From: Bacillota bacterium
GTDB taxonomy: Bacteria > Bacillota > JAAYKD01
Length of the DNA stretch: 64,000 bases
Direction: 5' to 3'
Assembly (NCBI GenBank): GCA_963666425.2
Contig: OY762825.2
Location: 1,088,001-1,152,000, forward strand
In this document: piece after piece, positions 1 to 64,000 of the stretch
Layout: the number at the start of each line of letters is the position of its first letter
Numbering within the stretch: the stretch's first letter is position 1
Notes under the pieces: generated by a model
The model's input: the letters and a program-made list of their open reading frames with translations, nothing else
Told to the model about the DNA's origin: nothing
The model's database searches: none
Position numbers and translations under genes: made by a program

Positions 1-2098
1 GCAACTCAGTATCGTATACAATAATCCCATTACTCACAGAATTGATAATATCTTGATTGAACTTCAGTGATTCTTCAAGATTTTCATGAGCTTTTGTTCG
101 TTCCGTGATATCTGAAAAAGTTACAAGACTAGCCCATGTTTCCCCTTTCTCGTTGGTTATTGGTGTACCGAAGATCTCAAACAAGACTTCTGTACCATCG
201 GGGCGTTCAACCACTATATCGTCAATATATGACTTCTTACCTTCCATCCCTTTGATGATGGGCCTCTCTTCAGTCGGATATGAGTCAGCGGAGCCTTTCT
301 TATGCGCCTTCATGACTTCAGCGAAATTCTCTTTGTTGATATCGGGGAATATTCCTCTGCCTAGCAATTTTTTTGCCATTTCGTTTGTTAAAAGTGGCTT
401 GCCATCAATAGCATCCACCATGAAAACGCCAACGGGGAGAACATTTAATAGCGAGGACATAATCTCATTTTGCCTTTTAACATCTTCTTCGTATTGTTTT
501 CGCTCGCTAATATCCTGGGTTGCTCCCCAGAGAGCAGTAATGTTGCCGAACGTATCTTTTATAGCCTCGCCCCGCACCCACATCCAGCCATTCGATTCGT
601 CTGCTTTTATTGTCTTGAGTTCCAGTTCGTATGGGATTCCTAAGGTTCTTGTTTTCTCAAGTGATGACGATAGTATATCCCAACTTTCCGGCGTAAATAA
701 CTTCATATGCTCTGTGTAAGGAGGTGGTGGATTTGTTGGATCAAATCCATACATTTTGTAAAGTTCTTTCGACCATACAACTTGATTTGTCTCTAAATTT
801 AACCTCCATGTTCCAATGTGAGCAATGCGCTGCGACTCAATTAGTTCTTCATTTTGCTGATTTAATCGTTCTTCAGTCAGCTTCCTCTTGGTAATATCCG
901 TAAAAACGGTTGCAAATTGTTTAGGTTTCGGAGAATATGCAATTACCTCGTAATATTTATCCAGCTCACTAGAGTAATTTTCAAAATTTAATGATTCACC
1001 TGTCATGGCAACTTTACCATACTTTTCTATCCAGGATTGCTCTGTTCCCGGTAGAACTTCCAGTACGGTTTTTCCGATAATATTCTCGCGTTTGAGTCCA
1101 GTCAGTTCTTCGAACCCATGGTTCACATCCATGAATCGGTAGTCAATCACCTTTTCATCTTCATCCAAGATAACCTCATGCACTGCAAGCCCCTGTGTCA
1201 TCTGAGTGATGAGCAGCCTGTAATTCTCTTCGCTCTGCTGCAATGATTTTTGTGTAATCATTCTATCTGTGATATCAATAATAGAGGTCATATAATATAA
1301 AGGTCTTCCATCCGTATCCCTTCGTATTGATGTTTGCAAATCAGCCCACAAAATAGAGCCATCCTTTTTAATATACCTTTTGGTTATATGCATTGAATCT
1401 ATCTTGCCGGAAATAATTTCAGACGTTTTCTTCTCAATAAATTCAACATCGTCAGGATGCGTTATTTCCTGCCATTTTTTACTTTTAAGTTCATTTTCGC
1501 TATAACCAAGCATTGCACACATCGACTTGTTTACTTGTAACTCTCCCGAAGGCAGCGTAAGTGAGTTTCCTATTAGCGAATTGTCAAAAATGTATTTAAA
1601 TTTTCCCTCGCTTTCTTGCCTGGCTTTGTTTTCTATAGTCAGCTCTTGTGTTTTCTTTAAATCCAATTCGGCAAGCCGTTTATTTTCGTCCCGTCTGTAT
1701 ATACTCGCATTTCTAATTTTGACCATCGCCTGTATCTGCGCAGTCAGATCATAAATATCAATTGGTTTTGCAATAAAAGCCTCTGCACCACATTTTAGCG
1801 CGCGGATTCGATTTTCTTTATCCCCTTTTAAAGCGGTTATAAAAACTATGGGGATTTCTTTTAATTCTTCGTCTTCTTTTAGTTTGCAGCACACCTCAAA
1901 ACCGTCCATTTTAGGCATTACAATATCTAGAAGGATGACATCGGGATTTTCTTTTTTTGCCATCTCGATCCCTTGTATACCGCTAAGTGCCTGGAAAACT
2001 GTGGATTCAGGAAAAGCTTCTTTAATGAGTACTTTTAAAGCTGTCAGGTTGTCTTGCATATTATCGACTAATAGAATTTTAATATTACTATTTTCCAT
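1..2098 (-). CDS. Response-regulator receiver + multi-PAS signalling protein (3' end runs off the window; output domain unseen)
   Basis: Absent from the ORF track because it has no stop in the window. Hand translation from ATG 2098 (RBS GAGGTG just upstream) gives MENSNIKILLVDNMQDN...DVILLDIVMPKMDG...FIAKP (receiver), then four PAS/PAC repeats (e.g. ITHPDD...KKDGSILWA...IDIT; IAHIGTW...WMWVRGE...QDIS) and the start of a fifth. Confidence 0.88.
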   Translation of the reverse strand, partial: MENSNIKILLVDNMQDNLTALKVLIKEAFPESTVFQALSGIQGIEMAKKENPDVILLDIVMPKMDGFEVCCKLKEDEELKEIPIVFITALKGDKENRIRALKCGAEAFIAKPIDIYDLTAQIQAMVKIRNASIYRRDENKRLAELDLKKTQELTIENKARQESEGKFKYIFDNSLIGNSLTLPSGELQVNKSMCAMLGYSENELKSKKWQEITHPDDVEFIEKKTSEIISGKIDSMHITKRYIKKDGSILWADLQTSIRRDTDGRPLYYMTSIIDITDRMITQKSLQQSEENYRLLITQMTQGLAVHEVILDEDEKVIDYRFMDVNHGFEELTGLKRENIIGKTVLEVLPGTEQSWIEKYGKVAMTGESLNFENYSSELDKYYEVIAYSPKPKQFATVFTDITKRKLTEERLNQQNEELIESQRIAHIGTWRLNLETNQVVWSKELYKMYGFDPTNPPPPYTEHMKLFTPESWDILSSSLEKTRTLGIPYELELKTIKADESNGWMWVRGEAIKDTFGNITALWGATQDISERKQYEEDVKRQNEIMSSLLNVLPVGVFMVDAIDGKPLLTNEMAKKLLGRGIFPDINKENFAEVMKAHKKGSADSYPTEERPIIKGMEGKKSYIDDIVVERPDGTEVLFEIFGTPITNEKGETWASLVTFSDITERTKAHENLEESLKFNQDIINSVSNGIIVYDTEL

Positions 2099-2099
2099 A

Positions 2100-2232
2100 A
2101 GGCACCTCGCTTATTACCTAAAAACTTATTTTCTATGATTAGTTTTGCATGAAAAGCGTTGAATCCATGTGATAAAATGGCTTCACGGTCATGACCCATG
2201 GCACTGACCGTCAGAGCGATAATTGATACATG
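2100..2232 (-). pseudogene. Remnant of the C-terminal half of a CheY-like receiver domain
   Basis: Part of ORF 2068..2331 reads SIIALTVSAMGHDREAILSHGFNAFHAKLI, resembling the receiver motif PIIALTA.AM.GDRE..L..GF..YI.KP; no N-terminal half or phospho-Asp upstream. Confidence 0.55.
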
Positions 2233-2739
2233 ATGAAGCCAAAGAAAAGAAGGCAGAACGAAGAGAAGAATAGGCAGCGCCATGTGTTTACAGAGGTCAT
2301 TCCGGATGCATGTTCCATTGTGGCAAAGCACCTATGTTGAGAGGGCACCTCACTTCCACAGCTTCATAACGTGAACGGTGAGCTGCTGCACACATGAATC
2401 CGCTATTCGTTTTCTGTGAGCTGTTTATTCCCTGTTCATTTTTGTGAAATGTTACTATATCACTCTAAAGTTCTCTCTTGGTAACTAAATACCTTTCATA
2501 ATGGTTTTTAATTATCGAATTGGTTCATTGGAAACAGTAAAAATCTATTCATTCCACACACTCAACGCGCGTGACCTGAGGGTAACCTATCAACGGTTCA
2601 CGTCTTTTAACGATTCCTCTAGGGGGTGTGCCGAAATTCTACAGAACAGGTATTATTTCAACGAGAACCTCTCTTCTCTATCCCGTACCATAAAAAAAAC
2701 GTGCCTTCAAAGCGGAATTTATCGCCTTAAAAGAACGAA

Positions 2740-2840
2740 TGAAATGCCGACTTCGTCGGCGTGAAGTTTCGGCTGTGCCGAAATGAAGTGTTTGCCTTGC
2801 AAACATGAAGTTCATTGTTCCGCTAACGCGGAACAATGAG
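2740..2840. repeat. Array of four consecutive hairpins, each preceded by TGAA(G/A)
   Basis: GCCGAC-ttc-GTCGGC, TTTCGGC-tgt-GCCGAAA, TGTTTGC-ctt-GCAAACA and TCATTGTTCCGC-taac-GCGGAACAATGA. Confidence 0.75.
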
Positions 2841-2842
2841 TT

Positions 2843-2975
<133 letters not shown>

Positions 2976-2992
2976 ATATTTAAATCTTGCAC

Positions 2993-3021
2993 ATTGTAGC
3001 ATAGTCGACTGGTAAAGTCAA
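2993..3021 (-). promoter_or_regulatory. sigma-A promoter for tRNA-Ser
   Basis: TTGACT-17 nt-TACAAT with extended -10 TG. Confidence 0.7.
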
Positions 3022-3146
3022 GATTGCCAAAGCGATCTGTCCGCTCAAAAAGCCACTTAGAATTTGCTTAGAAAAGGGATCCGCCAAATCAAAGAATTCA
3101 ACGGATCCCTACTGTCGCTCGATAAAAAATACCGAAAGCATCCTCT

Positions 3147-3207
3147 TGGAACAGGGGCACAGCCGCGCTCTAGAAAAAAACTGGAACAGGGGCACAGCCG
3201 CGCTCTA
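3147..3207. repeat. 26-bp direct repeat (2 copies)
   Basis: TGGAACAGGGGCACAGCCGCGCTCTA at 3147-3172 and 3182-3207. Confidence 0.85.
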
Positions 3208-3208
3208 A

Positions 3209-3583
3209 CTAAACTTCTGCGATGGCTTCCACTTCTACTAAGCAGCCATAATGCAGCTCGCCGCAGGGCACCACCATCCGAGCCGGTTTGTGTTCGCCAA
3301 AAAAGCGGCCATATTCCAGATTCATCGCATCCCACATGCTAACATCCGGCAAATAGACGCGGCACATTACCACATCCGCCGGCTGCAAACCGGCTGCCTG
3401 CAGGACTAAATTCAAATTCTGCAGAGCCTGACGTGTTTCGGGCCCGATGCCGCCTGCCGGTTTCTGTCCGCTGGCGGGATCGCGTGAGAGCTGACCGGAA
3501 ATGTAGAGCGTCTTGCCGCTGATCATCCCCGGCGTATAGAATCCGGGTTTCGCTTGCGAAAATTCCGTCTGTATCAATTGCAT
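3209..3583 (-). CDS. ridA: RidA/YjgF/UK114 family enamine/imine deaminase
   Basis: LYISGQL, MNLEYGRFF, KPAR, LVEVEAIA motifs; start reset to ATG 3583 behind AAAGGTGA RBS. Confidence 0.88.
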   Translation of the reverse strand: MQLIQTEFSQAKPGFYTPGMISGKTLYISGQLSRDPASGQKPAGGIGPETRQALQNLNLVLQAAGLQPADVVMCRVYLPDVSMWDAMNLEYGRFFGEHKPARMVVPCGELHYGCLVEVEAIAEV

Positions 3584-3638
3584 TTCAATCACCTTTCTCT
3601 CTGAATTTCCTTTACGGCATCGCATGGCTGCCGTATTT

Positions 3639-4916
3639 TTAAAGCATCGTCTTGCCGCCCATATAGACGCGCAGCGCTTCCGGTATTCTGACATTGCCGT
3701 CTGCCTGCACGTTATTCTCCAAAAAAGCAATCAGCATCCGCGGCGGCGCCACCACGGTGTTGTTGAGGGTATGGGCAAAATAATTGCCGCTTTCTTTGCT
3801 TCTGATTCTGATCCCCAAGCGGCGGGCCTGTGCATCACCAAGATTGGAGCAGCTGCCCACTTCGAAGTATTTCTGCTGTCTGGGAGACCAGGCTTCCACA
3901 TCGATACTTTTCACTTTTAAATCTGCCAGATCGCCGGAACAGCATTCCAAAGTGCGAACGGGAATATCCAGAGAACGGAAGAAAGCAACCGTGTTTTCAT
4001 AGAGGGTTTTAAACCAGGTTTGGCTGTCTTCCGGTTTGCAAACCACGATCATTTCCTGCTTCTCGAATTGATGCACCCGATAAACGCCGCGTTCTTCAAT
4101 CCCATGCGCACCAACTTCTTTGCGGAAGCAAGGCGAATAACTGGTGAATTTCTGCGGCAGCTCTTCTTCGTCCAAAATGGTATCGATGAATTTGCCAATC
4201 ATGGAGTGTTCGCTGGTACCGATCAGGTACAAATCCTCTCCTTCGATCTTATACATCATGTTCTCCATTTCGGTAAAGCTCATCACACCGGTAACGACGC
4301 TGCTGTGGATCATAAAAGGAGGAATACAATAGGTAAAGCCACGATCGATCATAAAATCGCGGGCATAAGAAAGCACTGCCGAATGCAGGCGGGCAATGTT
4401 GCCTTGCAGATAATAGAAGCCGGAACCGGCAGTTTTTCGGGCAGCATCGAGATCGAGACCCTGAAAGTGTTCCATAATCTCTACATGATACGGGACTTCA
4501 AAATCGGGAACAAACGCCTCGCCAAAACGCTCAATTTCCACATTTTCGCTGTCATCTTTGCCAATGGGCACCGTAGCGTCGATGATATTGGGGATCACCA
4601 GCATGCGTTCGCGGATCTCCAAAGGCAGCCGCTCTTCCAGCTCTTTCAATTCTTCCAGTTCGCGGGCAATATCGGCTACCAGAGCTTTGCTCTGCTCCGC
4701 CTCTTCCCGTTTGCCTTGCACCATTAATTTGCCGATTTCTTTACTAACCGAGTTGCGCTGACTGCGCAGGTAATCTGCTCTGGTTTTAGCATCACGCAAG
4801 CGAAGGTCCAGTTCAACTACTTCATCCACTAAATGCAGTTTATGCGCCTGGAACTTTTTTTGGATATTCTGTTTTACAAGTTCTGGACTGGTTCGAATCA
4901 ATCGGATATCAATCAT
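3639..4916 (-). CDS. serS: Serine--tRNA ligase
   Basis: N-terminal coiled coil, LIGTSEH, CFRKEVG...RVHQFEK, EVGSCSN, HTLNNT class II motifs. Confidence 0.97.
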   Translation of the reverse strand: MIDIRLIRTSPELVKQNIQKKFQAHKLHLVDEVVELDLRLRDAKTRADYLRSQRNSVSKEIGKLMVQGKREEAEQSKALVADIARELEELKELEERLPLEIRERMLVIPNIIDATVPIGKDDSENVEIERFGEAFVPDFEVPYHVEIMEHFQGLDLDAARKTAGSGFYYLQGNIARLHSAVLSYARDFMIDRGFTYCIPPFMIHSSVVTGVMSFTEMENMMYKIEGEDLYLIGTSEHSMIGKFIDTILDEEELPQKFTSYSPCFRKEVGAHGIEERGVYRVHQFEKQEMIVVCKPEDSQTWFKTLYENTVAFFRSLDIPVRTLECCSGDLADLKVKSIDVEAWSPRQQKYFEVGSCSNLGDAQARRLGIRIRSKESGNYFAHTLNNTVVAPPRMLIAFLENNVQADGNVRIPEALRVYMGGKTML

Positions 4917-5072
4917 AATCTGTCAGCTCCTTACGATTTTTCTAGATAAATCAGTTTTGATTTCATTGACATTTGTTGGGAACGCACGGGTCCGTATCAA
5001 TGTCATGTTAAAATAAAAAATGTTTTACTACCCCCTTCTTCAGCAGAAACCGGATGGTCTGTGAAAGAGATA

Positions 5073-5295
5073 TAAAAAAAGCTCTTTCACACCATACGAA
5101 ACGTATGGGACGAAAGAACTCCGCGTTGCCACCCAAATTGCCGGTCTAAAAACCGACCACTCAATCGTATGATAAAGGATACGAACCTGCGGCTTATCAC
5201 CGTTTGCTCAAAAAGTGGATAGACTCTTGCTCTTACCGGTTTACACCAACCACCGGCTCTCTGCGTAGCGCAAGGAATCATTGCTTTTCTCATTG
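5073..5295 (-). promoter_or_regulatory. T-box riboswitch leader (probable Ser specifier UCC)
   Basis: Stem I with AGAGAG and GGTG boxes, specifier region TCC-A-CTTTT, T-box AATTTGGGTGGCAACGCGG, then terminator hairpin and T-run, upstream of serS. Confidence 0.9.
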
Positions 5296-5320
5296 CTGAT
5301 TTTATTCTATTGTTTTATTT

Positions 5321-5349
5321 ATTATAAACCGGAACCAGAAAAAATGCAA
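5321..5349 (-). promoter_or_regulatory. sigma-A promoter of the serS leader
   Basis: TTGCAT-17 nt-TATAAT. Confidence 0.7.
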
Positions 5350-5583
5350 GAGAAAGATAAAAACCTGTCCGCTTCGGCTTGGCAGCGGGTCACTTTTTCT
5401 GTCATTCATTTTCTATGCTGTATTGGAGAATAGAAATGAATTTTACGTGAAAACCACCAGAATGATTTGAATATTCATCTGAAATATGATATGCTAAGAT
5501 TGTATTTTTATTTGACTTTCAGTTTCATTTCAGCAAACATTGTTAAGATGATTCAGTAAAAAAATATAAGAGGTGAGCATTTC

Positions 5584-6279
5584 ATGAAGAGTATTGTTTT
5601 AATTGTTGATGACGATCCCAACATTCGTGAACTGTTGGAATTGTATCTGGAAAAAGAAGGTTATGATTGTCACCATGCAGCCGATGGTGACGAAGCGATC
5701 GCCAAAGCGAAATTGCTGCAACCTGCTTTGATCCTGCTGGATATCATGCTGCCCAAGAAGGATGGCTGGCAAGTCTGCCGGGAAATCCGCAAATCGCTCT
5801 CGACGCCAATCATTATGATCACTGCCAAGGGAGAGGAACCCGACAAAGTGACGGGTTTAGAAATTGGAGCAGATGATTATGTGACCAAACCTTTCAGCAC
5901 GAAGGAATTGATGGCTAGAATCAAGGCGGTCATGCGCCGGAGTCAAAAGCTAGAGATGAATGAGCCGGAAGAAGAGATGAGCTTTGGCAATCTCTATATG
6001 AATATGACGCAGCGTTTGATCACAGTCAACAGCATTGCGGTCAATCTGACTCCCAAAGAAACCGAACTGCTTTGGTTTTTGGCTAAAAATGTGAACCACG
6101 TTTACAGCCGGGAACAACTGCTGGAAAATGTTTGGGGTTATGAGTATTTCGGCGATGCGCGGACTGTGGATGTACATGTCAAGCGTTTGAGAGAAAAATT
6201 GAATATAGCCGAACCGGAAGGATGGCTGATTAAGACCGTCTGGGGTGTTGGCTATAAGTTTGAGGTGAGCGAAGCGTGA
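5584..6279 (+). CDS. OmpR/PhoB-family response regulator (ResD/SrrA/WalR-like)
   Basis: VDDD, LLDIMLP, GADDYVTKPF; winged helix RTVDVHVKRLREK, TVWGVGYKF. Confidence 0.95.
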   Translation: MKSIVLIVDDDPNIRELLELYLEKEGYDCHHAADGDEAIAKAKLLQPALILLDIMLPKKDGWQVCREIRKSLSTPIIMITAKGEEPDKVTGLEIGADDYVTKPFSTKELMARIKAVMRRSQKLEMNEPEEEMSFGNLYMNMTQRLITVNSIAVNLTPKETELLWFLAKNVNHVYSREQLLENVWGYEYFGDARTVDVHVKRLREKLNIAEPEGWLIKTVWGVGYKFEVSEA

Positions 6280-8102
6280 AAAAACTGCATATCCGCAGTT
6301 TATTCAAAAAACTCTTTCTCAGCTTTGTTTTAGTTGCCCTCGTCACGGTTTTTTCTTTGGGCGTGTTTCTGCCGAGTCAATTATCGAATTACTTGACAGA
6401 GAACGCCCGCAGCCGCTTGGAGGAAGAAGCCCGTCTGATTATCCCATCGATCAGCATTTTTTTCAGTGGACGGATCAGTTTTGATGCCATGCAGCAAATA
6501 CTCACCACCATCGAATACTTCTCCAGTGCGCAAGTTTTTCTAACCGACCGTAACGGTCAGATCCTGGTCACCAGCGCCGGTTATGACATGAATGTCCGGG
6601 GGCAATTAATTGGTGAGGATGAGTTGTTCGATCTGTTGCAAAATAACCAATTCTCCCGGCAAGGCTACAATCCGCGTCTGGCTACCTATGCCTTGACGCT
6701 GGCTTTTCCGATTCGACAGCAAACTGCCGAGCAAGTGTCCATCGTCGGCAGCTTGTATCTGGAAACGCCGCTGGATGTGATTGGCGCTTCTTCTGCCATC
6801 ATTCAAAAACAAGCTTTGGTCATTGTCCTGATCAGTTTCATGCTTGCTTTGATCTTGGCCTACATCTTTTCCCGGCATATCGCTGAACCATTGTATGCGC
6901 TGACAGTCGCTGCCCAATCGATGGCGCGCGGAAATTACGCCATCACAATCCCCTATGATGAAGATGATGAAATCGGTGACTTAATCGAAAGCTTTAACAA
7001 CCTTTCGTACTCGCTGCAAAAGAGCATCGATTCTTTGCTGACCGAAAAAGGGCGAATGGAAAACCTGCTCCGCTCACTAACGGAAGGTGTCATTGCCACT
7101 GAGAATAATGAAACCGTTGTTTTATTTAATCCAGCCGCCCAGCAGTTGCTGGCGATCCCGCTCGACGAAAACCCCAATGGCAGAAAATTAAGTGCCTTAC
7201 ACCTCCCGGAAGAACTTTATCGATTGATGTCAGAAGATTCCACCAGTATCATTACAAAAATCATGCCTTTCAGCAACGAACGTTTTGTGGCCGTGACTGT
7301 TTCTCCCGTCTTGGACCGGTTGGGACGTTTTACCGGCCATGTAACGGTGCTGCAGGATATTACAGAAGCGCATACATTGGAATTGCAGCGAAAAGCGTTT
7401 GTCGCCAATGTATCCCACGAGCTGCGTACACCACTGACCTCGATCCGCGGTTTTGTTGAAGGCATCCTGGATGATACGATTCCCCTGGAATCCTCTCCGC
7501 GTTATTTGAATATCATTCATAAAGAAACCATTCGTCTCACCAAACTGATTCAGGATTTATTGGAGCTTTCTTTTATCGAATCCGGTCAAATCAAACTTCA
7601 TCGCGAATGTGTGCCGCTCCTGCCCCTACTGAGTCGTTTGGCGATGCAATGCAAGAGTGCTACCGGCAAAGAAAGCCAGCTATTTACGGTGCGTTTTGAT
7701 ATAGCCGAACCCGCCGTTTGGGCTGACCCTGACAGACTGGAACAAATTCTAATCAACCTGATTTCCAACGCTTCCAAATTCACACCATCAAACGGTACAA
7801 TTCAGATCATCGGTGTCAGTGTCGATCAGAAAATGGAAATCACGATTCAAGACAGCGGTCCCGGGATTGCTGCCGAAGATCTGCCTTATATTTGGGATAG
7901 ATTCTACAAAGCAGACCATTCCCGCAGCAAAGAGGGCACCGGTCTTGGTCTATCCATCGTGCGTTCCCTGATTGAAGCGCACGAAGAAAAAATTGGTGTC
8001 AACAATGATCCTTTGGGTGGCTGCTGCTTCACCTTTACGATGCCAATCTGTTTTGGCAGCGGCGAAGACGATTTTAACAATGAAGAAACGAATACAGAAT
8101 AA
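6276..8102 (+). CDS. Membrane sensor histidine kinase (HAMP, PAS, HisKA, HATPase)
   Basis: Two TM segments, ANVSHELRTPL H-box, NLISNA N-box, DSGPGI, GTGLGL; GTG start overlaps the regulator stop. Confidence 0.95.
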   Translation: MKKLHIRSLFKKLFLSFVLVALVTVFSLGVFLPSQLSNYLTENARSRLEEEARLIIPSISIFFSGRISFDAMQQILTTIEYFSSAQVFLTDRNGQILVTSAGYDMNVRGQLIGEDELFDLLQNNQFSRQGYNPRLATYALTLAFPIRQQTAEQVSIVGSLYLETPLDVIGASSAIIQKQALVIVLISFMLALILAYIFSRHIAEPLYALTVAAQSMARGNYAITIPYDEDDEIGDLIESFNNLSYSLQKSIDSLLTEKGRMENLLRSLTEGVIATENNETVVLFNPAAQQLLAIPLDENPNGRKLSALHLPEELYRLMSEDSTSIITKIMPFSNERFVAVTVSPVLDRLGRFTGHVTVLQDITEAHTLELQRKAFVANVSHELRTPLTSIRGFVEGILDDTIPLESSPRYLNIIHKETIRLTKLIQDLLELSFIESGQIKLHRECVPLLPLLSRLAMQCKSATGKESQLFTVRFDIAEPAVWADPDRLEQILINLISNASKFTPSNGTIQIIGVSVDQKMEITIQDSGPGIAAEDLPYIWDRFYKADHSRSKEGTGLGLSIVRSLIEAHEEKIGVNNDPLGGCCFTFTMPICFGSGEDDFNNEETNTE

Positions 8103-8161
8103 ATCAGCAGCTTACCAATGCTTGCCGTTCAGATGCAATTTGCTTGCTTTGTATTCACAGA

Positions 8162-8374
8162 GGGGCTGTAGCAAAACAAAAAATCGCTACAGTTCCTTTT
8201 TGCTGCTCCAGTATCATTTTTCACAAACAAAAGCAAGCTAATACGAAAAATAGCAGATAAAAATAGAAAGGTCAGACAAAATATCACCCAACTACAGGAG
8301 ATATTCTGGTTTTTACTATGCTTAAGCCGTAATTTTTTGGATAATTGTCGGTGCGATTTTGTTGAATCTTGTTG
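8162..8374 (-). mobile_element. IS1182-like right-end remnant (left copy)
   Basis: Terminal GGGGCTGTAGCAAAA; about 210 bp is a diverged reverse complement of ~9915-10131 and encodes NKIQQNRT. Confidence 0.7.
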
Positions 8375-8621
8375 CTTGTTTCTGCCCTAAGGCCTTCTCG
8401 TCTCACTAATTTGTAGTTTCGTACCCATTGGCAAAAGGATGATTCACCTATCCCGCATTCTTTGCCCATTCTGCTTGGCTTCCTTCTCCGGCTAGATACG
8501 CTTCTACAGTTTTGATCTTTTCTTCTGATGTTGCTATTGTTTTGTACATAATATATGCTCCCCATGGTGTAGTCTCGAACTTTTTGTTATTTCGAGTGTC
8601 TACTTTATGGGGAGCAGTTCA
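8375..8621 (-). mobile_element. IS3-family (IS150-like) left end with frameshifted orfA fragment
   Basis: End TGAACTGCTCCCCATAAAGTAGACAC, then MYKTIATSEEKIKTVEAYLAGEGSQAEWAK, a frameshift, and GIGESSFCQWVRNYK (HTH-like). Confidence 0.7.
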
Positions 8622-8696
8622 TTTCGCAGCCACTTTTAGGTTGATAATCGAAAGAGATGCGGCAGATAAGACAACACCCCCGTCGCCCCGGAACAC

Positions 8697-9542
8697 TCAC
8701 TTAAAACTGCCGGCGAACTGATCCAGATTTGCCCAACCGTGGACTCTAACCCTGGGGATCAAGAATTGGTTGTCTTCGGGGGTGGCTAAACCATAAGAAA
8801 CGATAACCGCCGAAGTATAACCGGCCTCTTTCACCAACTGCTGTGTAATTTCACTGTGAGCGCCGCTGGGATAACAGAAGGATTTTACCGATATATTCAA
8901 TTTTTCTTCCAGCTTTTTTTTGGAATCACTGATTTCCAGTTTCTGATTCTCGCTACTCGTTACCCTTAAATCCAGGTGATGCTTTGTATGGCTGCCGATC
9001 TCAATGCCTGCGTTTGCCAGCGTTTTCGTTTCCTCCCAAGTAAGGTAATTGGATCGGTCCAGAAATTCGGTCACCACATAAACGGTACCTGTAAAGTCAA
9101 ACTCCTTCATAATGGGCCATGCTTGCTTATAAAAGGAAGCATAACCATCATCAAATGTCAAAACTACCGTTTTGGCGGGGATTTTTCTGTTGGCCAGCAT
9201 TTCCTCAGCATCGGACATTATAGCCGTATGATACCCGTTATCGGATAAATATTTCATCTGGGCTCTGAAATTTTCCACCGATACATAAAGACTGTTGGAG
9301 CCGGTTCCAATTTCATGATACATGAAGATCGGAATTGAAGTTCCGGTGTATTCAATGGGCGGCATAGCATTCTCATGGTTATTGGTGAATTTCATTTTAC
9401 AGATGAAATAGATAGAGGCAAACAGAATTGCCAAAATTGTAAGAGAGAAAAGAAACCGTAGAAGACGCTTGCTCTTTCGATTGTTCTTCTTCTTGCCCGT
9501 AGATCCCAATGCTTGTCTCTCTGCCATTGCCACATCTCGCAT
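8697..9542 (-). CDS. Membrane-anchored polysaccharide deacetylase (NodB/CE4, IcaB/PgaB-like)
   Basis: Basic N-terminus plus TM helix; PIFMYHEI, LTFDDG, GSHTKHH, FCYPSG, IPRVRV. Confidence 0.92.
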   Translation of the reverse strand: MRDVAMAERQALGSTGKKKNNRKSKRLLRFLFSLTILAILFASIYFICKMKFTNNHENAMPPIEYTGTSIPIFMYHEIGTGSNSLYVSVENFRAQMKYLSDNGYHTAIMSDAEEMLANRKIPAKTVVLTFDDGYASFYKQAWPIMKEFDFTGTVYVVTEFLDRSNYLTWEETKTLANAGIEIGSHTKHHLDLRVTSSENQKLEISDSKKKLEEKLNISVKSFCYPSGAHSEITQQLVKEAGYTSAVIVSYGLATPEDNQFLIPRVRVHGWANLDQFAGSFK

Positions 9543-9820
9543 TCTTGATTAAAAATTACTTATGCATCATCTCTATTCGCCAATGCAACAGAGAATACCG
9601 GATACGCAAGCATTATACCCCAAATGAGCACCGAACGCAATCAGAGTTTCGGTTTAGATGAGCCTGTGTGAATCTGTTGTTTTACTGTATTCCTAAAATC
9701 TTTCGCGATTCGGATCCTGGGTGTTAAAGCCCCTCTTCTCCACCCCTGACATTCATCCTAACGTTTCGGTGCAGCCTAGAGCTTCATAACTAAAGTCAGG
9801 TTCTCCGAGAAGAGGTTAAC

Positions 9821-10131
9821 CACAACTTTCGTCAGTTCCTGCTCCGCAGCAATAAAAAGGTTTTGGCAGAGGCTCTTTTTAGTGGTAATGGGCTACCGCA
9901 TCAACAAATTGCACAACAAGATTCAACAAAATCGCACCGGCAGACAATTGTTTAAAAAACTTACGGCTTAACAATAGTAAAAATCAGAATATTTCCTGTT
10001 TTGGAGTGAGATTTTGTCTGACCTTTCTATTTTTGTCTGCTATTTTTCATATTAGCTTGTTTTTCGTTTGTGGAAAACGGGACTGTAGCAAAAAAAAGGG
10101 ACTGTAGCAATTTTTGTTTTGCTACAGTCCC
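9821..10131 (+). mobile_element. IS1182-like transposase 3' remnant and right end
   Basis: Translates HNFRQFLLRSNKKVLAEALLVVMGYRINKLHNKIQQNRTGRQLFKKLTA*, resembling IS1182 transposase C-termini; ends in repeated GGGACTGTAGCAAAA / TTTTGCTACAGTCCC motifs. Confidence 0.78.
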
Positions 10132-10245
10132 TGCTTATATGCAGAATAGACCAATAGGTTCAATAGCTGCAGTTATCCGCTGCCAGCTGATGCGATACAA
10201 ATTCGTGAGCAGTATCATATTAAACTATCTAGTCTATAGGTGTGT

Positions 10246-13080
<2,835 letters not shown>

Positions 13081-13091
<11 letters not shown>

Positions 13092-13851
13092 AGTTTTTCT
13101 CCGCTTTGGTGATAATGCTCAAGAATTCTTCAGCCATTAAACAGGCTCCACCCACCAAAGCCCCATCAATCTCCGGCTGCAGCATATACTCAAGAATATT
13201 ACCGGCTTTCACGCTGCCTCCATAGAGAATCCGAATTTCTGCAGCCCAGCGATTGCCAAATACGCTGGCACAAGCTTCGCGAATAGCCGCAATCATTGCA
13301 TTTGCCATGGAAGCGCTGCAATTCTTGCCGGTTCCAATCGCCCAAATTGGTTCGTAAGCGATAATTATCTGCTCCGGCTTCAATTCAGCTAAATCACCGA
13401 TGACGTGAACCACTTGGTTTATGACAAATTGCGTCGCTTTACCAGCCTCCCGAATCGCAAGGCTTTCACCTACACAGAGCACAGGTACCAGCTCGCTGGC
13501 TAACGCCGCCTTTACTTTCTCCTGCACAAAGTCATCCGTTTCTGCCAGGAGTGTTCGGCGCTCGCTATGCCCAACCAATACATATTGACAACCGGCTGCT
13601 TTCAGCATGGGGGCTGAAATTTCGCCTGTATAAGCACCCGAATCGACCGGATAAACATTTTGCGCTCCGATTGACCAGTTCGTCTTGGGCAGGATCAGCG
13701 CAGACTGTGGAATCATCAGGTAGGGAGGGCAAATCACCGCTTCTACTTGGCCGGACAATTCAGCCGCAGCCAAGGCTTGCAAAAGATCAAGCGCTGACGT
13801 TGCAGCAGGATTCATTTTCCAGTTTCCGATAATCAAAGGCTTTCTCATCAT
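13081..13851 (-). CDS. tpiA: Triosephosphate isomerase
   Basis: GNWKMN, GHSERR, AYEPIWAIGTG, LYGGSV. Confidence 0.98.
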
Positions 13852-13857
13852 AACACC

Positions 13858-15039
13858 TTAACGATCCAGCAGACAGGCGACACCGGGCAGAATCTTACCT
13901 TCTAAAAATTCTAGAGAGGCTCCGCCACCGGTAGAAATATGCGTCATAGCGGCTGCAAAACCAGCTTTTTCGACGGCGGCAGCAGAATCGCCTCCACCAA
14001 TAATGGAAATAGCAGAGGATTCTGCAATTGCTTTCGCAACAGCAAAGGTGCCGGCAGAGAATTGATCAATTTCAAACACACCCATCGGTCCGTTCCAAAT
14101 CACCGTTCCGGCATGAGCTAAAACCTGAGCAAAGGAAGCTACTGTGAGTGGACCGATATCGAGTGCCATTTCATTGTCAGCGATCGCATTTGGCAAGACC
14201 ACTCTGGCTACAGCATCAGCCGATAGCGCGGTCGCCACGACCAAATCCTGCGGCAGCATTAACGCTACTTTTTTCTCCACTGCTTTGGCCATAATCTCCT
14301 GGGCTACTTCTACTTTGTCCGCTTCCACCAGAGAAGCCCCCATCCTGATTCCTTTGGCCAAGAGGAACGTATTCGCCATGCCGCCACCAATGATCAATCC
14401 ATCCACCTTATCAAGCAAGTTCATCAAGACAGCAATTTTATCTGATACTTTTGCTCCCCCAATCACTGCAATAAAAGGCCGCTTGGGCTGTTCCAGCGCC
14501 ATACCCAAATACTCCAGTTCCTTCTCCATTAAAAGCCCGGCACCGGCAGGCAGATACTTTGCTACCCCAACCGTAGTAGCATGAGCACGATGGGCAGCAC
14601 CAAAGGCATCATTGATAAAAAGATCAGCATAAGAAGCCAACTCTTGAGCCAAGGCGTCTTCATTCAGTTCCTCACCAGGATGAAAACGACTGTTCTCCAA
14701 TAAAAGCACTTCGCCGGATTTTAAGTCAGCTGTAGCTTGTTTTGCGATTGGACCCACAAATTCCCGACAATATTGCACCGGCAGTTTCAGCAGTTCTTCC
14801 AGTCGTTCAGCAATTTTATTTAGACGATATTTTTCATTGATTTTCCCCTTCGGACGTCCAAAATGGCTGGTAAGGATAACGGCAGCGTGATGCTCCAGTA
14901 AATACTGTATGGTAGGTAAAGCGCCACGGATTCTGGCATCATTGCTGATTTCACCCTGCTCATCGGTCGGAACATTAAAGTCCACTCTCACCAAAACCTT
15001 TTTTCCAGTTACATCAAAATCACGAACTGTTTTTTTCAA
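13858..15039 (-). CDS. pgk: Phosphoglycerate kinase
   Basis: RVDFNVP, GGAKVSDK, WNGPMGVFE, STGGGASLE; TTG start. Confidence 0.98.
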   Translation of the reverse strand: MKKTVRDFDVTGKKVLVRVDFNVPTDEQGEISNDARIRGALPTIQYLLEHHAAVILTSHFGRPKGKINEKYRLNKIAERLEELLKLPVQYCREFVGPIAKQATADLKSGEVLLLENSRFHPGEELNEDALAQELASYADLFINDAFGAAHRAHATTVGVAKYLPAGAGLLMEKELEYLGMALEQPKRPFIAVIGGAKVSDKIAVLMNLLDKVDGLIIGGGMANTFLLAKGIRMGASLVEADKVEVAQEIMAKAVEKKVALMLPQDLVVATALSADAVARVVLPNAIADNEMALDIGPLTVASFAQVLAHAGTVIWNGPMGVFEIDQFSAGTFAVAKAIAESSAISIIGGGDSAAAVEKAGFAAAMTHISTGGGASLEFLEGKILPGVACLLDR

Positions 15040-15165
15040 AACGATTAATCCTCCTTACTGAAGTTTAAAAAACAAAGCGGCTCCTGCATAAGCCGCCTTG
15101 TCCTTATTTCTTACTGCTTCACCGCTAAAGTAAAATCCGCTCTCTCTGGCCGCGGTACGTCAATC

Positions 15166-16170
15166 TTATAAACCTTGGCGGGCAATAAAGGCAGCCATGT
15201 CGCATAAACGGCAGGTATAACCCCATTCATTATCATACCAAGCCAGCACTTTCACTTGATTGCTGCCCATAACCATCGTTAAAGGTGCATCGACAATCGC
15301 ACTGTAATTGGTACCTTTCAGATCGATGGAAACGATCGGATCGTGACTGACCGTCAAAATACCTTTCATCTCGCCCGCAGCAGCTTCTTCAAAAGCCGCA
15401 TTGACGGATTCTACGCTGACAGGTTTTAGGGTATCCACTACCAAATCGACAATAGAAACAGTAGGAGTGGGAACGCGCAAAGCTAAACCATCCATCTTTC
15501 CCTTTAACACAGGTAAGACGGAGGCCAGCGCTTTTGTAGCACCACTGGTCGTTGGAATGATGGATAGGGCTGCAGCACGGGCTCTTCTTAAATCCTTATG
15601 AGACTTATCCAAGATATTCTGATCATTGGTATAAGAGTGAATCGTAGTCATAAAACCTTTTTCAATTCCGAATTTATCCTGCAGCACTTTCGCTACCGGA
15701 GCTAAACAGTTGGTAGTGCAGGATGCATTGGAAATGAGATAATGATTTTTAGGATCATACATCTCTTCGTTGACTCCCATTACCAAAGTGACATCCTCAT
15801 GCTTGCCGGGTGCCGATAAAAGAACTTTCTTTACGCCAACTTGCTGATATAAAAGCGCCTTTTGCTTCTCCGTAAATTTACCGGTACAATCGATCACCAA
15901 TTCAACGCCTAAATCCGCCCAAGGTAAATTCTGAGGTTCTTTTTCTTGCGAATAACGGATTTCTTTATGATTGATGATCATCATGTTAGGTTTCGTTTCA
16001 ACTGTACCATTCCATGTACCATAGCTGGAATCATACTTAAATAAATAAGCTGAACTCTCAACCGGACCGTTGCTGTTGATGGCAACCAGTTGAATATCCG
16101 AACTGTCTACCAGCATGCGAGTTGCCAGACGTCCTATTCGTCCAAAACCGTTGATGGCGACTTTAACCAT
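15166..16170 (-). CDS. gap: Type I glyceraldehyde-3-phosphate dehydrogenase
   Basis: INGFGRIGR, ASCTTNCL, WYDNEWGY. Confidence 0.97.
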   Translation of the reverse strand: MVKVAINGFGRIGRLATRMLVDSSDIQLVAINSNGPVESSAYLFKYDSSYGTWNGTVETKPNMMIINHKEIRYSQEKEPQNLPWADLGVELVIDCTGKFTEKQKALLYQQVGVKKVLLSAPGKHEDVTLVMGVNEEMYDPKNHYLISNASCTTNCLAPVAKVLQDKFGIEKGFMTTIHSYTNDQNILDKSHKDLRRARAAALSIIPTTSGATKALASVLPVLKGKMDGLALRVPTPTVSIVDLVVDTLKPVSVESVNAAFEEAAAGEMKGILTVSHDPIVSIDLKGTNYSAIVDAPLTMVMGSNQVKVLAWYDNEWGYTCRLCDMAAFIARQGL

Positions 16171-16380
16171 AGTGAATAACCCCTTTCTGATTGTGAAATG
16201 AACTATATTATATCAATTCGCTTTTTAGTAGTAAAATCCTCTTTTCAAAACGTATAATGTACTGTATATTCGAGTTGGGATATGCATTCTTTTAGGGTTA
16301 TGACATCATAAATAATATAAACCTCAGATAAAATCTTTGCAGGATAGATAACAGAAGAGAAAATTGCTGTTTTTTGTACA

Positions 16381-16423
16381 ATAAAAAACTGTCCTGCTTT
16401 TATAAAAAGCAGGACAGTTTTTT
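16381..16423 (-). terminator. Terminator of four-gene operon copy A
   Basis: AAAAAACTGTCCTGCTTTT-ata-AAAAGCAGGACAGTTTTTT perfect inverted repeat right after the stop codon. Confidence 0.85.
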
Positions 16424-16426
16424 GAA

Positions 16427-17074
16427 TTATACCTTTAGCAAATGGAGCCAATCACCAAACAGGAAGGTCAAACGACCGATCAACAGAGAAATACGAGCCA
16501 TAACGGTATTACCGAATGATGCGCCGAAGCCGATCATAATCGCGATACGGCCCCAATTGGCTGCATATTTGAAAACACCTTTGCGTTCGATCGTAAAGAA
16601 GAAGTAAATCAGAACGCCAAGAACAATCGTGACAAAGAGTATATTGTTGAAACTGTTCCAAATATCCAAACTGCCTTTGGTCATCACAACCAACGGTTTG
16701 ATGGACTGGGTCATCTGGGTGAAGAACGGGATAACCTGACGAGCGGATAACACCAAAGCGGCGTTATAACCAATCCAAAAGGCCATCGGGATACGAGCGA
16801 TCCAAGCATACGGACGATACATATTGAAGTAAATCAAAAGACCGATAACCATCGGGATAATTTCCCACCAAGTGCCGGCTGTCGGCATCGAGGTGATGGC
16901 AGGTTTTACGGTGTTGTTCCAGGTGGTAACAATACCATGTGCCGCAGAGGTACCAACATACAGATGCTCGGCAATACGATAAATCGGATTTTCTTTATAC
17001 AGTATCGAAAACAACATCAGGGTTACTAAGGCAGAAAGCCAATTTCCCAGTGTCGGAGTTAAAATAGCTTGCAT
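16427..17074 (-). CDS. Uncharacterised polytopic membrane protein (gene 4, copy A)
   Basis: 215 aa, about 6-7 hydrophobic segments; YKENPIYRIAEHLYVG and MIGFGASFGNTVMAR motifs; GGAGGTG RBS; paralog at 20497-21144. Confidence 0.88.
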   Translation of the reverse strand: MQAILTPTLGNWLSALVTLMLFSILYKENPIYRIAEHLYVGTSAAHGIVTTWNNTVKPAITSMPTAGTWWEIIPMVIGLLIYFNMYRPYAWIARIPMAFWIGYNAALVLSARQVIPFFTQMTQSIKPLVVMTKGSLDIWNSFNNILFVTIVLGVLIYFFFTIERKGVFKYAANWGRIAIMIGFGASFGNTVMARISLLIGRLTFLFGDWLHLLKV

Positions 17075-17093
17075 TATGAAAGTCACCTCCTAA

Positions 17094-17930
17094 TTATTTT
17101 ACTTCTCCTGCTTTTCTCGCTGCGAAGTAACCAATATTACCCAAAATCAAGAACAGAATGATAACAACATGTCCCATTGATTGAGAGTCCATACCGCCAG
17201 TAGCAGCACCCAATTTTCCGGCAATTTTCTCTAAATAGGCAGCACCGGAAAGTCCGGAGACATTACCTTTGAGTAAGCCGGCTTGATAGTAATTGGTCAT
17301 CGTCGGAGTATTGACAGCCACAGAGGAACTAACGATTGGAACACTCTCAGTGGAATTCCATTGTTGAATCCAGGCGGTCGGACCGGGATCGCCGGAATTG
17401 AAAGTAACAACACAGGTAAAGTCTTTTGCCTTGGTTACATTCTTCATCATTGGGATTGTAGTTAATTTAGCACCGTTGGCATCAACACCGCCATTGCAGG
17501 CGCCATATAAGTCAGTTCTGGACTGTTCCAAGAAAGACTGATAGCTTGGCTGATAACCAAGGTTGCAATAATCAACGCCATATTCGGCCTTGTATTCGGT
17601 AGTAATCGGATCTCCCCAGATCTTGGCAAAGCTATTTCCTTCAGCCCATAAAGCGATAAAATAAACTTTGTGGCCAAGTTCAAATGATTTTCTCACCAAA
17701 ACATCAAAAGCCGGTTTTAATTCGGTAATACCGGAAGCAGATGTGTCGAGAGAATACAATATCTTAGATCCTGCAGGCAAACTGGTTATGTAGTCGTAGG
17801 CTGCTTGGGTTGGTTCATCGGAAGGAACCGGCAAACCCAAAGGATAAAACATGGGAATGGCAATTGCCAGAACCATGATGATATACAGAACACGACGGTC
17901 GATCCCCATTAATCTTTTATACCACGGCAT
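17094..17930 (-). CDS. Uncharacterised protein, TM-soluble domain-TM (gene 3, copy A)
   Basis: 278 aa; basic N-terminus, TM, ~210-aa soluble domain, C-terminal MDSQSMGH + TM; GGAGG RBS; paralog at 21164-22000. Confidence 0.88.
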   Translation of the reverse strand: MPWYKRLMGIDRRVLYIIMVLAIAIPMFYPLGLPVPSDEPTQAAYDYITSLPAGSKILYSLDTSASGITELKPAFDVLVRKSFELGHKVYFIALWAEGNSFAKIWGDPITTEYKAEYGVDYCNLGYQPSYQSFLEQSRTDLYGACNGGVDANGAKLTTIPMMKNVTKAKDFTCVVTFNSGDPGPTAWIQQWNSTESVPIVSSSVAVNTPTMTNYYQAGLLKGNVSGLSGAAYLEKIAGKLGAATGGMDSQSMGHVVIILFLILGNIGYFAARKAGEVK

Positions 17931-17968
17931 ATTGATTGTGCCTCCTTTTTGTTATTACAGCGAGTCGA

Positions 17969-18592
17969 TTATTCTGCCATATAACCACGTTCGATACCGA
18001 ACAGGTTACGAGCACCTTGTGCGAATGCACCAAGAGCTACACCAAGAGAAACGGCACGAATTACCGGTGTGTTGAAGTAGTTCATGATCCAAACTTTCGC
18101 CTGCGGTAAAACAGGTGAAATCGCAGAACCAATGGATGTGCCGCCCAACATTACGATGCAGGCAGATAAGAGAAGCGCTGTCGCTTCCAAACTGCGAGCG
18201 CGGAATGCACGGTAGGCTGCTGAGCCAATATAGAAGCACAGCAATGCAAAAACGGTGGAACCGCCGGTTACAGCAGTGTTCTGGTAGAACCAGTTATAAG
18301 TAACACTGTTATGGCCGCCCGGTAAAGTAACGCCCAAAACCATCAACAAGACAAAACCAAAGATCAGAATCAGACTGTTAATCCAGCCGTCGCGTCTACG
18401 GGCAACTCTGTGCCAATGCACACGCATCAAGGAAATACCACCCAAAGCAATGGCCGTTGCGACGGACAAAGTCTGGCTGCGAACCAAATAGTTCTGAACT
18501 AATGTGTTGAAAGCCGGTGAAATGAAGATATCTTTTAGTATAACGATCAAACCAGTCACCAATGTGATTACCATCGGCAATGTTCTACGCAT
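17969..18592 (-). CDS. Uncharacterised polytopic membrane protein (gene 2, copy A)
   Basis: 207 aa, about 6 hydrophobic segments; SAAYRAFRARSLEA motif; GGAGGTG RBS; paralog at 22036-22659. Confidence 0.88.
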   Translation of the reverse strand: MRRTLPMVITLVTGLIVILKDIFISPAFNTLVQNYLVRSQTLSVATAIALGGISLMRVHWHRVARRRDGWINSLILIFGFVLLMVLGVTLPGGHNSVTYNWFYQNTAVTGGSTVFALLCFYIGSAAYRAFRARSLEATALLLSACIVMLGGTSIGSAISPVLPQAKVWIMNYFNTPVIRAVSLGVALGAFAQGARNLFGIERGYMAE

Positions 18593-18621
18593 AGATTACA
18601 CCTCCTGTTGTTAGTTTCTCT

Positions 18622-19476
18622 TTAATACAGTTTCAATAAATCCATGATCACATTCGTTTTCACGCCTGTGAAGGAACCAATCGTTGCCGCGATAACGCCG
18701 AGAACGATGATGATCAAGGTGAATTGTTTTCCCCAGTCCTGAACGACAATAGTTGCCAAGCGGACTCTGTCCTGACCTAAGTAAGCACCGGCAACGTAGA
18801 TTTCTTCACCAATCAAGCAATAGTCGCAAGCAACGATGAAGAAAGGAGTCTGGCTGGTAGAACTGGTAGCTGCGACCTGAATCGCGCCTGCCTGGTTGCC
18901 GGCTTCGGCGAATACCAAAGATTCAGCATAGAACAGACCGAACATAACCAGAGCAGCAACGCCTTCACGGTTCATGATACCGACTACGCCGGCGGCATAA
19001 CCGAATTGGTCATTGGTTAAGAAACGAACATCATCTTCACGATACGCATCCGGTTTGCCCACTTCAAAATAAGCGGCGCGAACAACGGATTCGGTAATCG
19101 GCTGGACAGACGGTGTACGGTTGCAGACGATCATACGAGCGTCGTATTTCGCAATCAATTTGGCGACATGGCCCAATACGTTGAAAGAGGCTAAGGTATC
19201 AGCAGAGGTTAAGTCACCAATACCAGGGCTATACAGAACGGGACGGCCCATTTCTGTTGCACGGCCAACTACTTCGTCAACGGCATCCAAACCGGCAATC
19301 CGGCGAACCTTCGGAATCGCACCTCCGGTGCGGGCTTTCTTTACCATGAGCAGCAGTGCCGCAACATAAATGATCAAGAAAAGTGTAGATGACAAACCGA
19401 GATTTCCATTGCTGTACAGCCATTTGGAAAAGAACGGTTTGATTGAAGTTGCAATATTTTGCATAAACGGTGTCAT
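18622..19476 (-). CDS. DUF6754-like protein (gene 1, copy A)
   Basis: 284 aa from MTPF (GGAGGTG RBS); RRIAGLDAVDEVVGRATEMGRPV and CDYCLIGEEIY motifs recalled as DUF6754; N- and C-terminal TM helices. Confidence 0.8.
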   Translation of the reverse strand: MTPFMQNIATSIKPFFSKWLYSNGNLGLSSTLFLIIYVAALLLMVKKARTGGAIPKVRRIAGLDAVDEVVGRATEMGRPVLYSPGIGDLTSADTLASFNVLGHVAKLIAKYDARMIVCNRTPSVQPITESVVRAAYFEVGKPDAYREDDVRFLTNDQFGYAAGVVGIMNREGVAALVMFGLFYAESLVFAEAGNQAGAIQVAATSSTSQTPFFIVACDYCLIGEEIYVAGAYLGQDRVRLATIVVQDWGKQFTLIIIVLGVIAATIGSFTGVKTNVIMDLLKLY

Positions 19477-19758
19477 AAGTTTGCACCTCCTGTAAGATTT
19501 TACAATGTATTGAATAAAATAAACAGATGATAACATGATATACTGGAAAGTTTGAAAGAGAATTTTTGTTTGATCAATGCCGCCTTTACTTTCACCTCCC
19601 TGACAACACGTCTGTATGCGATTTTCAAAAACAATAATAAGATCGGCAATTTAGAAAATATCTACCAATTTTATGAATTGTTTTTGATACTTAGATAAAT
19701 ATGACGCAACCATGAATTTTCTACAATGATTTACGCAGCAATATCTAAGAACGCGCTT

Positions 19759-19787
19759 ATAATAAGCCATAAATCAAAATCTGTCAA
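19759..19787 (-). promoter_or_regulatory. sigma-A promoter of copy A
   Basis: TTGACA-17 nt-TATTAT, about 280 nt upstream of the start codon. Confidence 0.65.
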
Positions 19788-20421
19788 ACTATTTTTTTCA
19801 AATTTTCTGCCATCTTTTATTTAATCTTTGTGAAACGCCTAAAACCTTCATATTCATTCAATATATTTGATTTATGAGAATTATTGCTCTTTTACATAAA
19901 ATATTCATAATATTTTAGCTATTTTATTCACATTAAGCGGTTACTGTTTTCGAATTTTTCGATATACTTCATTTCATTTTAAAAGATTTATATTCGTTTC
20001 ATGTCACCATATGATCCGAAAAAATGTTTATTATCAATATTTTGTAATAACTATGATATTTACGCGTGAATATATGCTTTAAATTGATAGTAGCATCAAA
20101 TTGATAGAATTTGATTATTTACCTCTAGATGGCAAATTCTCAATAATATATTAAGACAACAGCTACAAAGTAAAAACATGTTGCTGTTGTTCGCTTTTTC
20201 TGCTTTAACAGACTCATTCGTTGAGCAAACCGATGATATCTACAATAAATTAATAGCAAAATCACTATTCGCATTGGATAAATCGTATTTGTCCACTAAA
20301 AAACCAGATTAAGACCCGAACTGGTTTTTTCATAAGCCAATCAGACAAGTAAAACGATATTTGCTTTATCCTTCAGACTTTTTCAATCGTTTCTCCTGTC
20401 TGGTGAGTAACAGTACAACAT

Positions 20422-20469
20422 AAAAAAGCCCCTTAATCAAAAGATTGCTCTTTTAACTAAGGGGTTTTT
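20422..20469 (-). terminator. Terminator of four-gene operon copy B
   Basis: AAAAAAGCCCCTTA...TAAGGGGTTTTT imperfect inverted repeat after the stop codon. Confidence 0.7.
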
Positions 20470-20496
20470 GATCATTTAATGCTGCAATTTACTCGA

Positions 20497-21144
20497 TTAT
20501 ACTTTCAGTAAATGGAGCCAGTCGCCAAACAGGAACGTCAAACGACCGATTAATAAGGAAATACGAGCCATAACGGTATTACCGAATGATGCGCCAAAAC
20601 CGATCATGATAGCGATACGGCCCCAGTTGGCTGCATATTTGAAAACACCTTTGCGCTCGATGGTAAAGAAGAAGTAAATCAAAACACCCAAGACAATGGT
20701 GACAAAGAGGATATTGTTGAAGCTCAACCACCAGTCAAAATTACCCTTTGTCATTACAACCAATGGTTTGATGGACTGGGTCATCTGGGTGAAGAACGGA
20801 ATAACCTGACGGGCGGATAACACCAAAGCGGCGTTATAACCAATCCAGAAGGCCATCGGAATACGGGCAATCCAGGCATACGGACGATACATGTTGAAGT
20901 AAATCAAAAGTCCGATTACCATCGGGATAATTTCCCACCAGGTGCCGGCTGTCGGCATCGAGGTAATGGCAGGCTTTACGGTGTTGTTCCAAGTAGTGAC
21001 AATACCATGAGCCGCTGAGGTGCCAACATATAGATGCTCTGCAATACGGTAAATCGGATTTTCTTTATACAGTATGGAAAACAACATCAGGGTTATTAAG
21101 GCCGAGAGCCAATTTCCCAGTGTTGGAGTAAGGATAGCTGCCAT
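20497..21144 (-). CDS. Uncharacterised polytopic membrane protein (gene 4, copy B)
   Basis: 215 aa; 6 substitutions vs copy A by manual comparison. Confidence 0.88.
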   Translation of the reverse strand: MAAILTPTLGNWLSALITLMLFSILYKENPIYRIAEHLYVGTSAAHGIVTTWNNTVKPAITSMPTAGTWWEIIPMVIGLLIYFNMYRPYAWIARIPMAFWIGYNAALVLSARQVIPFFTQMTQSIKPLVVMTKGNFDWWLSFNNILFVTIVLGVLIYFFFTIERKGVFKYAANWGRIAIMIGFGASFGNTVMARISLLIGRLTFLFGDWLHLLKV

Positions 21145-21163
21145 TTTTCAAGTCACCTCCTGT

Positions 21164-22000
21164 TTATTTAACCGCGCCTGCTTTTCTGGCTGCGAAGTAA
21201 CCAATGTTACCCAAGACTAAGAACAGAATAATAATGACATGGCCCATCGATTGTGAGTCCATACCACCGGTAGCGGATCCTAATTTGCCGGATAATTTCT
21301 CAATATAAGCAGCGCCGGCTAAACCGCCGACATTACCTTTCAGTAAACCGGCTTGGAAATAATTCTCCATGGTCGGTGTGGATACTGAGGTGCAGGCTGA
21401 AAGGATCGGAACACTTTCGGTTGCATTCCACTGTTGAATCCAAGCGGTCGGACCGGGATCACCGGTGTTGTAAGACATAACAGCGTCAAAATCTTTTGCT
21501 TTTGTTACGTTCTTCATCATCGGGAAGGTGCTCAGCTTGGCGCCGTTGGCATCAATGCCACCGTTGCAGGCAGTATACAAATCTGTTCTGGATTGCTCCA
21601 ACCAAGATTGATAACTGACCATGTAACCTAATTTAATATAGTTCACACCGTAAACAGCCTTATATTCCTCGGCAATTGGGTCCATCCAGATAGAACCAAG
21701 GTTATTGCCCTCAGCCCATAAAGCCATAATAAATACATTATGACCTAATTCAAAAGACCTTCTGGCCAGAACATCTGCGGTCGGTTTTAATTCAGTTAAG
21801 CCGGATGCAGATAAGTCAAAGGAATACAGTACATTCGATCCTGCTGGCAGGTTGGAAATATAATCCCAAGTAGACTGAGTGGCAGCATCAGGCGGTACCG
21901 GCAAACCTATCGGGGAAAACATGGGAAAGGTAATCCCGACGGCTAAAATAATGTATAGAATACGACGGTCAATCCCCATTAATCTTTTATACCACGGCAT
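21164..22000 (-). CDS. Uncharacterised TM-soluble domain-TM protein (gene 3, copy B)
   Basis: 278 aa from MPWY (AAAGGAGG RBS); about 72 substitutions vs copy A. Confidence 0.88.
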   Translation of the reverse strand: MPWYKRLMGIDRRILYIILAVGITFPMFSPIGLPVPPDAATQSTWDYISNLPAGSNVLYSFDLSASGLTELKPTADVLARRSFELGHNVFIMALWAEGNNLGSIWMDPIAEEYKAVYGVNYIKLGYMVSYQSWLEQSRTDLYTACNGGIDANGAKLSTFPMMKNVTKAKDFDAVMSYNTGDPGPTAWIQQWNATESVPILSACTSVSTPTMENYFQAGLLKGNVGGLAGAAYIEKLSGKLGSATGGMDSQSMGHVIIILFLVLGNIGYFAARKAGAVK

Positions 22001-22035
22001 ATTGATTGTGCCTCCTTTCATTTGTAAACGAGCAC

Positions 22036-22659
22036 TTATTCTGCCATATAACCACGTTCGATACCGAACAGGTTACGAGCACCTTGTGCGAATGCACCAA
22101 GAGCTACACCAAGAGAAACGGCACGGATTACCGGTGTATTGAAGTAGTTCATGATCCATACTTTAATCTGCGGTAAAGCCGGAGAAATCGCAGAACCAAT
22201 GGATGTGCCGCCCAACATTACAAAACAGGCAGATAAGAGAAGCGCTGTCGCTTCCAAGCTGCGGGCGCGGAATGCACGGTAGGCTGCCGAACCAATGTAG
22301 AAGCACAATAAAGAGAAAACAGTGGAACCGCCCGACACGGCAGTATTCTGATAGAACCAGTTATAAGTAACACTGTTATGGCCGCCCGGTAAAGTAACGC
22401 CCAGAACCATCAACAAGACAAAACCAAAAATCAGAATAACGCTGTTGATCCAGCCGTCACGTCTGCGGGTAACTCTGTGCCAATGCACACGCATCAAGGA
22501 AATACCACCCAAAGCAATGGCCGTTGCGACGGACAAAGTCTGGCTGCGAACCAAATACTGCTGAACTAAAGTATTGAAGGTTGGGGAAATAAAGATATCC
22601 TTCAGTATAACGATGATACCAGTCACCAATGTGATTACCATCGGCAATGTTCTACGCAT
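22036..22659 (-). CDS. Uncharacterised polytopic membrane protein (gene 2, copy B)
   Basis: 207 aa; 10 substitutions vs copy A. Confidence 0.88.
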   Translation of the reverse strand: MRRTLPMVITLVTGIIVILKDIFISPTFNTLVQQYLVRSQTLSVATAIALGGISLMRVHWHRVTRRRDGWINSVILIFGFVLLMVLGVTLPGGHNSVTYNWFYQNTAVSGGSTVFSLLCFYIGSAAYRAFRARSLEATALLLSACFVMLGGTSIGSAISPALPQIKVWIMNYFNTPVIRAVSLGVALGAFAQGARNLFGIERGYMAE

Positions 22660-22688
22660 AGATTACACCTCCTGTTGTTAGTTTCTCT

Positions 22689-23543
22689 TTAATACAGTTT
22701 CAATAAATCCATGATCACATTCGTTTTCACGCCTGTGAAGGAACCAATCGTTGCCGCGATAACGCCAAGTACGATGATGATCAAGGTGAATTGTTTTCCC
22801 CAGTCCTGAACGACAATAGTTGCCAAGCGGACTCTGTCCTGACCTAAGTAAGCACCGGCAACGTAGATTTCTTCACCAATCAAGCAATAGTCGCAAGCAA
22901 CGATGAAGAAAGGAGTCTGGCTGGTGGAACTTGTAGCTGCGACCTGAATCGCGCCTGCCTGGTTGCCGGCTTCGGCGAATACCAAAGATTCAGCATAGAA
23001 CAGACCGAACATAACCAGAGCAGCAACGCCTTCACGGTTCATGATACCGACTACGCCGGCGGCATAACCGAATTGGTCATTGGTTAAGAAACGAACATCA
23101 TCTTCACGATACGCATCCGGTTTGCCCACTTCAAAATAAGCGGCGCGAACAACGGATTCGGTAATCGGCTGGACAGACGGTGTACGGTTGCAGACGATCA
23201 TACGAGCGTCGTATTTCGCAATCAATTTGGCGACATGGCCCAATACGTTGAAAGAGGCTAAGGTATCAGCAGAGGTTAAGTCGCCAATACCAGGGCTATA
23301 CAGAACGGGACGGCCCATTTCTGTTGCACGGCCAACTACTTCGTCAACGGCATCCAAACCGGCAATCCGGCGAACTTTCGGAATCGTGCCACCGGTCCGG
23401 GCTTGCTTTACCATGAGCAGCAGCGCCGCAACATAAACAATCAAAAAGAGTGTAGATGACAAACCGAGATTTCCATTGCTGTACAGCCATTTGGAAAAGA
23501 ACGGTTTGATTGAAGTTGCAATATTTTGCATAAACGGTGTCAT
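22689..23543 (-). CDS. DUF6754-like protein (gene 1, copy B)
   Basis: 284 aa from MTPF; 3 substitutions vs copy A. Confidence 0.8.
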   Translation of the reverse strand: MTPFMQNIATSIKPFFSKWLYSNGNLGLSSTLFLIVYVAALLLMVKQARTGGTIPKVRRIAGLDAVDEVVGRATEMGRPVLYSPGIGDLTSADTLASFNVLGHVAKLIAKYDARMIVCNRTPSVQPITESVVRAAYFEVGKPDAYREDDVRFLTNDQFGYAAGVVGIMNREGVAALVMFGLFYAESLVFAEAGNQAGAIQVAATSSTSQTPFFIVACDYCLIGEEIYVAGAYLGQDRVRLATIVVQDWGKQFTLIIIVLGVIAATIGSFTGVKTNVIMDLLKLY

Positions 23544-23784
23544 AAGTTTGCACCTCCTGTATGTTTCAAATGATATGTTTTGAATCTGTTTGTTGTGTCT
23601 TTCCCGAACCATGAATAAAATAGAATGAATAAAGATTCCACTGTTGGTAAAAGCGCTTCCATTTCGTTATTTTGCTGCATACCCCCTTTTTTACCGCATC
23701 GCAATTTGTCTGATTTTACAATGCTATGCTACTTTTTGAGATTATTAGAGCAAACGGGAAAAAACTTATAACAAAACTAGCTTC

Positions 23785-23813
23785 ATTTTATACAAGTGCT
23801 CGATTTTTGTCAA
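23785..23813 (-). promoter_or_regulatory. sigma-A promoter of copy B
   Basis: TTGACA-17 nt-TAAAAT, about 240 nt upstream of the start codon. Confidence 0.65.
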
Positions 23814-24454
23814 GAAGAAAAACTAGCTAAATTCCCATTTTCCTTTATAATGTTTTTGTAGAGTAACCAATTTCCGCACTTATTTTTACCATATATTCTG
23901 ATCCGAAAGCTGAATATTTATTATAATATTCAGGTATTTAAATTACTGACCTTGCTTTCAGCTATTTCATTCTAGTTTTAAGAGAGAATTAACAAATTGA
24001 TACCTTATAAGACATATTAAATTATATTTGTTTGAGAAAACTATCACAATTATGCGTAATGCACCATGTGTTTGTTAAGTATTTTTAATTCTTAACAAAT
24101 TAAAAGTATATTCCAGCAATATTTGCCTATTTTTTCTAAAATTAAACTTATAATTCCATATTTTCCCGCACTATATTTTTTTTCAATTACTTCTCATTAC
24201 TCTTTTTTAAGACTATTTAACCTGTTATTTCGATTGATCTATTTTACTCTTCTTGGAATGAATCCGGTCGAGAATTACTAAACAAATACAAAGACCGACA
24301 ACATACCGCAAACAAAATGCGGGATTCTCATTCCAAGCGATACTTCCTTCACTGAAAAGGTTACAGATTCTCACTATTTCATGACATCGGACAGCTTATT
24401 GCTAGCGTTATTATCTGGCGATTCCCTTTTGAACAGAGCAGCTTTTCAGAGTAT

Positions 24455-24493
24455 AAAAAACCCGCAGATGCAGCTTTTTTCAGCATCTGCGGA
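24455..24493 (-). terminator. Terminator after the glutaredoxin
   Basis: CCGCAGATGC...GCATCTGCGG stem flanked by an A-run (U-tail on the minus strand). Confidence 0.7.
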
Positions 24494-24507
24494 TAAAATC
24501 GATCTGA

Positions 24508-24783
24508 TTAATTTTTTAGAACTGACAGATCAGTTGGCAATTCAAGATAATATTCTGCTTGGTCACCATCATCGACAGCGATCATCGGAATTCCCACTCT
24601 GCCTGCGCCGCGTATTTCTGCATACAGTTTTAATGTATCTCGTAGTTTTAAAAATTCCTTCAACGGTTTCATACCGGAAGTGATATCAACATATTCGAAT
24701 TCAATCGCATTTTGGGAAAGAACCTCTTTCACCTTGGGGCAGCCGGGTCAGAAACTGCTGCCGAAGACTTTGATTTTTTTCAT
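24508..24783 (-). CDS. Glutaredoxin-like selenoprotein (UPGC active site)
   Basis: AAGGAGGA RBS, ATG 24783, MKKIKVFGSSF-TGA-PGCPKVKEVL continuing in frame into track ORF 24508..24732 (YVDIT, RVGIP cis-Pro motif); hairpin GAAAGA-GGT-TCTTTC about 17-32 nt after the TGA. Confidence 0.85.
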
Positions 24784-25001
24784 AGACAAATCCTCCTTAT
24801 CCATTCTTTTATTATCAATATTTTGAATACTGATTCTCTTTCTCACTTCGTTTTTCTCCTACCTGTTTCCTTCCTTACAGGCAAGTATCTGCAGCGATTG
24901 ATCAAAAAAATCAAACTGCGAAATTAGGCGAGGAATACTATGAAAAACTTGCTTTCTTGTAGTAAAAAGATTATGATAGGGCAATAAGGAGGGATATATG
25001 C

Positions 25002-26276
25002 ATGCTAACAAAGAATTTCGCTTTAAAACTGTTCAACGGTTTTTCCATCCAACGCTGGAATGATATGGCCCGCTCCGCAGAACTAACAGAAATGGACAAC
25101 AGCAGTTTAAAAATGATGACAGCCTATCTGATCGGTCATGTCGAAATCGAAGCACAAAAGCAAAACGGTGTTACTCTGCAGGTAGATTGGCAGGAGATCA
25201 TTTATGCCAGTTTTTTTGATCTTCTGAGAAAAATCGCCCTTTCTGATATTAAATCCAGTGTTCATCACCGTATCCGCAATCAATATCCCGAGGAGTTCCG
25301 GAAACTGAATTATTGGGTTCTTGATCAATATAAAACAATCTTAGGTGACCTTGACCAAGAATTGCTGCAGCGATTTGCCGCTTATCTCACAGATGAACAT
25401 CCCTTAAAGCCAATGGAGGCTAGCATTCTCAGTGCCGCCCACGATTATGCAACCTATCGTGAATTTGAGCTGATTAAATTAGTCAATGTTTCTTCACCGC
25501 AGCTCTACTCAATCGAACAGCAATTGAATGCTGAAATGCAGAGCCATTTACAACTAAAGGGAATGCAGATGCTGGTGACCCGACAAAAATTGTATGAATT
25601 ACTCCTGAGATTGGAGCAGCTTCGTTTTCAAGTACGCTGGAGTCACACAGAACGCATACCGCGCACGACTGTTCTAGGTCATTCGATGCTGGTAGCCTGC
25701 TTTGCCATGCTGCTGACACGTCAGTTGCCCGATTTCCCAAAAATTCAGCAACCCGGCCGGATGATTTACAGCAATTTCTTTGCCGGACTTTTCCATGACC
25801 TGCCGGAAAGTGTGATTCGCGATATCGTTTCTCCGGTCAAGCGTGCTACCGTCAATCTGCCTGAGATAGTGAAAGAAATCGAAGACAGCATCGTGCGGGA
25901 AGAGCTTTATCCTTTGATGGGCGATTACCGCTTCAAAGATGAATTGATTGCTTATACCAGCCAGGAATTCCAAGATCGCCTGATCTTTGGTGCTACTCCC
26001 AATACGCAGCCGGTTTTACTGACAGCGGATCAATTTGAAAAATTACTTTTACAACCGCCAACGCTCGGATTGCCCGTCATGGGTTCTCTGATCGGCTTGT
26101 GCGATGAATATGCCGCTTATCTGGAAGCCTACCAATCGATCGATCACGGCATCAGCTCGAACTATCTGCGGCAAGCAGCCACTCATATTCGGCAGGATCT
26201 GAGCGCAGGACCGGAAATCGGTGGGTTGCCTGTCCGGAAATTGTTCGAAGGCTTTAAAGCATTCGACCTTGAATAA
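25002..26276 (+). CDS. HD-domain phosphohydrolase (tandem YfbR-like domains)
   Basis: SIQRWND, FQVRWS, TVLGHSMLVA, LFHDLPE...RDIVSPVK; AAGGAGG RBS. Confidence 0.85.
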   Translation: MLTKNFALKLFNGFSIQRWNDMARSAELTEMDNSSLKMMTAYLIGHVEIEAQKQNGVTLQVDWQEIIYASFFDLLRKIALSDIKSSVHHRIRNQYPEEFRKLNYWVLDQYKTILGDLDQELLQRFAAYLTDEHPLKPMEASILSAAHDYATYREFELIKLVNVSSPQLYSIEQQLNAEMQSHLQLKGMQMLVTRQKLYELLLRLEQLRFQVRWSHTERIPRTTVLGHSMLVACFAMLLTRQLPDFPKIQQPGRMIYSNFFAGLFHDLPESVIRDIVSPVKRATVNLPEIVKEIEDSIVREELYPLMGDYRFKDELIAYTSQEFQDRLIFGATPNTQPVLLTADQFEKLLLQPPTLGLPVMGSLIGLCDEYAAYLEAYQSIDHGISSNYLRQAATHIRQDLSAGPEIGGLPVRKLFEGFKAFDLE

Positions 26277-26474
26277 CAAGAGAATCTTCATAAGAGAAGG
26301 GAGCTGGCAAGCACGTCCGTCAAACCAACCGATGCCGGTAAAAAAACCGGATCTCAACCAAAAAAAATCTTCGCAGGATGGAAGCAAAAACGGAAGCAGC
26401 ACAAGGAACCCTCCTCTGAAAAAACATCCGGTATCCCAAACAGCGTCTCAAAGCAACGCAGTGTCAATCTCAGT

Positions 26475-28622
26475 ATGCGAAAGTTTAAAAATGGCCGCGG
26501 CAAATGGGTCTTGCTCAGCTTTGCTTTGCTCTTCGCAGCACTGATCGGGCGTATCGCCTGGATCAATTTTGCACCTACTCCACACAGTGGTGAAGCTTTG
26601 CGGGAGGAAGCTTCCGATACCTGGCAACATTCTCAAACAATCAATCCCATCCGCGGCGATATTTTCGATCGAAACGGAAAAACCCTGGCGCTCAGCGCGC
26701 AAGCAGAGACGATTGAGGTCATCCCCGAACTCATTGCTGCTTTAGAATCTTATGATACGGATAGCAAAGGGAATTATCTGAAACCGTTTCAGAGTATAGA
26801 GAGTCTGGCTGCGAAATTATCCGTTATTCTGGAAATGGATTGGCAGGATGTTTTCGATTGTCTCACTTCCAGTCAGGCTCAGCTTTACCTCTGCCGCCAA
26901 ATTTCCACCGAAAAAGCGGATGCGGTGCGCGCTTTGCGCATGCAGGGAATTACCTTTCTCTATGAACCCAAACGATATTACCCGCTGGATAATTTCGCTT
27001 CTACCTTCATGGGTTTTGTCGGGACAGACAATCATGGTCTTTCCGGTCTGGAATTTTGGTATGATGATCAATTATACGGCAAAGCCGGTAATGCGGTGGT
27101 GGTTCAAAGCAGCGACGGCAGCGCCATCCCGCTTTACAATAATCAAGTGGTTGCTGCCGTCGACGGTAATGATTTGATCCTGACAATTGATGAACAGCTG
27201 CAATCCATACTGGAGCGGGAATTAAGTTCTGCTGTCACGGAAAACAAAGCCGCTTCCGGCGGCGGAATCATTATGGATCCCTATACCGGCGAAATTCTGG
27301 CGATGGCGTCCATGCCAAATTTTGATTTGAACCATTTTGGTGAAGCTGATCCGAATTTATGGAACAATCCCCTGGTTTCTGATGCATTTGAACCCGGCTC
27401 CACCTTTAAGATCATTACCTGTCTGGCTGCGCTGAGCAATAATGTCGCCAGCGAAACGAGCTATTTTGAGGATCCGGGTTATTATATCGTCGCAGGGGAA
27501 AAGATCCAAAACTGGGACAAGGGTTCTAGTCACGGCACCTTCAGCTTATTGGATGGTATGCGTAATTCAAGCAATGTGATCTTGGGTCAGCTCGGTCTGC
27601 GCTTAGGCGCCAAGAAACTGATCTCATTCCAGGAATTAATGGGCTTCGGCTCTCTCACAGGGATTGATTTTCCCGGTGAAACTGCCGGGGTATTGTTCGA
27701 CCCCGATTCTATTCGTGATGTGGAATTATTCACGGCGGCATTTGGCCAAGGTCCCTCCGTTACACCGATTCAGCAGTTGAATGCCATCAATGCGATTGTC
27801 AACGGCGGCCAGTTGCTGCAGCCTCATCTGGTGAAAGCACAAATTGATGCCGAAGGAAGCAGAACCGATACCCCCACAAAAATAATCCGGGAGGTAGCCT
27901 CTGCTTCCGTCATGGAACGCATGCGGGATATCTTGATTTATGTTTTAAATGCGCCCGGTTCGAAAGGCGCTTCCGACAGTTATCTGCTGGCTGGGAAAAC
28001 CGGAACCGCCAATAAGCTAAACGGCGAGACCGGCGGTTATTACGAAGATAAGTACATCGCGTCTACCATTGGCTTTGCTCCGGCAAAGGAAGCCATTTAC
28101 TCGATCTATGTCTATCTCGATGATCCCAAGGGACCCAATGGCTATTATGGCGGTCAGACTGCCGCACCAATGTTCCGTAAAATTGCCGAAGCAGCGCTGG
28201 AATATGCGGGTTATCTGCCGGGAGATGTAACAGAAGCAGAAGTTACTGCCGCTTCGGAGGTCACAGTAGCCGAGCTGATTGGCAAGACGAAAGCGGAGCT
28301 TGCTGCACTGCTGTTGAACAGTAAAGCCGTGATCAGTTATATCGGCAGCGGCGATGTGACCGTTGCGCAGTATCCCGCCGCCGGCAGCACCATCTCAGCC
28401 GGTCAGGCACTGCATCTTTATATGCTGCCGTCTCTTCCTGCTGATCCAACAAAAACAGTAGTCCCTAATTTCAGCGGTCAGAACTTAAGAGAAATCTCCT
28501 CGGTCTGCGACCAACTCGGTTTAGTCCTCGTCAGCAAAGGCAGCGGTATCTGCAGTGAACAATCGGTTGCAGCCGGTACAACCGTCAGTAAGGGCAGCAG
28601 TATTCAGGTCACCTTCTCCTAA
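26475..28622 (+). CDS. Class B penicillin-binding protein (FtsI/SpoVD-like) with two PASTA domains; true start may be further upstream
   Basis: TM, RGDIFDRNG, RYYP, GLSGLE, EPGSTFK (SxxK), SSN, KTGT; C-terminal PASTA repeats. Confidence 0.93.
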   Translation: MRKFKNGRGKWVLLSFALLFAALIGRIAWINFAPTPHSGEALREEASDTWQHSQTINPIRGDIFDRNGKTLALSAQAETIEVIPELIAALESYDTDSKGNYLKPFQSIESLAAKLSVILEMDWQDVFDCLTSSQAQLYLCRQISTEKADAVRALRMQGITFLYEPKRYYPLDNFASTFMGFVGTDNHGLSGLEFWYDDQLYGKAGNAVVVQSSDGSAIPLYNNQVVAAVDGNDLILTIDEQLQSILERELSSAVTENKAASGGGIIMDPYTGEILAMASMPNFDLNHFGEADPNLWNNPLVSDAFEPGSTFKIITCLAALSNNVASETSYFEDPGYYIVAGEKIQNWDKGSSHGTFSLLDGMRNSSNVILGQLGLRLGAKKLISFQELMGFGSLTGIDFPGETAGVLFDPDSIRDVELFTAAFGQGPSVTPIQQLNAINAIVNGGQLLQPHLVKAQIDAEGSRTDTPTKIIREVASASVMERMRDILIYVLNAPGSKGASDSYLLAGKTGTANKLNGETGGYYEDKYIASTIGFAPAKEAIYSIYVYLDDPKGPNGYYGGQTAAPMFRKIAEAALEYAGYLPGDVTEAEVTAASEVTVAELIGKTKAELAALLLNSKAVISYIGSGDVTVAQYPAAGSTISAGQALHLYMLPSLPADPTKTVVPNFSGQNLREISSVCDQLGLVLVSKGSGICSEQSVAAGTTVSKGSSIQVTFS

Positions 28623-28718
28623 AACAACAGGAGTCACAGCGCACCACTTACTGCGATCCATACGATTTTGCTTCACCATTCTGATTCTGCTATAAAGAAG
28701 ATTTTACATTTGCAGCTG

Positions 28719-28747
28719 TTGACAATGTCAAAATATGCTAGTATAAT
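28719..28747 (+). promoter_or_regulatory. Consensus sigma-A promoter of the gcv operon
   Basis: TTGACA-17 nt-TATAAT (perfect). Confidence 0.85.
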
Positions 28748-28764
28748 TATACTCAATTGAATAG

Positions 28765-29023
28765 AGATCGTAGGAAAAATTCGAGAGAGACTGCAGCATC
28801 AGAAGGTTTCCGGTAAGGAAACCTTCAGCAGAGCCGAAGGGGAATTGCGAATAGCTCTCAGGCAAAAGAATCGAATTTGGACGATACTTCGGAAAGTCAT
28901 TGGGTTGACGCCGACGAAGCAATCAAACTCCGGATTAAAACTGCCTTAGGGTAACGTTTGGAGCAAGAGAATCTTTCAGGCAGAATTACGGAGGCATGCT
29001 ATTAGGCATGCCTCCGTTTTTTA
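28765..29023 (+). promoter_or_regulatory. Tandem glycine riboswitch with terminator expression platform
   Basis: Aptamer 1 GAGAGA...GCCGAAGG...CTCTCAGGCAAAAG; GGAC linker; aptamer 2 CGGAAAG...GCCGACGAAGCAA...CTTTCAGGC; terminator ACGGAGGCATGC-loop-GCATGCCTCCGT-T-run before gcvT. Confidence 0.92.
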
Positions 29024-29056
29024 TATGCAAATATAATATGAAGTGAGGGAAAATCA

Positions 29057-30175
29057 ATGGAAAAGAAAACACCTCTGTATGACTGCCATCTGGCAGCCGG
29101 CGGCAAACCTGTGCCTTTCGCCGGTTATTTACTGCCGATTCAGTATGCTACCGGCATTATTACGGAGCATATGGCGGTCCGCAAACAGGCGGGCTTATTC
29201 GACGTTTCCCATATGGGAGAAGTGATTTACAGCGGCAGGGATGCCGTAAAAAACCTGAATCATCTGCTGACCAATGATGTTGCGTTACTGCGCTATGGTG
29301 AAATCTGTTACAGCCCGATGTGCAATACAGAAGGCGGCTTTGTGGACGATCTGATCGCTTATAAACTGGACGATGAGAAATATATGCTGGTCGTCAATGC
29401 TTCCAATCGTGAAAAAGATGTTGCCTGGATGCAAGAACATCTTTTTGGCGACGTTCAATTCGAAGATATTTCCGACAGTATGGCGGAACTAGCACTGCAA
29501 GGTCCTAATTCCACCGCTATCTTAGCCAAACTGACAGATGCTGCTGCTCTGCTCGTCGGCAATTATACCTTCAAAGAAAACATCCTGCTCAACGGCATTT
29601 CCTGTCTCGTCTCTGTCACCGGCTATACCGGTGAGATGGGTTATGAAATTTATCTTGATAATGCAGATGCCGCCGAGGTTTGGAATTTGCTGCTGGCAGC
29701 CGGCAAAGAACTGGGTTTGATTCCCTGTGGCTTAGGCAGCCGTGATACGCTGCGTTTGGAAGCAGGCATGCCGCTATACGGCCATGAAATGGATGAGAGG
29801 ATCACTCCTTTGGAAATCGGCCTGAGCTATTTTGTCCACCTGGAAAAAGAGGGTGGTTTTCTGGGTAAAGAGGCCATGCTCGCCAAAAAGCCCTACGCAA
29901 ACAAGCGTGTTGGTCTCAAGGTAAACGGCCGCGGCATCGTCCGTGAACAGGAAAAGATTTTCATCGGTGATCAAGAGATCGGTATTACAACATCCGGAAC
30001 CTATTCTCCTTATTTCAGCTGCGGCCTCGCCATGGCTCGAATCAATAAAAAATACGGTAAAATCGGCACTCTGGTCGATGTTGAAGTACGCGGCAGACGC
30101 ATTGCCGCAGAAATTGTAGCGCTGCCTTTCTATAAGCGAAACCAGACAACAGCATCCGCTTCTCCCTTAAAATAA
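29057..30175 (+). CDS. gcvT: Glycine cleavage aminomethyltransferase T
   Basis: KKTPLY, GLFDVSHMGE, TGYTGE, RDTLRLEAGMPLYG. Confidence 0.97.
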   Translation: MEKKTPLYDCHLAAGGKPVPFAGYLLPIQYATGIITEHMAVRKQAGLFDVSHMGEVIYSGRDAVKNLNHLLTNDVALLRYGEICYSPMCNTEGGFVDDLIAYKLDDEKYMLVVNASNREKDVAWMQEHLFGDVQFEDISDSMAELALQGPNSTAILAKLTDAAALLVGNYTFKENILLNGISCLVSVTGYTGEMGYEIYLDNADAAEVWNLLLAAGKELGLIPCGLGSRDTLRLEAGMPLYGHEMDERITPLEIGLSYFVHLEKEGGFLGKEAMLAKKPYANKRVGLKVNGRGIVREQEKIFIGDQEIGITTSGTYSPYFSCGLAMARINKKYGKIGTLVDVEVRGRRIAAEIVALPFYKRNQTTASASPLK

Positions 30176-30223
30176 ACGCACATCTGGCGTTTATCAATAA
30201 AATTCAATAGGAGGTCAATCAAC

Positions 30224-30610
30224 ATGAACATTCCCCAAAATTTACTCTACAGCAAATCTCACGAGTGGGTCTTATTCTTGGATGAAACCACAGTGCGCAT
30301 CGGGATCACCAATACGGCGCAGCAATTACTTGGCGATTTGGTCTACATCAATCTGCCTGAAGTTGGCGACGCAGTTGTCAGCGGTGAAACCTTCGCCGAT
30401 GTGGAAAGCGTAAAAGCGGTTTCCGATATCTTCTCCCCTGTGACCGGTGAAGTCTCAGCTGTCAACGAAGAATTGAAGGATAACCCTCAATTCATGAACA
30501 GCGCTCCCTACGAATCCTGGTTGATTGAAGTCAAAAACCTCAGCGACCGGGAGGCATTGCTGAATGCGGAGCAATATGCTAAAATCTGTGCAGAGGAGGA
30601 GGGGCACTAA
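30224..30610 (+). CDS. gcvH: Glycine cleavage H protein
   Basis: YSKSHEW; VESVKAVSD with the lipoyl-Lys. Confidence 0.97.
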   Translation: MNIPQNLLYSKSHEWVLFLDETTVRIGITNTAQQLLGDLVYINLPEVGDAVVSGETFADVESVKAVSDIFSPVTGEVSAVNEELKDNPQFMNSAPYESWLIEVKNLSDREALLNAEQYAKICAEEEGH

Positions 30611-30613
30611 ACT

Positions 30614-31933
30614 ATGTCCTACATTCCTTCCAGCTTAAAGGAGCGTCAGGAAATGCTGCAGACGGTTGGAGTCCAGACAACCGATGATCTGTTTGCGGTT
30701 GTTCCCTCTGCTCTGAAAATCAAGCAATTGCAGCTTCCCGGTGGGAAAAGTGAATTGGAAGTCAGCCAAATCATGCGAGAGATGGCCGGCAAAAATCGAG
30801 TGTTTTCCGCTATTTTCCAAGGTGCCGGCGCTTACCATCATTATATTCCGGCAATCGTCAAAAGCATTACCGCCAAAGAAAGCTTTCTCACTGCTTATAC
30901 GCCCTATCAAGCCGAAATCAGCCAGGGCATTTTGCAGTCCATTTTTGAATATCAAACGATGATTTGTGAACTGACCGGCATGGATGTATCCAATGCTTCC
31001 ATTTATGATGGAGCTTCGGCAGCCGCCGAGGCCATGACGATGTGCCGCGAACGCAAACGCGAACGCGTTCTGCTTTCCGCATCAGTCCTGCCAATGGTTC
31101 TGCAAACCATACAAACCTACTGCAACGGCAATGGCATGACGGTAGAATTGATCCCAGAAAAAAATGGTGTCACCGATCTGGCGGCTCTGGAAGCACTGCT
31201 GAATGAGCAGACCGCTTGTGTTTACCTGCAGCAGCCCAATTACTTTGGCCTGCTGGAACCGGCCGAAGCGATTGCAGCAGCCACACATCAGGCCGGAGCC
31301 AAATTTGTGCTGAGTGTCAATCCCATTGCCGCAGCCATTTTAAAAACGCCGCGGGACTGCGGCGCTGATATCGCCGTTGGCGAAGGGCAGCCGCTGGGTC
31401 TGCCGTTGGCCTTTGGCGGTCCTTATTTGGGCTTCATGGCTACGACCAATGCTTTGATCCGCAGACTGCCTGGTCGCATCGTCGGAGAAACCGTTGATCT
31501 CGCGGGTAAACGCGCGTTTGTTTTGACCCTGCAAGCCAGAGAGCAGCATATTCGCCGTGAAAAAGCCTCCTCCAACGTCTGTTCCAATCAAGCTTTATGC
31601 GCCTTGACTGCAGCCGTCTACTGCTCTGCCATGGGACCAACCGGTCTGCAGGAAGCTGCCTCACAATGTCATGCCAAAGCGCATTATGCTGCCCGGCAAA
31701 TATCCGCCATCCCAGGCTTTGCGCTGCGCTATCAAGGGGAATTCTTTCATGAATTCCTCACAGAAACCCCATACTGCGCTGAAACGATTTTGGCAAAACT
31801 GGCTGAGAAAGATATCTTAGGCGGCTATCCCGTTTCCGGCGGCATGCTCTGGTGTGTCACCGAAATGAATTCTAAGGCTCAAATTGATGCCTTGACCGCT
31901 GTTTTAAAGGAGGTCAGTTCAACATGCAATTAA
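30614..31933 (+). CDS. gcvPA: Glycine dehydrogenase subunit 1
   Basis: YTPYQAEISQG, NASIYDGASA, REQHIRREKASSNVCSNQ. Confidence 0.97.
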   Translation: MSYIPSSLKERQEMLQTVGVQTTDDLFAVVPSALKIKQLQLPGGKSELEVSQIMREMAGKNRVFSAIFQGAGAYHHYIPAIVKSITAKESFLTAYTPYQAEISQGILQSIFEYQTMICELTGMDVSNASIYDGASAAAEAMTMCRERKRERVLLSASVLPMVLQTIQTYCNGNGMTVELIPEKNGVTDLAALEALLNEQTACVYLQQPNYFGLLEPAEAIAAATHQAGAKFVLSVNPIAAAILKTPRDCGADIAVGEGQPLGLPLAFGGPYLGFMATTNALIRRLPGRIVGETVDLAGKRAFVLTLQAREQHIRREKASSNVCSNQALCALTAAVYCSAMGPTGLQEAASQCHAKAHYAARQISAIPGFALRYQGEFFHEFLTETPYCAETILAKLAEKDILGGYPVSGGMLWCVTEMNSKAQIDALTAVLKEVSSTCN

Positions 31934-33357
31934 TTTTTGAACGCAGCCGTGCGGGCAGAAGCTGCTCCATCCTGCCTGCTTGTGATGTCGAAAAAACCGA
32001 CCTGCCTGAAGCAATGAGAAGAGCAGCCGCACCTCGGCTGCCGATGGTTTCGGAAATTGACCTCAGCCGTCATTACTCTGAATTGGAAAAACATATTCAT
32101 GGGGTAAATGACGGTTTCTATCCCCTCGGTTCCTGTACAATGAAATACAATCCGCAGATCGATGAAGAAATCGCCGCCTTAGCGGGTTTTACCGGTGTCC
32201 ATCCGCTGCAGCCCAGCGATACTGTCCAGGGCAGTCTTGAGGTTTTAACAGCTACCAAAGCGATTTTGTGTGAAATCACCGGTATGGATGATCTGACCTT
32301 CCAACCGGCAGCCGGTGCGCACGGCGAATTGACCGGCATGCTGATGATCAAAGCTTATCATCAGAGCAAAGGCCAGAGCGAGCGCAACAAAATCATTGTA
32401 CCGGATGCGGCGCATGGCACTAATCCAGCATCCGCCACTATGGCTGGTTTCACCGTGATCAGCATTGCCTCCAACGCCAAAGGCTGCGTCGATCTGGATT
32501 TGCTGCGGCAGGCAGTCGGTCCTGATACAGCCGGGTTGATGCTAACCAATCCCAACACAGTGGGGATCTTTGATGAAAATATTCTGGAAATCACGAAAAT
32601 CATCCATGAAGCCGGCGGCCTGAATTATTATGACGGCGCCAATCTCAACGCGATTATGGGCATTGTCCGTCCCGGTGAGATGGGTTTTGACGTCATTCAC
32701 CTGAACCTGCATAAGTCCTTCGCCACACCGCATGGCGGTGGCGGACCCGGTTCGGGCCCGGTCGGCTGCAAGGCTTTTCTGGCTCCCTTTTTGCCGCTGA
32801 ATCAGCCGGCCATCGCTGAGGATGGCACCTACTGCCTCAGTCAGCCGGAACAATCGATCGGCAGCGTCAAAGCCTTTTATGGCAATTTCCTGGTGGTGGT
32901 CAAAGCGCTGACTTATCTCTTGACCTTAGGCGCCGAAGGGGTTCCCGAAGTCGCTGCCAATGCGGTTTTGAATGCCAATTACCTGCGCGTTCTCTTAGCC
33001 CAAAAATACGAGATTGCCTTCAATGGGATTTGTATGCACGAATTCGTGATCAGCCTGGCGCGTATGCATCAACAAAATGGTGTCTCTGCTATGGATATTG
33101 CCAAAGCAATTCTCGATAACGGCATGCATCCTCCCACCATGTATTTCCCGATGATTGTGGAAGAAGCGTTGATGGTAGAACCGACCGAGACAGAATCGAA
33201 AGAAACCCTGGATGCGGCCGCAGCCATTTACCTTGCCATTTATGACCAAGCCCTTGCCAATCCACAGTCTCTGCATGATGCCCCCATCACGACCCCAGTC
33301 CGCCGTTTGGATGAAGTCGGTGCCGCCCGCAACCCAAGAGTCAGATATCAATTCTAA
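31924..33357 (+). CDS. gcvPB: Glycine dehydrogenase subunit 2
   Basis: PLGSCTMKYNP, HLNLHKSFATPHGGGGPG (PLP Lys), EPTETES. Confidence 0.97.
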   Translation: MQLIFERSRAGRSCSILPACDVEKTDLPEAMRRAAAPRLPMVSEIDLSRHYSELEKHIHGVNDGFYPLGSCTMKYNPQIDEEIAALAGFTGVHPLQPSDTVQGSLEVLTATKAILCEITGMDDLTFQPAAGAHGELTGMLMIKAYHQSKGQSERNKIIVPDAAHGTNPASATMAGFTVISIASNAKGCVDLDLLRQAVGPDTAGLMLTNPNTVGIFDENILEITKIIHEAGGLNYYDGANLNAIMGIVRPGEMGFDVIHLNLHKSFATPHGGGGPGSGPVGCKAFLAPFLPLNQPAIAEDGTYCLSQPEQSIGSVKAFYGNFLVVVKALTYLLTLGAEGVPEVAANAVLNANYLRVLLAQKYEIAFNGICMHEFVISLARMHQQNGVSAMDIAKAILDNGMHPPTMYFPMIVEEALMVEPTETESKETLDAAAAIYLAIYDQALANPQSLHDAPITTPVRRLDEVGAARNPRVRYQF

Positions 33358-33391
33358 CCGTATTGCTCAAGAAAAAGGAGAAACTGCTGCC

Positions 33392-34384
33392 ATGCTGGAA
33401 GCTTTAAAATACCTTGCCGTGCCGCAAACCGATCCTTATCATAATCTGGCTTTGGAGGAACATCTGCTGCGCAGCGTTCCTGATGATACCGTGATTCTCT
33501 ATCTTTGGCAGAATCAAAACACGGTAGTCATCGGACGAAACCAAAACGCCTGGCGTGAATGCAATGTCAGCCGCTTGGAACAGGACGGAGCCAGACTTGC
33601 CCGCCGTCTATCCGGCGGCGGCGCTGTTTTTCATGATTTAGGCAATTTGAATTTCACTTTTCTGGCTCAGAAACCCCTTTTTGATATCAATAAGCAATTG
33701 CAGGTCATCTTGCTTGCGCTAAAGCAATGGGGTCTTGCTGCCGAAATCAGCGGCCGCAACGATCTCACCATCGCAGGCAAGAAGTTCTCCGGCAATGCCT
33801 TTTACATGAGTCAAACGGGCTGTTATCATCATGGCACACTCCTGGTCGATGTTGATTTCAGCAACCTGCAGCAGTATCTGCAGGTTTCAGCAGAAAAATT
33901 GGCTGCCAAAGGCGTCGCTTCGGTCCAATCCAGAGTGGTGAATCTGGCGAGTCTCAATCCAAGCCTCACAGTAGAAAACCTGCAGCCGGCTCTGCTGCAG
34001 GCCTTTGCTGCGGTTTATGGCTTGCAGCCGCAGCCGATCGAATTATCACCGACCGACAAAGCGAATCTACTGCGGCTCAAAGAAAGATATGCCTCCTGGG
34101 ATTGGAATTATGGCCAACAGTTCCCTTTCAGCATCGAATGGGCAAACCGCTTTACTTGGGGTGAAATACAAATCCGCGTTCAGGTCAATCATGGCTGTAT
34201 CAGCGAAGCACATGTCTATACCGATGCCATGGCGGTCGATTTCGCCGCACAATTAGCCGCTTTATTCACGGGCTGCCCTTTGCAAAAAGACGCCCTGCAG
34301 AAGGCCTGTGCCGCACTGCCCTTAACCAACGACTTTACCGAAGCAATGCGCGTCCAAATTCAGAGTTTGTTTAATAACCTATAG
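33392..34384 (+). CDS. lplA: Lipoate--protein ligase A
   Basis: NLALEE, VVIGRNQN, RRLSGGGAVFHD, KFSGNA, HHGTLL; start reset to ATG 33392 behind AAAGGAG. Confidence 0.93.
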   Translation: MLEALKYLAVPQTDPYHNLALEEHLLRSVPDDTVILYLWQNQNTVVIGRNQNAWRECNVSRLEQDGARLARRLSGGGAVFHDLGNLNFTFLAQKPLFDINKQLQVILLALKQWGLAAEISGRNDLTIAGKKFSGNAFYMSQTGCYHHGTLLVDVDFSNLQQYLQVSAEKLAAKGVASVQSRVVNLASLNPSLTVENLQPALLQAFAAVYGLQPQPIELSPTDKANLLRLKERYASWDWNYGQQFPFSIEWANRFTWGEIQIRVQVNHGCISEAHVYTDAMAVDFAAQLAALFTGCPLQKDALQKACAALPLTNDFTEAMRVQIQSLFNNL

Positions 34385-34402
34385 CGAGGAGAGATTGGAT
34401 CG

Positions 34403-35800
34403 ATGTCAGATAATTATCAATTAATGGTACTCGGCGCAGGTCCGGGTGGCTATGTGGCTGCCATCAAAGCGGCTCAATTAGGCCTGCACACCGCGCTGGT
34501 AGAAAAGGATTTGGTCGGCGGCACCTGCCTGAACCGCGGCTGCATTCCCACCAAAACGATCCTGCACAGTACTGAACTGCTCCGAGAACTGCGGGAAGCA
34601 GAAAAGCTTGGTATTCATGCAGACAACCTGGCTTTTGATTTCAACGTCCTGCATCAACGCAAAAATGAAGTGGTCAGCCAGCTTCGCTCCGGAATTGAAC
34701 AGCTCGTGAAAGCCAATCAAATTGATTTGATCCGGGGCAATGCCACCATTCTTGCAGCAAATAAGGTGAGAGTCGGCGCGCTGGAATATACAACCGAGCA
34801 TATACTGATTGCCACCGGTTCAGAGCCCGCCTTGCCGCCGATTCCCGGACTGAATCTGCCCAATGTCGTTACCAGCGATGATTTGCTTGGCAATCCCAAG
34901 GCGTTTTATCAGCGTCTGGTCATCATCGGCGGCGGTGTGATCGGGGTAGAATTTGCCGGTATCTTTGCTGCCTTAGACTGCCAGGTCTCAATCATTGAAG
35001 CGATGGATCGCATTCTACCGCAGATAGACCGTGAGGTCTCGCAAAATCTGACCATGATTTATAAAAAGCGCGGTATCGCAATCAACACCGGCTGCCGCGT
35101 GGAGAAAATTGAACAAGGAGAGAATGGTTTGATTTGCCGCTTCAGCAAACAGGATCAGAGTTTTGATCTGGAAGCAGACGGGGTTTTGGTCGCCATCGGC
35201 CGCAAAGCCAACACAGCCGGTCTCTTGACTGCTGGTTTGGATCTCAACCTGCAGCACGGTCAGATTCCGGTCAATGACCACTTTGAAACGTGCATTCCTG
35301 GTATTTACGCCATCGGTGATGTTGTTTATGGCAGCATTCAATTGGCTCATCTGGCTTCCGCGCAAGGCATCAATGCCGTCTCAGCCATTGCCGGTTTACC
35401 GATGCCGGTTGACAGCCAGACTGTCCCCTCCTGCATTTATACCCGCCCTGAAATTGCTACGGTTGGAATCAATGCCGATACCGCCAAAACCATGGGGCTT
35501 GCGGTAAAAGTCGGCAAATACTCCATGCTGGGCAACGGTAAATCCATCATCGCCCAAGCGGACCGCGGCTTTATCCGGATTGTCAGCGATGCCGAAACCG
35601 GTGTTATTTTAGGCGCTCAGCTGATGTGTGAACGGGCGACCGACATGATCAGCGAATTTACCACCGCTGTTACTAATCGCTTAACCGTGGAACAAATGAT
35701 CCGCGTTGTGCGGCCGCATCCTACCTTTAACGAAGCCGCCAGCGAAGCTTTGGAGGATATCTTGGGTAATGCCATCCATTCGGCGCCGAAAAGAAGGTAA
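34403..35800 (+). CDS. lpdA: Dihydrolipoyl dehydrogenase (L protein)
   Basis: GAGPGG, GGTCLNRGCIP, GGGVIGVE, HPTFNE. Confidence 0.96.
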   Translation: MSDNYQLMVLGAGPGGYVAAIKAAQLGLHTALVEKDLVGGTCLNRGCIPTKTILHSTELLRELREAEKLGIHADNLAFDFNVLHQRKNEVVSQLRSGIEQLVKANQIDLIRGNATILAANKVRVGALEYTTEHILIATGSEPALPPIPGLNLPNVVTSDDLLGNPKAFYQRLVIIGGGVIGVEFAGIFAALDCQVSIIEAMDRILPQIDREVSQNLTMIYKKRGIAINTGCRVEKIEQGENGLICRFSKQDQSFDLEADGVLVAIGRKANTAGLLTAGLDLNLQHGQIPVNDHFETCIPGIYAIGDVVYGSIQLAHLASAQGINAVSAIAGLPMPVDSQTVPSCIYTRPEIATVGINADTAKTMGLAVKVGKYSMLGNGKSIIAQADRGFIRIVSDAETGVILGAQLMCERATDMISEFTTAVTNRLTVEQMIRVVRPHPTFNEAASEALEDILGNAIHSAPKRR

Positions 35801-35818
35801 GTAAAGTTCAAATTGAGC

Positions 35819-35873
35819 AAAGGTGCTGTCCTGACCTGTGTCTTAAAAAACGCAGGTCGGGCAGCACTTTTTA
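35819..35873 (+). terminator. Terminator of the gcv operon
   Basis: GTGCTGTCCTGACCTG...CAGGTCGGGCAGCAC followed by a T-run. Confidence 0.75.
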
Positions 35874-35986
35874 TTTTATACAAAAGGAATGTGTTTTATT
35901 TACTGCTATTTGCTTTTTATGTCTTTACAAGAAAACTGTATCATGTTAATATTACGTTAATGGAAATAATCCGCTGATGCAAAGGA

Positions 35987-37240
35987 ATGAATGCAATGAA
36001 GGCTATGCCCAGTAAGGGGAATCCCTTTTCCGCACTGCGTTACCCCAATTTTCGCTTATTCTGGTCCGGCAGAGCCATCAGTTTGATTGGCTCTTGGGTC
36101 CAGCGTGCCAGTCAATCCTGGCTGGTTCTGCAAATGACCAATTCACCCTTAAAACTTGGTTTGGTCAATGCCGCCCAGTTTTTGCCTTTTATTTTTCTTT
36201 CACTTTACGCCGGCGTTTTGATTGACCGCGTATCTAAACGCACTGTTATCCTTTGGACGCAGATTGGTCTGACCATTCAAGCGCTGATTTTAGCGTTTCT
36301 GGTCTACACACACACTGTACAATATTGGCATATTCTCTGCTTGGCATTGCTGCAAGGAATCTGCACTTCTTTTGATAACCCCGCCCGACAATCCATGGTC
36401 AGCGATATCGTGCCCCGTGAAGAGGTGCTGAACGCAGTCTCTCTGAATTCTGCCATTGTCAATGGAGCCCGTATCGTCGGACCGGCGATTGGCGGTTTGG
36501 CCATGGATTTTTTTGGCGCCGCTCTCTCCTTTCTGCTTAATGCGATCAGCTTTCTCTTTGTCATCGCTGCTTTGCTGTTGATGAAAATGCCCGCCAAAGC
36601 TGCAAATAACAAACCCAAAAACACACTGGGAGATATTAAAGAAGGCCTCAGTTACGCCATTAAAACACCAACCGTCCGCAATGTATTGGGCATGGTCAGC
36701 TTAACCAGTATGTTTGCTTTAAATCTCAACGTGCTGGTCCCGGTCTTTGCCAGTCAGGTTCTGCATATGAGTGCCACCGGTTATGGCATCTTGATGTCCT
36801 CCATGGGTGCCGGTGCGGTGCTGGGCGCAGTAGTGCTAGCCTCCTTATCTTATAACGGACCGCAAACCCTGTTTATTTACTTGGGTGCTTCACTGGTTTG
36901 CCTCTTGGAAATGACCATGCTTCTGCCCCATACTTTTATTACAGCCTCGATCGTCATGTTTTTTATCGGTATCACCCAGATCACCTATAGCGCTACCTGT
37001 AATTCCACGCTGCAGCTGACCGCCCCCGATCACCTGCGCGGGCGCGTGATGTCACTTTACTCCATGCTCAACGGCGGCGTTACTCCCTTTGGCAATACCA
37101 TTGCCGGAGGAATCGCTGAATTCGCCGGGGCGGGTGTTGGTTTCTTCTTCTGTGGTTTCTGTGGTTTACTCTGTTCCGTATTTTTATACAGTCAGCAGCG
37201 CAAACATGCTAATGATCTGCCGCTGGAAACAAACAATTAA
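35987..37240 (+). CDS. MFS transporter (DUF894/EntS-like)
   Basis: About 12 hydrophobic segments, GVLIDRVSKR motif A, FDNPARQS, LRGRVMSLY. Confidence 0.9.
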   Translation: MNAMKAMPSKGNPFSALRYPNFRLFWSGRAISLIGSWVQRASQSWLVLQMTNSPLKLGLVNAAQFLPFIFLSLYAGVLIDRVSKRTVILWTQIGLTIQALILAFLVYTHTVQYWHILCLALLQGICTSFDNPARQSMVSDIVPREEVLNAVSLNSAIVNGARIVGPAIGGLAMDFFGAALSFLLNAISFLFVIAALLLMKMPAKAANNKPKNTLGDIKEGLSYAIKTPTVRNVLGMVSLTSMFALNLNVLVPVFASQVLHMSATGYGILMSSMGAGAVLGAVVLASLSYNGPQTLFIYLGASLVCLLEMTMLLPHTFITASIVMFFIGITQITYSATCNSTLQLTAPDHLRGRVMSLYSMLNGGVTPFGNTIAGGIAEFAGAGVGFFFCGFCGLLCSVFLYSQQRKHANDLPLETNN

Positions 37241-37289
37241 AGCAAATCTAAAACTTGGCGCTGCCTGAAGAGCCGCAGTCATCGAGTAA

Positions 37290-37328
37290 AAATAAGCAGA
37301 TCCGTAAATCGATACGGATCTGCTTTTT
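37290..37328. terminator. Bidirectional terminator between convergent genes
   Basis: AAGCAGATCCGTA-loop-TACGGATCTGCTTTTT. Confidence 0.8.
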
Positions 37329-37355
37329 AAATTTCTAGTGATCACTCGATGCGTT

Positions 37356-38186
37356 TCACTTCTGGCATGCTTTCTGGCAATTCGGGCAAAAATAGATGCT
37401 GCCGCCTAAATAAGCTTCTTTACTCAGCACTCCACCACAGAGTGGACAGGGTTGAGTAAGGCGATTCTTTGACATTTTTGTACGATAACCGCCAGGCTGA
37501 CCAAAAATATTTCGTTCCGTATCCCTGCCGCCACGCTCTGTCATCTCCTTCAGTGTGGTTTTGACAGATTGATAAAGCCTGCGTAAATCTGCTTCTGTTA
37601 AGTTCTGCAACTTGCATTTTGGGTGGATTGCTACCTGCCAAAGAATATCCTGCAGCACGCCGTTGCCGAGACCTGGAATACGTTGTTCCGTTGCAAGAAA
37701 AGCCTTAGCAGAAAGCGATTTTTTCGCCGGTATCAGCTGTTGGAAATAATTCCAGTCGAATTCTTCCCGCAGCGGAGAAATCGCTGCTCGGGAACCCAAA
37801 TAATACGAATTGGCATAACTGCCTTCTGTAAATGCCATGATACCGCCATACATTTGTACCGTGACATACAAAGCGCTGCCATTATCAAATATCAGCTCAA
37901 GCTGATGTTTGGCTGGGGGTTTTTCATTAACCGCAATATAATGCAGGATAGCACCGTCGTTCACCACCAAACGCAGTTGGCCCAACTGCAGTTCCACCAT
38001 ACCGCCGAAGGAAACTGCCCTGTCCAATGTCAATCCAAGCAATAAGGTGGGATAAGCTTCTGCATCACCATGAAAAAAAGCAAATTTGTGAGGAGACTGA
38101 TTCACCGTCACCCTGGTCACCGTTCTCCCGGTCAATACTGCATTGATTTGTTGAGCGGCTGTCACCGCTTCCGGTAATTCGTACAT
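37356..38186 (-). CDS. Fpg/Nei-family DNA glycosylase homolog (atypical N-terminus)
   Basis: MYELPE start, H2TH IPGLGNG, C-terminal zinc finger CPLC...CPNCQ. Confidence 0.85.
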   Translation of the reverse strand: MYELPEAVTAAQQINAVLTGRTVTRVTVNQSPHKFAFFHGDAEAYPTLLLGLTLDRAVSFGGMVELQLGQLRLVVNDGAILHYIAVNEKPPAKHQLELIFDNGSALYVTVQMYGGIMAFTEGSYANSYYLGSRAAISPLREEFDWNYFQQLIPAKKSLSAKAFLATEQRIPGLGNGVLQDILWQVAIHPKCKLQNLTEADLRRLYQSVKTTLKEMTERGGRDTERNIFGQPGGYRTKMSKNRLTQPCPLCGGVLSKEAYLGGSIYFCPNCQKACQK

Positions 38187-38210
38187 CGTGCAAACCTCCC
38201 TTTCTTCTGT

Positions 38211-39389
38211 TTACCAAACGATCCTGCGGTACTGTTCGGCATCGGTATCCCCTTCGGTGCTGAATACCAGCACACGCGATGTTTCATCGAGACCCAAACG
38301 GCTGCGCCAGACAGCATTGCGCGGATGCAGTAAGAGCTGCATAGCAAAAGCAAAGCCGGCGGCACCGCTTTCCCCCGAGATCACCTGACGATCGCCTCTG
38401 AGGGGATTACCCAGAATTCGCATCCCTTCGGCGGCTGCCGCATCGGTAATGGAGGCAAACCAATCCGCTTCCGCCTGTAAAATCGGCCAGGCCAGCGGAT
38501 TCGGTTCCCCACAAGCCAGTCCTGCCATGATTGTTTTCAGATCGCCGTCAACGAAATGCAAGATGCCGTCGTTCGCTTTGACCGTCCGGTAGAGACAATC
38601 GGCTGCGTCTGCTTCCACAACAATACAGATCGGCTGTGCTTTGCCGCAGACTTGTCGAAAAAAGCCAATCACCGCCGCCGCCAAAGAGCCGACACCCGCC
38701 TGAATAACAATATGAGTAGGCAAACGCCCGTTTAGCTGCTGCAACGCCTCCAATGCCATTGTTGTATAACCCTGCATAATCCAGCAAGGAATCTGTTCAT
38801 AACCTGGCCAAGCGGTGTCCTGCACCACCACCCAGCCGTTTTCGTCCGCCTTCCGCTTTGCCAGCCGAACCGCCTGATCATAATTCAGTTCAGTGATTTC
38901 CGCCCTGGCTCCTGTTTCGCGTATTCGCTGCAAACGTTCCGGTGAACTGCCCTTCGGCAAATAAACAACTGCCGGCTGACCCAATTGAGCTGCCGTCCAA
39001 GCAACGCCACGGCCATGATTTCCATCGGTCGCAGTAACAAAAGTGATCTTTCCCAATTGCCTCTGCACAGATTCAGAAGTAAGTTCCTGATAACTCAGCT
39101 GCTGTGGCTGCCAGTGCAGACGTTCTGCCAGATAGCTTCCGATCGCAAAACTGCCGCCCAAAACTTTAAAGGCATTCAAACCAAAGCGGTAAGATTCATC
39201 TTTCAGCCAAATGTCCGAAACACCGCAATGCTTTGCCAGCGAAGACAGACACAGCAGTGGAGTTGGCTGGTAGTGAGGAAAACTATTATGAAAATGCTGC
39301 GCTGTGGCAGCTGCTTCTAAATTTAGCCAAGCGGGCAGCTCCTGCCTGCTGTTCCTAAGCCGATTCGCAATACATCGAAATTTTCTCAT
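38211..39389 (-). CDS. dpaL: Diaminopropionate ammonia-lyase
   Basis: KDESYRFGLNAFKVLG (PLP Lys), ATDGNHGRGVA, VQDTAW, QAGVGS, MAGLACGE, GESGAAG. Confidence 0.93.
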   Translation of the reverse strand: MRKFRCIANRLRNSRQELPAWLNLEAAATAQHFHNSFPHYQPTPLLCLSSLAKHCGVSDIWLKDESYRFGLNAFKVLGGSFAIGSYLAERLHWQPQQLSYQELTSESVQRQLGKITFVTATDGNHGRGVAWTAAQLGQPAVVYLPKGSSPERLQRIRETGARAEITELNYDQAVRLAKRKADENGWVVVQDTAWPGYEQIPCWIMQGYTTMALEALQQLNGRLPTHIVIQAGVGSLAAAVIGFFRQVCGKAQPICIVVEADAADCLYRTVKANDGILHFVDGDLKTIMAGLACGEPNPLAWPILQAEADWFASITDAAAAEGMRILGNPLRGDRQVISGESGAAGFAFAMQLLLHPRNAVWRSRLGLDETSRVLVFSTEGDTDAEQYRRIVW

Positions 39390-39646
39390 CGAATCCCCCC
39401 TAATTGCTCATTTCTTACCGATTAAAAATCCCAAAAACTTGGTTTGACTGCATCAAATCATTTTTAAAATTCGTTCTGGCTGCCGCCAATCCCTTTCCGT
39501 TAATTGGAAATCTATCCTATTTTTGAGTTTGCTGTAATTCTGGATTTCTGTAGCATGTTATGTTATACTTTGAAAAAGCCACTCAAGATCAGTATTGAAC
39601 AGCAACTTTATCAGCCGATGATTGAAATGAAAGCAGGTATTTTCCA

Positions 39647-41014
39647 ATGCATGAATTGACTCAATTAATCTATGATGATATGAAACCGGCTTTGGGTGTT
39701 ACCGAGCCGGGTGCCATCGCCTTTGCCAGCGCTTTAGCCCGCAGCTATACGCACGGGAAGATTGAGAAAATCGAGCTCAGTCTCAACTCCGGCATCTATA
39801 AGAATGCTTTCACCTGCGGTATCCCCAATACCAGTGAGGTGGGCAATCTTTATGCGGCAGCCTTGGGAGCTGCTGTGAACCAACCCGAGAAAGGCTTGCA
39901 GCTCTTAGGTGAAATCACCGCAGCCGACCGCCAAACAGCCGATCAACTTCTCTTAGAAAAACGCGTCAGCGCCATGGTCAGCGGCATCAGTCCCGAAATC
40001 TATATTTCTGCGACGGTGATTACCGTCAATGACCGCTGCCGCGTGATCATCCGCGATAAACATACCAATGTCTGCGCAATTCTAGTCAACGATCAGATGA
40101 TACAAGCCGAAGCTTATCTAAACACCTTGCTTCCCCAACCGATTCCAGAAAACACTCCATCGCAAAGCTCTGCTCTTCTTGCCGATCAGGAACTCCCTTT
40201 GCCACAAAGTGCTGCTCCTCCTGCCGATCAGGAAGATGTTTTAATCCATCGTTACAGCCTGAAAGAACTGCTTTCCTTTATTGAAACAGTAAAACCCGAA
40301 GAAATTGCCTTCATTGAAAATGCTTATCACATGAATGAAGAACTGTTTTTAGCTGGTTTGCATTCTGAGCGCACAACCTTCAGCCCACTACTGTTCCATC
40401 AGAACAACGATAAAGTCTTTTCAGACGATGAATTAGCTACCGCACAATTGCTATGCAACGCAGCCATCGAAGCCAGAGTAATCGGACTGGAAAAACCGGC
40501 TATGAGCATTACCGGCAGCGGCGCCCATGGCATCATCGCCACCATGCCGCTTTATGCTGTCCAAAAAATCAATCACTACTCCCAGGAGAATTTATACCGT
40601 GCTACGGCTTTGAGTTATCTGATCACCATGTATATCAAGGAATATTCCGGACGACTGTCCGCTTTCTGCGGCTGTGGTATTGCTGCCGGCACCGGAATGG
40701 CTTGTGCCGTCGCGTGGCTGAAAGGTGCAACCGATACTCAAATGGAAAAAGTCATCTGCAACATGGCATGCGGTATTACCGGAATGATCTGTGACGGAGG
40801 TAATCAGGGCTGCACCATGAAAGGGATCGTAGCGGTCGATGCCGCCTTTCGCGCAGTTGAGTTTGCTCTGCAGGATGTTTCCGTTGCACCACAGCATGGC
40901 ATCAATGGTTTGACACCGGAAGATACCATGCGCAATATGGGCTTGATTGCTTCCCCCGGCATGATCGCAACCGAAAAAACAATCATCGAAATCATGGAAA
41001 GTAAAATAAAATAA
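39647..41014 (+). CDS. L-cysteine desulfidase family (YhaM/CyuA, serine dehydratase alpha-like Fe-S enzyme)
   Basis: PALGVTEP, MSITGSGAHG, RLSAFCGC, GMICDG..QGCTMK. Confidence 0.88.
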   Translation: MHELTQLIYDDMKPALGVTEPGAIAFASALARSYTHGKIEKIELSLNSGIYKNAFTCGIPNTSEVGNLYAAALGAAVNQPEKGLQLLGEITAADRQTADQLLLEKRVSAMVSGISPEIYISATVITVNDRCRVIIRDKHTNVCAILVNDQMIQAEAYLNTLLPQPIPENTPSQSSALLADQELPLPQSAAPPADQEDVLIHRYSLKELLSFIETVKPEEIAFIENAYHMNEELFLAGLHSERTTFSPLLFHQNNDKVFSDDELATAQLLCNAAIEARVIGLEKPAMSITGSGAHGIIATMPLYAVQKINHYSQENLYRATALSYLITMYIKEYSGRLSAFCGCGIAAGTGMACAVAWLKGATDTQMEKVICNMACGITGMICDGGNQGCTMKGIVAVDAAFRAVEFALQDVSVAPQHGINGLTPEDTMRNMGLIASPGMIATEKTIIEIMESKIK

Positions 41015-41113
41015 AATTCTACCCATCCTCTTCACTCCACATCAGCTCACCGCTCAGAACACCGGCGTGTCCTCCTCGATGCTCCTTGCCAATCACCATC
41101 AGCCTACCATCCC

Positions 41114-41636
41114 GAACTCCGGCGGTATCCCGCAGGCGGCCTATGCGCTCGCGCATGAGACGCCGGAAGGATGCTGCCGGAGTTTGTTTGCAAACTCGAA
41201 ACTCATATCAACACCTCTACGTTCTCTCGCGTACAAGCAAAGGAAGTTACTTTGCCCTACCTTCCCGAACTCCGGCGGTATCCTGCAGGCGGCCTATGCG
41301 CTCGCGCATGAGACGCCGGAAGGATACTGCCGGTGTTTGTTTGCAAACTCGAAACTCATATCAACACCTCTACGTTCTCTCGCGTATAAGCAAAGGAAGG
41401 TACTTTGCCCTACCTTCAGAACGCCGGCGGTGTCCTGCAGGCGGCCTATGCGCTCGCGCATGAGACGCCGGAAGGATACTGCCGGTGTTCGTCTACACTC
41501 TCTAAAAAGTATGGTCCCCGTCCCTAGCCCTCATTCACCTCAATCTCCATCAGCCTGCCGCACAGAACACCAGTGGTGTCCTGCAGGCGGCCTATGCGCT
41601 CGCGCATGAGACGCCGGAAGGATACCACCGGTGTTC
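41114..41636. repeat. Four ~72-bp nested palindromic (REP-like) units, plus a partial unit near 41056
   Basis: Units at 41114, 41267, 41419 and 41565 share GGCGGCCTATGCGCTCGCGCATGAGACGCC inside an outer stem AAC(A/T/G)CCRGYGGTRTCC...GGATRCYRCCGG(T/A)GTT; the first two spacers are near-identical (153-bp period). Confidence 0.9.
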
Positions 41637-41696
41637 GTTTACAAGCCTGGAATTCATATATCCCCATCTCCCCGTTTTCTTTCCGCGTACATAACA

Positions 41697-41735
41697 AAAG
41701 AAAGCATTCAAGCTTACGCATGAATGCTTTCTCTT
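41697..41735. terminator. Terminator 3' of 5S rRNA
   Basis: AGAAAGCATTCA...TGAATGCTTTCT inverted repeat. Confidence 0.75.
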
Positions 41736-41742
41736 GTTGTTT

Positions 41743-41860
41743 GCCCGGCAGTTACCTACTCTCCCGGAAGGTTGCCCTTCGAGTACCATCGGCGTGGGAA
41801 GGCTTAACGGCCGTGTTCGGGATGGGAACGGGTGGATCCCTTCCGCTATCGCCACCGGAC
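41743..41860 (-). rRNA. rrf: 5S rRNA
   Basis: CCGTTCCCATCCCGAACACGG...CGCCGATGGTAC...GGGAGAGTAGGT. Confidence 0.97.
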
Positions 41861-42007
41861 TATCTCAAGAATGTGGTCTCCCACACCCTGAAAATTGCAT
41901 AGAGAAGTCAGTATTTGTCTTTCATTCGTCTAGATTCATTACTCTGCCGCATCTCGTATTTCTTTTTGCGTCGGGCTTACAACCTCACTTGCTTTTCGCA
42001 AAGCCGT

Positions 42008-44981
<2,974 letters not shown>

Positions 44982-45294
44982 TTTTCTCTACTTTGCGCGA
45001 AAGTTTTATTCCCACCATGTCGCCATGCCGGGTTTTATTCTTTCAGTGAAGTTGTTCCCTTCACTTTTTAATTTACTTCCTACGACTTTTCATAAATCCT
45101 TCGTTTGTTTTACTTACTGTTTTAAAAGATTTGCTATCTTTCTTCTCTATGCAATTTTCAAGGTGCAAGTTTTTGAGGCAGGTTTTTCAAGCTTTTTGTT
45201 GTTGAAATCCCTGAGAACTAAACAGCGATTGATTGACTGACGAAGCGGATCCGGTATCGATCTTAGAAGTTACCTTCTTTATGAAAGTGCTCCC

Positions 45295-46810
<1,516 letters not shown>

Positions 46811-47074
46811 ATTTTCTATTGCAGAGCTAATCTAGCTCTTATTTACGAAATTTTCGTCTTTCGACTACTGGCTTCTTTTTGCATATCTTACGATACGACT
46901 TTTTGTAACCCCTTCGATTTCTTGTCACGCACATGACAAGTCCTCTTCGGTCACTCGTTTTTGAATTGACCGGTTCTTGTTATCTTCGTCTTTTTTCTTT
47001 CGCTGTTTAGTTCTCAAGGATCTGTGTGCCCTGATGAGACTTTCCATTTACGTTTGTCTCAAGAGTGCTTTTTA

Positions 47075-47103
47075 ATAATACCTGTTTTCAAACCCTTTGT
47101 CAA
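47075..47103 (-). promoter_or_regulatory. rrn promoter
   Basis: TTGACA-17 nt-TATTAT with an A/T-rich upstream tract. Confidence 0.75.
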
Positions 47104-47214
47104 GCATGTTTTTCTATTTATTCTGTGGGATTTTGCTTGCCCGGCAAAGCTACAGGAAAGCGACGATCACAATTTTCGTAAATGCAAGAAAAATCAGGAG
47201 AAGAAACTATAAAT

Positions 47215-47838
47215 TCACAGCTTCAATTCCGGAAAATGTTGGTTATCCACGAGTTCACGATATTTTTTTACGATATTTTGCAGATCCAACCACACATCTT
47301 TCTTTAAATTCTCATTGCGCAGCAGTGCAGCCGGATGATAAGTAGCAATCAGCCAGGTTCCCTGCTTCTCAATCCATTGACCTCTGCTCTTGGTGATACC
47401 TGCCTGTGGATCCAACAGCGCATGCAAAGCAACAGCACCCAAGAGGACAACGATTTTTGGACGGATGCGTTTAAACTGTTCTCTTAAAATAGGCAGACAA
47501 AGCTGATATTCTTCCGGCAGGGGATTACGGTTCTGCGGCGGACGGCATTTGACGACATTGGTGATATAAACATTCTCCCGCCGGGAAAAGCCACCGGATG
47601 CCAGGATGCGATCGAGCAACTGCCCGGCCTTGCCAACAAAGGGCTCGCCAAGCCGATCTTCCTCGGCGCCCGGACCTTCACCGATCCACATGATTTTGGC
47701 GTTGCTTTTACCAACTCCAAAAACAACCTGCTGACAACCGGCCCGCAAAGGACAATTGCTACAAGTCAGTACAATTTGCTCCAAAGCTTGCAGATCATCG
47801 GCTTGTTTGATTTGATTGTAGAAAATTTTTTCTTCCAT
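47215..47838 (-). CDS. Uracil-DNA glycosylase family 4 (Fe-S)
   Basis: CSNCPL, GEGPG, PFVGKAG, NVVKCRPP, YHPAALLR. Confidence 0.95.
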   Translation of the reverse strand: MEEKIFYNQIKQADDLQALEQIVLTCSNCPLRAGCQQVVFGVGKSNAKIMWIGEGPGAEEDRLGEPFVGKAGQLLDRILASGGFSRRENVYITNVVKCRPPQNRNPLPEEYQLCLPILREQFKRIRPKIVVLLGAVALHALLDPQAGITKSRGQWIEKQGTWLIATYHPAALLRNENLKKDVWLDLQNIVKKYRELVDNQHFPELKL

Positions 47839-47909
47839 CGTTCAACCTCACGAAATAGAATTTTCCTGCCGATTGCGAAAATTTTGGAGATTACTGCCAG
47901 GGATCGTTT

Positions 47910-48416
47910 CTACAACAGACGAGCAGTATCCTCTTTCTGCAGCACGCTGCAGAAAATACCAGTCAAATGCTCCGCCGCTCGCTTTACTTCCTCACAAATT
48001 ATAAAACCTTGTTCTGTCGTTTGCGGTTGAATCCCGATACAGATGATTTCACAATCGATCTCCAGCGCAAGGTATTGGAACATAATCGGCAGCGGCAGCA
48101 TATGAGTCGAGAACGTCAGCCCTTCAATTTCCTCCGGGTCAATGAAACGAATTTCACCGATAGGAAGACCCAGCTGTGCGGCGTCAATCACCAGCAGCAA
48201 ATCCGGAGCAAATTCTTTGATTACTCCGGTAAAGTTCTCCGGCGCTGTTGAGCCGGCGATCATTAAAAATCGATCACTTTTGATCCGCTTGCTAAGCTGT
48301 TCAATCAGATACATGCCAACTCCGTCATCCGAGCGCAAGACAGAACCCACGCCGAGTATCGCTGTTTTTTGGCTCTTCGACAGTTTTTCTTGCAGCAGTG
48401 TACTCAATTCTTTCAT
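47910..48416 (-). CDS. hycI: Hydrogenase maturation endopeptidase (HycI-like)
   Basis: LGVGSVLRSDDGVG, APEN, VIDAA, STHMLP, GIQP. Confidence 0.9.
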   Translation of the reverse strand: MKELSTLLQEKLSKSQKTAILGVGSVLRSDDGVGMYLIEQLSKRIKSDRFLMIAGSTAPENFTGVIKEFAPDLLLVIDAAQLGLPIGEIRFIDPEEIEGLTFSTHMLPLPIMFQYLALEIDCEIICIGIQPQTTEQGFIICEEVKRAAEHLTGIFCSVLQKEDTARLL

Positions 48417-48778
48417 AACGTAACCGTTAAATCCTCTTTTTTACTCGAAGCAAAATCTACATTCTGTGAATAGGACAGACTATGCTTAGGACAGGTATCG
48501 ACGCACTGACAGCAAAAGATACAGCGCCCCAAATCGAGGATCGCTTTCATTTTTTTATCTTCTTTGCTGCCTTCGTTGATGATTTTGATCGCACCTGTCG
48601 GACAATCACGCATGCACATCAGACAGTTGATGCATGAAGAAGCATCATAATTGATGCGGCCATGGAAATTCCGCTCGAGTTGCGGTGCCCCTTTGCCGGC
48701 ATAAGAGATTGTTGCGGGCTTATGGAATAAATTCACCAAAGCCTCCAGCGTAATCACGCCGGGTCTCATTTTTGCCAT
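48413..48778 (-). CDS. 2x[4Fe-4S] subunit (NuoI/EchF/MbhN-like)
   Basis: CINCLMCMRDCP and CIFCCQCVDTCP. Confidence 0.92.
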   Translation of the reverse strand: MAKMRPGVITLEALVNLFHKPATISYAGKGAPQLERNFHGRINYDASSCINCLMCMRDCPTGAIKIINEGSKEDKKMKAILDLGRCIFCCQCVDTCPKHSLSYSQNVDFASSKKEDLTVTL

Positions 48779-48779
48779 C

Positions 48780-49721
48780 TTATAATACCCCCCGAATCAA
48801 AAGATTGAATACCACCTGCAGCAAAGCGACAGGTGTGAGATATTTCCAACAGAACCGCACGATTTCACTGATCACGAGTCTTGCCATGGTTGCACGCATC
48901 AAAGTTAATAAGAAAAGCCCGAACAGAGTCTTTGCAAAATACAAGAGGAGGTCGAGCCAGAAGATCCCGGTCATAAAAGGCAGATAAACAGCTGAGAAAA
49001 GAGACAAAATCAACACCAATTCACAATTTGAAGCCAGTTTGAAGAAAGCCAATAAACGGCCGCCATACTCCACTAACGCACCGGATACAATTTCGGTTTC
49101 CGCCTCCGGAGAGTCAAAAGGAGCACGTTCCATTTTACATTGGAAAGAGACCAGCGCTGTCAACATACAAGGAATATTGATCAAAGCATAGAGCGGATGA
49201 GCAGCATAGTAAGCAGCAATACCGCTGATCGACCAACTGCCGGACAGCAGAGTTGGAGCCAGTAGAGAAATGAAGAGAGGTACTTCATAAACAAACATCT
49301 GCGTCAAAATACGCGTTGCACCCAGTGTAGCAAAAACGCCGCGGGAATACCAACCGGCAAGAAACATGGCAAGGGTCGGAATCGCCAGAAAGTAAAGCAC
49401 AATGATCAGATCACCGCTAAAAGAAAATACGGCGTGCATTCCGAGCACCGGCACATATAAAAAAGCGGAAGCGACTGCAGACAGCGACACAATCGGCATG
49501 CTGCGGAACATACTTTCATCAGCATCAGCCGGAATGATCGTTTTCTTACCGATCAATTTCAAGAAATCAGCAAGCGGCTGGTACCAGGGCGGACCAATTC
49601 GATTTTGCATACGGGCATAGAGCTTGCGGTCGGCAAATTCCACGAAGAAACCATAAACAGACAGAAACAGAAATCCCGGCAGGATCAATACTTTACTAAG
49701 GACAGCAAGAAATTGAATCAT
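48780..49721 (-). CDS. Membrane subunit NuoH/EchB/HycD-like
   Basis: DRKLYARMQNRIGPP, QPLADFLKL, RAPFDSPEAETEIVSG..VEYGG. Confidence 0.93.
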   Translation of the reverse strand: MIQFLAVLSKVLILPGFLFLSVYGFFVEFADRKLYARMQNRIGPPWYQPLADFLKLIGKKTIIPADADESMFRSMPIVSLSAVASAFLYVPVLGMHAVFSFSGDLIIVLYFLAIPTLAMFLAGWYSRGVFATLGATRILTQMFVYEVPLFISLLAPTLLSGSWSISGIAAYYAAHPLYALINIPCMLTALVSFQCKMERAPFDSPEAETEIVSGALVEYGGRLLAFFKLASNCELVLILSLFSAVYLPFMTGIFWLDLLLYFAKTLFGLFLLTLMRATMARLVISEIVRFCWKYLTPVALLQVVFNLLIRGVL

Positions 49722-49739
49722 AGATACAGTTCCACCCCT

Positions 49740-50945
49740 CTAAAGCTTCAGCGTTGAACAGTCAACACCTTGCTTTTTATACCAATCAATACTGTATTGG
49801 CGCAAGCCCCGCCAATCCGTCAGTTTTGTCTTGTTTTCCGATTGGATCACGATAGCGCGATCTGTACAGGAATAGCAGGGATCAATGGCGGCAATGGTAA
49901 TCGGTACGTCGGCCAAATTACCGCCTTCCAGCATATGCTGCATGCCATGCCAATTTGCCTGCGAAGGTGCCCGGACACGAACTCTGTCCGGCATATCGCT
50001 GCCATTGGAGCGAACATAATGAATCACTTCTCCGCGCGGAGCCTCTAAACGAATCAATGCTTCGCCAGCCGCTACTCTGCGCGGCACTCTCACAGTGATG
50101 GGGCCATCCGGCAGGTTTTTAATGCAAAACCGAATGATTCGTAAGCTTTCCTGCATTTCTAAAATACGGACAACCGTCCTGCCATAAACATCGGCGCCCT
50201 GATCGGTAGCCACCTTGACAGGAAAATCTTTATAGGCGCCATACGGTTCAATCACACGCATATCTTCCGCAATTCCGGCTGCTCTTGCGACCGGACCTAC
50301 CGCGCCAAAGTGGATAGCGTCTTCGTAGGATAATTTACCTACACCGACGAGCCTTACGGCTAAGGTGGATTCACTCAAGGCGAGATGCAGATAGCTCTTG
50401 ATCTCCTCTTCCAATGTATCGACGGTGCTGAGAATTTCACCATTGATGATTTCATCAAAATCCCGGCGGACACCGCCAAAGGTATTGACACCATAATTGA
50501 CGCGGTTGCCGCCCACGGTTGCTAATAGGTTCAGAACTTTTTCTCTGTTTCTCCAGGTATACATAAACATCGTGTCAAAGCCGATTTCATGAAAAGCAAT
50601 CCCGAGCCAAAGCAAATGGCTGTGCAGCCGTTCCAATTCAGCAACCACCACACGAATATATTCAGCCCGTTTCGGCGCGCTGATGCCATTCAGTTCTTCA
50701 ATTGCCATACAAAAGGCAGTGCTGTGGACGTGAGAACAAATCCCGCACACCCGTTCGATGATATAGAGATCCTGAATATAAATCCTGCTTTCACAGGCTT
50801 TCTCGAGTCCGCGATGGTTATAGCCGATGCCGATGATGGCATTGGTCACTTTTTCCCCTTCCAGGGTAATCGTAAAGGTTGCCGGCTCTTCCAGAGAAGG
50901 ATGCTGAGGTCCAATCGGGACCACTATTTGATTTTTTTCGATCAT
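49740..50945 (-). CDS. Group 4 [NiFe]-hydrogenase large subunit
   Basis: L1 ERVCGICSHVH and L2 DPCYSCTDR followed by a cleavable C-terminal extension; GPQHP, EAPRGE. Confidence 0.95.
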   Translation of the reverse strand: MIEKNQIVVPIGPQHPSLEEPATFTITLEGEKVTNAIIGIGYNHRGLEKACESRIYIQDLYIIERVCGICSHVHSTAFCMAIEELNGISAPKRAEYIRVVVAELERLHSHLLWLGIAFHEIGFDTMFMYTWRNREKVLNLLATVGGNRVNYGVNTFGGVRRDFDEIINGEILSTVDTLEEEIKSYLHLALSESTLAVRLVGVGKLSYEDAIHFGAVGPVARAAGIAEDMRVIEPYGAYKDFPVKVATDQGADVYGRTVVRILEMQESLRIIRFCIKNLPDGPITVRVPRRVAAGEALIRLEAPRGEVIHYVRSNGSDMPDRVRVRAPSQANWHGMQHMLEGGNLADVPITIAAIDPCYSCTDRAIVIQSENKTKLTDWRGLRQYSIDWYKKQGVDCSTLKL

Positions 50946-51448
50946 TTCTGTTCCTCCTTTTCCAGCGGCGGTTCATAAGTCATCGTGTTCCGATTAAAAT
51001 AGTCCGGGTTCCATTCTTTCCGCATTGGGTAGTTGCCTTCCGGCCAGCCATCGGCCAGCGGATAGGAAATACCCTCCGGCAGGCCCTCAACAATCACGCC
51101 GAATAAACTGATTAATTCGCGCTCGTGCATCATCAGGCAAGGGTATAAATCAGATAAAGTGGTCACAACAGGATTCGTTTTTGCAACACTTTCCCGCAAG
51201 GCCAGCAAAATAAACTCCGAGTTTGACAAAATATAGAGAAGCCCCAGATTTTCACCATCGTCAGTCCCTACCACATGGTGGCCCCGGTGAAAATCCAATT
51301 CGTCATGCACGAAAGCAATCACCTGCATAAATTCGTCTCGGCTTAAGGCCTCTGAAAAAATCCGTTTCGCCCTTTTAGCAGTGATGCGTCCTTGTAAAAA
51401 GGGAAACCTCTCGCAAAGGATTCGGACAATTCTTTCTTCATTTTCCAT
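50942..51448 (-). CDS. NuoC/EchD/MbhK-like subunit
   Basis: HERELISLFGV, WPEGNYPMRKEW. Confidence 0.88.
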   Translation of the reverse strand: MENEERIVRILCERFPFLQGRITAKRAKRIFSEALSRDEFMQVIAFVHDELDFHRGHHVVGTDDGENLGLLYILSNSEFILLALRESVAKTNPVVTTLSDLYPCLMMHERELISLFGVIVEGLPEGISYPLADGWPEGNYPMRKEWNPDYFNRNTMTYEPPLEKEEQK

Positions 51449-51932
51449 CCTGCTCGCCTCCTAAATCGTTCGGTTTGTTTGGGGTCTTCCCGTCGTCGGT
51501 GCTGCCGTGCAGCAACTTATCAACCGCATTCAGAATGGTTTCCGGGCGGACAGAACAGCCCGGCAGATACATATCAACCGGGACAACGCTGTCTATGCCT
51601 CCGATCACACTGTAACAGCCGTCAAAAATGCCGCCGGTACAAGCGCAGGTTCCGATTGCGATCACAAATTTTGGTTCCGACATCTGATCATAGATCTGAA
51701 TCAAACGCTCCTTGGTCTGCAGAGTGACGGCGCCGGTACACAACAAGACGTCCGCGTGGCGCGGACTGCCTTGTTTGGTAATTCCGATGCGTTCCAAATC
51801 ATATCTTGGTGTCAGGGCATCAATTGTCTCAATATCGCAGCCATTACAGGCTCCTGCATTGAAATGAATGATCCAGGGAGATTTCCCTGTTCCCCATTGG
51901 ATTGCTTTTTGTAGTATGTTCAAATTTTTCAC
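51438..51932 (-). CDS. Hydrogenase small subunit (NuoB/EchC/MbhJ-like)
   Basis: GACNGCDIE, SPRHAD, GTCAC.GG, YLPGC. Confidence 0.95.
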   Translation of the reverse strand: MKNLNILQKAIQWGTGKSPWIIHFNAGACNGCDIETIDALTPRYDLERIGITKQGSPRHADVLLCTGAVTLQTKERLIQIYDQMSEPKFVIAIGTCACTGGIFDGCYSVIGGIDSVVPVDMYLPGCSVRPETILNAVDKLLHGSTDDGKTPNKPNDLGGEQDGK

Positions 51933-52255
51933 CTCTTAAAGACCATCAAAATCGTTAACATGCCGGTTACGATGTAAGCGATTGGCAGCAGACTGGCTTC
52001 GGCGGGAGCCGTTGCCACAACAAGAATCATGACATGAACCACCGTGAAGACAAAAGCATATTGGAAAAACTGACTGTAATCCGGATTAACATAGTTTTCA
52101 ATATCCCGCTGCCCGCAGGCATAAGCATCCAAGGCGCGTTCGTCGAGCGGTGATTTATTAGCATAATGGGATAACCATCGCGAAGACAAACTTAGCAGGA
52201 AGAAAAAGAAAACGAAAAGAACCGGTGGTGAAAATAAGATTGCTTCCATATTCAT
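51929..52255 (-). CDS. NuoA/MbhI-like small membrane subunit
   Basis: TM, AYACG loop, two further TMs; operon position. Confidence 0.72.
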   Translation of the reverse strand: MNMEAILFSPPVLFVFFFFLLSLSSRWLSHYANKSPLDERALDAYACGQRDIENYVNPDYSQFFQYAFVFTVVHVMILVVATAPAEASLLPIAYIVTGMLTILMVFKR

Positions 52256-52257
52256 TC

Positions 52258-52563
52258 CTACCCTTTCAATTGCGTTAAGTTACGGATATCCATGTTGCCG
52301 TACTTATGATATAAACCGATTGTCACCCCAGCCAAAACTACCGCCACCACCACTTCCAGAACAATGGCTGTAATCACATAAGCCTGCGCCAATCCCATAT
52401 GGCCGTTCATATATCCGGCGAAAATCAAAAACATCGTTCCCGCCTTCATGGCGATTTCAATTCCGATAATGATTTTCAGCATATGATAGGAACGAATCAA
52501 ACAATAACAACCGATCAGGATCATTAAAAAACCAACAATCAACATTACTGTTTCAATTGTCAT
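52258..52563 (-). CDS. NuoK/MrpC-like membrane subunit
   Basis: 3 TMs, KIIIGIEIA, ITAIVLEVVV, LTQLKG ending. Confidence 0.85.
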   Translation of the reverse strand: MTIETVMLIVGFLMILIGCYCLIRSYHMLKIIIGIEIAMKAGTMFLIFAGYMNGHMGLAQAYVITAIVLEVVVAVVLAGVTIGLYHKYGNMDIRNLTQLKG

Positions 52564-53048
52564 TTTGCTTCCTCCTTCAGTAAGACGACGACTGCAATCC
52601 CACCGATCAGAATTGCAGTGATTTGTCCGAGGATGTCGGCACTGCGCGTAGTCCAGAATACACTTTGAAAATCCTCCATCGTGCTTTGAGCGAGCACTGT
52701 AAGGTTGATATCCTTGGTTAATGCCACCGCAACCACGGTAAATCCGCCAAAAAGCAGAACATACGGCAAATAAGCCATGCGCTTTTTATCATCATAAAGC
52801 TTTTGCACATCTTCTTTTTTCATATTGGATAAGCTGATCGAGCTGATAAATACGACAGTGACTAACCCAGAGCAGACTGAAACTTCGAAAACAGCTGCCC
52901 AGGTTGCCCCCAAAAGAAACATGACTACAGCAAGGGCAGCGCTTGCCGCAGCAAGATAGATCGCCGATTTTAGAATACTGCGGGACTTCACCGCCATGAA
53001 ACAGAAGCTGAGAAGAAAAGCCAAGCTGATATAAATAATTGTATCCAT
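52560..53048 (-). CDS. NuoJ-like membrane subunit
   Basis: About 5 TMs, AAVFEVSVCSGL, DILGQ..AIL.G; operon position. Confidence 0.72.
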   Translation of the reverse strand: MDTIIYISLAFLLSFCFMAVKSRSILKSAIYLAAASAALAVVMFLLGATWAAVFEVSVCSGLVTVVFISSISLSNMKKEDVQKLYDDKKRMAYLPYVLLFGGFTVVAVALTKDINLTVLAQSTMEDFQSVFWTTRSADILGQITAILIGGIAVVVLLKEEAK

Positions 53049-53081
53049 ACGTTACCTCCTATCTGCATACGCTGAGCGCAG

Positions 53082-54545
53082 TTATACCAAGTTGAGAGAT
53101 TGTAAATATAACAGGATCAACGGAAATAGGATCCCAGCTACTGCAGTGATCGCTGTCAATAAAATCTCCGCGAATTTTATGCTGCCTTTAATCTCACTGA
53201 CAGAAGCAAGTGCTGCAGGAGTTTTACCAAAAAATACTTTTTTCTGCAAGCGGAGAAAGTAGGCTGCGGTCAATATACTGACGCACAAGGCAAAGCCGCC
53301 TAGGATTCTGTGATCGGTGTTCCACAAAGCTGTTATGATCAGAAATTTACTCCAAAATCCCAGAAAAGGCGGAATCCCCGCCGTGGACAGAAAGGCGATG
53401 ATGGAAGAAAACGCTGTCACCGGCATGCGGTTCTGCAAACCACCCATTTCATTGATATCCAAGGTGCCAGTCTGCTCATGCAGAGCGGCGGCGTTAGCAA
53501 ACAGAGTCGATTTAAAAGTAGCATGACTGAAGACATGCGCCACAGCGCCGACTAGTCCCAACGTGCTGCCTGTGCTGAGCCCAAGCAGAATATATCCCAT
53601 TTGGCTCACACTGGAATAGGCGACAATTCGCTTAAAATGGTCCTGCCGCAAAGCCAACAGCGCTCCTGTAACAATGGACAGCATACCCAAAACCGCCAGA
53701 GAAACCTGAATTGCCTGCACGCCGGCAAACAATTGGGTCAGAACAACAAAACTATAAATTCCCGCTACCTTGATCACGATACCGCTCAGCAGCACCGATA
53801 CTGAGGTGTCGGCGCTTTGATGCGCATCCGGCAGCCAACTATGAAACGGAACGGCACCTGTCTTGATAGCAAATCCGGCCATCAAGAGAATCAGCGCAAA
53901 ATACAGCATCGTATTGAGGGGATGCGGCGCAGTTTTCAAAAGACCGCTGTTGATCACATCATAGGACAAGCTGCCCGTCTGCATGAAAATAAAAGAAAGT
54001 CCGGTCAGGATGAAAATAGTCGCCAGTGCAGAGATAACCAAGTATTTAATTGAGCCTTCTAACCCGGTTCTGGAGCGGAATAAAGCGATCATCACAAAGC
54101 TGGAAATACCCACAACATCCAAGAAAACATAGAGCGAAAATAAATCGCTAACCAGCAGCATGCCATTCATGCCAATTAATAAAGTCATCAGAAGATTGAC
54201 ATAGGAGCTTTTATTGGCGTCAATAGTTCGTTTCGCGATCAGCACAGAGATAAAAGAAACTAAACCGACGCAGAAAAGGAAAACCAAAGCAACCGCAGTC
54301 AGATGAAACACTCCCGCCTGCTGGCTGTTTGCTTTACCCAAAACAGAAAAAGTGTAGGCGCTAAAATGGTTCTCCGACATCAGGTAAAAAGCAGCTGCCA
54401 CAGCCAACATCTGAAAGACGGTAACCGCACCCGCTAAAAGATGAAATTGATTCTCGATCCATTTCTTTGGCAGAATATTATTCAAAATGATCGCAGCTAG
54501 CGGAACAAGAATAAAGGTATTCGCGATATAATCCAGATAATTCAT
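53082..54545 (-). CDS. Antiporter-like subunit (NuoN/MrpD family)
   Basis: KTGAVPFHSWLPDAH, KRIVAYSSVSQMGY, GIPPFLGFWSK. Confidence 0.92.
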   Translation of the reverse strand: MNYLDYIANTFILVPLAAIILNNILPKKWIENQFHLLAGAVTVFQMLAVAAAFYLMSENHFSAYTFSVLGKANSQQAGVFHLTAVALVFLFCVGLVSFISVLIAKRTIDANKSSYVNLLMTLLIGMNGMLLVSDLFSLYVFLDVVGISSFVMIALFRSRTGLEGSIKYLVISALATIFILTGLSFIFMQTGSLSYDVINSGLLKTAPHPLNTMLYFALILLMAGFAIKTGAVPFHSWLPDAHQSADTSVSVLLSGIVIKVAGIYSFVVLTQLFAGVQAIQVSLAVLGMLSIVTGALLALRQDHFKRIVAYSSVSQMGYILLGLSTGSTLGLVGAVAHVFSHATFKSTLFANAAALHEQTGTLDINEMGGLQNRMPVTAFSSIIAFLSTAGIPPFLGFWSKFLIITALWNTDHRILGGFALCVSILTAAYFLRLQKKVFFGKTPAALASVSEIKGSIKFAEILLTAITAVAGILFPLILLYLQSLNLV

Positions 54546-54594
54546 AGTACCCTCCCCATAGCCAAATCAGTCAGGCAAATTGCTAACGATTTCA

Positions 54595-56463
54595 TCATGG
54601 CAGCGTGATTAAAAACAACAGTGTAATCAAAGCAAGCCCAACAATTGCCAAAGTCAGGTAACGGGGTAGGCTGCCGTTGTCGAAACGATGGAGAGCCGTT
54701 CCGACTCCTGTAACCAAACCGGGAACCCCAACATCATATATCCAACTCACACCGTGTTCTATTTTTTCACAAACAAAGGAAAAACCGCCTGTGATTGCCA
54801 GCAACCAACGATACGGATCAAAAATTCCATTTTCTGCCCATTGGTAAATTTGTTTCAATCCTGCTGCATTATGAATATGATCGGCCGCGGCCAAAGCACT
54901 GCCTGTCTTCTTCGCTCCGTAAATGTGGTCAGCCACTGCCAGGCATAAGGCAGCCACTGAGATCGCAACCAACAAAGCGGAATGAGGCCAGCCGGAAAAA
55001 GATTCTTCATAGCCTAAGACTGGTCCTAACAGATGATCGAGCGGCAGAGAATTTCCCACCCCGAAGAGCAGACAAAAGGCAGCCAGAATAACGATTGGAA
55101 TTAACATACCCGGCTTCGTTTCTTTGATCTCCTTTTTGCCTTTTGGCAGCTGCAGTTTACCAAAGAATAAAGAGCGTCCGATCTTCAAAAAGGACAGAGC
55201 CGTCATCAAAGCACCCAACAGCGCTCCCAGGTAGAAAACAGGATGGATCTCCAAAGCCGCATCAAAAATCAATTCTTTCGAGAAGAAACCATTAAACCCG
55301 GGAAATCCTGCAATGGAGAAGGCAAAAATCAGAAAACAGAGCGCGGTAATCGGCATTTTTTTGCGTAAACCACTCAACTGATGTAGATCAGTCGTGCCGG
55401 TATTCCGTTCAATACTGCCGGAAATCATAAACAAGCCGGTTTTATAGAGCACATGATTGACCAAGTGGAACAAACCGCCAATGATACCAACCGGAAGACC
55501 CGATCCAATCCCCAAGACCATATAACCGAGCTGGCTGATCGCATGATAGGATAAGAGACGTTTCATATCTTTCTGAATCAAAGCCATGGCGACGGCGAAA
55601 ACAATGGTGACCGTCCCTACGCTCATCATGATGATACTCATTAGACCACCGGGCACAAAATCATAAACACCTAACACAATTCTGGCGGCAAAATAGATGC
55701 CCAGTATTTTTTCTAAAGACGCCGGAAAAGCGACCATGAAAACAGTCGGTGCGTCATCAGAGGCATTTGGTATCCAACTGTGAAAAGGCATGCTGCCTGC
55801 TTTGCCAATAGCACCGAACATCAGGCAGAGGAATCCCAAAATGCCGATACCTTGAATCGGCAGCTTGCTGATTTGGCTAAGATTACCTGTTCCCGCCAGA
55901 TAAGTGGTGAGAATGATACCAAGCATCAGCAATAGATCTGCTGAACCGGAAATCGTCAGCGCTTTGACTGCCGCAGCGGGATGCTCCTGATTGTTGATCA
56001 AGAGAATTCCAAACAAAGTACAAAGAAGCCCTTCCCAGAAAAACAGCATGATGCCGAGATGATCGGCGAGAATTGCCCCGTTAATCAAGGCAAGACTGAG
56101 ATAAAGATAGAAGAGGTAGAGCCCCTGAAAAGATACACGGCTTAGATTGGCTACTGTATAAAGAGCAATCAGACAAAACATGGCTGCCGTAAATGTCAGG
56201 AAAAACGCGGAAAAGGCATAGGAGCGCAGAGAAAATTCAAAACCGAAGGCCGTAAACGGCAGTTTCGCATAAAATTCAGCAGTTGTATACAAACTGAGCG
56301 AAAAAACCAGATTTGCAAACGCTGCCGCTGCCGCGGTGACTGCCTGCAGGACCGCTTGCTTGCGGAAGAGCCAGAGCAAGATACCGCTGACGATCGGCAG
56401 CCCGACCATACAGAGCAGAAGATTACTATTCAGTTTTAGAAATTCAGCGATGACATGCAGCAT
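54595..56463 (-). CDS. Antiporter-like subunit (NuoL/MrpA family, with C-terminal helix + TM)
   Basis: FFWE, KAGSMPFHSWIP, KRLLSYHAISQLGY, GFFSKE. Confidence 0.92.
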   Translation of the reverse strand: MLHVIAEFLKLNSNLLLCMVGLPIVSGILLWLFRKQAVLQAVTAAAAAFANLVFSLSLYTTAEFYAKLPFTAFGFEFSLRSYAFSAFFLTFTAAMFCLIALYTVANLSRVSFQGLYLFYLYLSLALINGAILADHLGIMLFFWEGLLCTLFGILLINNQEHPAAAVKALTISGSADLLLMLGIILTTYLAGTGNLSQISKLPIQGIGILGFLCLMFGAIGKAGSMPFHSWIPNASDDAPTVFMVAFPASLEKILGIYFAARIVLGVYDFVPGGLMSIIMMSVGTVTIVFAVAMALIQKDMKRLLSYHAISQLGYMVLGIGSGLPVGIIGGLFHLVNHVLYKTGLFMISGSIERNTGTTDLHQLSGLRKKMPITALCFLIFAFSIAGFPGFNGFFSKELIFDAALEIHPVFYLGALLGALMTALSFLKIGRSLFFGKLQLPKGKKEIKETKPGMLIPIVILAAFCLLFGVGNSLPLDHLLGPVLGYEESFSGWPHSALLVAISVAALCLAVADHIYGAKKTGSALAAADHIHNAAGLKQIYQWAENGIFDPYRWLLAITGGFSFVCEKIEHGVSWIYDVGVPGLVTGVGTALHRFDNGSLPRYLTLAIVGLALITLLFLITLP

Positions 56464-57882
56464 TTATAGTCCACCCCCATAAGCAATCATTGCGAGCTGG
56501 GACGGCAGATAAATAAAGATACCCAGCAAAAGTGCCACAATTCCCAGTGTCATCACACTGGCAACCATGATCGGTGTCCCTTCTTTGACTTCTGGATTCG
56601 TCTGAGGTCCCAAAAATACCTTAACGAAAAGACGAGTCAAATACATGACGGTCATCACAGCACCCAGGATGAAGACGACTCCAAGTCCAATCTGATTGGC
56701 AGAAATGATTCCGTCAATGACAAGGTATTTCGCGAAGAAACCGGAAAAAGGCGGGATTCCCATGACGGAAAAGGCGCAGAGCAAAAAAGCAACCGCAGTA
56801 AAGGGCATTGTTTTAGCCAAACCGCCCATTTTACGAATGTCCTTGGTATGCATATTATGCTCTACAATTCCGGCGCAAAGAAAGAGACCGCCCTTGGCAA
56901 CACTGTGTGCCAGGATATAGAGAAGTCCTCCAACGAAACCGATTTCATTGCCGCAGGAAAGCCCCAGCAAAATAAAAGCCAACTGACTGATGGTAGAATA
57001 GGCCACGACCCGTTTGATATCATTTTCCCGCAGCGCCACACCGGCGCTGATTAAAGCGCTGACCGCAGCGATGATTGGGACAACTGTAAGAAAAATGCCA
57101 TCCACATGGAAGGTCAGTACAAAGAAGCGGGCATAGGCATAAACACCAATCTTAACCAGCACCGCAGCATGTAAAAGCGAGGTAACCGGCGAAGGCGCCA
57201 CACCGGCATCCGGCAGCCAACTATGCAAAGGAAAGGTTGCAGATTTGGATAAAATGCCAAACAGGATCAGGACGACTGTCCAGGCAGGAATGGCGACGCC
57301 TTTCATGGCAGTCAGTTCAAAAGTACCAGTCTGTCCATAAATACTGATGAAACCAACCAACATGATCAAAGCGCCGAGCACCGTAACGATAAACGCTTTG
57401 TTGGCCCGCTGTACCGGAATTTCCTCGCGGTAAAACCCAATCAATCTCCAACAGCATAAAGCGGAAATTTCCCAAAAGGTATAAATGGCGATCAGGTTGG
57501 TCGAATAGACGAGTCCCATCATCGCGCCGATGAACAAACAGATCATCATGTAATATTCATTCTGATTTTCGTATTCCTCTATATAACCAAAGGAATAGAG
57601 AACAATAATAAAACTGACAAACGAGGCTGTCAAAGCCATAAAAACAGCGAGCGCATCCGCATAGAAACCAAAACTCAAACCAAGCGGCAGCGCAAAGCGG
57701 AGAGAAAGCGGCTGACCAGCCAAGACAGCCGGCAAAGCAGCGGCTGCACAAAGAAATCCAACCGCTACAAATACCAAAGTCATACCGTTGCGCAGCTTCT
57801 CCGACCATCTGCCAAACAACGGCAGCAGCAACGCTCCCAAGAGCGGTACTAAAACACCTACTACTAAAACCCATGCATTCAT
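56464..57882 (-). CDS. Antiporter-like subunit (NuoM/L/MrpD family)
   Basis: TFWE, KSATFPLHSWLPDAGVAPSPV, KRVVAYSTISQL; start reset to ATG 57882 behind AAAGGTGA. Confidence 0.92.
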   Translation of the reverse strand: MNAWVLVVGVLVPLLGALLLPLFGRWSEKLRNGMTLVFVAVGFLCAAAALPAVLAGQPLSLRFALPLGLSFGFYADALAVFMALTASFVSFIIVLYSFGYIEEYENQNEYYMMICLFIGAMMGLVYSTNLIAIYTFWEISALCCWRLIGFYREEIPVQRANKAFIVTVLGALIMLVGFISIYGQTGTFELTAMKGVAIPAWTVVLILFGILSKSATFPLHSWLPDAGVAPSPVTSLLHAAVLVKIGVYAYARFFVLTFHVDGIFLTVVPIIAAVSALISAGVALRENDIKRVVAYSTISQLAFILLGLSCGNEIGFVGGLLYILAHSVAKGGLFLCAGIVEHNMHTKDIRKMGGLAKTMPFTAVAFLLCAFSVMGIPPFSGFFAKYLVIDGIISANQIGLGVVFILGAVMTVMYLTRLFVKVFLGPQTNPEVKEGTPIMVASVMTLGIVALLLGIFIYLPSQLAMIAYGGGL

Positions 57883-57932
57883 GATTTCGCAATCACCTTT
57901 CCATTTCAAGTTAACCGGCTGACAAGGTATGG

Positions 57933-58934
57933 TCAGCAAATTCGGGGCAGTAATTCCCCCCGTGGCAGCAGAATTCTTCTGTGCGAGCCAAATTCCGTAA
58001 CGGCAACGACTTTACCGCTGCCTTTTCGTACTTCTCCGATTATTACCGCATGCTTGCCATGCGCATCCTTTTGCAGAGCGGCAATGACGTCTTTGGCACA
58101 GCTTTGCGCTACCGCCAAAAGCACAACCCCTTCATTGGCAATAAACAGCGGATCAAGCCCTAAGATTTTGCAAGCTGCCCGGACATCCGCCCGCACCGGC
58201 AGTTCCTGATCATAGAGAAGAATATCGGTATCAGCCGTCACCCATTCACAGAGCGTGGCAGCTACACCTCCGCGGGTAGGATCCCGCAGCGCATGAACCG
58301 AATTGCCGTTTGCTTGCAATACTCCCTGCACCATTTCGGCTAAAGGCGCCACATCGCTTTCAATCGCCGGCTGAAAGCCCAGATGATTGCGTTCGGCCAT
58401 CACGGCCATACCGTGACAGGCCAGAAAACTGCTGGCGATAATACAGTCGCCTGCTGCGATTTTTTGCGGTGGAATGCTTCGTCCCGTGGTAAAAACGCCG
58501 ATACCCGCTGTATTGATGAAGATGCGGTCCGCGCTGTTCTGCTCAACAACCTTAGTATCGCCGGTCACAATTTGTACTCCGGCTTCTTTGGCCGTATCGG
58601 CAATCGACTTGACAATTCGCAGCAGCACGCTGATCTCTAAACCCGCTGCCAGGATCATCCCCACTGAGAGGAATTTTGGGCAAGCACCGCTGACCGCCAG
58701 ATCATTCACCGTCCCGCTGACCGCCAGTCTGCCGATATCGCCGCCGGGAAAAAACAGGGGCCTGACGACATAACTGTCTGTTGTCATGGCAATCGTTTCA
58801 CCAACGCTTAAGATTGCCGAATCGGTCAGAGGATTCAAATAGGGATTGGCATATGCAGGCAAAAACAACTGTTCGACCAATTCTCTGGATTTTACCCCGC
58901 CGGATCCGTGCGCCAGCGTGATCACTTCGTCCAT
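57933..58934 (-). CDS. hypE: Hydrogenase maturation protein HypE
   Basis: LAHGSGG, TTDSYVV, RDPTRGG, C-terminal PRIC. Confidence 0.97.
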   Translation of the reverse strand: MDEVITLAHGSGGVKSRELVEQLFLPAYANPYLNPLTDSAILSVGETIAMTTDSYVVRPLFFPGGDIGRLAVSGTVNDLAVSGACPKFLSVGMILAAGLEISVLLRIVKSIADTAKEAGVQIVTGDTKVVEQNSADRIFINTAGIGVFTTGRSIPPQKIAAGDCIIASSFLACHGMAVMAERNHLGFQPAIESDVAPLAEMVQGVLQANGNSVHALRDPTRGGVAATLCEWVTADTDILLYDQELPVRADVRAACKILGLDPLFIANEGVVLLAVAQSCAKDVIAALQKDAHGKHAVIIGEVRKGSGKVVAVTEFGSHRRILLPRGELLPRIC

Positions 58935-58937
58935 GCT

Positions 58938-60002
58938 TTATTCCTCCCTGTAGCGGTAATAAGCCGCGCAAGCGCCCTCAGACGAGACCATACACGGTCC
59001 GATCGGAGCGTCTGGTGTGCAAGCGCTGCCAAAATGAGCACAATTTGGCGGTATCGCTTTACCGCGTAAGATAGCGGCACACAGACATCCCTTTGGTTCC
59101 GCCATTTCCGTTTTTTCAATGGCAAAGCGATTTCGTGCGTCATAAGCGCGGTAAGCCGGACGAAATTGCAAACCGCTTTGCGGCAGACTGCCCAGACCGC
59201 GCCAGATGGCGTCGCTCGGTTCCATCACCCGATAGAGCAAATCCAAGGCGCTGCGGTTGCCGGTTGGCGTCACAACTTGAGGATACATATTGACACATTC
59301 TAATTTCTGCTTTTGAATCAGATCCATGATTGATAAAATCGCCGCCAAAATCTCATCGGCTTCAAACCCGGCAATGGCAGCGGGTAAATGTAATTTTTCC
59401 GGTACGAAAGCAAACGCATCTGCCCCGATCATCGCCGCAACATGTCCGGGGCAAAGCAAAGCATCGATACTGCTTTCATTCTGCAGCAGAGCGGTGATTG
59501 CCGCTGGCATTGTCTTATGCGCGTTCAAAATGCTGAGATTGCGCACCTTTGCTCGCGCAGCTTTTTCTACCAATACCGCCGTATGCGGTGCGGTGGTTTC
59601 AAATCCGATGCCAAAATAAACCACTTGTTTTTCCGGCTGTTGCTGCGCAATGGTCAGCGCATCCAGCGGTGAGGTAACCAATCGAACATCTCTGCCCTGT
59701 TCATACAGCGAATAGAGACTAATCTTACCGTTCGGCACCCGCATCATATCGCCAAAGCAGGTGAATATCACTTCATCCCGGCTCGCCAGCGCGATCGCTG
59801 CAGCAATATCCGCCGACGAAGTAACACAAACCGGACAGCCCGGTCCGGAGACAAGCCGGATATTCGACGGTAAAAGAGAGGGTAAGCCATATTGCCGGAT
59901 ACTGGAAGTATGGGTTCCGCAAACTTCCATGATCGTCACTGGACCGGTTTGATCAGCCAGTTTCCTAATTCCCTGCAGTAAATCCGCTATGCTGTAATTC
60001 AT
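58938..60002 (-). CDS. hypD: Hydrogenase maturation protein HypD
   Basis: EVCGTHT, GPGCPVC, GFETT, PGHV, CMVSSEGAC. Confidence 0.97.
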   Translation of the reverse strand: MNYSIADLLQGIRKLADQTGPVTIMEVCGTHTSSIRQYGLPSLLPSNIRLVSGPGCPVCVTSSADIAAAIALASRDEVIFTCFGDMMRVPNGKISLYSLYEQGRDVRLVTSPLDALTIAQQQPEKQVVYFGIGFETTAPHTAVLVEKAARAKVRNLSILNAHKTMPAAITALLQNESSIDALLCPGHVAAMIGADAFAFVPEKLHLPAAIAGFEADEILAAILSIMDLIQKQKLECVNMYPQVVTPTGNRSALDLLYRVMEPSDAIWRGLGSLPQSGLQFRPAYRAYDARNRFAIEKTEMAEPKGCLCAAILRGKAIPPNCAHFGSACTPDAPIGPCMVSSEGACAAYYRYREE

Positions 60003-60006
60003 CTGC

Positions 60007-60225
60007 TTAGAGAACGTCCAGCGTTGCTTTGACGAGTTTCTGCAGTTCTTCGCCGGCTTTTTTATCCAGGATCTGTATTACAAAACCGGCATGCACCAGC
60101 ACGATGTCACCCAGCACAGCCTTCTCCATCAAACTGAGATCGGCACGTTTTGAAATGCCACCATAATCAATGGTAGCTTCTCCGTCTTGGATTTTTGTGA
60201 TCAATCCGGGGATTGCAAGGCACAT
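60007..60225 (-). CDS. hypC: Hydrogenase chaperone HypC
   Basis: MCLAIP, VLVHAGF. Confidence 0.96.
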   Translation of the reverse strand: MCLAIPGLITKIQDGEATIDYGGISKRADLSLMEKAVLGDIVLVHAGFVIQILDKKAGEELQKLVKATLDVL

Positions 60226-60231
60226 CTTTCT

Positions 60232-62523
60232 TCACCTCATTCGATAAGCAACCGCAGCCGCTTGGCCAAAAGCGATACCGCCGTCGTTGGTTGGTATTTT
60301 TTCGTTGCTATAAACCAGAAACCCCTGCTCTTCCAGCGCGGTCATGGCCTGGCCCAACAGATATTCATTCTGAAAAACACCACCGGATAAGACTACCTTC
60401 TGACTGCCGTTATTTTGACGCTGCAGAATTGCCGCTTGCACGATCAATTCTACAACCGCACGATGAAAGCGCAGCGACAGGCTGCCGGCAGGGACAGCGT
60501 TTTTACGATCGGTAAGGACCGCACAAATCAGCGGCCGCCAATCAAACAACATTCCCTCGTCAGTCTGTTCGATGGCAAAATGGTAACTGCCCGCTGCCGT
60601 TTCGTCCATGCTTTGCTGCAGTTCAATTGCTGCCTGTCCCTCATAGGTAGTAATGGGACAAATCCCGGCTAAAGCAGCCACTGCATCAAACAGACGTCCC
60701 ATGGAAGAAGTCAGGGGTGAGTTGACTTCCCTTTCTCCTGCCTGCAGCAAAATTTCCGCTGTTTCTCTGTCTTTGGGGAACAAGTCCAATGCTGTCTCGC
60801 GGCCACAGGTTTGCGCCGTGACAGCCAAGGCGACTCGCCAAGGTTCTTTGATTGCTGTCTCGCCACCCAACAACCGAAACGGGAGCAAATGACCTACCCG
60901 GCTGCTCGAACCAATGTTGCCGAGCAGTGCTTCCCCACCCCAGATACTGCCATCATCTCCCAAACCTGAACCGTCAAAAATCAAGCCGAAGATTTGCTCT
61001 TCGTTCAGATCATGTTCGGCCAGTACCGAGGCAAAGTGAGCATGATGATGTTGAATCGGGATGATCTGAATCTCTTGTTCTGTTTTATTGGTCTTCTGAA
61101 ACGCTTGTTTCAGTGATTTTTGATAAGTAACAGCATAACGGCTGGAAAGATAATCCGGATGGTAATCACAGGCGATCACGGCAGGCAGCGCTTCAAAGAT
61201 TTTCAAAAAAGCTGCGATCTCGTCTGTGTAAGATTTTTCGGTATCAGCATCATCCAAATCGCCGATATGGCCGCTGAGAAAGGCATTTTCCTGTTTTGCT
61301 AAGCAAAAAGTATTTTTTTGCTGTGCTCCCAAGGCAAGAATGACCTGCCGGTTTCCCGGCAAGCGAAGCGGTTCCGGTACAAATCCCCGCGCCCGCCGCA
61401 GCAGATGCAGCCGGTCGTGCACCACGATACCTACACTGTCATCCATTCGGCGGTAAATTTGGCGATTATGGGTCAGAACAGCGTCGGCTATCTGGGAAAA
61501 CCCGGTGAAAGCTTCTTCATCCTGAAAGACCATTGGCCGGTCGGATAAATTTCCGCTTGTCATCACCAAAACCTCTTGATTTTGCAGCAAAAGGTAATGC
61601 AGCGGGGTGTAAGGCAGCATCACACCCAAACGATGATTGTTCTGACATACACTCCAGGCGATGGAACAGTCCGGTTTTTTCTGTAAAAGCACAATCGGTT
61701 TCTGTATAGACGTCAAGGCTCTTTGTTCCGCTTGATTCATCACGCAATATTTTTCTACGGTAGCCAGATCCGGCATCATGACCGCAAATGGTTTGTCATA
61801 ACGTAATTTCCTTTGGCGCAGCGTCTGGACAGCTGCTTCATTGCGCGCGTCGCAAACCAGGTGATAGCCGCCGATTCCCTTGACAGCCACGATTTTGCCG
61901 GCAGCAATTCTGCTTTGGAATGAATCGTAAACATCCCCCGCGAGCGGTTTACCTTTTTGGTAAAAGCTCAAATGCGGACCGCAATCGGGACAGGCATTGG
62001 GTTGAGCATGAAAACGCCGATCGGCCGGGTCCTCGTATTCTGCCTGGCAGGGTTCGCATTGCGTGAATTGTGCCATTGTTGTATTTTTACGATCATAAGG
62101 AATATCCTGAATGATCGTAAAACGTGGTCCGCAATTCGTACAATTGGTAAAAGCATAACGATAGCGCCGGTTTCCTTTTTCGGTTATATCCCGAATACAA
62201 TCGGCACAGATCCCGATATCCGGTGAGATCATGGCATTTCGTGCCCCGGTAAGGCTAGCAAGAATGCGAAAACCAGGCTCTCCCCGCAGCGGCAGTTCTC
62301 TGACTGCAACTTTTTCAATTCGTGCCATTGGCGGTGGATTTTCCTGCAATTCGGTCAAGAATGCTGCACAACTGGCTTGATTCCCCTCAATTTCGATGGA
62401 AACACCCTTAGAAGTGTTATAGACAAACCCATCCAGCAAAAGAGACTTCGCGATGCGATAAACAAAGGGGCGGAATCCCACACCCTGCACAATTCCTTGA
62501 ACTTCTACAGCATATCTTACCAT
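60232..62523 (-). CDS. hypF: Carbamoyltransferase HypF
   Basis: VQGVGFRPF, zinc fingers, KGIGGYHL, QHHHAH, PTNDGGI. Confidence 0.97.
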   Translation of the reverse strand: MVRYAVEVQGIVQGVGFRPFVYRIAKSLLLDGFVYNTSKGVSIEIEGNQASCAAFLTELQENPPPMARIEKVAVRELPLRGEPGFRILASLTGARNAMISPDIGICADCIRDITEKGNRRYRYAFTNCTNCGPRFTIIQDIPYDRKNTTMAQFTQCEPCQAEYEDPADRRFHAQPNACPDCGPHLSFYQKGKPLAGDVYDSFQSRIAAGKIVAVKGIGGYHLVCDARNEAAVQTLRQRKLRYDKPFAVMMPDLATVEKYCVMNQAEQRALTSIQKPIVLLQKKPDCSIAWSVCQNNHRLGVMLPYTPLHYLLLQNQEVLVMTSGNLSDRPMVFQDEEAFTGFSQIADAVLTHNRQIYRRMDDSVGIVVHDRLHLLRRARGFVPEPLRLPGNRQVILALGAQQKNTFCLAKQENAFLSGHIGDLDDADTEKSYTDEIAAFLKIFEALPAVIACDYHPDYLSSRYAVTYQKSLKQAFQKTNKTEQEIQIIPIQHHHAHFASVLAEHDLNEEQIFGLIFDGSGLGDDGSIWGGEALLGNIGSSSRVGHLLPFRLLGGETAIKEPWRVALAVTAQTCGRETALDLFPKDRETAEILLQAGEREVNSPLTSSMGRLFDAVAALAGICPITTYEGQAAIELQQSMDETAAGSYHFAIEQTDEGMLFDWRPLICAVLTDRKNAVPAGSLSLRFHRAVVELIVQAAILQRQNNGSQKVVLSGGVFQNEYLLGQAMTALEEQGFLVYSNEKIPTNDGGIAFGQAAAVAYRMR

Positions 62524-62538
62524 AGTACGACCCTTTAC

Positions 62539-63201
62539 TTAGCCTTTCCGGGCGGCAATCTTTTCTTCAAGATAAGTAATAACCGCATTTGCAGCATAGA
62601 TACCGTTGCATTTACCGACTTCCAATATCTGCACTTTCGGATTGATCTGATGGATATAGGTTTTCATCGTATCGATATTGACATCCACATAGGGAGCAAG
62701 ATCGGTTTTCGTGATCACCACAGCATCGGTATGCAGCATCGCTGGCGGATATTTTAATGGTTTATCCTCCCCTTCCGGCGTACTTAAAATCACCAGACGA
62801 AGATCTTCGCCTAAATCATAGGAAATAGGACAGACCAAATTCCCCACATTTTCGATGATCAGCAAGTCAATTGCGCTGAGATCCAACTGCTCAATTTCGC
62901 TTTGAATCATTCTGGCATCCAGATGGCAGGCACCATTTGTATTGATCTGAGCAGCCTTAACTCCGGTCTTACGAATCCGCTCCGCATCATTTTGTGTCGC
63001 TAAGTCACCTTCAATTACGAAAATTCGCAGCTCTTTGGTTAAGACAGGCAGGATATTCTCCAGCAAAGTCGTTTTACCGGAACCGGGCGAACCCATAATA
63101 TCTAAAACAAAGACATGGTGTTTTTGAAAACCACTGCGGTTCGCTTGTGCAATCGCATCATTCAGTGATTTTAAATTTTGTCCCATTTCAATTTCAGCCA
63201 T
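62539..63201 (-). CDS. hypB: Nickel-insertion GTPase HypB
   Basis: GSPGSGKT, GACHLD, ENVGNLVCP, DKPLKYP. Confidence 0.97.
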   Translation of the reverse strand: MAEIEMGQNLKSLNDAIAQANRSGFQKHHVFVLDIMGSPGSGKTTLLENILPVLTKELRIFVIEGDLATQNDAERIRKTGVKAAQINTNGACHLDARMIQSEIEQLDLSAIDLLIIENVGNLVCPISYDLGEDLRLVILSTPEGEDKPLKYPPAMLHTDAVVITKTDLAPYVDVNIDTMKTYIHQINPKVQILEVGKCNGIYAANAVITYLEEKIAARKG

Positions 63202-63216
63202 TTGTTTCTCTCCTTT

Positions 63217-63585
63217 TTATCGCTGTCCGTCTTCATTTGCGTATTTTTCACAGTCTAGGCTGATGATATAAATATCCTCGCCCTGCGTGATCTGATAATA
63301 AATACTGCGGCAGCTCGGACAGTGAAATGGAAAACCTGCTGGTTCATATTCCTGACCGCAGCCATCGCAGCGTACCTTGACCGGCAATTGAACCATTTCC
63401 AGCACAGCTCCCTGCAGCACACCGCTTTGCGTCATTGCTTCGAAAGCAAATGCCAGCGCATCCGGCATGGCGTTCGCCAACGCTCCCACAGCTAGCTTGA
63501 CTGTATTGACTTGCTTGACATTCTGCCCTTGCAGAGCTTTTTCTGCCAGGGACAGTAAATCTTGCATTAAGGCTGTTTCGTGCAT
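63217..63585 (-). CDS. hypA: Nickel metallochaperone HypA
   Basis: MHE start (ATG 63585, GGAGGT RBS), two CxxC motifs. Confidence 0.95.
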   Translation of the reverse strand: MHETALMQDLLSLAEKALQGQNVKQVNTVKLAVGALANAMPDALAFAFEAMTQSGVLQGAVLEMVQLPVKVRCDGCGQEYEPAGFPFHCPSCRSIYYQITQGEDIYIISLDCEKYANEDGQR

Positions 63586-63745
63586 CGCTACCTCCAATCA
63601 AAACGCAGATCAAGAACCGCTTGCGCTATCATCACCATTTTAATTGATATGGTCTCTTTTGCCGCAGCCGCTGTGCGGCGATTTTTGGCGATTTTGGTGC
63701 TGTTTTGCGCTGTTTTACAGACTATCCTTCGATTCTCGAAATTGA

Positions 63746-63779
63746 AGTATACCACTTAACAACACACTGTCAAGTGGTA
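63746..63779 (-). promoter_or_regulatory. sigma-A promoter of the hyp/hydrogenase operon with overlapping inverted repeat
   Basis: TTGACA-16 nt-TATACT with extended -10 TG; overlapped by TACCACTTAAC-N8-GTCAAGTGGTA. Confidence 0.62.
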
Positions 63780-64000
63780 CTTGGCACAATGTCGAAACTC
63801 CCCGTACAGCAACAATTTAATACCAATTGTCTTCTGTCAAGGGAGTTGTGGCTTCCTTATGCATTTGAGAATTCTCGTTTGGAGGAGAGTATTTGAGCCT
63901 GTAAGACCAATCCTTCTCTGACCGACCGACACGCCAACCGGAATCAGCGGAGCGGTGCAGTTTCATAACTTCTGAAATCGCAGCGCCGATCCGTGATCCA

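What the first reader, a model, noticed from the sequence alone, without database searches (positions are those of the whole stretch)
16427..23543. Duplicated four-gene membrane module (DUF6754 operon): candidate undescribed transporter/sensor with one variable extracytoplasmic subunit
Seen: two tandem, co-oriented copies of the same four-gene operon, each with strong RBSs, its own promoter and its own terminator. Manual comparison between copies gives 3/284 aa differences for gene 1, 10/207 for gene 2, 6/215 for gene 4, but about 72/278 (~74% identity) for gene 3, mostly in its soluble domain. No ATPase, lipoprotein solute-binding protein, or FeS/flavin motif is present, so it is not a recognisable ABC, ECF, TRAP, PTS or Rnf system. 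Knowledge: gene 1 matches my recollection of DUF6754, and I know no function for any of the four. Inference: a conserved membrane core (genes 1, 2, 4) plus a specificity-determining receptor (gene 3), i.e. a possible new ion-coupled uptake system. The amino-acid-catabolic neighbourhood (gcv, dpaL, cysteine desulfidase, ridA) makes amino acids or peptides plausible substrates.
Basis: partly seen in the sequence, partly recalled or inferred. Interest (0 to 1): 0.85.

Follow-up and report, generated by a model that had tools for sequence, protein, structure and literature searches.

The report
Duplicated uncharacterised four-gene membrane machine
Two tandem copies of a widespread but undescribed four-protein membrane complex, which elsewhere travels with an actin-fold ATPase, and which most likely imports nutrients, though its function has not been tested.

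Summary
Two co-oriented minus-strand copies of a four-gene operon differ by 3/284, 10/207, 72/278 and 6/215 residues. An independent assembly bridges the junction between the copies.

Only gene 1 has a family, DUF6754. No characterised relative was found for any of the four proteins by sequence; structure was compared for genes 1 and 3 only.

The module is conserved:
- 75 of 80 loci from many phyla carry all four genes.
- 20 of 20 loci in close relatives do.
- This genome has four modules plus one orphan gene 3.

New here: the module is linked to a long MutL-type (actin-fold, ASKHA) ATPase and a barrel-sandwich partner.
- The pair lies within 7 kb in 21 of 80 loci.
- DUF6754 and the partner co-occur in 24 of the 27 genomes holding either, of 301 sampled, and in 48 of 53, of 201.
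- This genome has five such pairs, none in the window.

Gene 3 is old (dS 1.69) and under purifying selection (dN/dS 0.10). The other genes look homogenised by gene conversion.

Best reading: a substrate-specific uptake system with gene 3 as the exchangeable receptor (about 0.4). Function is untested.

The parts
18622..19476 (-). Copy A gene 1: DUF6754 protein, 284 aa. Layout: N-terminal helix, TM helix, cytoplasmic Rossmann-like domain, C-terminal TM helix.
   Evidence: PF20539 E 3.9e-90. AlphaFold model pLDDT 91. Long homologues carry a signal-like segment and fn3 or beta-propeller domains at the N-terminus, which places the N-terminus outside the cell.
17969..18592 (-). Copy A gene 2: polytopic membrane protein, 207 aa, no family.
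   Evidence: No Pfam hit. Only a sub-threshold NCBIfam hit (15.9 bits against a cut-off of 145). No consistent weak Pfam hit across 81 homologues. Atlas neighbours are all hypothetical proteins.
17094..17930 (-). Copy A gene 3: bitopic protein, 278 aa. TM helix, Rossmann-like domain inferred to be extracytoplasmic, TM helix. This is the variable subunit.
   Evidence: AlphaFold model pLDDT 96.2. Generic alpha/beta matches only, best Z 9.2. 95% identical to the orthologue in same-genus genome G048.
16427..17074 (-). Copy A gene 4: polytopic membrane protein, 215 aa from the ATG at 17074, no family.
   Evidence: No Pfam or NCBIfam hit. No consistent weak hit across 72 homologues. Atlas neighbours are all hypothetical proteins.
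16377..16423 (-). Terminator hairpin and U-run after copy A.
   Evidence: RNA fold -25.6 kcal/mol, z -8.46, 0 of 200 shuffles fold as well.
19759..19787 (-). Promoter-like site of copy A (TTGACA, 17 nt, TATTAT).
   Evidence: 11 of 12 consensus matches, tied best in the region. A consensus match only.
19477..20496 (-). Spacer between the copies, 29% G+C, with no ORF of 60 aa or more. It holds the copy B terminator, the copy A promoter-like site and a leader of about 280 nt.
   Evidence: No Rfam match apart from one chance-level miRNA hit elsewhere in the region. Not homologous to the region upstream of copy B.
22689..23543 (-). Copy B gene 1: DUF6754 protein, 284 aa.
   Evidence: PF20539 E 3.4e-90. 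3 of 284 residues differ from copy A, with a tract of about 700 nt at 98-100% identity.
22036..22659 (-). Copy B gene 2, 207 aa.
   Evidence: 10 of 207 residues differ from copy A; dS 0.30.
21164..22000 (-). Copy B gene 3, 278 aa from the ATG at 22000. The diverged paralogue.
   Evidence: 72 of 278 residues differ from copy A; dS 1.69, dN/dS 0.10. Closer than g3A to the single orthologues in sister genera: 72-76% against 65-68%. Carries D120N at an Asp that is 97% conserved.
20497..21144 (-). Copy B gene 4, 215 aa.
   Evidence: 6 of 215 residues differ from copy A; dS 0.56.
20419..20464 (-). Terminator hairpin and U-run after copy B.
   Evidence: 16-pair stem in the scan. Fold -23.4 kcal/mol, z -5.05.
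23785..23813 (-). Promoter-like site of copy B (TTGACA, 17 nt, TAAAAT).
   Evidence: 11 of 12 consensus matches. A consensus match only.
23544..24507 (-). Non-coding region upstream of copy B, 31.5% G+C.

Best explanation
Each copy encodes a four-subunit inner-membrane complex of a widespread, undescribed kind.

The subunits:
- g1 (DUF6754) has its N-terminus outside, one TM helix, a strongly conserved Rossmann-like domain in the cytoplasm and a second TM helix.
- g3 is the mirror image, with a Rossmann-like domain outside the cell held by a TM helix at each end.
- g2 and g4 are unrelated polytopic proteins that would form the membrane path.

Most likely it is a substrate-specific uptake system. 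g3 would be the membrane-tethered receptor that sets specificity. The core g1/g2/g4 could be shared or exchanged between receptors.

Energy would come from a cytoplasmic long MutL-type (actin-fold, ASKHA) ATPase and its barrel-sandwich partner. These are encoded elsewhere in this genome and would dock on the cytoplasmic domain of g1. In this lineage the substrates would be peptides or amino-acid conjugates.

The tandem pair is an old duplication, or a swap of the g3 cassette. g1, g2 and g4 have been homogenised by gene conversion while the two g3 genes stayed distinct under purifying selection.

Shown: the anatomy, the conservation of the module, its linkage to the ATPase pair, and the evolutionary pattern. 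Inferred: the topology of g3, assembly of the four proteins, transport, the direction of transport, the substrate and ATP coupling.
For: 1. It is a conserved unit.
- All four genes are present in 75 of 80 loci from many labelled phyla. Four of the five misses are cut by a contig end.
- 61 of 80 loci are contiguous on one strand in the order g1 to g4, by my ORF calls.
- 20 of 20 loci in relatives of the same family or order hold the full module.
- This genome has four modules.
- The g3 family has 4561 representative clusters at E<=1e-10.

2. It shows the multiplicity typical of transporter families.
- Genomes of the own order give 2 to at least 8 DUF6754 matches each, and G131 and G233 each carry a triple tandem array.

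3. g3 looks like an exchangeable receptor.
- It is the only gene not homogenised: dS 1.69 against 0.07, 0.30 and 0.56, with dN/dS 0.05-0.10 throughout.
- This genome has five g3 genes but four each of g1 and g4.
- The orphan g3 is 55-57% identical to A and B. It lies beside an M20-type peptidase gene. It is conserved as an orphan in G048 and G091.

4. The neighbours are catabolic enzymes that change with the paralogue.
- In this genome: Peptidase_C26 three times upstream of module D, and Peptidase_M32 plus DUF885 downstream of module C.
- Among 104 neighbouring ORFs in relatives: C26 8, M20_dimer 4, Peptidase_M20 3, PmbA/TldD 2, amidohydrolase 2.
- In Poribacteria-labelled loci: sulfatases 6 and xylose-isomerase-like TIM barrels 7, of 103 ORFs.

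5. It is linked to an ATPase.
- A MutL-long gene plus its partner lie within 7 kb in 21 of 80 loci, and four more loci hold one of the two. Most are on the same strand and directly flank the module.
- In the first sample of 301 genomes, DUF6754 is in 26, the partner in 25 and both in 24.
- In the second sample of 201 genomes (Planctomycetota-labelled centre), DUF6754 is in 52, the partner in 49 and both in 48. In 32 genomes the two lie within 5 kb.
- All 17 long-type (606-636 aa) MutL matches listed lie in genomes that have DUF6754.
- The five copies in this genome keep DxGSTTTK and DIGGATTD. I recall these as the ASKHA phosphate-1 and phosphate-2 motifs.

6. Topology.
- 1165 long DUF6754 proteins were found. 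All eight that I scanned place DUF6754 at the C-terminus, behind fn3, PQQ-like propeller or unassigned sequence. Two that I read start with a signal-like segment.
Against: - No subunit resembles any known transporter, binding protein or channel family.
Their number of helices is my reading of the sequence; a crude hydropathy scan was inconclusive.
- The folds of g1 and g3 are generic Rossmann-like. The best matches are Z 9-10 and do not stand out.
- The only described role for the MutL family is as a chaperone that reactivates glutamate mutase (PMC4682846, legend of Fig 4, read as a passage). No transporter driven by an ASKHA ATPase is known to me.
- Extracellular fn3, PQQ-propeller and FG-GAP/VCBS domains fused to g1 and g2 in other lineages are more usual in adhesins, receptors and surface enzymes than in transporter subunits.
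- The A/B differences in g3 are scattered along the sequence rather than clustered.
- In this genome no ATPase pair lies beside any module.
- In the window the direct neighbours are glycolytic and cell-wall genes.
- Neighbourhoods across phyla are heterogeneous.
- Kinship among the sampled genomes inflates the co-occurrence counts.
Confidence: 0.4

Rival explanations
1. It is a surface-sensing or signalling machine. The extracytoplasmic parts (g3, and the fn3/propeller extensions of g1 in other lineages) bind an external polymer or surface. The signal passes through g2/g4 to the conserved cytoplasmic domain of g1, and then to the actin-fold protein and its partner, which act as a scaffold or switch.
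For: - Large extracellular fn3, PQQ-like propeller and RGI-lyase-like domains sit on g1 among the 1165 long homologues found, and FG-GAP/VCBS domains on two of the eight long g2 forms.
- The cytoplasmic domain of g1 is the most conserved part of the module, with 15 invariant residues in 78 sequences.
- From recall: actin-fold proteins such as PilM, GspL and FtsA act as membrane-proximal scaffolds. The actin-superfamily grouping of the 'glutamate mutase' family is stated in PMC5597319 (passages read).
Against: - No output domain (kinase, DNA-binding, cyclase) was seen in the module or in the linked pair.
- The putative regulator upstream of module D is confined to orthologous loci.
- Many paralogues lie next to catabolic enzymes, which fits uptake at least as well.
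Confidence: 0.18
2. It is an export or envelope-assembly machine. It would move a polymer, lipid-linked precursor or protein outwards, powered by the ASKHA ATPase.
For: - Extracellular fn3 and propeller extensions.
- Occasional neighbours such as MurJ, FtsW/RodA, nucleotidyl transferases and PMT_2/TPR proteins.
- A bitopic protein with a large external domain next to six-helix partners recalls GldG/GldF-type and MreC/MreD-type sets. This comparison is from recall and was not tested.
Against: - Up to at least 8 paralogues per genome, with differing catabolic neighbours, would be unusual for an envelope machine.
- No glycosyltransferase or polymerase is consistently linked.
Confidence: 0.12
3. 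One reading: a self-sufficient, ion-coupled secondary transporter made of the four proteins alone. The MutL-long/partner pair would be only a metabolic or regulatory companion.
For: - In this genome none of the four modules has an ATPase gene beside it.
- 55 of 80 loci show no MutL-long or partner hit within 7 kb.
- Polar residues are conserved in the C-terminal TM helix of g3 (H254, N265), and charged ones in g2 and g4 (R179; E36, R94).
Against: - Near-complete phyletic co-occurrence with the partner protein: 24 of 27 and 48 of 53 genomes holding either.
- Frequent placement of the pair in the same operon.
- A large, invariant cytoplasmic domain on g1 has no obvious role in a simple secondary carrier.
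Confidence: 0.12
4. It is an ion-translocating enzyme complex. The cytoplasmic Rossmann-like domain of g1 would bind a nucleotide or dinucleotide, and chemistry there would be coupled to ion movement through g2/g4, in the manner of transhydrogenase or Nqr/Rnf.
For: - The g1 model aligns with sirtuins and with domain III of transhydrogenase PntB at Z 9.1-10.0.
- The partner protein has weak NqrA_N, RnfC_N and biotin-lipoyl hits.
Against: - These Z values do not stand above many unrelated Rossmann folds.
- No homologue of any Nqr or Rnf membrane subunit was found among the four module proteins, and no cofactor-binding family hit in them or in the partner proteins scanned.
- Only one invariant Cys is present, in g1.
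- Many diverging paralogues per genome do not suit a core bioenergetic complex.
Confidence: 0.08

Closest known systems
Binding-protein-dependent importers (ABC, TRAP, TTT)
   Same: One extracytoplasmic subunit diverges between paralogues while the membrane core stays similar. Orphan copies of that subunit exist. Many paralogous systems per genome lie next to catabolic enzymes. By my reading, the total of about 16 TM helices is of the same order as TRAP DctQM; that comparison is from recall.
   Different: No sequence relation to any ABC, TRAP or TTT component. The receptor is anchored by two TM helices and has a single Rossmann-like lobe, not a two-lobe hinge protein. There is no P-loop ABC ATPase. 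A second, cytoplasmic Rossmann-like subunit (g1) has no counterpart in those systems.
MutL/GlmL, the glutamate mutase reactivating chaperone (Pfam PF13941, ASKHA/actin superfamily)
   Same: The linked ATPase matches PF13941 over the whole profile, E 1e-100 to 1e-126.
   Different: It is a distinct long form of 580-636 aa, scoring about 340-430 bits. The 455-570 aa open frames listed for genomes without DUF6754 score 440-610 bits. It is paired with a barrel-sandwich protein, not with the glmS/glmE mutase genes. It follows DUF6754 phyletically.
NqrA / RnfC N-terminal barrel-sandwich hybrid domain
   Same: The partner protein gives weak hits to NQRA_N, RnfC_N, Biotin_lipoyl and DUF2118, and to NqrA chains in the PDB (E 0.02-0.03).
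   Different: All hits are near or below the family cut-offs. No other Nqr or Rnf subunit and no cofactor-binding family was found among the proteins scanned. The C-terminus gives a weak KOW/NusG-like hit (E 0.0016).
DUF6754 (Pfam PF20539)
   Same: g1 of both copies is a full-length member.
   Different: The family has no described function. No paper in the searched library holds 'DUF6754' or 'PF20539'. The fixed partnership with three other membrane proteins and with the ATPase pair is, as far as those searches show, not in print.

Membership tests
DUF6754 (PF20539) | Match to the Pfam profile above the gathering score (27 bits). | tested here: met
   g1A 301.9 bits and g1B 302.1 bits, covering profile positions 13-252 of 257.
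ABC importer | An ABC (P-loop) ATPase gene and ABC-type permease families in the operon. | tested here: not met
   None of the eight proteins hits any ABC family in Pfam at E<=0.1. g2 gives only TIGR03732 at 15.9 bits against a cut-off of 145.2. Across 81 g2 homologues, ABC2_membrane_4 appears in 2 and TMD0_ABC in 10, all weak.
ABC importer | A secreted or lipoprotein two-lobe solute-binding protein. | tested here: not met
   g3 has a TM helix at each end and one alpha/beta domain. Single lobes of periplasmic sugar-binding proteins align at Z 7.8-8.6, no better than unrelated Rossmann folds.
TRAP / TTT transporters | DctM/DctQ/DctP or TctA/TctB/TctC family membership. | tested here: not met
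   No Pfam or NCBIfam hit to these families for any subunit.
Rnf / Na+-NQR | Homologues of the membrane subunits (NqrB-E, RnfA/D/E/G) and flavin or Fe-S cofactor sites. | tested here: not met
   No such Pfam hit in the four module proteins. Only weak N-terminal barrel-sandwich hits in the separately encoded partner.
Glutamate mutase MutL/GlmL (PF13941), for the linked ATPase and not a window gene | Profile match above the cut-off. | tested here: met
   Five genes in this genome, 336-421 bits. L010 and L022 proteins give E about 1e-121.
Glutamate mutase MutL/GlmL (PF13941), for the linked ATPase | Placement between or beside the B12-dependent mutase genes that it reactivates. | tested here: not met
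   I scanned ten ORFs at the five loci of this genome. They are barrel-sandwich partners, an unknown 282-287 aa protein, RadA-like, CDP-alcohol phosphatidyltransferase, MFS and Tex proteins. No mutase subunit was among them. Only part of each neighbourhood was scanned.
Transhydrogenase PntB domain III / sirtuin-like dinucleotide-binding fold (for the g1 domain) | Structural match that stands above generic Rossmann folds, and a nucleotide-binding motif. | tested here: inconclusive
   Z 9.1-10.0, rmsd 3.4-3.8 over 138-146 residues, tied with short-chain dehydrogenases, glycosyltransferases and RCK domains. No motif test was made.
RCK/KTN (TrkA, KtrA) domains (for g1 and g3) | Structural match that stands out, and association with a Trk/Ktr-type channel. 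| tested here: inconclusive
   Z 8.5-9.2 for both models, not standing out. No TrkH/KtrB gene lies in the module.

The most novel reading that the evidence does not exclude
The four membrane proteins, the long MutL-type ATPase and its barrel-sandwich partner together form a new class of primary-active transporter. It would be driven by an actin-fold (ASKHA) ATPase rather than a P-loop, P-type or rotary one. A double-anchored Rossmann-like receptor (g3) would be swapped among shared cores to change specificity.
Probability: 0.22. Interest if true: 0.95.

Novelty: categorically new. Interest (0 to 1): 0.8.

Why it matters
The g3 family alone has 4561 representative clusters at 50% identity (E<=1e-10). 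The module occurs in loci labelled Bacillota, Planctomycetota, Zixibacteria, Poribacteria, WOR-3, Cloacimonadota, Elusimicrobia and Bathyarchaeia. Many of these groups are uncultured degraders of organic matter. Genomes carry from one to at least eight copies.

If it is a nutrient importer, a sizeable share of 'hypothetical membrane proteins' in these groups would gain a role, and metabolic reconstructions that now lack uptake routes could be corrected.

If the actin-fold ATPase powers it, that would be an energy-coupling principle not known for transport.

The tandem pair in this window offers a natural experiment. The two cores are nearly identical, with 3, 10 and 6 residue differences, while the receptors are 74% identical. 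A third, orphan receptor lies elsewhere in the genome.

Tried and rejected
**Searches that found nothing**
- PDB profile searches gave nothing significant for g1-g4 or for the MutL-long protein.
- Foldseek against the PDB gave no match at E<=1e-3 for the g1 or g3 model. VIA-align wide gave only generic Rossmann matches.
- hhalign gave no relation between g2 and g4 (probability 1.1%) or between g1 and g3 (2.7%). An ancient internal duplication with inverted topology is therefore unsupported, though not excluded.
- The ESM Atlas returned only unnamed clusters for g2 and g4.
- Weak-hit Pfam tallies over all homologues of g2 and g4 were noise.
- Rfam at E<=1 over 15000-26000 gave only a chance miRNA hit, so no known riboswitch lies in the long leaders.
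- Long fused forms of g3: none found (the tool calls this weak evidence). The exhaustive search shows a few homologues with an inserted stretch.
- Literature: 'DUF6754', 'PF20539' and 'PF13941' gave 0 papers each. The searches for glutamate mutase/MutL/reactivase and for GlmL gave only background. PMC5167688 was read as passages and is irrelevant.

**Complex prediction**
- I sent four chains with g3 as the partner. The tool's verdict is 'no answer'.
- Scores were 0.71, 0.74 and 0.71. The controls with the partner replaced scored 0.00 and 0.00. The control with g1 replaced scored 0.74, so the mark was not met.
- I use it neither for nor against binding.

**Sequencing runs**
- Short contigs of two metatranscriptome libraries, X7 and X12 from two studies, match parts of both copies with few differences. 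X7 includes a contig at 23368-23747 that reaches 204 nt upstream of the g1B ATG.
- The tool warns that contigs of an RNA library do not prove transcription. I therefore claim no expression.
- No RNA contig covers the spacer 19624-20454, which the two DNA runs X3 and X6 do cover. This is not evidence of anything.
- Habitat labels of runs with a small share of the words were not used.

**Other**
- The crude Kyte-Doolittle scan found the flanking helices of g1 and g3 but could not count helices in g2 and g4.
- The 443-aa protein upstream of module D, which I took for a regulator, has no Pfam hit. It is confined to orthologous loci, so it is not a general partner.
- The duplication could not be dated. 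g1A and g1B (98.1% nucleotide identity) are closer to each other than to the G048 orthologue (91-92%). g3A is far closer to G048's g3 (95% aa) than to g3B (74% aa). Gene conversion after an old duplication, and a recent duplication followed by replacement of g3, both fit.
- In G048 the contigs break inside g2, so its copy number is unresolved.
- Supplementary files were not consulted. None bears on a claim made here.

Full report
**What is in the window**

On the minus strand lie two co-oriented copies of a four-gene operon.
- Copy A: g1 18622-19476, g2 17969-18592, g3 17094-17930, g4 16427-17074.
- Copy B: g1 22689-23543, g2 22036-22659, g3 21164-22000, g4 20497-21144.

| Gene | Residues differing | Nucleotide identity |
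|---|---|---|
| g1 | 3 of 284 | 98.1% |
| g2 | 10 of 207 | 91.8% |
| g3 | 72 of 278 | 72.8% |
| g4 | 6 of 215 | 89.0% |

Expression signals:
- Every gene has GGAGG 7-10 nt before its ATG, and the gaps between genes are 19-38 nt.
- Each operon ends in a strong hairpin with a U-run.
- The two best promoter-like sites of the region sit 242 and 283 nt upstream of the two g1 starts. They are consensus matches only.
- The regions upstream of the two operons are about 1 kb long, 29-31% G+C against 47% for the window, free of ORFs and unrelated to each other.
- No Rfam family matches there.

Contigs of an independently labelled public run hold both g3 versions. One contig bridges g1A, the spacer and g4B, so the tandem arrangement is real.

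**What the proteins are**

Only g1 has a family: DUF6754, E about 4e-90. g2, g3 and g4 hit nothing in Pfam. The copy A proteins hit nothing above cut-off in NCBIfam.

Profiles built from 72-81 homologues find no solved relative.

AlphaFold models of g1 (pLDDT 91) and g3 (pLDDT 96.2) share one plan: a TM helix, a three-layer alpha/beta Rossmann-like domain and a TM helix.
- Foldseek finds no PDB match at E<=1e-3.
- VIA-align gives only generic matches: Z 9.2 at best for g3 and 10.4 for g1, tied among dehydrogenases, RCK domains, sirtuins, glycosyltransferases and single lobes of binding proteins.
- g2 and g4 are polytopic. By my reading each has about six helices; a crude hydropathy scan could not confirm this.
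- g2 and g4 are not detectably related to each other, and neither are g1 and g3.
- Weak-hit tallies over all homologues and the ESM Atlas give nothing for g2 or g4.

**Topology**

For g1 there is direct comparative evidence.
- A search for longer relatives found 1165 proteins of 525-2000 aa.
- In all eight that I scanned, DUF6754 is C-terminal. It sits behind fn3, PQQ-like beta-propeller, RGI-lyase-like or unassigned sequence.
- The two that I read begin with a signal-like hydrophobic segment.

So the N-terminus of g1 is outside and its Rossmann-like domain is cytoplasmic.

That domain is the most conserved part of the system. It has 15 invariant positions in 78 sequences, among them GRATExG, E185, Q200, Q209, D218, E225 and D247.

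For g3, the basic residues before the first helix and after the last one place the domain outside. This is inference from the positive-inside rule.

**Conservation**

I scanned one genome per species, using a DUF6754 alignment of this genome's four paralogues. The scan found 579 confirmed loci, and the best 80 were kept.
- 75 of the 80 hold all four genes by tblastn. Of the five misses, four (L036, L058, L059, L061) are cut by the end of the locus. One (L021) has 4.2 kb downstream without g2-g4.
- By my ORF calls, 61 of the 80 are contiguous on one strand in the order g1 to g4. Seven have all four genes but split or rearranged. Twelve lacked at least one called ORF.
- The labels span Bacillota, Zixibacteria, Poribacteria, WOR-3, Stahlbacteria, Cloacimonadota, Planctomycetota, Elusimicrobia, Bdellovibrionales and one Bathyarchaeia record.
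- The g3 profile finds 5616 representative clusters at E<=1e-3, 4561 at E<=1e-10 and 1898 at E<=1e-30. Nearly all are 270-300 aa.
- This genome has four modules: the two in the window and two more diverged ones, with g1 41-42% identical.
- In a sample of 301 genomes of the window's phylum, 26 carry DUF6754. That includes all 8 other genomes of the own order, with 2 to at least 8 matches each.
- All 20 loci that I fetched from six of those genomes hold complete modules. One locus holds a triple tandem array.

Neighbour tallies pointed first to Pfam 'MutL' (PF13941), the actin-superfamily family named after the glutamate mutase reactivating chaperone. The chaperone role is stated in PMC4682846 (passage read), and the superfamily grouping in PMC5597319 (passages read).

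The neighbour is a long form of about 580-636 aa. A 370-460 aa protein always follows it or sits next to it. That protein has weak barrel-sandwich hits (RnfC_N, NQRA_N, Biotin_lipoyl, DUF2118) and a weak KOW-like C-terminal hit.

| Test | Result |
|---|---|
| Adjacency in the 80 loci | Both genes within 7 kb in 21 loci, one of the two in 4 more. Mostly same strand, directly before g1 or after g4, under at least eight phylum labels |
| Co-occurrence, first sample (301 genomes) | DUF6754 in 26, partner in 25, both in 24. DUF6754 only: one genome 78% complete and one with a weak partial hit. Partner only: one genome |
| Co-occurrence, second sample (201 genomes, Planctomycetota-labelled centre) | DUF6754 in 52, partner in 49, both in 48, DUF6754 only 4, partner only 1 |
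| Distance in the second sample | Within 1 kb in 26 genomes and within 5 kb in 32 |
| PF13941 as a whole | Much wider: 118 of 301 genomes. All 17 long-type matches listed lie in DUF6754 genomes |
| Genomes where the pair is not adjacent | A Poribacteria-labelled and a Cloacimonadota-labelled genome still encode the partner |

This genome has five MutL-long genes, each beside a partner gene; one of those partner genes is broken. None lies in the window or beside a module.

Kinship among the sampled genomes inflates these counts. Even so, two phyla, many families and frequent operon fusion make a functional link the simplest reading. The working unit is therefore probably six proteins. The premise 'no ATPase' holds only for this window.

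**How the duplicate evolved**

Identity along the unit is a mosaic:
- 98-100% over about 700 nt of g1;
- 86-95% in g2;
- 62-81% in g3;
- 81-94% in g4.

Nei-Gojobori estimates give dS 0.066, 0.30, 1.69 and 0.56 for g1 to g4, with dN/dS of 0.05-0.10 in all four. Both g3 genes are therefore under purifying selection, and their divergence is old rather than adaptive in any detectable way.

The histories are discordant.
- g1A and g1B are closer to each other than to the orthologue in same-genus genome G048 (91-92% nucleotide identity).
- g3A is 95% identical in protein to G048's g3 but only 74% to g3B.
- The single orthologues in sister genera are nearer to g3B (72-76%) than to g3A (65-68%).

Two scenarios fit: gene conversion homogenised g1, g2 and g4 after an old duplication, or a recent duplication was followed by replacement of g3. 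In both, g3 is the part kept different.

The differences are spread through the fold. 49% of strand, 25% of helix and 16% of coil residues differ. Three differences fall at columns where at least 80% of the other homologues share one residue, among them D120N in copy B.

**An orphan receptor**

This genome has five g3 homologues but four each of g1 and g4.
- The fifth g3 is 55-57% identical to A and B.
- It stands alone after an M20-type peptidase gene. It lies about 8 kb from one MutL-long/partner pair.
- It is conserved, again without g1, in G048 and G091.

Orphan copies of the specificity subunit are familiar from binding-protein-dependent importers; that comparison is from recall.

**Surroundings**
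- In the window, copy A is followed by genes I read as gap, pgk and tpi, and then by gpmI and eno, which have Pfam hits. Copy B is preceded by a small ORF, an HD-domain gene and a penicillin-binding-protein gene.
- gcvT starts 5.4 kb away on the other strand.
- The other paralogues say more. Module D follows three Peptidase_C26 genes. Module C precedes Peptidase_M32 and DUF885 genes.
- Around modules of relatives, of 104 ORFs: C26 8, M20_dimer 4, Peptidase_M20 3, Cys/Met PLP enzymes 3, PmbA/TldD 2, amidohydrolases 2.
- In Poribacteria-labelled loci the neighbours are sulfatases and xylose-isomerase-like barrels.

Catabolic neighbours that change with the paralogue are what substrate-specific uptake systems show.

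**Verdict**

This is a real, conserved and undescribed membrane system, with g3 as its variable and exchangeable part. It is probably not a self-contained ion-coupled carrier.

My best reading, at about 0.4, is a substrate-specific importer whose energy comes from the linked actin-fold ATPase and its partner. In this lineage the substrates would be peptides or amino-acid conjugates.

The rivals:
- a surface-sensing machine (0.18), favoured by the extracellular fn3, propeller and FG-GAP fusions in other lineages;
- an export or envelope machine (0.12);
- an ion-coupled enzyme (0.08).

No function has been tested. The membrane subunits remain unfolded, and the complex prediction gave no verdict. 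That result is reported under Tried and rejected only.

Noticed in passing
G000:C1:2275836-2278812, 1181004-1184062, 1945897-1949424, 1038614-1042155, 733047-736319 (own genome, outside the window; loci L092-L096): Five gene pairs, each a long MutL-type ASKHA protein (580-629 aa) with a barrel-sandwich partner (373-461 aa). The partner gene at 735237-736319 carries stop codons (1 TGA, 2 TAA) and looks broken. No pair lies beside a DUF6754 module in this genome.
   Followed up: yes
G000:C1:2286299-2287126 (L097:8300-9142, + strand): An orphan fifth copy of gene 3, 280 aa, 55-57% identical to A and B. It has no g1, g2 or g4 nearby. It follows an M20-type peptidase gene and faces a gene pair that I read as KtrA/KtrB-like. 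The same arrangement, with the MutL-long/partner pair about 6 kb away, is kept in G048.
   Followed up: partly
window 19477-20496 and 23544-24507: Two AT-rich regions of about 1 kb (29% and 31.5% G+C), free of ORFs, lie upstream of the two operons. They are unrelated in sequence. Promoter-like sites imply leaders of 240-280 nt. No Rfam match was found.
   Followed up: partly
L094:8286-9134 and L096:8009-8872 (own genome): A 282-287 aa protein with no Pfam family sits between the partner gene and the MutL-long gene in two of the five pairs. The two copies are 32% identical.
   Followed up: no
L107 (G131:C26:10001-30000) and G233:C3:16047-23410: Triple tandem arrays of the whole four-gene module, about 3.3 kb apart, in two genomes of the same order. 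Tandem amplification of the module recurs in this group.
   Followed up: partly
Proteins P0005, P0074, P0042, P0071, P0081 (long DUF6754 forms); P0273, P0275 (long g2 forms): In other phyla g1 carries 400-1200 extra N-terminal residues with fn3, PQQ-like beta-propeller or RGI-lyase-like domains. Two long g2 forms carry FG-GAP/VCBS repeats.
   Followed up: partly
Proteins P0121 (630 aa), P0142 (838 aa), P0189 (537 aa): A few g3 homologues match the profile in two or three stretches with a long insertion, so extra domains may be inserted in the external domain. They were not characterised.
   Followed up: no
L006:291-2810 (own genome, upstream of module D): Three tandem Peptidase_C26 (gamma-glutamyl-hydrolase-type) genes, with a partial fourth at the locus edge. 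They are followed by a 443-aa protein with no Pfam family that is conserved only at orthologous loci.
   Followed up: partly
window 10246-16170, minus strand: A glycolytic gene row lies directly downstream of copy A. Pfam confirms enolase and cofactor-independent phosphoglycerate mutase. That 13081-13851, 13858-15039 and 15166-16170 are tpi, pgk and gap is my reading of the translations and was not tested.
   Followed up: partly
L118 and L119 (G048:C57 and C20): In the same-genus draft genome the contigs end inside gene 2, and the two ends overlap. Whether that genome has one copy of the module or two cannot be told from the assembly.
   Followed up: partly
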